Assembly (NCBI GenBank): GCA_039638295.1
Contig: JBDIWJ010000018.1
Coordinates: 1 to 28,490, forward strand
Source: Candidatus Phoenicimicrobium oleiphilum
GTDB taxonomy: Bacteria; Atribacterota; Phoenicimicrobiia; Phoenicimicrobiales; Phoenicimicrobiaceae
Reading direction: 5' to 3'
DNA length: 28,490 bases
The notes under the pieces were generated by a model that saw nothing but the letters and a program-made list of their open reading frames with translations, did not search any database and was not told where the DNA came from. Every line of letters begins with the position of its first letter. Positions within the stretch are counted from its first letter, which is position 1. Below are positions 1 through 28,490 of this stretch, one piece after another. The translations under genes were made by a program, and so were the position numbers.

Positions 1-53
1 ATCTAGAGAAAAAGGAGGAACCTTCAAGTAGTTTCGAGTACATTTCTGCTTGA
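1..53 (+). CDS. Possible 3' end of a CDS truncated by the window edge (...LEKKEEPSSSFEYISA*)
   Basis: Frame 3 is open from the edge to TGA at 51-53; too short to identify. Confidence 0.25.
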   Translation, partial: LEKKEEPSSSFEYISA

Positions 54-410
54 GGCATCGTATCAGCTTTCAAGTACATTTTTATGTGAGGCATTAAGGA
101 GGGGATTCTTATGTTGTATCCCGGAATCGAATCTTGTTAAGATGGTCAGCCAGTTTACCGGTTAATAAATATAATCAATAGTGAACAGTCGTTAGTCGTT
201 AGCAGAACAGGCATATAGCAATATGCCTCTGCTTGTTAGAAACCTAAAACTGAAAACTGAAAACTGATGAGAACTTATATTTAAAATTAACAATTAGAAT
301 TAACTGGGTAACTGGGTAACTAACCAAAAATTACATACTATTCACTGGCGAATAATTTGGCATTTTTTGCTCTATACTATTTCTCTTTAATATGTACTAC
401 ATACGCAATA

Positions 411-1631
411 CTAATTAATAACTAATTTTATAAAATTTAGTTTTCCAATTTTCAGTATCATTCCATCTTTGACTGTGATATCTAGGTGAGGATCACTTAT
501 TTTTTCTCCATCAATTTTTACTCCACCCTGCTCGATCAATCTACGAGCTTCGCCCTTGCTGGAAACTAAACCGGAAATAACAACAAGTTCAGTAATCCAT
601 ATTTTTCCATTTTTCAAATCTTCTTTTTTTATAACCAATTCTCTCATCTTTTCGGGATAAAGTTTCTCTTTAAATACTCTTTCAAATTCCTCTTCCGCCT
701 TAAAGGAAGCTTCTTTTCCATGATACAGTCCTACAATCTCTCGAGCTAATCTCTTTTTTAAATCGCGAGGGTGAATATTATTGTTTTCTAAATCAATTTT
801 CATTTTTTCTATTTCATCTAAAGGAACATCTGTTACCAGCTCGAAATATCTAATCATAAGATTATCCGGTATAGACATAATCTTACCATATATATCTTGA
901 GGCTGTTCGTTAATACCAACATAATTATTAAGACTTTTACTCATTTTTTCTACCCCATCTATTCCTTCGAGTAAAGGCAAGGTAATAATAACCTGGGGTT
1001 CCTGGCCATATTCTCTCTGAATCGTCCTTCCTACTAATAAATTAAATTTTTGATCTGTTCCTCCTAATTCGACATCAGCATTTAGGGCAACAGAATCATA
1101 CCCCTGCATTAATGGATATAAAAATTCATGGATACCAATTGGCCTCTCTTCTTTATATCGAGTCGCAAAATCATCTCTTTCCAACATACGAGCTACAGTG
1201 TATTTGGAGCATATCTTCAAGACTTCAGCAAACGATAATTTACCCAACCAATGACTATTGAATACCACTTTTGTTTTCTCAGGATTTAATATTTTAAAAA
1301 CTTGTGCTTTATAGGTTTCCGCATTTTTTTTAACTTCTTCCTCAGTTAATTGTTTTCTAGTAGCACTTCGACCACTTGGATCTCCTATCATTCCAGTGAA
1401 ATCACCTATTAAAAAATAAACATCGTGACCTAAATCTTGAAATTGTCTTAGTTTGCGTAACCCAACCGTATGTCCTAAATGTATATCTGGTGCATTTGGG
1501 TCAAATCCTTGCTTAATCCGAAGAGGTCTTTTTTCTTCCCTTGATCTTTCTAATTTTTTTATTAACTCTTCTTCAGATATTATTTCTTCGATTCCTCTTT
1601 TAATTATTCTTACTTCTTCTTTAATATCCAT
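411..1631 (-). CDS. tyrS: Tyrosine--tRNA ligase
   Basis: [13 protein letters not shown] (HIGH), [13 protein letters not shown] and a C-terminal S4 domain. Confidence 0.98.
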
Positions 1632-1727
1632 AAATAAACACCTTCCCGAATAAAAATATTATATGTTATATATTATTTATTAAATTATATTACATGATTA
1701 CTACCTAAAAGTAAACAATATGGTAAT

Positions 1728-1804
1728 GTAGGGTCACGATGCATCGTGCCCACGGGAAACATTAAGCTATAATATGGTGAGGTCACAATTCATTGTGCTC
1801 CTAC
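1728..1804. repeat. Pair of GTAG-type REP-like palindromes
   Basis: GTAGGGTCACGATGCATCGTGCCCAC (1728-1753) and GTGAGGTCACAATTCATTGTGCTCCTAC (1777-1804); same core recurs at 28267-28289. Confidence 0.7.
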
Positions 1805-1930
1805 AACATAATTATTTCCAAAAGCCAAAATTTATTGTGAATTTGTTTATAAAACACTATACAAAATATTTTTTTGAGCTTTTTGGGGAATAACCATTAT
1901 ATTATATACTATAATTATACTATTAAATTT

Positions 1931-2410
1931 TTAAATATGATTTTCACCTAAGCCTAATCTATTTTTATTTTTTATCAGTAATATTAATAATGGATAACCT
2001 AAGATATAACAAGCAACGACTTCCCCAATTCCAATATACAAAACAGTTATCCAGTAAGGTAAATCAAAGAGTAAGTGCAAATAGATACTAACTCCAAAAG
2101 CATTTATTATAACAGGAGGAAGGGGAGCTAATTTAGGATTTTTTACTTTAGATGTTAAATAAGCAGCAATTAAAGTACAAAAGCTTCCTCCAATTATATC
2201 CACCATTCCTAACCCTCCGTAAATATTTGCTAAGATACAGCCCACAAATAATCCAATAATGGCAGAAGGCTCAATAAAAGGCAGGACTACTAAAGCTTCT
2301 GCAATTCTCACTTGAACAGGTCCATAACTTATTGGTGCAAAAATGATAGTAAGAATCACGTAGATTGCTCCAATCATAGCTACCCGGACCAAATAATTAA
2401 ACTTCTTCAA
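1931..2410 (-). CDS. queT: QueT-family ECF transporter S component (queuosine precursor uptake)
   Basis: PISYGPVQVRIAEAL motif, several TM helices, TTG start with GGGAG RBS. Confidence 0.88.
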   Translation of the reverse strand: MKKFNYLVRVAMIGAIYVILTIIFAPISYGPVQVRIAEALVVLPFIEPSAIIGLFVGCILANIYGGLGMVDIIGGSFCTLIAAYLTSKVKNPKLAPLPPVIINAFGVSIYLHLLFDLPYWITVLYIGIGEVVACYILGYPLLILLIKNKNRLGLGENHI

Positions 2411-2442
2411 AAAGATAGACTCCCATATTATTAATTTTTGAA

Positions 2443-2451
2443 ATTATAGCA
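2443..2451 (-). promoter_or_regulatory. Extended -10 promoter (TGcTATAAT) for queT
   Basis: TGTGCTATAAT on the minus strand about 32 nt upstream of the start codon. Confidence 0.55.
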
Positions 2452-2685
2452 CAGTTTATTTTACATTAAAAGGGTTAAGATTGGTAACTTATCTATTTTA
2501 TTATAATTTTATGATATAATATTAACAAAATATTTCGTATCTCGTCAAGAAAATAGAAGTCAGAAGTCGGAATCCAGAATCTAATAGTATATCGTATATA
2601 GATATATAGCAAAGAAAATAAAAAAAGAGAAAGAAGTAATTGCGTATTGTATACGCCTAAGAACTGACTAAATGGTAAAATGTTA

Positions 2686-2723
2686 AAGTGGGAAGTATAG
2701 ATTCCCACTTCCGCAGGAATGAC
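2686..2723. repeat. REP-like hairpin of the GTCATTCCCGCG-aa-GCGGGAATC type
   Basis: Minus strand reads GTCATTCCTGCGGAAGTGGGAATC; an overlapping inverted repeat AAGTGGGAA/TTCCCACTT lies at 2686-2710. Confidence 0.6.
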
Positions 2724-2830
2724 ATTGGCAGAAAAGATGTCTTACCTATATTACTTACTATATGTTAAACGCTACTCATATACTACATACGAAATACAAT
2801 ATACGATATACGAACTTAAGGAGTCTTGTT

Positions 2831-4975
2831 TTGTCACCTAAAAATAAAATAAAAAAATCTTACCATATTCCTTGGTCCAAAAAAATATTATTGGTATTTA
2901 TAATTTTTTCCCTTACCTTTGTCATTACCTTTATCAGTTTAGCCACCCTTAATGATCAAAAAATTTCTGAAATGGTGAAAGAGCAAAATTTTATAGATGC
3001 CATAAATAGTAAAGTATTTGATATAAATGGTGAAATCATCACTGAATTTTATCAAGAAAACAGAAATCCCATTCCTCTATCTTCAGTTCCTACTAATTTA
3101 ATTAATGCTTTTATTGCTATTGAAGATTCCGATTTTTACGAGCATAAAGGTATTAATATTCGTAGAATTTTAATTACTCAATTGCAAAATTTTAAAAATT
3201 TAATTCTATTGTCTAATAAAGATATTAAACCTCAAGGTGGTAGCACAATAACCCAGCAATTAGCGATAAACACTTTTCTTACTCGTAAAATTAGTTTGCA
3301 TAGAAAATTACAAGATATTTTGTTAGCCTTGCAGATTGAAAGAAATTTTACCAAAGAAGAAATTTTAGAAATGTATTTAAACGAAATTTATTTCGGACAT
3401 GGTGCATATGGGGTTCAATCTGCTGCTCAATTATATTTTGGTAAAAATGTGCAAGATTTAAATCTTGCAGAATGTGCATTACTAGCTGGAATTCCTCGCG
3501 GACCTTCCTATTATTCTCCCATTCTTAACCAGAAAAACTCTATAAACAGAAGAAATATCATTTTAAACAGAATGTTTAAATTAGGATATATTTCTAAGGA
3601 TGATATGAAAAAAGCTCAACAAAGTCCCCTTAAACTTAATTATAATAATAAAAAGGATAAATTTAGCGCTTCCTATTTTTCTACTTATATTCTTTCTCAA
3701 CTTTTAGACGAATTTGGTGCAAATATGGTTTATAAAGGTGGCCTAAAAATTTATACTACATTAGATTTAAAAATGCAAAATATTGCTGAAAAAGCACTTC
3801 AAGAATCTGGTTATGAAGGGGCAATAATTGCTATCGAACCTAACTCTGGTCATATTAAAGCGATGGTAGGGGGTAAAAACTTTGAAGAAAGTAAATTTAA
3901 TAGAGCAACTCAGGCTTATCGTCAACCAGGTTCTGCCTTCAAACCTTTTATTTATCTTACTGCTTTAGAAAATGGATTTACTCCTAGTAACATTATAGAA
4001 GATTCTCCAGTTACTTTTGAAAATGGGTGGTCACCTGAAAATTATGAAAAAGAATTTAGAGGGCCAGTAACTCTTAGAGAAGCATTTGAATTATCTATAA
4101 ATGTAGTGGGAGTAAAATTATTAGAACAAGTAGGGGTAAGTGAAGTAATAAATTATGCCCACAAAGCGGGAATAAAAAGTAAACTTCGACCAGATTTATC
4201 CTTAGCGTTAGGAACTTCTGAGATAACTCCCTTGGAAATTGCTTCTGCTTATGCTACTATCGCTAACTTAGGAGTAAGAGTTGAACCTGTATCCATAATT
4301 CGGATAGAAGATTATAATGGTAAAACTATAAAAGAAAATGTTCCTCAAAAAAAGAAAGTATTTAAAGAAGAGGCTTGTTATGTGCTTATCGATATGATGA
4401 AAGGAGTAATAATAAGAGGTACTGGTCGGAATGCCCAGATAGGTAGACCGGCTGCTGGGAAAACAGGTACTACTGATGATTTTATTGATGCCTGGTTTAT
4501 AGGATTTACTCCCGATTTGGTTACTGCAGTTTATATTGGTAATGATGACCGAAAACCCCTCGGAAATAAAATGACTGGTGGAGTAGTTGCAGCGCCAATC
4601 TGGGCTAAATTTATGAAAGAAGCTCTTAAAAACAAAGAAAAAAAAGAATTTATGCAACCGGATAAAATAGTAAAAATTCCTGTTTGTAAACAATCTGGTC
4701 TTTTGCCTACTGATTCTTGCCCCGAGACATTATCTGTAGTTTTTATAAAGGGCACCGAACCTACTTCTTATTGTACCATTCACCAAAAATATTTCGAAAC
4801 TCCAAAAATAGAAGAACGCCCAGAGATCAAAAAACCTTATTATGAAGAAATTGAAAATATTAAGAAAAAATATGAGGAAAAGCCTTTAGAGAAAGAGACA
4901 GAAGGGGAAGAAGAGGAAACTCTTCAATCATTGATAAATAAACTCAAAGAAAAATATAAAAAACAAAATGAATGA
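2831..4975 (+). CDS. Class A penicillin-binding protein (PBP1A family)
   Basis: Transglycosylase motifs IEDxxFYEH and QGGSTITQQL; transpeptidase SAFK, SIN, KTGT. Start moved to TTG 2831 because AAGGAG lies at 2818-2823; the upstream ORF extension runs through repeats. Confidence 0.95.
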   Translation: MSPKNKIKKSYHIPWSKKILLVFIIFSLTFVITFISLATLNDQKISEMVKEQNFIDAINSKVFDINGEIITEFYQENRNPIPLSSVPTNLINAFIAIEDSDFYEHKGINIRRILITQLQNFKNLILLSNKDIKPQGGSTITQQLAINTFLTRKISLHRKLQDILLALQIERNFTKEEILEMYLNEIYFGHGAYGVQSAAQLYFGKNVQDLNLAECALLAGIPRGPSYYSPILNQKNSINRRNIILNRMFKLGYISKDDMKKAQQSPLKLNYNNKKDKFSASYFSTYILSQLLDEFGANMVYKGGLKIYTTLDLKMQNIAEKALQESGYEGAIIAIEPNSGHIKAMVGGKNFEESKFNRATQAYRQPGSAFKPFIYLTALENGFTPSNIIEDSPVTFENGWSPENYEKEFRGPVTLREAFELSINVVGVKLLEQVGVSEVINYAHKAGIKSKLRPDLSLALGTSEITPLEIASAYATIANLGVRVEPVSIIRIEDYNGKTIKENVPQKKKVFKEEACYVLIDMMKGVIIRGTGRNAQIGRPAAGKTGTTDDFIDAWFIGFTPDLVTAVYIGNDDRKPLGNKMTGGVVAAPIWAKFMKEALKNKEKKEFMQPDKIVKIPVCKQSGLLPTDSCPETLSVVFIKGTEPTSYCTIHQKYFETPKIEERPEIKKPYYEEIENIKKKYEEKPLEKETEGEEEETLQSLINKLKEKYKKQNE

Positions 4976-4997
4976 TCAATTATATATCTAGTCGAAC

Positions 4998-7379
4998 CTA
5001 TTTCTTAAGATACACAACCGTTACTCCGATGCCCCCCTTGTTGGCATCACCTGGCTTAAATGATTTAACATAAGGAATGTTATCTAATAATTTTCTAACT
5101 TCTTCTCTTAAGACTCCTTTTCCTTTACCATGAATAATATATACTGGTGAAATTCCTAATAGATATGCATCATCTAAATATTTTTCTAATATTAATTTAG
5201 CGTCTTCGACATTAAACCGACGAAGAGACAGCTCATTCTTAAAGGTTTTTATTTTTGATAAATAGAAGTTATCTTGGCCAGCAGATCTTTTACTAACATC
5301 ATCTCTTGTGGGGATGAAATTTTCACCCAATTTATCGGACTTTTCTATTTTTTCTATATCAAAGATGGGTACAATTATTTTCATATTATCTATCTGAATC
5401 TTGCATTTCCCACTTTTCTCAGAAATAGCCAGTATTATCCCCTTTTTATTTAAACTTTTAACCCGCACATAATTGCCAACTTTAATATCACGATTTTTAA
5501 TCGATTCTTCTTCTATTATCAACTTTGTCTTTATCTCTTCATTTATTTCCCTTAATTCCTTTAATAATGGGCTTTTAGATTTTTTATTTATTAATCTTTT
5601 TTTGCCCAAATTCTCTATTATATTTTCCACTTTACTCTGGGTTTCTTTTAAAATCTTTTCAGCTTCCTGGTAAGTTTTTCGAAATATTTCTACTTTTTTC
5701 TCCCTAATTTCATCCAATTCTTCTTGTAATTCTTTTTTAATTTTAAAGGTCTCCTCTCTGGATATTTTTATTAGTTCCATTTCTTGTTCAATTAATTTTT
5801 TATCCTGTTCAATCTTCTCGATTAAATTATCCACCTTAACCTTCTCTTGAGTTAAAAAACTTTGGGCTCGTAAAACTACATCTTGGGCCAAGCCTAATCT
5901 TCGCGCAATTATAAAAGCACAACTTTTCCCAGGTAATCCAATAGAGATTTGGAATGTTGGCTTTAAAGTTTTTTCATCAAATTCAACGCGGGCATTGCAT
6001 ACCCCTTTGGTTAAATATGCATAAGTCTTCAGCGAATCATGATGCGTAGTAGCTAATACATTGACCTTTTCTTTATTTAAAAATTCTAAAACCGCCATTC
6101 CCAAGGCTGCCCCTTCTGTCGGATCGGTTCCTGCCCCTAATTCATCAAGTAATACCAGAGATTTTGAATTAGCCTTCTTTAAAATCTGAACTATATATTT
6201 CATATGGGAAGAAAAGGTACTTAAATTTTGTTCTATACTTTGTTCATCTCCAATATCACAAAATATTTCTTGAAAAACAGCAACTTCACTCCCCTTATTG
6301 GCAGGAATGTGTAATCCGCATTGGGCCATAAGAGAAAGTAAACCCACTGTCTTTAAAGTTACTGTCTTACCTCCAGTATTGGGACCAGTAATTATTAAAA
6401 TATTAAAATCCTTTCCCAAAATAATATTAATTGGAACTACATTTCCTTTTAGTAAAGGATGCCTTGCTTGAACAAGATTAATGAATCCTCCTTGATTTAT
6501 TTTAGGCTCAATTGCATCCATTTTATTTGCTAACATCGCACGTGCATTGATAAAGTCAATTTCACCCAGATTCAAAAAAGAATAATAAATCTCTTGAGCT
6601 TTTTCCCCAATAAGGGTTGTTAGTTTTTGTAAAATTTTTAAAACCTCTTTTTCTTCTTCTTTAACTAATTGACGCAAGGTATTATTTAATTCAACTATTT
6701 CTAATGGTTCAACAAATAAGGTGGCACCACTATCAGATTTATCATGTACTATTCCAGGGAATTTTCCTTTCCGTTCCTGCTTTATGGGGATAACATACCT
6801 ATCTTGTCTTATTGTTACCAAAGGCTCCTGGATAATAGTGGCAAATTGAGAAGATCTAATGATGGACTCTAATCTTTTTTTAATGGTTTGCTCTTTATTA
6901 ATTATTTCTCTTCTTATCTTTTTCAAACTTGAACTTGCTCGGTCTAAAACTACACCATCTTCACCAATACAATTAGTTATTTCCTTCTCTAATTCTGGGA
7001 AAGTATTGATTTTATTTGCTCTTTCCTTAATTAGAGGATATTTCTCTTTAGTTTTTAATAAAAATTTTTTAACCAATCGTGATGTTGTCAAAACTTTTAA
7101 TATTTTTAATATTTTTGTAGCATCAAGAATAGCACCTTTAATCTCAGATTTTTTTAACTCAATATTGACATCTTCTAATCTTGTAAAAGGCGGAGTACCT
7201 TCATAGAGAATAATCTCTCTCATTTCAGTAGTTTCTCTCTGAACGGTAAGGACTTGTTCGCGGTCAGTTAGGGGGGTTATTTTTTCTACTATTTGTTCAC
7301 CAGTTGCAGAAACTACTAATTCTTTTAATAATTTTTTAATCTTATGGAATTCCAAAACTGAAAGAGTGTGTTTATCCAA
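4998..7379 (-). CDS. mutS2: Endonuclease MutS2
   Basis: ITGPNTGGKT, DIGDEQSIEQNLSTFSSHM, DELGAGTDP and a C-terminal Smr domain (IIHGKG). Confidence 0.97.
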   Translation of the reverse strand: MDKHTLSVLEFHKIKKLLKELVVSATGEQIVEKITPLTDREQVLTVQRETTEMREIILYEGTPPFTRLEDVNIELKKSEIKGAILDATKILKILKVLTTSRLVKKFLLKTKEKYPLIKERANKINTFPELEKEITNCIGEDGVVLDRASSSLKKIRREIINKEQTIKKRLESIIRSSQFATIIQEPLVTIRQDRYVIPIKQERKGKFPGIVHDKSDSGATLFVEPLEIVELNNTLRQLVKEEEKEVLKILQKLTTLIGEKAQEIYYSFLNLGEIDFINARAMLANKMDAIEPKINQGGFINLVQARHPLLKGNVVPINIILGKDFNILIITGPNTGGKTVTLKTVGLLSLMAQCGLHIPANKGSEVAVFQEIFCDIGDEQSIEQNLSTFSSHMKYIVQILKKANSKSLVLLDELGAGTDPTEGAALGMAVLEFLNKEKVNVLATTHHDSLKTYAYLTKGVCNARVEFDEKTLKPTFQISIGLPGKSCAFIIARRLGLAQDVVLRAQSFLTQEKVKVDNLIEKIEQDKKLIEQEMELIKISREETFKIKKELQEELDEIREKKVEIFRKTYQEAEKILKETQSKVENIIENLGKKRLINKKSKSPLLKELREINEEIKTKLIIEEESIKNRDIKVGNYVRVKSLNKKGIILAISEKSGKCKIQIDNMKIIVPIFDIEKIEKSDKLGENFIPTRDDVSKRSAGQDNFYLSKIKTFKNELSLRRFNVEDAKLILEKYLDDAYLLGISPVYIIHGKGKGVLREEVRKLLDNIPYVKSFKPGDANKGGIGVTVVYLKK

Positions 7380-7415
7380 AATATCTCTTGTCCCTTTTTA
7401 TATCAAATCAATTCA

Positions 7416-7985
7416 TCATTTTAAGGTATTCTTTAAAACAAACAAATTAAGATGAAATTTCTTAAGGAACTCCTCCGTATTGAACTGAAAACTTGAAGGT
7501 AGCCAATCTGCAAAATATTTATACACAATTGTTATCATAACTGCAAATCTATTTGCTAAAAATGATTTTTCTAATTGATCATTTATAAAAACTGGCAAGG
7601 GTATAAAAGTAACAATAATTAATATAACCCCTACTATTAGTGCACCTTTAAATAAACCGAATAAAGCACCGCCCAGTGCATCAATCCAGGAGATAAATAA
7701 TAAGGAAAATACTTTTTTCAGAGATATTTCAATAATTCTCGCAATTAAATATATTCCTAAAAATACTACAGCAAATCCTATTATATTTGATATTTCTCTA
7801 CTAACTGTGGTATGTAAACTTATATATTCTCCTGCCTCTTTAAACCAAAAAATTGCCAGAAAAATAGCAGCAATAATCCCTATAAAATTTATTATTCCTC
7901 TAACAATTCCCCGACGTACCCCGGTTATTATGTTCAATAATATTATTATCATTATGGATACGTCTACCCAGTTTATTGACGACAT
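7416..7985 (-). CDS. cvpA: CvpA family (colicin V production) membrane protein
   Basis: NWVD...GVRRG and IDALGGALFG motifs; typical pheT-cvpA-mutS2 context. Confidence 0.88.
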   Translation of the reverse strand: MSSINWVDVSIMIIILLNIITGVRRGIVRGIINFIGIIAAIFLAIFWFKEAGEYISLHTTVSREISNIIGFAVVFLGIYLIARIIEISLKKVFSLLFISWIDALGGALFGLFKGALIVGVILIIVTFIPLPVFINDQLEKSFLANRFAVMITIVYKYFADWLPSSFQFNTEEFLKKFHLNLFVLKNTLK

Positions 7986-8044
7986 AAATAACTCCTCTTA
8001 ATTAGTCGTTAGTAAATAGTCGTTATTAAAACAGGCATCTCACT

Positions 8045-8086
8045 TGTCCCCTGCTTTCGCAGGGGCATGTCCCGTGAAAATAGGGA
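8045..8086. repeat. Two abutting REP-like hairpins
   Basis: TGTCCCCTGC-TTTC-GCAGGGGCA (8045-8067) followed by TGTCCCGTGAAAATAGGGA (8068-8086). Confidence 0.6.
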
Positions 8087-8153
8087 TATGAGATACAAGT
8101 TTAGTTTTGCATTTTGCGCTTTTCGCTTTACGCCTTAGTACCATTAGCTCCTT

Positions 8154-10586
8154 TCACTCTCTTATTTTAGCATCAAATTTTACAATTAACTTCTCTCTAA
8201 CTTTTTTAAGTATATTTTCTACTTCCTGGTCAGTCAAGGTATGGTCTTCTGATTGAAAGATAATAGAATAAGCCAAACTCTTATAACCTTCACCAATCTG
8301 TTTCCCTTTGAATATATCAAATAAAATTATTTTTTTAATTAACTTTATATTAACTGAATTAATTTCTTTGACAATCTCTGAAGAGAGAACACCTTCTCTT
8401 ACTATTAAAGACAAATCTCTTTGCACTGAAGGATACTTTGGTAAAACACGATAACTAATGCTTGCAGGTACATTAGGAATTAAATTCTCAAAATCAATCT
8501 CAAATAAATTAACTTTTTCAGGAATACGATAATTATCAATTATGTCAGGATGTATTTCACCGAAAACCCCTACTTCTTTCCCTCTTACTACAATTCTCCC
8601 GCTTCTCAAAGGATGTAGAGAAGGATGATTAACAGGCAATACTTCCCAACTTTTTATTTTCAAATCCTGCAGAATCGTTTCAACTAATCCTTTTACATCA
8701 AAGATATCGAAAGAAAATGATTTTGTCCAAATATCTCCTCTGCCCAACTTGGTAATTGCCCCAGCAATTATTATTTTCTCAAGAGGTAAAGAATTGGGCT
8801 TGCCAGGATAGGGTAGATATATCTTGCCTACTTCAAATATTTTAACTATCTCTGCTTGTCTATTAATATTCCATTTAATAACCTCCAACAAACTTGGAAT
8901 TAAGGAGGTTCTCATCAATGAACAATCTCTGGTTAGAGGATCTTTTATTTTTATAGCATCTCTTAATTTATGTCCTTCGGGTACTCTTATTCTATCAAAT
9001 ATCTCCGGAGAAACAAAACTGTAAGTTACCACTTCATTTAACCCACCACCAACTAATATTTCTCTTATTTGATCAATTACCCTTAATCGAAAATTTTTTC
9101 CCTCCTGGGCAATGGTAGTTTTAAAAAGAGTAGGTTTTATTTTGTCATACCCATAAATACGAGCAATTTCTTCTATTAAATCTATTTCTCTTTCTACGTC
9201 TCCCCTAAAAGAAGGAGATATAACTTCAATATATTCTCCGTAATCCTCTTTAATGTTAAAACCCAATTGGGTTAAAATATTAACAATTCGCTCTTTTGTT
9301 TTAAATCTATCTTCTTCCAAAAGTTGACCCAATATTTTCTTAACTCTTTCTATTCTTAAATTTATTTTTACTGGTGTAAATAATTTCTGGTTAGTATCGA
9401 TTGTGCCTGAACTTATTTTCCCCAAAGTAATCCGGCTTATTAAATCAGCAGCTCGTTCTAAGGCAAATATTTGTCCTTCTTTGTCTATACCTTTTTCAAA
9501 CCTATTCGAAGCGTCAGTTCTTAAGCCAAGTTTTATAGTGGTTTTTCTATTATTCACTGGATTAAAATAAGCTGATTCTAAAAACACATTCTTAGTATCC
9601 GTATTAATTTCCGAGTATTTTCCTCCCATTATCCCAGCAATTGCTATAGGACCTTCTACATCAGCAATAACCAAACTACCTTCAGGTAGCTGTCTTTCCA
9701 CATCATCTAGAGTGCAAATAATTTCACCTGGTTTACTTTTTCTTACAATTATGGTTTTTCCTCTGATTAAATCAAGGTCGAAGGCATGAAGTGGTTGCCC
9801 CGTTTCCATCATCACAAAGTTAGTAATATCTACTATATTATTTATCGGTCTTATCCCCAATAGTCTTAGTTTCCATTTTAACCATAAAGGGGACTCTTCA
9901 ATCTTCATTCCTTTTATTACCCGCCCAGTATAACGTGGGCATAAATCTTCTGCCTTAACTTTAACGGAAATATCCTTTTCAATACTCTCTTCACTTTCCT
10001 TTATTTCTATTTTGGGTATCTTTAGATTCTTGTTAAATATTACTGCAACTTCTCGAGCTATCCCTATTATACTCAATAAATCAGGTCGATTGGAATTTAT
10101 TTCAAAATCAAATATTGTATCATCAAGATTTATTAGTTTTCTTATATCCTCACCCAAAGGAAAATTTTCATCTAAAATTAATATTCCAGGAGATTTTCCT
10201 TGCTCAATACCCAATTCAGAAGCTGAGCAAAGCATTCCTGAAGATAAAATATTTTTAAATTTCTTACTTCTAATGATTCCTACCTGTGGCAATTTTGCTC
10301 CATCCAGGGCAACTGCAACTTTATCAAAAACCTTCATATTCCTGGCTCCACAGACTATTTGAAGTATTTTATCTTTTACGTCTACCTGACAGACTGAGAG
10401 ATTACTATCTTCAGGATGTAAGTTAATATCAATTATTTTACCAACAACTACTTTTTCTATATCGATAGATATGTTTTCCATTCGTTCTAAAATTATGCCA
10501 CTTATAGTCAACCTCTGAGTAAGCTCCTCTGGAGATACCTCATCGATATCAACGTACTCTTTTAATAAATTATAAGAAACCTGCAT
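8154..10586 (-). CDS. pheT: Phenylalanine--tRNA ligase beta subunit
   Basis: NRPDLLS, NNIVDITN, GQPLHAFD and FDX-ACB C-terminus. Start MQVSYN at 10586 with GGGAGG RBS; the ORF-track extension crosses repeats. Confidence 0.97.
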   Translation of the reverse strand: MQVSYNLLKEYVDIDEVSPEELTQRLTISGIILERMENISIDIEKVVVGKIIDINLHPEDSNLSVCQVDVKDKILQIVCGARNMKVFDKVAVALDGAKLPQVGIIRSKKFKNILSSGMLCSASELGIEQGKSPGILILDENFPLGEDIRKLINLDDTIFDFEINSNRPDLLSIIGIAREVAVIFNKNLKIPKIEIKESEESIEKDISVKVKAEDLCPRYTGRVIKGMKIEESPLWLKWKLRLLGIRPINNIVDITNFVMMETGQPLHAFDLDLIRGKTIIVRKSKPGEIICTLDDVERQLPEGSLVIADVEGPIAIAGIMGGKYSEINTDTKNVFLESAYFNPVNNRKTTIKLGLRTDASNRFEKGIDKEGQIFALERAADLISRITLGKISSGTIDTNQKLFTPVKINLRIERVKKILGQLLEEDRFKTKERIVNILTQLGFNIKEDYGEYIEVISPSFRGDVEREIDLIEEIARIYGYDKIKPTLFKTTIAQEGKNFRLRVIDQIREILVGGGLNEVVTYSFVSPEIFDRIRVPEGHKLRDAIKIKDPLTRDCSLMRTSLIPSLLEVIKWNINRQAEIVKIFEVGKIYLPYPGKPNSLPLEKIIIAGAITKLGRGDIWTKSFSFDIFDVKGLVETILQDLKIKSWEVLPVNHPSLHPLRSGRIVVRGKEVGVFGEIHPDIIDNYRIPEKVNLFEIDFENLIPNVPASISYRVLPKYPSVQRDLSLIVREGVLSSEIVKEINSVNIKLIKKIILFDIFKGKQIGEGYKSLAYSIIFQSEDHTLTDQEVENILKKVREKLIVKFDAKIRE

Positions 10587-10881
10587 TTTCCTTTCCTCCC
10601 TATCTCTATCGTATTGCGTATCGCGCTTGTTAGCGTATAACGTGAAAATAGTTAGCCAGTTATCCAGTTTACCAGTTACCCGGAATAAAAGCGTATCATG
10701 TATCTCGTGAATCATATCTCGTAAAGAAAATAGTACTATTTCATATACAAGGGGGTATGATACATCGCATCTCCACTCCTGAATTATGATCTTCTTAACG
10801 CAAAACGCAATACGAATTATGATATACTATTAGATTCTGTCTACTGACTTCTGCTATCCTCACAAGATACGAGATACGAAT

Positions 10882-11901
10882 TTAGAATTGTTTTAAAAAT
10901 CTTAAATCATTTTCAAAAAATAACCGGATATCATTTATACCATATTTTAACATAGCAATCCTTTCTGCTCCCATTCCAAAAGCAAAACCAGAATATTTCT
11001 CTGAATCGTATCCTACCATCTGAAATACTGCAGGATCAGTCATCCCTGAACCCATAATCTCTAACCACCCGGTATATCCACAAGCTCTGCATCCTTTTCC
11101 CTGGCATAACAGGCAAGATACGTCTACCTCTGCACTTGGTTCTGTAAAAGGAAAATAACCCGGTCTAAATCTAACTTTCCTATCTTCACCAAACATTCTA
11201 TGCACAAAAACTGTTAGAACTCCTTTTAAATCACCAAAAGTAATATCTTCATCGACAGCCAAACCCTCTATCTGGTGAAACATAGGTGAATGAGTGCTAT
11301 CAGCAGCATCCCGCCTATAACATCTACCTATAGCAATCATCCTAACTGGTGGTTGCTGTTTTTCCATCACTCTGATTTCAACTGGTGAAGTATGGGTGCG
11401 AAGTAAAATTTCTCTATTTATATAAAAAGAATCCTGATCATCCCTGGCAGGATGATCTTTAGGTATATTAAGTGCTTCAAAGTTATAATAATCCAATTCC
11501 ACTTCTGGACCTTCTTCTAGTTTAAATCCTAAACTGAAAAATATTTCCTCAATTTTCTTTAAAACTAAGGTGATGGGATGCAAGTTTCCTCTATCCAACC
11601 TCCTACCTGGTAGAGTAACATCAATACTTTCTTCCTGCAATCTTTTATCTCTTTCTGCTTTTTCTATTTCCTTGATTCTTGTCTTCAAAAAATCTTCAAT
11701 TTCTCTTTTCGTTTGATTTAACAACTGTCCAATTTTTGGTCTTTCTTCCGATGAGAGTGTACCTAACATCCTCAAAAGAAGCGTTAATACTCCTTTTCGA
11801 CCCAAATATTCTATTCTTAACTTTTCAATATCTTTTATATTATTAGCAATTTCTGATTTAGAAATAAATTCTTCCTTAATTTTATGTATTTTCTCTTCCA
11901 A
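10882..11901 (-). CDS. pheS: Phenylalanine--tRNA ligase alpha subunit
   Basis: HPARD, LLRTHTS, FPFTEPS, GFAFGMG; TTG start with strong RBS. Confidence 0.98.
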   Translation of the reverse strand: MEEKIHKIKEEFISKSEIANNIKDIEKLRIEYLGRKGVLTLLLRMLGTLSSEERPKIGQLLNQTKREIEDFLKTRIKEIEKAERDKRLQEESIDVTLPGRRLDRGNLHPITLVLKKIEEIFFSLGFKLEEGPEVELDYYNFEALNIPKDHPARDDQDSFYINREILLRTHTSPVEIRVMEKQQPPVRMIAIGRCYRRDAADSTHSPMFHQIEGLAVDEDITFGDLKGVLTVFVHRMFGEDRKVRFRPGYFPFTEPSAEVDVSCLLCQGKGCRACGYTGWLEIMGSGMTDPAVFQMVGYDSEKYSGFAFGMGAERIAMLKYGINDIRLFFENDLRFLKQF

Positions 11902-11948
11902 TAGTTCTCCCTCCTTAGATTACAATAATCATAATATTAATTATTAAC

Positions 11949-12222
11949 AAAAAAAGGTTTATAATCTAATTCGTCTCCTGTTATAAAGGGACGAAAAATT
12001 ATAAACCTTTTCCGCGGTACCACCCTTTTTGATTTACTTTATATCAAGTAAATCCATACTTTCCCCCTATTAACAGTGGGGAGCTGGCAAAACCTACTCT
12101 TAAGAATTTCAGTTTGCAGTTCTAAAGTGAATTTCGATTATTCCATTACCAGTTTTATATTTGTCCTCATGAAAGTGGGAAGCTGGCTTAGTTATAACCT
12201 AGTTATCTTTATTATAACTTTT
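11949..12222 (-). promoter_or_regulatory. T-box riboswitch (Phe) upstream of pheS
   Basis: GGGTGGTACCGCG at 12013-12025, terminator with U tract 11949-12011, Stem III hairpin near 12031-12055, putative UUC specifier 12129-12131. Stem I apex is atypical. Confidence 0.88.
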
Positions 12223-12271
12223 AAACAATATGGCTATTTTTTATAATCATTTATATTTATAAAAAATGAAA

Positions 12272-12628
12272 TTAACTCATACTTTCTTTAGATACTTTTA
12301 CCAAATTATTAAAAGCTTCAGGTTCATTTACTGCAAATTCTGCTAATATCTTTCTATTAATTTCCACTCCTGCTACTTTTAAACCTCTTATAAACTTGTT
12401 ATAAGATATGCCTTGATTTCTCGCAGCAATACCAATTCGGGTAATCCATAAATTTCTAAAATCTCTCTTTTTTACCCTTCGGTCTCTATAGGCATATGAA
12501 AGAGATTTCATCATTGCTTCATGAGCAACTCGATAAAGTTTACTTTTTGCGCCCCAAAATCCTTTGGTTAATTTAAGTACTTTTTTCCTCCTTCTTCTTG
12601 AGGCCACGCTATTCTTTACTCTGGGCAT
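12272..12628 (-). CDS. rplT: 50S ribosomal protein L20
   Basis: MPRVK...YAYRDRR...LWITRI; ATG at 12628 with AAGGAGTG RBS. Confidence 0.98.
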   Translation of the reverse strand: MPRVKNSVASRRRRKKVLKLTKGFWGAKSKLYRVAHEAMMKSLSYAYRDRRVKKRDFRNLWITRIGIAARNQGISYNKFIRGLKVAGVEINRKILAEFAVNEPEAFNNLVKVSKESMS

Positions 12629-12730
12629 GCTTTTCACTCCTTATTTTTTTATATCATAAGATTATCAGGGGAGTAGACTCTTCCCAAAACTCCTCTGCTT
12701 TACATTATTTTTATTATATTCCAAAAAATA

Positions 12731-12928
12731 TTAAGCATAAGGTAACAATACCTTAATTTTTTTTACCTCAGCATCACTTACTATGGTAGATTTTCTTAAA
12801 TTCCTTTTGCGCTTTGTAGTCTTTTTAGTTAAAATATGGCTTTTATAAGCCTTCGATCTTAATATTTTACCTGATTTATTTACTTTGAATCTTTTTGCTG
12901 CACCTCTATGGGTCTTCATTTTAGGCAT
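12731..12928 (-). CDS. rpmI: 50S ribosomal protein L35
   Basis: [14 protein letters not shown] signature. Confidence 0.98.
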
Positions 12929-12961
12929 AATATATTTTACCTTTCTCTATAGTTTTACTTA

Positions 12962-13474
12962 TTATTTAGGTACTAGAACTAAAATCATATTCCTTCCTTC
13001 TAATTTTGGTTCTTTTGATACGTTAGCTATTTCTTCAGTATGATTAATTATACGATCTAATAATTCTCTCCCCAGGCTCACATAATTCATCTCTCGCCCT
13101 CTAAACATTATAGTAACCTTTACTTGATTACCATCTTTTAAAAACTTACATAAATTCTTTAATTTAAAATTATAATCATGCTCACCAATATTTGGACGCA
13201 TTTTTATTTCTTTCAATCCACCACTTTTTTGCTTCTTCTTCCCGCTCTTAGCTTTTTTATCAAGCAAATATTTGTACTTACCATAATCAATAATTCTACA
13301 TACCGGAGGATCAGCATCTGGTGCAACTTCAACTAAGTCAAGATTACTTTTTTCAGCAAGTTCAAGACCCTCCTGTTTACTCACTATTCCTATTTGCTTA
13401 CCATCAGCATCAATAAGTCTGATAGTTTTTGCTTTAATATTATTATTTATCCTCAATCCTGATGTTGACTTAAT
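12962..13474 (-). CDS. infC: Translation initiation factor IF-3 (probable ATT start)
   Basis: PPVCRIIDYGKY, FRGRE, EGRNM motifs; in-frame ATT at 13472-13474, 9 nt after an AAGGGGG RBS. Confidence 0.95.
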   Translation of the reverse strand: MKSTSGLRINNNIKAKTIRLIDADGKQIGIVSKQEGLELAEKSNLDLVEVAPDADPPVCRIIDYGKYKYLLDKKAKSGKKKQKSGGLKEIKMRPNIGEHDYNFKLKNLCKFLKDGNQVKVTIMFRGREMNYVSLGRELLDRIINHTEEIANVSKEPKLEGRNMILVLVPK

Positions 13475-13520
13475 ATGAGTTTTCCCCCTTTGTAAAAATA
13501 ATTATAATTATTTTTAAGAA

Positions 13521-13549
13521 ACTATAGCATATTCTTAATTTTTAGTCAA
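13521..13549 (-). promoter_or_regulatory. Sigma70/A promoter for infC-rpmI-rplT
   Basis: TTGACT-17 bp-TATAGT with TGn extension. Confidence 0.7.
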
Positions 13550-13735
13550 TATATACTTATATCTTGTATCTCGTGAATCGTATCTCACAAAAATCATAAA
13601 GTTAAAAATATTAAAAAATTAAAAAAATTGTGTGTTTGAATTTATTTTTCTTTTTCTAATTCCTCATTAAAATTTACAATAACGTAAACCTTTATAAATA
13701 ATCAGAATATATGGATATAGAAGAATTTTTACCTG

Positions 13736-15646
13736 CTATAAAGTTTTTTCTTTAATCTCTTTTAAAATATCTTCGATAAACCTGGTTAATTTTATCTTCC
13801 CTAAGTCCCCTTCTCCTCTCTTTCTTACTGATACCAGGTCCTCTTCTGTTTCTTTGTCTCCAAATATTAACATATAAGGTACTTTTTCTAATTCTGCTTT
13901 TCTTACCTTCGCTCCAATTTTTTCGTTAATCTCATCTAACTCTGCTCTTATACTATGCTTTTTTAATTCCTTCATAATATTTTTGCCATAATCAATGTGT
14001 CTATCTGCAATGGGTAATAGTTTCACTTGCACAGGAGATAACCATACAGGAAATGCTCCGGCATAATTTTCAATTAGAATTCCGATAAATCTCTCAATAC
14101 TTCCGAGAATAGTCCTATGTAACATTACCGGTCTTTCTTTATCTCCTGTTTTATTAATATAAAAAAGGTCGAATTTTTCTGGCATAATAAAGTCTAATTG
14201 AATTGTCCCACACTGCCAGCTTCTACCTATACAATCTTTCAAATGAAAGTCTATCTTGGGTCCATAAAATGCCCCTTCACCTTCATTTACGATATATTTA
14301 ATTTCCTTCTCTATTAAAGCTTCTTCCAAACTTTTAGTAGCCTTTTCCCATATCTCATCAGAACCCATAGCATTTTCTGGTTTAGTGCTCAATTCTACAT
14401 GATAAGAAAAACCGAACGTCTTATATAAACGATCAGTTAAATCAATTACTCCTTTTATTTCTTCTCCAATCTGGTCAGGAGTCATAAATATATGAGCGTC
14501 ATCTTGAGTAAAACACCTTACCCTGAAGAGACCATGCAATACTCCGGATAATTCATGCCTATGTACTAACCCTAATTCAGCCATCCTGAGTGGTAATTCT
14601 CTATAACTGTGTAGACTACATTTATAAATCAATATGCCCCCTGGACAATTCATTGGTTTAATCGCATAATCTTCCTCATCAATCTTGGTAAAATACATAT
14701 TCTCCTTATAATGATCCCAATGACCTGACTTCATCCACAATGATTTATTCAAAATAATTGGGGTTTTCACTTCTGTGTAGCCACTTTTTTGATGTTCTTC
14801 TCTCCAGTAATTCTCTAAGATATTTCTTAAGACCATTCCTTTGGGATGAAAGAAAGGAAAGCCAACGCCTTCATCATGCATACTGAACAACTCTAAATCT
14901 CTTCCTAATTTTCGGTGATCTCTCCTTTTTGCTTCTTCCACTAATCTTAGATAGTTCTCTAATTCGGATTTTTTATCAAAAGAAATACCATAAATACGTT
15001 GCAACATTTTATTTTTTTCATTCCCTCTCCAGTATGCGCCAGCAACACTTAAAAGTTTGAAAGCTTTTATCTTTCCAGTAGAAGGAACATGAGGCCCTCT
15101 GCACAGGTCCATAAAATCTCCCTGCTGATATAATGTAACTTTCTCATCCTGAATGTCTTCTAAAAGTTCCAATTTATATTTCTCTTCTTTATCTTTAAAA
15201 ATTTTTTTAGCCTCTTCTTTGTTTACTTCAATCTTTTTAAATGGTAAATCTCTCTCAATAATCTCCTTCATCTTTTGCTCAATAATTACCATATCTTCAG
15301 GAGTAAAGGAACGCTCTATATCAAAATCATAATAAAATCCATCTTTAATTGCAGGTCCGATAGCCAATTTTGCTTCAGGAAATAATTCCTTTACTGCCTG
15401 AGCCATAATATGAGAAGTACTATGATGATAGATTTCTTTCCCGTCGGATGAGGAAAAAGTTAATATCTCAATATGATCATCATCCTCAAGCACATAGTCT
15501 AAATCCTTCTTTGCTCCATTCACTATTCCTGCAATAGCTTCTTTACCCAATCTTGGGCTTATTTTACAAGCAGCATCAAATAAAGTTGCGCCTTTACTCA
15601 ATTCTATCTTTGAACCATCCAACAAAATAACTTTAATGTCAGTCAT
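13736..15646 (-). CDS. thrS: Threonine--tRNA ligase
   Basis: TGS domain, DLCRGPH, RDHRKLG, KPMNCP, FYGPKID. Confidence 0.98.
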   Translation of the reverse strand: MTDIKVILLDGSKIELSKGATLFDAACKISPRLGKEAIAGIVNGAKKDLDYVLEDDDHIEILTFSSSDGKEIYHHSTSHIMAQAVKELFPEAKLAIGPAIKDGFYYDFDIERSFTPEDMVIIEQKMKEIIERDLPFKKIEVNKEEAKKIFKDKEEKYKLELLEDIQDEKVTLYQQGDFMDLCRGPHVPSTGKIKAFKLLSVAGAYWRGNEKNKMLQRIYGISFDKKSELENYLRLVEEAKRRDHRKLGRDLELFSMHDEGVGFPFFHPKGMVLRNILENYWREEHQKSGYTEVKTPIILNKSLWMKSGHWDHYKENMYFTKIDEEDYAIKPMNCPGGILIYKCSLHSYRELPLRMAELGLVHRHELSGVLHGLFRVRCFTQDDAHIFMTPDQIGEEIKGVIDLTDRLYKTFGFSYHVELSTKPENAMGSDEIWEKATKSLEEALIEKEIKYIVNEGEGAFYGPKIDFHLKDCIGRSWQCGTIQLDFIMPEKFDLFYINKTGDKERPVMLHRTILGSIERFIGILIENYAGAFPVWLSPVQVKLLPIADRHIDYGKNIMKELKKHSIRAELDEINEKIGAKVRKAELEKVPYMLIFGDKETEEDLVSVRKRGEGDLGKIKLTRFIEDILKEIKEKTL

Positions 15647-15672
15647 AATAATTACCTCCCTTTTATGTAAAT

Positions 15673-15950
15673 AAAAAAACTTCTCATCCTCCTATAATAA
15701 AAGGACGAGAAGTATAGTCGAACCATCTCGCGGTTCCACCTTTTTTAGTTAAAATTAATACGATAAACAATTAATCTTAACTCACTTAAGAAATATTTTA
15801 TCGGATATAACCCGCCTAATCTTACTCATTTTTAAAACTTTGAATCAGGGTATTACAGAAAGGTATTCGGACAATCATTTATATAGATACTCGCAGCTTA
15901 AGTATCTATTCTCTTTAATAAATGATTAACCTACTATTTCCTGTAACTAT
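15673..15950 (-). promoter_or_regulatory. T-box riboswitch (Thr) upstream of thrS
   Basis: AGTA, AGAGA and GCTG Stem I motifs, ACC specifier 15862-15864, GGTGGAACCGCG at 15729-15740, terminator with U tract. Confidence 0.93.
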
Positions 15951-15976
15951 TTTAATTTTCTATTCTATTTTTGAAA

Positions 15977-16051
15977 TGGTGGGCGGTACTGGACTCGAAC
16001 CAGTGACCTCTTGCGCGTCAAGCAAGCATTCTTCCTCTGAACTAACCGCCC
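15977..16051 (-). tRNA. tRNA-Val(GAC)
   Basis: Cloverleaf; anticodon arm CTTGC-TTGACGC-GCAAG; encoded CCA. Confidence 0.95.
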
Positions 16052-16093
16052 ATTTCCAGGCAACCAGTCGTCTCACAAAAATTCAAAACTAAA

Positions 16094-16167
16094 TGGAGGC
16101 GGCACTCGGATTCGAACCGAGGATGAAGGATTTGCAGTCCTCTGCCTTCCCACTTGGCGATGCCGCC
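16094..16167 (-). tRNA. tRNA-Cys(GCA)
   Basis: GGCGGCATCGCCAAG...CTGCAAA...GCCGCCTCCA. Confidence 0.96.
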
Positions 16168-16187
16168 TCATTTAATTTTTATAAAGA

Positions 16188-16262
16188 TGGAGCGGAAAAC
16201 GGGATTTGAACCCGCGACCCTCGCCTTGGCAAGGCGATGCTCTACCACTGAGCTATTTCCGC
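16188..16262 (-). tRNA. tRNA-Gly(GCC)
   Basis: GCGGAAATAGCTCAG...TTGCCAA...TTCCGCTCCA. Confidence 0.96.
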
Positions 16263-16273
16263 AAAAACAAATT

Positions 16274-16349
16274 TGGTGCCGAGACCCAGAATCGAACTGG
16301 GCACACGTGGATTTTCAGTCCACTGCTCTACCAACTGAGCTATCTCGGC
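16274..16349 (-). tRNA. tRNA-Phe(GAA)
   Basis: GCCGAGATAGCTCAG...CTGAAAA...CTCGGCACCA. Confidence 0.96.
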
Positions 16350-16386
16350 ATTTATAAATCGCCTTACTAATTTTATTTAATAGAAA

Positions 16387-16465
16387 TGGCGGGGTCGACG
16401 AGATTTGAACTCGCGATCTCCTGCGTGACAGGCAGGCGTGTTAAACCAGGCTACACTACGACCCC
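16387..16465 (-). tRNA. tRNA-Asp(GTC)
   Basis: GGGGTCGTAGTGTAG...CTGTCAC...GACCCCGCCA. Confidence 0.96.
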
Positions 16466-16496
16466 TTTATGCTTATATTTATTTATTTATCAAAAA

Positions 16497-16572
16497 TGGT
16501 AGGCGGAACAGGGCTTGAACCTGTGACCCCTGGCTTGTAAAGCCAGTGCTCTCCCAACTGAGCTATCCGCCC
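16497..16572 (-). tRNA. tRNA-Val(TAC)
   Basis: GGGCGGATAGCTCAG...TTTACAA...CCGCCTACCA. Confidence 0.96.
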
Positions 16573-16602
16573 ACTTATTTTAACCTTTACTCGGTAAAAT
16601 TT

Positions 16603-16631
16603 ATTATAGCATCTCTCTTTTTCTTTGTCTA
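16603..16631 (-). promoter_or_regulatory. Sigma70/A promoter of the tRNA cluster
   Basis: TAGACA-17 bp-TATAAT with TGn extension, 30 nt upstream of tRNA-Val(TAC). Confidence 0.75.
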
Positions 16632-16896
16632 TAATAATATTAGCATAATATTTAGGAATTTTGCAAAAATATTCACATAAACGACTTATCGTTTATGTTT
16701 AATCCACCAACCCACCAATCTTCCAATTCATCAATTAAATTTAAATTAGCCACTAGCATTAACAGTAATAATATCCAGGATTTTGGTTCCCAATTACCAA
16801 CTTTTTTATTCTATTTTCTCAATTGAGTAAAAGGTAAACTGGCTAACTGGCTGATTATCTCCACTATATACTATTCACTAACGACTATTCACTATT

Positions 16897-17346
16897 TTAA
16901 AACGGAATATCATCTTCTGATACTGAAGTATCTTCATTTATTCCTTCTTCAGGAATATTCTCCTCACCTTCAGCTGAATATTCTTCTGGTGCGATACCCG
17001 TATCTTTTATTAAATCTAAAAATTGAACAGTCCTGGCATTAATTTCATAAGAAACCCTTTTATTTCCATCTTTATCTTGCCAATTATTAGACCTCAATTC
17101 ACCATTTATGGCTACTCTTCTTCCTTTCTTTAAAAACTGTGAACAATTTTCTGCCTGTTTGCCCCAGGTTACCACATTTATAAAGAGAGTATCTTCTACA
17201 TTGTTTCCTTCTTGATTTTTATAGGTCCTATTTATAGCTATACCAAATTTACATACACCTTTCCCGGAAGGGGTATATCTTAACTCCGGGTCTCTTGTCA
17301 ATCTGCCAATTCCAATAAAATTATTTAAGTCACCAAAAGTAGCCAT
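16897..17346 (-). CDS. ssb: Single-stranded DNA-binding protein
   Basis: GRLTRDPELRYTPSG and C-terminal DDIPF. Confidence 0.97.
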   Translation of the reverse strand: MATFGDLNNFIGIGRLTRDPELRYTPSGKGVCKFGIAINRTYKNQEGNNVEDTLFINVVTWGKQAENCSQFLKKGRRVAINGELRSNNWQDKDGNKRVSYEINARTVQFLDLIKDTGIAPEEYSAEGEENIPEEGINEDTSVSEDDIPF

Positions 17347-17404
17347 AAAATTTCCTCCTTCTTTAATTTTAAATTTTGAGCTATGGTTTTACGTTTTGCG
17401 TTTT

Positions 17405-19900
17405 TCATTTTACCACAATATTTACCAGTTTCCTAGAAACAGTAATAACTTTTACAATCTTCTTGCCTTCAATCTTTTCTTTAATTTTAGGCAAGGCGAG
17501 TGCTTCATTTTTTATTCTTTCATCATCATAAGATGCTGGCACCAATATCCTTCCCCTTAACTTCCCATTTACCTGGATTACAATTAATTTTTCCTCTTCT
17601 TCTAATAATTTCACATCATATTTAGGCCAGGGTTGTAGATAGATGCTTTCTTTATGTCCCATCTCCTGCCACAGTTCTTCCGAAAGGTGAGGAGCAATTG
17701 GAGATAATAGTCTTACTACTGTTTCCAAAGCTTCCCTTAAAACCAAGATATCACCTTCTTCAGAATATTTCTCTCCCACCTCGAATTTATATATTTCATT
17801 AACTAATTCCATAATCGCACTAATGGCAGTATTAAAATGAAATCTCTCTTCAATATCTTCGGTGACTTTTTTTATAGTTTGATGCGTCTTTTGCGTTATT
17901 CTTCTTGCTTCATTGCTTATCTTTTCAAAAGAAATATCTTTTTTCTCTTTCGCATTTTTTAAACATTCTAAATTCTTATAAATTAACCGCCAAACTCGAT
18001 TTAAAAATCTCGATGCTCCTTCCATCCCCTTATCGGTCCATTCCATATCTGCTTCTGGGGGACCTGCAAATAACATCATTATTCTGGTAGCATCAACTCC
18101 ATATTTTGCAAGTATCTCGCCAGGAGTAACTACATTACCTTTTGACTTAGACATTGCTGCTCCATCTTTACAGACCATTCCCTGGGTGAAAAGTCTTTTA
18201 AAGGGTTCTTTAAAATTAACAAAACCCATATCATAGAGAGCTTTAGTAAAAAAACGCGAATACAGAAGGTGTAATATAGCGTGCTCTACTCCACCGATAT
18301 ACTGATCCACGGGCATCCAATATCTTAATTCTTCGGCATCAAAAGGAGCGGTATCAACTTGAGGAGAACAAAATCTAAAGTAATACCAGGAAGAACAAAC
18401 AAAAGTATCCATAGTATCTGTTTCTCTCCTGGACTTTTTACCACATTTAGGACAAATTGTATTAACAAAATCCTCACTACTGGCTAATGGTGACATACCT
18501 TTAGGTCTAAAATCAATATCTTCCGGAAGTACAACTGGTAAGTCATCTTCGGGTACAGGAACTATCCCACAATCAGGACAATAAATTATGGGAATAGGGG
18601 CTCCCCAATAACGCTGCCGAGAGATAAGCCAATCTCTTAATCTATAATTAACCTCTCTCTTCCCTATACCTTTTTCAACCAGATAATCTATTATCTTCTC
18701 TAACGCGTCAGTGCTGGATAAGCCATTGAATTGACCAGAATTAACCATAACCCCTTCTCCATCAAAAGCCACCTCTATCGAGTTAGGTAAAATTTCTTTG
18801 TCCTTTGGTTGAATAACTACCCTAATAGGAAGATTATATTTTTTTGCAAATTCAAAATCCCTCTGATCATGTGCTGGAACTGCCATTACTGCACCAGTCC
18901 CATATTCCATTAATACATAATTGGCTACCCAAATAGGAATCTCTTCATTATTTATGGGGTTTATTACATATTTACCTGTGAAACGTCCTCTTTTCTCTAA
19001 GGTAGTTGATATCCTTTCTATTGCACTCTCTTTACTTACCTCTTTTATAAAAATTTGAACTTCACCTTTATATGGAGAGTCTTTTATTATCTCTTCTACC
19101 AAAGGGTGTTCAGGGGATAATAGAAAATAAGTTGCCCCATATAGAGTATCAGGTCGAGTAGTAAAAACTGGAATAGTCTTATTGCTTCCTTTTATAGGAA
19201 ATTCAATCCTTGCACCTTCACTTCTTCCAATCCAATTCTCTTGCATAGTCAATACTTTTTCAGGCCATTCTTCTAATAATTCCATATCATCAAGTAATCT
19301 CTGGGCATATTCTGTAATTTTAAAAAACCATTGAGACAACTCTTTTTTAACAACTTCAGAATCACACCTCCAGCATTTTCCGTCTATCACTTGTTCATTA
19401 GCTAACACTACATTACAAGAAGGGCACCAATTTACTACTGCTTTTTTCTTATAAGCTAATCCCTTTTTATATAATTGTAAAAACATCCACTGAGTCCACT
19501 TATAGTAATTCGGATTACAGGTAGCTATTTCTCTATCCCAATCATAACTAATGCTCATATTAATAAGAGTATTCTTCATTTTTTGAATATTTTTTTTAGT
19601 CCAGATTGAAGGATGAATATTATTTTTTATAGCAGCGTTCTCCGCCGGTAAGCCAAAAGCATCCCAACCCATAGGGTGTAAAACATTATATCCTTGATAA
19701 TGTTTGTATCTAGCTACTACATCACCGATAACATAATTCTTCACATGTCCCATATGGGGTTCTCCGGAAGGATAAGGAAACATTTCTAAAACATAATATT
19801 TTGGTTTTTTAAAATCGACATAAGATTTAAAAAAATTATTTTTTGTCCAATACTCTTGCCATTTTTTTTCAACTTCAATAAAACTATATCTCTCTTCCAT
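17405..19900 (-). CDS. leuS: Leucine--tRNA ligase
   Basis: MFPYPSG-HMGH, FTTRPDT editing domain, MSKSKGN. Confidence 0.98.
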
Positions 19901-19923
19901 TTTAAATAATCCTCCTTAAACGT

Positions 19924-20285
19924 AAAAATCTCGTCTCCAGCAATTATCTTAAATTACAAGGGACGAGATTTTTCCCGTGGTACCACCCTTTTTTGGTAGA
20001 CATTTTTATATATTATAAACTGGTGGAGCTGGCGGGAATCGAACCCGCGACCTCCTCCACGCCAAGGAGGCGCGCTCCCGACTGCGCTACAGCCCCATAT
20101 TATATTATCTACTCTTGTTAAACAATTAACGCTTGCTAACGTTGTAAACTACTTTAAAAACTATTTTTATTGATTTAATATTTCGCTTACAAAACTTGAA
20201 GGTGAGTTTGAAGGCTTTTTATCAGTTTTCACCAAAATACTGATTCTCTTTTAAATATTTACCTTTTACTCCTTCGCTTAGTTTT
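19924..20285 (-). promoter_or_regulatory. T-box riboswitch (Leu) upstream of leuS, containing an embedded tRNA
   Basis: Stem I with GAAGG/CCTTC, AGTA, AGAGA, GGTGAAA; CUC specifier 20204-20206; Stem II with AGTA; GCGTTA motif; GGGTGGTACCACG 19976-19988; terminator 19924-19973. Confidence 0.92.
20021..20096 (-). tRNA. tRNA-Ala(GGC), inside the leuS T-box leader
   Basis: GGGGCTGTAGCGCAGTCGGGAGCGCGCCTCC-TTGGCGT-GGAGGAGGTCGCGGGTTCGATTCCCGCCAGCTCCACCA; 76 nt, G3:U70, A73, encoded CCA. Confidence 0.96.
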
Positions 20286-20306
20286 TCCATTATTTAATTC
20301 TTTTTA

Positions 20307-20335
20307 AGTATAATTGAAAAAAAAATAAAAGTCAA
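20307..20335 (-). promoter_or_regulatory. Sigma70/A promoter of the T-box/tRNA-Ala/leuS/ssb unit
   Basis: TTGACT-17 bp-TATACT just upstream of Stem I. Confidence 0.8.
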
Positions 20336-20529
20336 TACTAACTCGTATCTCATAAAGATGGTTAGCCGGATAACCTGTTTACCAGTTACCCAGTTGAGAA
20401 AATAGAATAAGAATAAATTCGTATATTGTATATCCACATTTCGTATATCTTATGTACAGTTGCCCGATTGACCAAATCTGTAAACTATAAACCGATAACT
20501 AAAAACCTGTATTAAAACTAACGACTAAT

Positions 20530-21408
20530 TTATTCAGTTAACGAGACCACTTCGATATCTATGAGACCTCCCTTGATTTCGATATCCAATTCCGCATCTC
20601 TCTTGCCGTATTCAGGATTGATATAAGTCTGCTCATCTATTTTTATGAAATTTTTAATATCCAATTTTTTAGTGGGAAAACATTTAATTATCATCTTTGT
20701 TCCCATAGTTGAAGGTATTTTTAAAGTAACTTTAGCCATACCTACTTCGATATTTACTTTAGATTTTTTAGCCAGGTTACCTGCAAAATCAAAGGTATAG
20801 CTTCCTGCGCCCCCAGTAAAATTCATTTCATCAAAATTTGCATTAGCCAGGCCAATTATTTTTACTGTAGAGGCGCCAGTCTTAATATTAATATTTTTCA
20901 AATCTACTAAATTCGGCTGATTAAATATAATGTTGGTTTGACTCGCCCCTGAATTGAGATAAAAATTCTCTATCCTTAAATTAGTTAAATCAATATTACC
21001 ATTATAGGTTGCACTATAAATATATAATTGCAAGGGGATATTAGAAGGTAATTTTAAATTCCATATATTTTTATAAGGCCAGGGCAAGGAAATATCCTTT
21101 TTAATACTTTGAGATAAATTTAAAACACCCATTTTTCCTAAAACTTCATAATTGATACGAGGTTTTAGAATACTATTTTCATATTGAAAATCACCTTCAA
21201 AAAAATCTTCTCCCCCGGAAATCAAGTCTAACCTTCCAGCTCCAAATTTTATTCCCACCTTTAACGAATCAATTTCTCCCAAAGGAATTACCTTATTTTC
21301 CCCAGTTACTTCATCTGCATTTGACTCATAAGCTATAACTGAAAAAATAAGGAAAGACAGGATTAATAAAATACATCTTCTTTTAGTTGGCGATTTCAAA
21401 TTAATCAC
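20530..21408 (-). CDS. Secreted beta-solenoid protein, DUF2154/toast-rack-like
   Basis: Signal-peptide-like N-terminus; repeated GAS/GAG strands, IDLTNL, GAGSYTFDF; family by motif resemblance only. Confidence 0.65.
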   Translation of the reverse strand: MINLKSPTKRRCILLILSFLIFSVIAYESNADEVTGENKVIPLGEIDSLKVGIKFGAGRLDLISGGEDFFEGDFQYENSILKPRINYEVLGKMGVLNLSQSIKKDISLPWPYKNIWNLKLPSNIPLQLYIYSATYNGNIDLTNLRIENFYLNSGASQTNIIFNQPNLVDLKNINIKTGASTVKIIGLANANFDEMNFTGGAGSYTFDFAGNLAKKSKVNIEVGMAKVTLKIPSTMGTKMIIKCFPTKKLDIKNFIKIDEQTYINPEYGKRDAELDIEIKGGLIDIEVVSLTE

Positions 21409-21574
21409 CCCGACTAAATTAATCAGCTATATTTTTACATGTTACACTTATAATAATATAGAGTATATCTTCAAATATTACAATATCTCCATTCGCCTTG
21501 CGTATTGCGTATCGAGTATCACGTAAAGAAAAAGAGCTAGAAAAAGAAGTAAAAATTTACACCAGCTTTTTTAT

Positions 21575-21617
21575 AAAATAAAGTGCAGGACAATTTACTT
21601 CGCCCTGCACTTATTTT
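21575..21617. terminator. Intrinsic terminator, possibly bidirectional
   Basis: AAGTGCAGG (21581-21589) pairs with CCTGCACTT (21604-21612); T-rich tails on both strands. Confidence 0.7.
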
Positions 21618-21666
21618 AAAATAAAGTATGTTTTATAATTCTTTTAGCAATATTACTATTTATATT

Positions 21667-21759
21667 CTATTCTTGTCCTCCAAAGTACCAAATTAAATAC
21701 ACTACCACAGCAATAATTGCTGCCCACCAATACCAAGCTAAACCTGATAACCATTCCAT
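21667..21759 (-). CDS. 30-aa Trp-rich single-TM microprotein MEWLSGLAWYWWAAIIAVVVYLIWYFGGQE
   Basis: AAGGAGGTG RBS, ATG 21759, TAG 21667, hydrophobic core; below the ORF-track size cut-off. Confidence 0.8.
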   Translation of the reverse strand: MEWLSGLAWYWWAAIIAVVVYLIWYFGGQE

Positions 21760-21830
21760 ATATTTTACACCTCCTTTTCTATTTATATTTTATCAGTTAA
21801 ACCTATATATTATTGGGTTTCATTTAATAT

Positions 21831-21857
21831 ATTCTACATTTAATTAAAAAATCCTTC
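21831..21857 (-). promoter_or_regulatory. SigH-like promoter upstream of the microprotein
   Basis: GAAGGATTT-11 bp-GTAGAAT matches the Firmicutes SigH consensus RNAGGAWWW-11/12-RNNGAAT. Confidence 0.5.
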
Positions 21858-21906
21858 TTTTTTTAAAAAATTTTTTAAAATATTTTCTCTTTTTATACAT
21901 TATTTA

Positions 21907-24003
21907 TTATTTGTCCTCTTCTACTTTCTTGGCTTGAGCAATTATCTCCTGGGCTATATTGGCAGGTACCTCTTCATAATGGGAAAATTTCACCGTAAAA
22001 GTTCCTCTACCCTGAGTAATTGACCTTAAATCGATAGCATATTTAAAAATCTCTGCTTGTGGGACTTTTGCCTTGATAACCTGTTTCCCGGTTGGTGATT
22101 CTTCCATCCCCATTATCCTTCCTCTTTTACTATTTAAATCACCAATTATATCTCCCATATACTCTTTTGGTACTATTACTTCGATATCCATTATAGGTTC
22201 TAATAAGACCGGATTAGCTTCAGTTGCACCTTTCTTAAAAGCAAGTGAACCAGCAACCTTAAAAGCCATTTCTGAAGAATCTACAGGATGGTAAGTACCA
22301 TCATAAAGTGTAGCTTTTACATCTATGGTTGGGTACCCTGCCAATACTCCTTTTCTCATTGCTTCTACTATCCCTTTTTCTACTGCAGGGCGATATTGAC
22401 GGGGAATCACTCCCCCTACTATCTTATCTACAAACTCGAACCCTTCTCCTCTTCCTTTAGGCTCAAATTCCACCCAACAATGTCCATATTGACCTCTTCC
22501 ACCAGATTGTTTTTTATATTTTCCTTCTGCTTTAACATTCTTTCGAATGGTTTCTTTATATCCTACTTTGGGAGTACTTTTTTCTACTTCTACCCCAAAC
22601 TTACTCTCCATTGTATCAATTATTACTTCTAAATGTGATTCTCCCATACCAGCCAATATGGTTTCTCCCGTATCTTCATCCCGATATACTTTAACTGTAG
22701 GGTCTTCATCAATTATTCTACTTATTGCGGTACTTAATTTGTCTTCATCTCCTTTAGTCTTAGGAGAAATCGCTAATAACATTATCGGTTCTGGATATAC
22801 TATCTTTTCAAATTCCACAGGATTATCCTCATCGCAGAGGGTATCCCCAGTGGTAGTACTTTTAAGTTTTGCTACAGCACCTATATCTCCAGCGCATATT
22901 TCAGGAACAGAATGTTGATTTTTGCCTTGCATTTTATAAATTTTGCCTACTTTATTATTAATACCCTTGGAAGAATTATATATATTCGAATCTTCAGTTA
23001 ATTTTCCAGAGTATACTCTAAAATAAGTTAAATTCCCCACATAGGGGTCTGCTACGGTCTTAAATACGAAAGAAGAAAAGGGAGCATCAACTGAATTTTC
23101 TATCATTTTTTCAGAAGAATTCTTCAAATTCTTGACTCTAACAGGTGGCATCTCTGCGGGAGAGGGGAAATATTCTACTATGAAATGAAGGAGAGGTTCT
23201 ATACCTAAATTCATAGTTGCTGAACCACACAGAATGGGAACAATCTTTCTCTCTTTTATCCCTTGTTTTAGACAAGAAGCAATTTCTTCATTAGTTAAAG
23301 TTTCTCCATCCAGGTATTTCATTAAAATTTCATCATCAAATTCAGCTATCACTTCTATTAATTCTTTTCGATAATCCTCCGCTTGAGCCGTTAAATCAGC
23401 AGGTATTTCTTGTTCTTTAAAAGTGGGTTTTTCTCCAGTTGTTTTTTTATATACTAAAGCCTTCATTTTTATTAAATCAATTACACCATTAAAATTTTCT
23501 TCTTTACCAATAGGTAATTGAACTGAAATAACTGATGAACCAAAAACCTTATTTAACATATCTTTTACCCGGTAAAAATCTGCTCTTTCTCGGTCCATTT
23601 TATTTATAAAAATTGCTCGAGGAAGTTTGTATTCATTGGCAAAATCCCATACTCTTTCAGTCTGTACCTCTACTCCTGATACCCCGCATACTACTACTAC
23701 AGCATTGTCTGTGACTCTTAAACTAGATTTGGTATCAGTAATAAAATCAAGATAACCTGGTGTATCTATAATATTAACTTTTTTATCCTTCCAGTCTAAA
23801 TAGGCTAATGAGGAATGAATAGTTATTCCTTTTTTTATTTCTCTGGGGTCATAATCAGTAGTAGTATTTCCTTGCTCTATGGTTCCTAATCTATTAATCA
23901 TCCCTGAATCGTAGAGCATTGCTTCAACCAGTGAAGTCTTACCAGAATCTCCGTGTCCCACAAGAGCAATATTTCTCATCTTACTTATGTCATACTTGGT
24001 CAT
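21907..24003 (-). CDS. fusA: Elongation factor G paralogue (EF-G-like, outside the str operon)
   Basis: GHGDSGKTS, KGITI, DTPGY, NKMDR, KQSGGRGQYG; divergent from canonical AHIDAGKTT/RGITI/DTPGH. Confidence 0.92.
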   Translation of the reverse strand: MTKYDISKMRNIALVGHGDSGKTSLVEAMLYDSGMINRLGTIEQGNTTTDYDPREIKKGITIHSSLAYLDWKDKKVNIIDTPGYLDFITDTKSSLRVTDNAVVVVCGVSGVEVQTERVWDFANEYKLPRAIFINKMDRERADFYRVKDMLNKVFGSSVISVQLPIGKEENFNGVIDLIKMKALVYKKTTGEKPTFKEQEIPADLTAQAEDYRKELIEVIAEFDDEILMKYLDGETLTNEEIASCLKQGIKERKIVPILCGSATMNLGIEPLLHFIVEYFPSPAEMPPVRVKNLKNSSEKMIENSVDAPFSSFVFKTVADPYVGNLTYFRVYSGKLTEDSNIYNSSKGINNKVGKIYKMQGKNQHSVPEICAGDIGAVAKLKSTTTGDTLCDEDNPVEFEKIVYPEPIMLLAISPKTKGDEDKLSTAISRIIDEDPTVKVYRDEDTGETILAGMGESHLEVIIDTMESKFGVEVEKSTPKVGYKETIRKNVKAEGKYKKQSGGRGQYGHCWVEFEPKGRGEGFEFVDKIVGGVIPRQYRPAVEKGIVEAMRKGVLAGYPTIDVKATLYDGTYHPVDSSEMAFKVAGSLAFKKGATEANPVLLEPIMDIEVIVPKEYMGDIIGDLNSKRGRIMGMEESPTGKQVIKAKVPQAEIFKYAIDLRSITQGRGTFTVKFSHYEEVPANIAQEIIAQAKKVEEDK

Positions 24004-24060
24004 GTAAACCTTTCCTCCTTATTATTTGGTCAAATTATTGATACTCAATTATTGATTTTA

Positions 24061-24089
24061 ATTCTATCAGATATATTTGAATATATCAA
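24061..24089 (-). promoter_or_regulatory. Sigma70/A promoter for the EF-G paralogue
   Basis: TTGATA-17 bp-TAGAAT with TGn extension. Confidence 0.6.
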
Positions 24090-24334
24090 AAAAATATCTT
24101 ATTAAATTAGTCGTTATTATTGCTATAGTATAGAGCATACAGCGTTTAGCATATAGGATAAATTAATAAACTAAAAAATTAAAACTAAAAGCGAAAAACC
24201 ATATATATTACAATATTAGCATATATTTTAAATTTTAAATTTTAAGCTATGGTTTTACGTTTTAAACTTTTCGTTTTTAGTTTTATTACTAAATATTATA
24301 ATTAAGGCTACCGAAGAAAAAAATTTTTATACGA

Positions 24335-25195
24335 TTAAATTATATTTCTTAATATTTCACCTGCATGATAGGAGCTACGCACTAAAGGGGCAGAGGCAAC
24401 ATATTTAAAGCCCAAAGATCTTCCTATCTTCCGATATTCTTCAAACTTCTCGGGATGAATATAATCTTGTACCTCCAAATGATGAGGGGAAGGCCTTAAA
24501 TACTGACCAATAGTCAAGACATCACAATTTACCTCCCGTAAATCTTTCATTGCCTGAACTACTTCTTCTTTTTCCTCACCCAAGCCAACCATAATTCCTG
24601 ACTTAGAAATAATATTCTTATTCCGAATTTTAACCTGTCTAAGCAACTCTAAAGAAATTTTATATGTGGCCTTGGGTCTTACTAATGGATATAGACGGGA
24701 AACAGTCTCAATATTGTGATTAATGACTTCTGGCTGAACATCTATTATTTTTTGAAGTGCTTCCCAAAAGCCATTAAAATCAGGTACCAACACTTCCACG
24801 GTACTTTCGGGAAGTAATCTTTTAATCTCTACAATAGCTTGAGCAAAGTGTCCTGCTCCTCCATCAAGTAAATCATCTCTGGTTACAGAGGTAATTACAA
24901 TATGTTTAAGATTCAAATGCTTAGCTGCTTGGGCGATATGATAAGGTTCTTCCGGGTCTAAAGGGAAAGGTACCCCTTTTTTAACTGCGCAAAATCTACA
25001 GTTTCGCGTGCAAATATTTCCCAATATCATAAAAGTAGCAGTTCCATTCTTATAACACTCACCTCGATTAGGACATAAAGCATTATCGCAAACGGTATGT
25101 AAATTTAAATCTTTTAATAATGAATCCATTCTGTCTAAAACTTTTTGGTCGGGTAGCTTTCTTCGTAACCAATAAAGATGGCCTTTTTTATTCAT
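24335..25195 (-). CDS. lipA: Lipoyl synthase
   Basis: CX4CX5C (CDNALCPNRGEC), CTRNCRFC, NHNIETV, RSSY. Confidence 0.97.
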   Translation of the reverse strand: MNKKGHLYWLRRKLPDQKVLDRMDSLLKDLNLHTVCDNALCPNRGECYKNGTATFMILGNICTRNCRFCAVKKGVPFPLDPEEPYHIAQAAKHLNLKHIVITSVTRDDLLDGGAGHFAQAIVEIKRLLPESTVEVLVPDFNGFWEALQKIIDVQPEVINHNIETVSRLYPLVRPKATYKISLELLRQVKIRNKNIISKSGIMVGLGEEKEEVVQAMKDLREVNCDVLTIGQYLRPSPHHLEVQDYIHPEKFEEYRKIGRSLGFKYVASAPLVRSSYHAGEILRNII

Positions 25196-25198
25196 ATT

Positions 25199-26023
25199 TT
25201 ATAGTCCTTTTAACAATTTTAAGTAGATATTTTTAATGTTTTTCATAGTTTCTTTTTCTTTGTTGTTCACACTTTTTCTAATTTCCATCATAAAAACTCC
25301 CTTGTATTCAATTTCCTTTAAAACACTGGTAAATTCCTGCCAATTTATATTCCCTTTAAAGGGTAAAAGATGCTCATCCTCCATCCCTGAATTATCATGG
25401 ATATGTAAATGATATAAATAATCTTTAATCTCAGGCAAACACTCCACAACCCCACAATAATTATAAATATTGGATGTTATATTGCAATGACCGGTATCCA
25501 GACAAATCCCTAAATTTTCTGAATCAAACTTTTTTACTATTTCTAAAATCTCCAAGATATTATCGCCAGTCTTCCCCGGTAAAGTATTTTCCAGAGCAAT
25601 TTTAATCCCCCAATGTTCGCAAAATTTCAATATCTCTGCCAAACTTTGTTCGCTCTTTTCTCGACGTTTCTTCCTTTCTTTTTCATCTTCTATTTTGCTT
25701 CCTGGGTGAACTACAATTATCTCCCCTTCAAGCCTTAAAAGGGCAAGAACTGTTTTTTCTACTTCTCTGATGGACCATACCCGATCATATTCCTCGATTA
25801 AAGATATATCCACCCCATTGGCAGGCATATGCATAGACACTACTTTTATTTTATTTCTTTTAAATTCCTTTGATATCTCATCCAGATATTTGGGGTCTTG
25901 ATAATCAAAATGTCCTTCTTTCGGTTTTACCTCAATATAATTTATTCCTTCCTCCTTAAGTAAAGGTAATTTTGATTTTAATTTATAATCTTCAAATAAA
26001 AATGAAGATAAACCTAATTCCAT
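25199..26023 (-). CDS. Sugar phosphate isomerase/epimerase (xylose isomerase-like TIM barrel)
   Basis: VVHPG, ALEN, CLDTGH, HIHDN..DEHL, E motifs. Confidence 0.85.
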   Translation of the reverse strand: MELGLSSFLFEDYKLKSKLPLLKEEGINYIEVKPKEGHFDYQDPKYLDEISKEFKRNKIKVVSMHMPANGVDISLIEEYDRVWSIREVEKTVLALLRLEGEIIVVHPGSKIEDEKERKKRREKSEQSLAEILKFCEHWGIKIALENTLPGKTGDNILEILEIVKKFDSENLGICLDTGHCNITSNIYNYCGVVECLPEIKDYLYHLHIHDNSGMEDEHLLPFKGNINWQEFTSVLKEIEYKGVFMMEIRKSVNNKEKETMKNIKNIYLKLLKGL

Positions 26024-26058
26024 TTCTTCTTTCTTATCCTTTCTATTATTCTTAACTC

Positions 26059-27051
26059 TTAGTAAGAAATTCCTTTTAGTTCTTCTATATATTTTTCAAC
26101 TGCAAAGGCAGCAGTAGCTCCCTCTCCACAGGCAGTAACAACCTGTCGCAAGATCTTTCTTCGCACATCTCCACAAGCATAAATGCCTTCTTGCGAAGTC
26201 ATCATATTATCATCAGTTATAATATATCCCATTTCATCTAATTTTATTACTCCTTCTAAAAAATTAGTATTAGGTAAATTCCCTACAAACAAAAAAACGC
26301 CCTGGCAGGAAATTTCTTTTTCTTCCCCTGTTTTTACGTTTTTAATTGATATTCCTTCTACTTTTTCTTTACCTACTATTCTGGTTACTACAGAATCCCA
26401 GACAAAATTTATTTTCTGATTAGAAAAAACTCTTTCTTGTAATATCTTAGTAGCTCTTAACCTATCCCTGCGGTGAATAATGGTAATTTCTCGAGCAAAT
26501 TTGGTCAAATACAGAGCCTCTTCTATTGCCGTGTCTCCTCCTCCAACTACTACTAACTTTTGATTTTGAAAAAAAGGGGCATCACAGGTAGCACAGTAAG
26601 AAACCCCCCTACCTCTTAACTTCTCTTCTCCCGGTACTCCTAATCTTTTAGCTTCTGCTCCTGAAGCTATGATAACTGTTAAGGCTTTATATTCCTGGCT
26701 ATCTGTTTTTACTATTTTTATTTTTTCTTTTTCATTTGCTTTTACCTTTTTCACTTCACCATATTCTATTTTTAAGCCAAATCGTTTAGCCTGTTCCTCC
26801 ATTTTTTGCATTAATTCGGGACCGCTTATTCCTTCAGGGAATCCGGGATAATTCTCTATAATTTCGGTAAGCACTGCCTGCCCTCCAGTCATAGCTTTCT
26901 CGATTAATAAAGTATTCATTCTTGCTCGACTAAGATAGATGCCCGCAGTTAAACCTGCAGGACCACCACCAATTATTATAGCATCATATATTTTCTCTCT
27001 TTTAATCTTTTCTTTATTATTTGCTTTTGGTTTAGTCAAAACTATCGACAT
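26059..27051 (-). CDS. trxB: Thioredoxin-disulfide reductase
   Basis: GGGPAGL, GVSYCATCD, GGGDTA, GIYACGD. Confidence 0.96.
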   Translation of the reverse strand: MSIVLTKPKANNKEKIKREKIYDAIIIGGGPAGLTAGIYLSRARMNTLLIEKAMTGGQAVLTEIIENYPGFPEGISGPELMQKMEEQAKRFGLKIEYGEVKKVKANEKEKIKIVKTDSQEYKALTVIIASGAEAKRLGVPGEEKLRGRGVSYCATCDAPFFQNQKLVVVGGGDTAIEEALYLTKFAREITIIHRRDRLRATKILQERVFSNQKINFVWDSVVTRIVGKEKVEGISIKNVKTGEEKEISCQGVFLFVGNLPNTNFLEGVIKLDEMGYIITDDNMMTSQEGIYACGDVRRKILRQVVTACGEGATAAFAVEKYIEELKGISY

Positions 27052-27271
27052 TACAGAATCACCTCCACAAAATTAAAGTATAGCGGGTAGCGTATAGTAT
27101 CTAGTTAGCCAGTTTGCCAGTAAGTTGTGTAATATGTAACGTGTAATAAGAAACCTGTTTTTGTAAATTCAGTATTGTGATCTTATTACTGATTACATAT
27201 CACTTATCACTGTATTTTATTCTGACTCCTGGCTCCTTTTCTTCGCGCAAGACGCTATATGCAATACGAAT

Positions 27272-28000
27272 TTATTTCTGTTTTATCTTTATTTCAATAT
27301 CCCCTTTGATAAAACCCTTCAAAGAAGATAAAAGTCCAATAATAGTATTTCTTACTAACTTAGATATAAAAGGATTCATTGAAATTGTTTTCCCATCAAC
27401 TTTTACCAAAGTTGATGGTTCTAAAGAAAAACAATTATCGGGAGTTTTATTTCCCTTAACAATTTCCTGAGCTAATCCATAACAATTCTGATGTCCGCAG
27501 GCACCGCAGTTTAAATTGGGTAACTTAAAAGATTTTTTGAGCACTATATCGGCTATCTTTTTTATATCTTCATCATCTGAAATATTAAAGTCGAAGATAT
27601 TTGAATTAACCTCCTTAGAAGCAAAACCAGCAGTACATATTTGTAAACCATCAAACAATTCATCCTTTTCCTCTTCTTTTCTTAAACATACAATCTTAGG
27701 AAAAGTCTTTTCTCTTTTAAAGCCCTCTACCAAGATAATATCAGCTTCCAGATATTTTATAATTTCTTCCAAATTCTTTTTGTTCTTTAAAAATATTACT
27801 GATCCTTCAGGAGTAACTGCTGCTACCTGAGTTAGAATTTTTTGGTACTTGGAAGTATCTGTATTAGGCTGTTCAATATTTTCACTAGTATGTTTTATTA
27901 CTGCTACTTTGTAACCTCTTTTTATTAATTCACCAGATAATTTTAAAATTAAAGTGGTTTTACCACTTTTTCTATAACCTATTATACCAATAGTTTGCAT
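27272..28000 (-). CDS. mobB: Molybdopterin-guanine dinucleotide biosynthesis protein B with C-terminal Fe-S domain
   Basis: GYRKSGKTT, VAVIKH, VEGFK, LPNLNCGACGHQNC. Start MQTIG at 28000 with AGGAG RBS. Confidence 0.88.
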   Translation of the reverse strand: MQTIGIIGYRKSGKTTLILKLSGELIKRGYKVAVIKHTSENIEQPNTDTSKYQKILTQVAAVTPEGSVIFLKNKKNLEEIIKYLEADIILVEGFKREKTFPKIVCLRKEEEKDELFDGLQICTAGFASKEVNSNIFDFNISDDEDIKKIADIVLKKSFKLPNLNCGACGHQNCYGLAQEIVKGNKTPDNCFSLEPSTLVKVDGKTISMNPFISKLVRNTIIGLLSSLKGFIKGDIEIKIKQK

Positions 28001-28266
28001 TATATTAAAACTCCTATTATACTTTATTATTTTACTTCCTTTCCAACTATGCAAATAGATATCAAAAAATATAAACAATAAATAGACTGGCGAGAAAACC
28101 AGTTAAAAATTTAACTGGATAACCGTTATTTCTTTTAATCTACTTCATAACCCGGGATTTGTTTATTTACAATTGCTATGTTATCATATAAATCACAAAA
28201 ATTTCAAATTGAATATTTTGGTGATTTCTTAAAAACCAAAAAACATTTTTAACAGATTATATATAT

Positions 28267-28289
28267 GGCACGATGCATCGTGCCCCTAC
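28267..28289. repeat. GTAG-type REP-like palindrome
   Basis: GGCACGATGCATCGTGCC-CCTAC, a perfect 18-bp palindrome matching the 1728 copy. Confidence 0.7.
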
Positions 28290-28490
28290 CTTCCCATTTT
28301 TTTACTTATTGGGTTACAATAATCATATTTTACTACCTGGATAATTTTTCTCTATTTTCCTGAAGCAAAAGGGGGCGGAAAGAAATAAAAGATCTGTTAG
28401 CTAAAAGTTAAAAGTGGACTATTTAAAAGTTAAAACTGGACTAAATTTAACTCAATATTTCTTTTGGTTACACCTTAAAAATTTACTATA

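Follow-up and report, generated by a model that had tools for sequence, protein, structure and literature searches.

The stretch of Candidatus Phoenicimicrobium oleiphilum DNA analyzed here (28,490 nucleotides, referred to in its entirety as the window) carries, ahead of leuS, a T-box leader with a complete gene for tRNA-Ala(GGC) lodged inside it. In T-box riboswitches, an uncharged cognate tRNA binds the specifier and the UGGU sequence and stabilizes the T-box antiterminator. The locus thus raises the question of whether a leader built in this way can still sense tRNA-Leu, whether its transcript is at the same time a tRNA precursor, and whether the one function bears on the other.

Organization of the leuS Leader

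Read along the minus strand, a promoter-like site is followed by Stem I with a CUC specifier, Stem II, Stem IIA/B, the 5' strand of Stem III, tRNA-Ala(GGC), the 3' strand of Stem III, the antiterminator, the terminator, and leuS. The coordinates assigned to this leader in an earlier note on the window were all found to be correct when checked on the minus strand. The features, with the evidence for each, are as follows.

20307..20335, minus strand: sigma-70-type promoter, TTGACT-17-TATACT, 10/12 consensus matches; transcription probably starts near 20300
20194..20282, minus strand: T-box Stem I with AG bulge, distal loop and specifier loop (Rfam RF00230 alignment; fold)
20204..20206, minus strand: specifier codon CUC, leucine (sequence; Rfam alignment)
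20143..20191, minus strand: Stem II (Rfam alignment)
20126..20142, minus strand: Stem IIA/B region with CGUUA motif (Rfam alignment)
20113..20119, minus strand: purine string 5' of Stem III, an imperfect RRRxG (sequence; motif as given in the accessible text of PMC7583486)
20106..20112, minus strand: Stem III 5' strand, GUAGAUA (GTAGATA in the DNA) (Rfam alignment, covariation, folding)
20097..20105, minus strand: tRNA 5' leader, 9 nt, AU-rich, U at -1 (sequence); RNase P predicted to cut at 20097/20096
20021..20096, minus strand: tRNA-Ala(GGC), 76 nt, with G3:U70, A73 and encoded CCA (ARAGORN; Rfam tRNA model, 67.9 bits)
20003..20020, minus strand: tRNA 3' trailer, 18 nt, AU-rich (sequence); putative target of RNase E/G or RNase Y
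19996..20002, minus strand: Stem III 3' strand, UGUCUAC (TGTCTAC in the DNA) (Rfam alignment, covariation, folding)
19958..19990, minus strand: antiterminator with 7-nt T-box bulge, UGGU at 19985-19982 (Rfam alignment; fold)
19976..19988, minus strand: T-box sequence (sequence)
19924..19972, minus strand: intrinsic terminator hairpin, U5 tract at 19928-19924 (fold, -24.7 kcal/mol)
17405..19900, minus strand: leuS, leucine--tRNA ligase, the regulated gene (TIGR00396)
16897..17346, minus strand: ssb, directly 3' of leuS and probably co-transcribed with it

The T-box Sensor and Its Expression Platform

The leader has the sequence properties of a class I T-box: the Rfam model RF00230 matches positions 19956-20288 of the minus strand over its full length (model positions 1-219 of 219) with 103.4 bits against a gathering score of 93, and a CUC specifier stands before leuS. 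The cognate tRNA-Leu(GAG) gene is located on contig C9 of the same genome, and CUC was found in 70 of the 74 homologous leaders in which the specifier was sought. The Rfam alignment places a 103-nt insert, tRNA included, in the loop of Stem III. Among 12 T-box matches in the genome, that of the leuS leader is the only one to overlap a tRNA call, and the thrS and pheS T-boxes of the window possess plain Stem III hairpins, as the earlier note had described.

Folding of the leuS leader gives the antiterminator -10.4 kcal/mol, compared with -24.7 kcal/mol for the overlapping terminator, and the terminator was the more stable of the two in 66/74 nested loci. The leuS-leader terminator contains internal structure, has a U-tract of only 5 nt, and was passed over by a simple scan for terminators, which gave 0 calls. 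The purine motif associated with Stem III is defined in the accessible text of PMC7583486 as 5'-RRRxG-Stem III-AA-3'. In the leuS leader the string preceding Stem III is ACAAG, or AAGAG in the register of the Rfam alignment, which is shifted by one base; a strict RRRxG is present in 42/70 homologues, and AA follows Stem III in 50/70.

Several related leaders depart from the full-length form. In three loci of one genus (L015, L019, and L020), Stem I is much shorter and is without the AG bulge and distal loop, while CUC, Stem II, Stem III, and the antiterminator are retained; from their sequences these leaders could possibly be short-Stem-I transcriptional T-boxes. In a further group of nested leaders (L280-L286) the specifier lies approximately 38 nt from the tRNA, with Stem II and Stem IIA/B largely absent.

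The Nested tRNA-Ala(GGC) Gene

In the assembly, which has 1.65 Mb and is 91% complete, ARAGORN identified one tmRNA and 42 tRNA genes, among which the nested gene was the sole tRNA-Ala. The genome also lacks calls for Ala(UGC) and Ile tRNAs, so "only copy" of Ala(GGC) is to be read as only detected copy; within that bound the gene is single, a point that the earlier note had asked about. The nested gene is likewise the sole full-length tRNA-Ala(GGC) copy in 38/41 related genomes (the other three being without one) and single-copy in 5/5 distant genomes. Across related genomes the tRNA remains 92-100% identical while its flanks diverge, and all 43 distinct nested tRNA sequences have G3:U70, A73, CCA, and all seven acceptor pairs, with compensatory changes present. 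From these comparisons it looks to be a functional gene under purifying selection. A crude ORF count puts GCC at 20% and GCU at 43% of alanine codons. With respect to processing enzymes, type A RNase P RNA, RNase Y, and RNase E/G are encoded in the genome; RNase J gave no match over the cut-off in the 91%-complete assembly. In assembled contigs from four RNA runs, cover resembled that of DNA and extended over intergenic DNA, and the peak of cover at the tRNA arose from tRNA-like sequence of other organisms.

That the T-box might sense its own nested tRNA in cis was considered and rejected: the specifier is for leucine and the tRNA for alanine, and the modeled probability of ACCA-UGGU pairing was 0.0. 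The nested tRNA would be a product of the leader and not its sensed ligand.

In two loci a second tRNA-Ala, with anticodon CGC, is located just 5' of the nested T-box (L178:873-945 and L215:1362-1437); the first regulated gene in L178 is ilvE.

Closure of Stem III Around the tRNA

It had been claimed in the earlier note that GTAGATA (20112-20106) pairs with TGTCTAC (20002-19996), giving 7 bp including one G-U, and that the tRNA consequently sits in the loop of Stem III. Both claims are borne out, the second by the Rfam insert and by covariation of the stem among homologues. Across the nested loci, 209 of 259 cells were paired, in 37 distinct stems, compared with 174.6 +/- 4.7 when partners were permuted; none of 2000 permutations reached 209, and sliding the strands left only 90/222, 123/258, and 87/221 cells paired (39-48%). 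The swaps include UA/CG at pair 3, AU/GC at pair 5, and UA/GC at pair 7. Within the order to which the window belongs, pairing was 68/84 against 62.1 permuted, a value as high being attained in 19/2000 permutations. The strands were anchored by sequence only, since a MAFFT alignment misplaced the 5' strand, and no pairs were counted on that alignment. The anchors were chosen after the sequences had been seen, 7/77 loci without an anchor were dropped, and mis-anchored rows were kept; the loci include kin and are not independent, and relatedness inflates tests of this type. Duplexes formed from each locus's own flanks averaged -9.6 kcal/mol over 77 loci, compared with -5.8 for shuffled and -6.7 for non-cognate flanks, and were better than the 5th percentile of shuffles in only 43/77.

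Folding of the leuS leader gives a less robust picture for the individual stem. Its bare Stem III duplex is worth approximately -7.8 kcal/mol, and closure around the cloverleaf gains only 2.5 kcal/mol. In unconstrained folds, Stem III formed with p=0.5 at the antiterminator stage and 0.08 once the terminator was included, and the 3' strand of the stem was modeled to compete by pairing with the T-box sequence at p=0.42-0.75. Such folds recovered the acceptor stem of the tRNA (0.97-0.99) and failed to recover the anticodon and T arms. When the cloverleaf was forced, Stem III had p=0.31, which rose to 0.94 when UGGU was additionally blocked in imitation of bound tRNA-Leu. Modeling therefore depicts Stem III as marginal in the genome itself, while its closure across homologues is supported by covariation.

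A Probable Single Transcript, and Relatives Without the Sensor

A promoter with at least 10/12 consensus matches was found 5' of Stem I in 67/70 homologous leaders. Between the specifier and the tRNA no site reached this threshold in any of the 70 leaders, the best being two 9/12 sites, and between the tRNA and the T-box no promoter was found at any threshold in 74 leaders. These counts, together with the sole-copy status of the gene in 38/41 genomes and the position of the tRNA right behind the promoter in relatives without a sensor, make it very probable from sequence that the leader is also a pre-tRNA-Ala, as the earlier note had proposed.

All five loci read from three sister families have the order promoter-tRNA-terminator-leuS with no T-box, and in 28/34 sister-family genomes (by pattern) a terminator starting CYCGYCC, which resembles the 3' half of a T-box antiterminator, follows straight after the tRNA. 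The same sensor-less reduction is seen in G002 and in a Desulforudis genome. Among 20 own-family leuS loci that were read, Stem I is shortened or deleted in five (L011, L014, L015, L019, and L020); in L011 most of the sensor has gone and the promoter, tRNA, and antiterminator are kept. Such losses may mean that the switch is decaying in the family or that some of these loci are assembly errors. In a LeuS tree of 145 rows, 67 nested and 7 tRNA-only rows all fell within one branch of 94 (support 96), the rows of the window's phylum formed one branch (97), and the tRNA-only state needs at least four changes; the tree has a midpoint root, omits 30 duplicate loci, and carries no clade test. These data fit an old origin of the layout followed by repeated loss of the sensor with retention of the tRNA.

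In seven sensor-less loci (L261-L265, L016, and L066), leuS lies behind a strong-looking terminator and has no evident promoter of its own; the essential leuS gene of these genomes may depend on leakage through that terminator.

Distribution of the Layout

A pattern of tRNA then T-box matched 44 of the 86 genomes of the window's phylum and 43 of the 51 other genomes of its order. Carriers are found in the two families of the order (24/29 and 19/22) and in 0/34 genomes of the other five families; one genome (G003) was missed by the pattern solely owing to a longer linker. With a single exception, a reversed control pattern gave no matches in the genomes of the phylum. Among the best 30 leuS loci of the order, the window's own included, tRNA-Ala(GGC) stands just 5' of leuS on the same strand in 30/30, and a T-box motif intervenes in 29.

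Beyond the phylum, a Peptococcaceae genome led to Bacillota, where 40/301 genomes matched and inspection showed 36 of these to be tRNA-like; within the order of that genome, a pattern blind to the anticodon matched 37/101, and all 20 loci fetched from it had Ala(GGC) inside a T-box. In Actinomycetota 2/151 genomes matched, and 5/48 in one small class. Carriers number approximately 70 in Bacillota and four in Actinomycetota, giving a total of about 120 species-level genomes in three phyla, some of them recognized solely by the pattern. Wherever a locus was checked, the tRNA nested in it was Ala(GGC), including 22/22 fetched with the anticodon-blind pattern. The pattern found no match in five of five single genomes of other groups or in three genomes of the phylum of G090. 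In a wider LeuS scan of mostly distant loci, the layout was nested in at least four (4/80 among the matches listed); the same 80 listed matches included at least two with a tRNA directly 5' and no T-box, and at least one with the tRNA 1.3 kb away. A scan of metagenomes used too loose a pattern; 9/120 loci passed its filter, of which one (L210) proved on inspection to have no T-box, leaving eight. One of the five matches in the small class of Actinomycetota, on a contig (L332; G672:C133) whose leader and LeuS group with the window's own family, was left out of the phylum count and is probably bin contamination or a transfer.

The gene immediately downstream is leuS in 72 of 79 nested loci; of the other seven, two lie at contig ends, one is a false locus, and the rest have ilvE, an acyl-CoA ligase-like gene, or (in two cases) another gene. 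In a second set of 22 loci, leuS was first in seven, and in 13 the first gene best matched the PRK12583 acyl-CoA ligase family, these matches being truncated and below the family cut-off. The 13 loci with the PRK12583-like gene in place of leuS directly behind the nested Leu T-box are L310, L312-L317, and L324-L329. Retention of CUC in 70/74 leaders indicates that leader and tRNA travel together even where the first gene changes. In one locus (L279) a non-leuS insert follows the terminator and is possibly a mobile element.

How the Leader May Work

Taken together, the evidence makes it likely that this is a working class I leucine T-box whose leader is also pre-tRNA-Ala(GGC), with the tRNA made whether or not leuS is attenuated. 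Transcription would begin at one promoter 5' of Stem I, as its conserved position suggests, and proceed through sensor, tRNA, and antiterminator. At the tip of Stem III the tRNA would fold independently, and the base of the stem would still close and set the purines against the antiterminator; covariation argues for the pairing, and T-box biochemistry for the function. Uncharged tRNA-Leu(GAG) would be read in trans in the usual way, such that transcription stops at the terminator when leucine is plentiful and reads through into leuS-ssb during starvation. Because the tRNA is located upstream of the terminator, it would be produced in both states independently of attenuation. RNase P and a 3' endonuclease (RNase E/G or RNase Y) would be expected to free the tRNA, mostly after the decision, and read-through RNA, once processed, would give leuS mRNA a new 5' end some 100-120 nt before the start codon. 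The layout would be old and kept mainly since it holds a tRNA gene without another promoter or copy, the sensor having probably been lost repeatedly with the tRNA retained. A further idea in the earlier note, that cleavage yields a split riboswitch held together by Stem III, fared poorly, since the bare duplex is weak and a transcriptional T-box has no output after polymerase has passed the terminator.

The alternative that survives best, although unlikely, is that processing of the nested tRNA forms an active part of the switch, making leuS dependent on processing capacity as well as on leucine. By one route, RNase P would cut the paused leader, opening the loop of Stem III and freeing its 3' strand for the T-box sequence, so that termination would be forced unless uncharged tRNA-Leu was already bound; by a second, later cuts would set the stability of leuS mRNA. 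A pause of 30-60 s at Stem III has been cited for B. subtilis glyQS in vitro (accessible text of PMC6197855), and a pause of the glyQS type could give RNase P time to act before the decision. Cleavage of T-box leaders is summarized as altering mRNA stability in B. subtilis thrS and S. aureus met (accessible text of PMC7913692). Also consistent with coupling are the modeled pairing of the Stem III 3' strand with the T-box sequence, the U at -1 of the tRNA in 72/77 loci, the short and unpaired linkers flanking the tRNA, and the nesting of Ala(GGC) alone even under the anticodon-blind pattern. However, a single old origin accounts for the fixed identity of the tRNA without coupling, the linkers differ greatly in length (5' linker, 0-17 nt; 3' linker, 0-19 nt; fitted as duplexes over 77 loci), most T-boxes, including 11/12 in the same genome, work without an insert, and the sensor has been lost while the tRNA was kept. 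The specific proposal that maturation of the pre-tRNA within the decision pause serves as a timer or second input to leuS-ssb is doubtful to the same degree.

Rather less probable is a vestigial T-box in this genome or family, which would leave a tRNA-Ala gene with a leaky terminator and constitutive leuS, as in the sister lineages. The weak Stem III and imperfect purine string would suit such a state, as would the Stem I deletions in 5/20 own-family loci, the full loss in G002, and the absence of the sensor pattern from the 34 genomes of the other five families. Against this, the leader scores 103 bits over the whole Rfam model with CUC, Stem II motifs, and T-box bulge intact, 43/51 other genomes of the order retain the pattern, and Stem III pairing within the order exceeds permutation. 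It is very improbable that an internal promoter serves the tRNA and that the nesting is an overlap of two transcription units. Two TATAAT hexamers (20104-20099 and 20017-20012) and the weak 9/12 sites found between specifier and tRNA in 2/70 leaders could be taken to suggest it, but RNA begun from the first hexamer would have its 5' end within the tRNA, neither hexamer is accompanied by a -35 match or was called by the promoter scan, none of the 70 leaders has an internal 10/12 site, and in the deleted leaders the upstream promoter still precedes the tRNA. A misassembly, or a tRNA inserted recently by chance, can practically be dismissed: the assembly is fragmented (83 contigs) and no RNA-run contig compared spans the whole stretch, but contigs from another run match both sides with 0 differences, the contig of a relative bridges 19952-20287, and the layout recurs in independent genomes of this phylum and two others, so that the nesting is real and not the misassembly that the earlier note had named as a possible refutation.

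Relation to Known Systems

In comparison with class I T-boxes (RF00230) of the B. subtilis tyrS, thrS, and glyQS type, the leuS leader shares Stem I with its specifier, Stems II, IIA/B, and III, an antiterminator with a UGGN bulge, a competing terminator, and a place before the cognate synthetase gene; it differs in having, as its Stem III loop, the whole of a non-cognate tRNA gene that appears to be under purifying selection. Stem III is described as variable, with no tRNA gene named in it, in the accessible text of PMC7583486 and PMC7778990. Large extra RNA within a working T-box has precedents in S. aureus, where the glyS T-box carries a lineage-specific insertion, stem Sa (PMC9177973), and the met leader has 150 nt between IIA/B and Stem III (PMC7913692); as described in the accessible text of these sources, the inserts are stem-loops of the leader itself at other positions, whereas that of the leuS leader is a separate gene with its own product.

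Cleavage of the B. subtilis thrS leader, the RNase III cut of the S. aureus met leader, and an RNase P cut of the pbuE adenine riboswitch are all summarized in the accessible text of PMC7913692. In such systems a nuclease parts the leader from the mRNA and can alter mRNA stability, and the same is predicted for the leuS leader. The cut sites predicted in the leuS leader differ in belonging to a true pre-tRNA, from which a functional tRNA would be released. The layout of its sensor-less relatives is shared with another known arrangement. Mixed tRNA-mRNA operons in which a terminator follows the tRNA, such as E. coli thrU-tufB and metY-nusA, use one promoter to yield abundant tRNA and less of the downstream mRNA. 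The leuS leader differs from these in that the tRNA is inside a regulatory fold and read-through is predicted to be controlled by tRNA-Leu.

Inserts in T-boxes and leader cleavage are described in the accessible text of PMC7583486, PMC7778990, PMC7913692, PMC6197855, PMC9177973, and PMC2494555, where a nested tRNA gene is not. No description of such a gene was found in the literature that was accessible; older comparative papers, supplements, and subscription journals may mention one. The locus thus appears to be a real, conserved, and apparently undescribed variant of the class I T-box, one that would sense tRNA-Leu in the ordinary manner and, unusually, would double as a tRNA precursor. While riboswitch leaders are usually seen as disposable after termination, the attenuated leuS leader would be the apparent sole source of a tRNA. 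Only 4/20 related loci score above the Rfam gathering threshold, compared with 19/20 that have a T-box motif 3' of the tRNA, and pipelines that resolve overlaps between tRNAs and riboswitches are thus predicted to under-report T-boxes of this kind. As a natural experiment, the variant could show what the T-box discriminator will accept at the tip of Stem III and whether RNase P acts on a nascent transcript before the termination decision, and the series of deletions suggests how a regulated operon can decay to a simple tRNA-terminator-mRNA unit. Were the processing-gated alternative true, it would represent a natural tRNA-in-riboswitch device, combining sensor, substrate, and product, in at least three phyla.

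Additional Observations in the Genome

Two T-box antiterminator motifs lie 137 nt apart at G000:C11:141-480, indicating a tandem or partial tandem T-box, and a selenocysteine tRNA is encoded at G000:C7:41632-41730. Elsewhere in the window (16631-15679, minus strand), the thrS T-box (15956-15698) starts 21 nt downstream of a cluster of six tRNA genes, and a strong promoter (11/12, with extended -10) precedes the cluster. No minus-strand terminator was called between the cluster and the thrS T-box, such that the T-box terminator seems to be the end of the tRNA operon. From its sequence, the thrS locus seems to constitute a second tRNA-before-T-box-terminator unit, and the same arrangement was found in two of five relatives of the order (E<=0.001).
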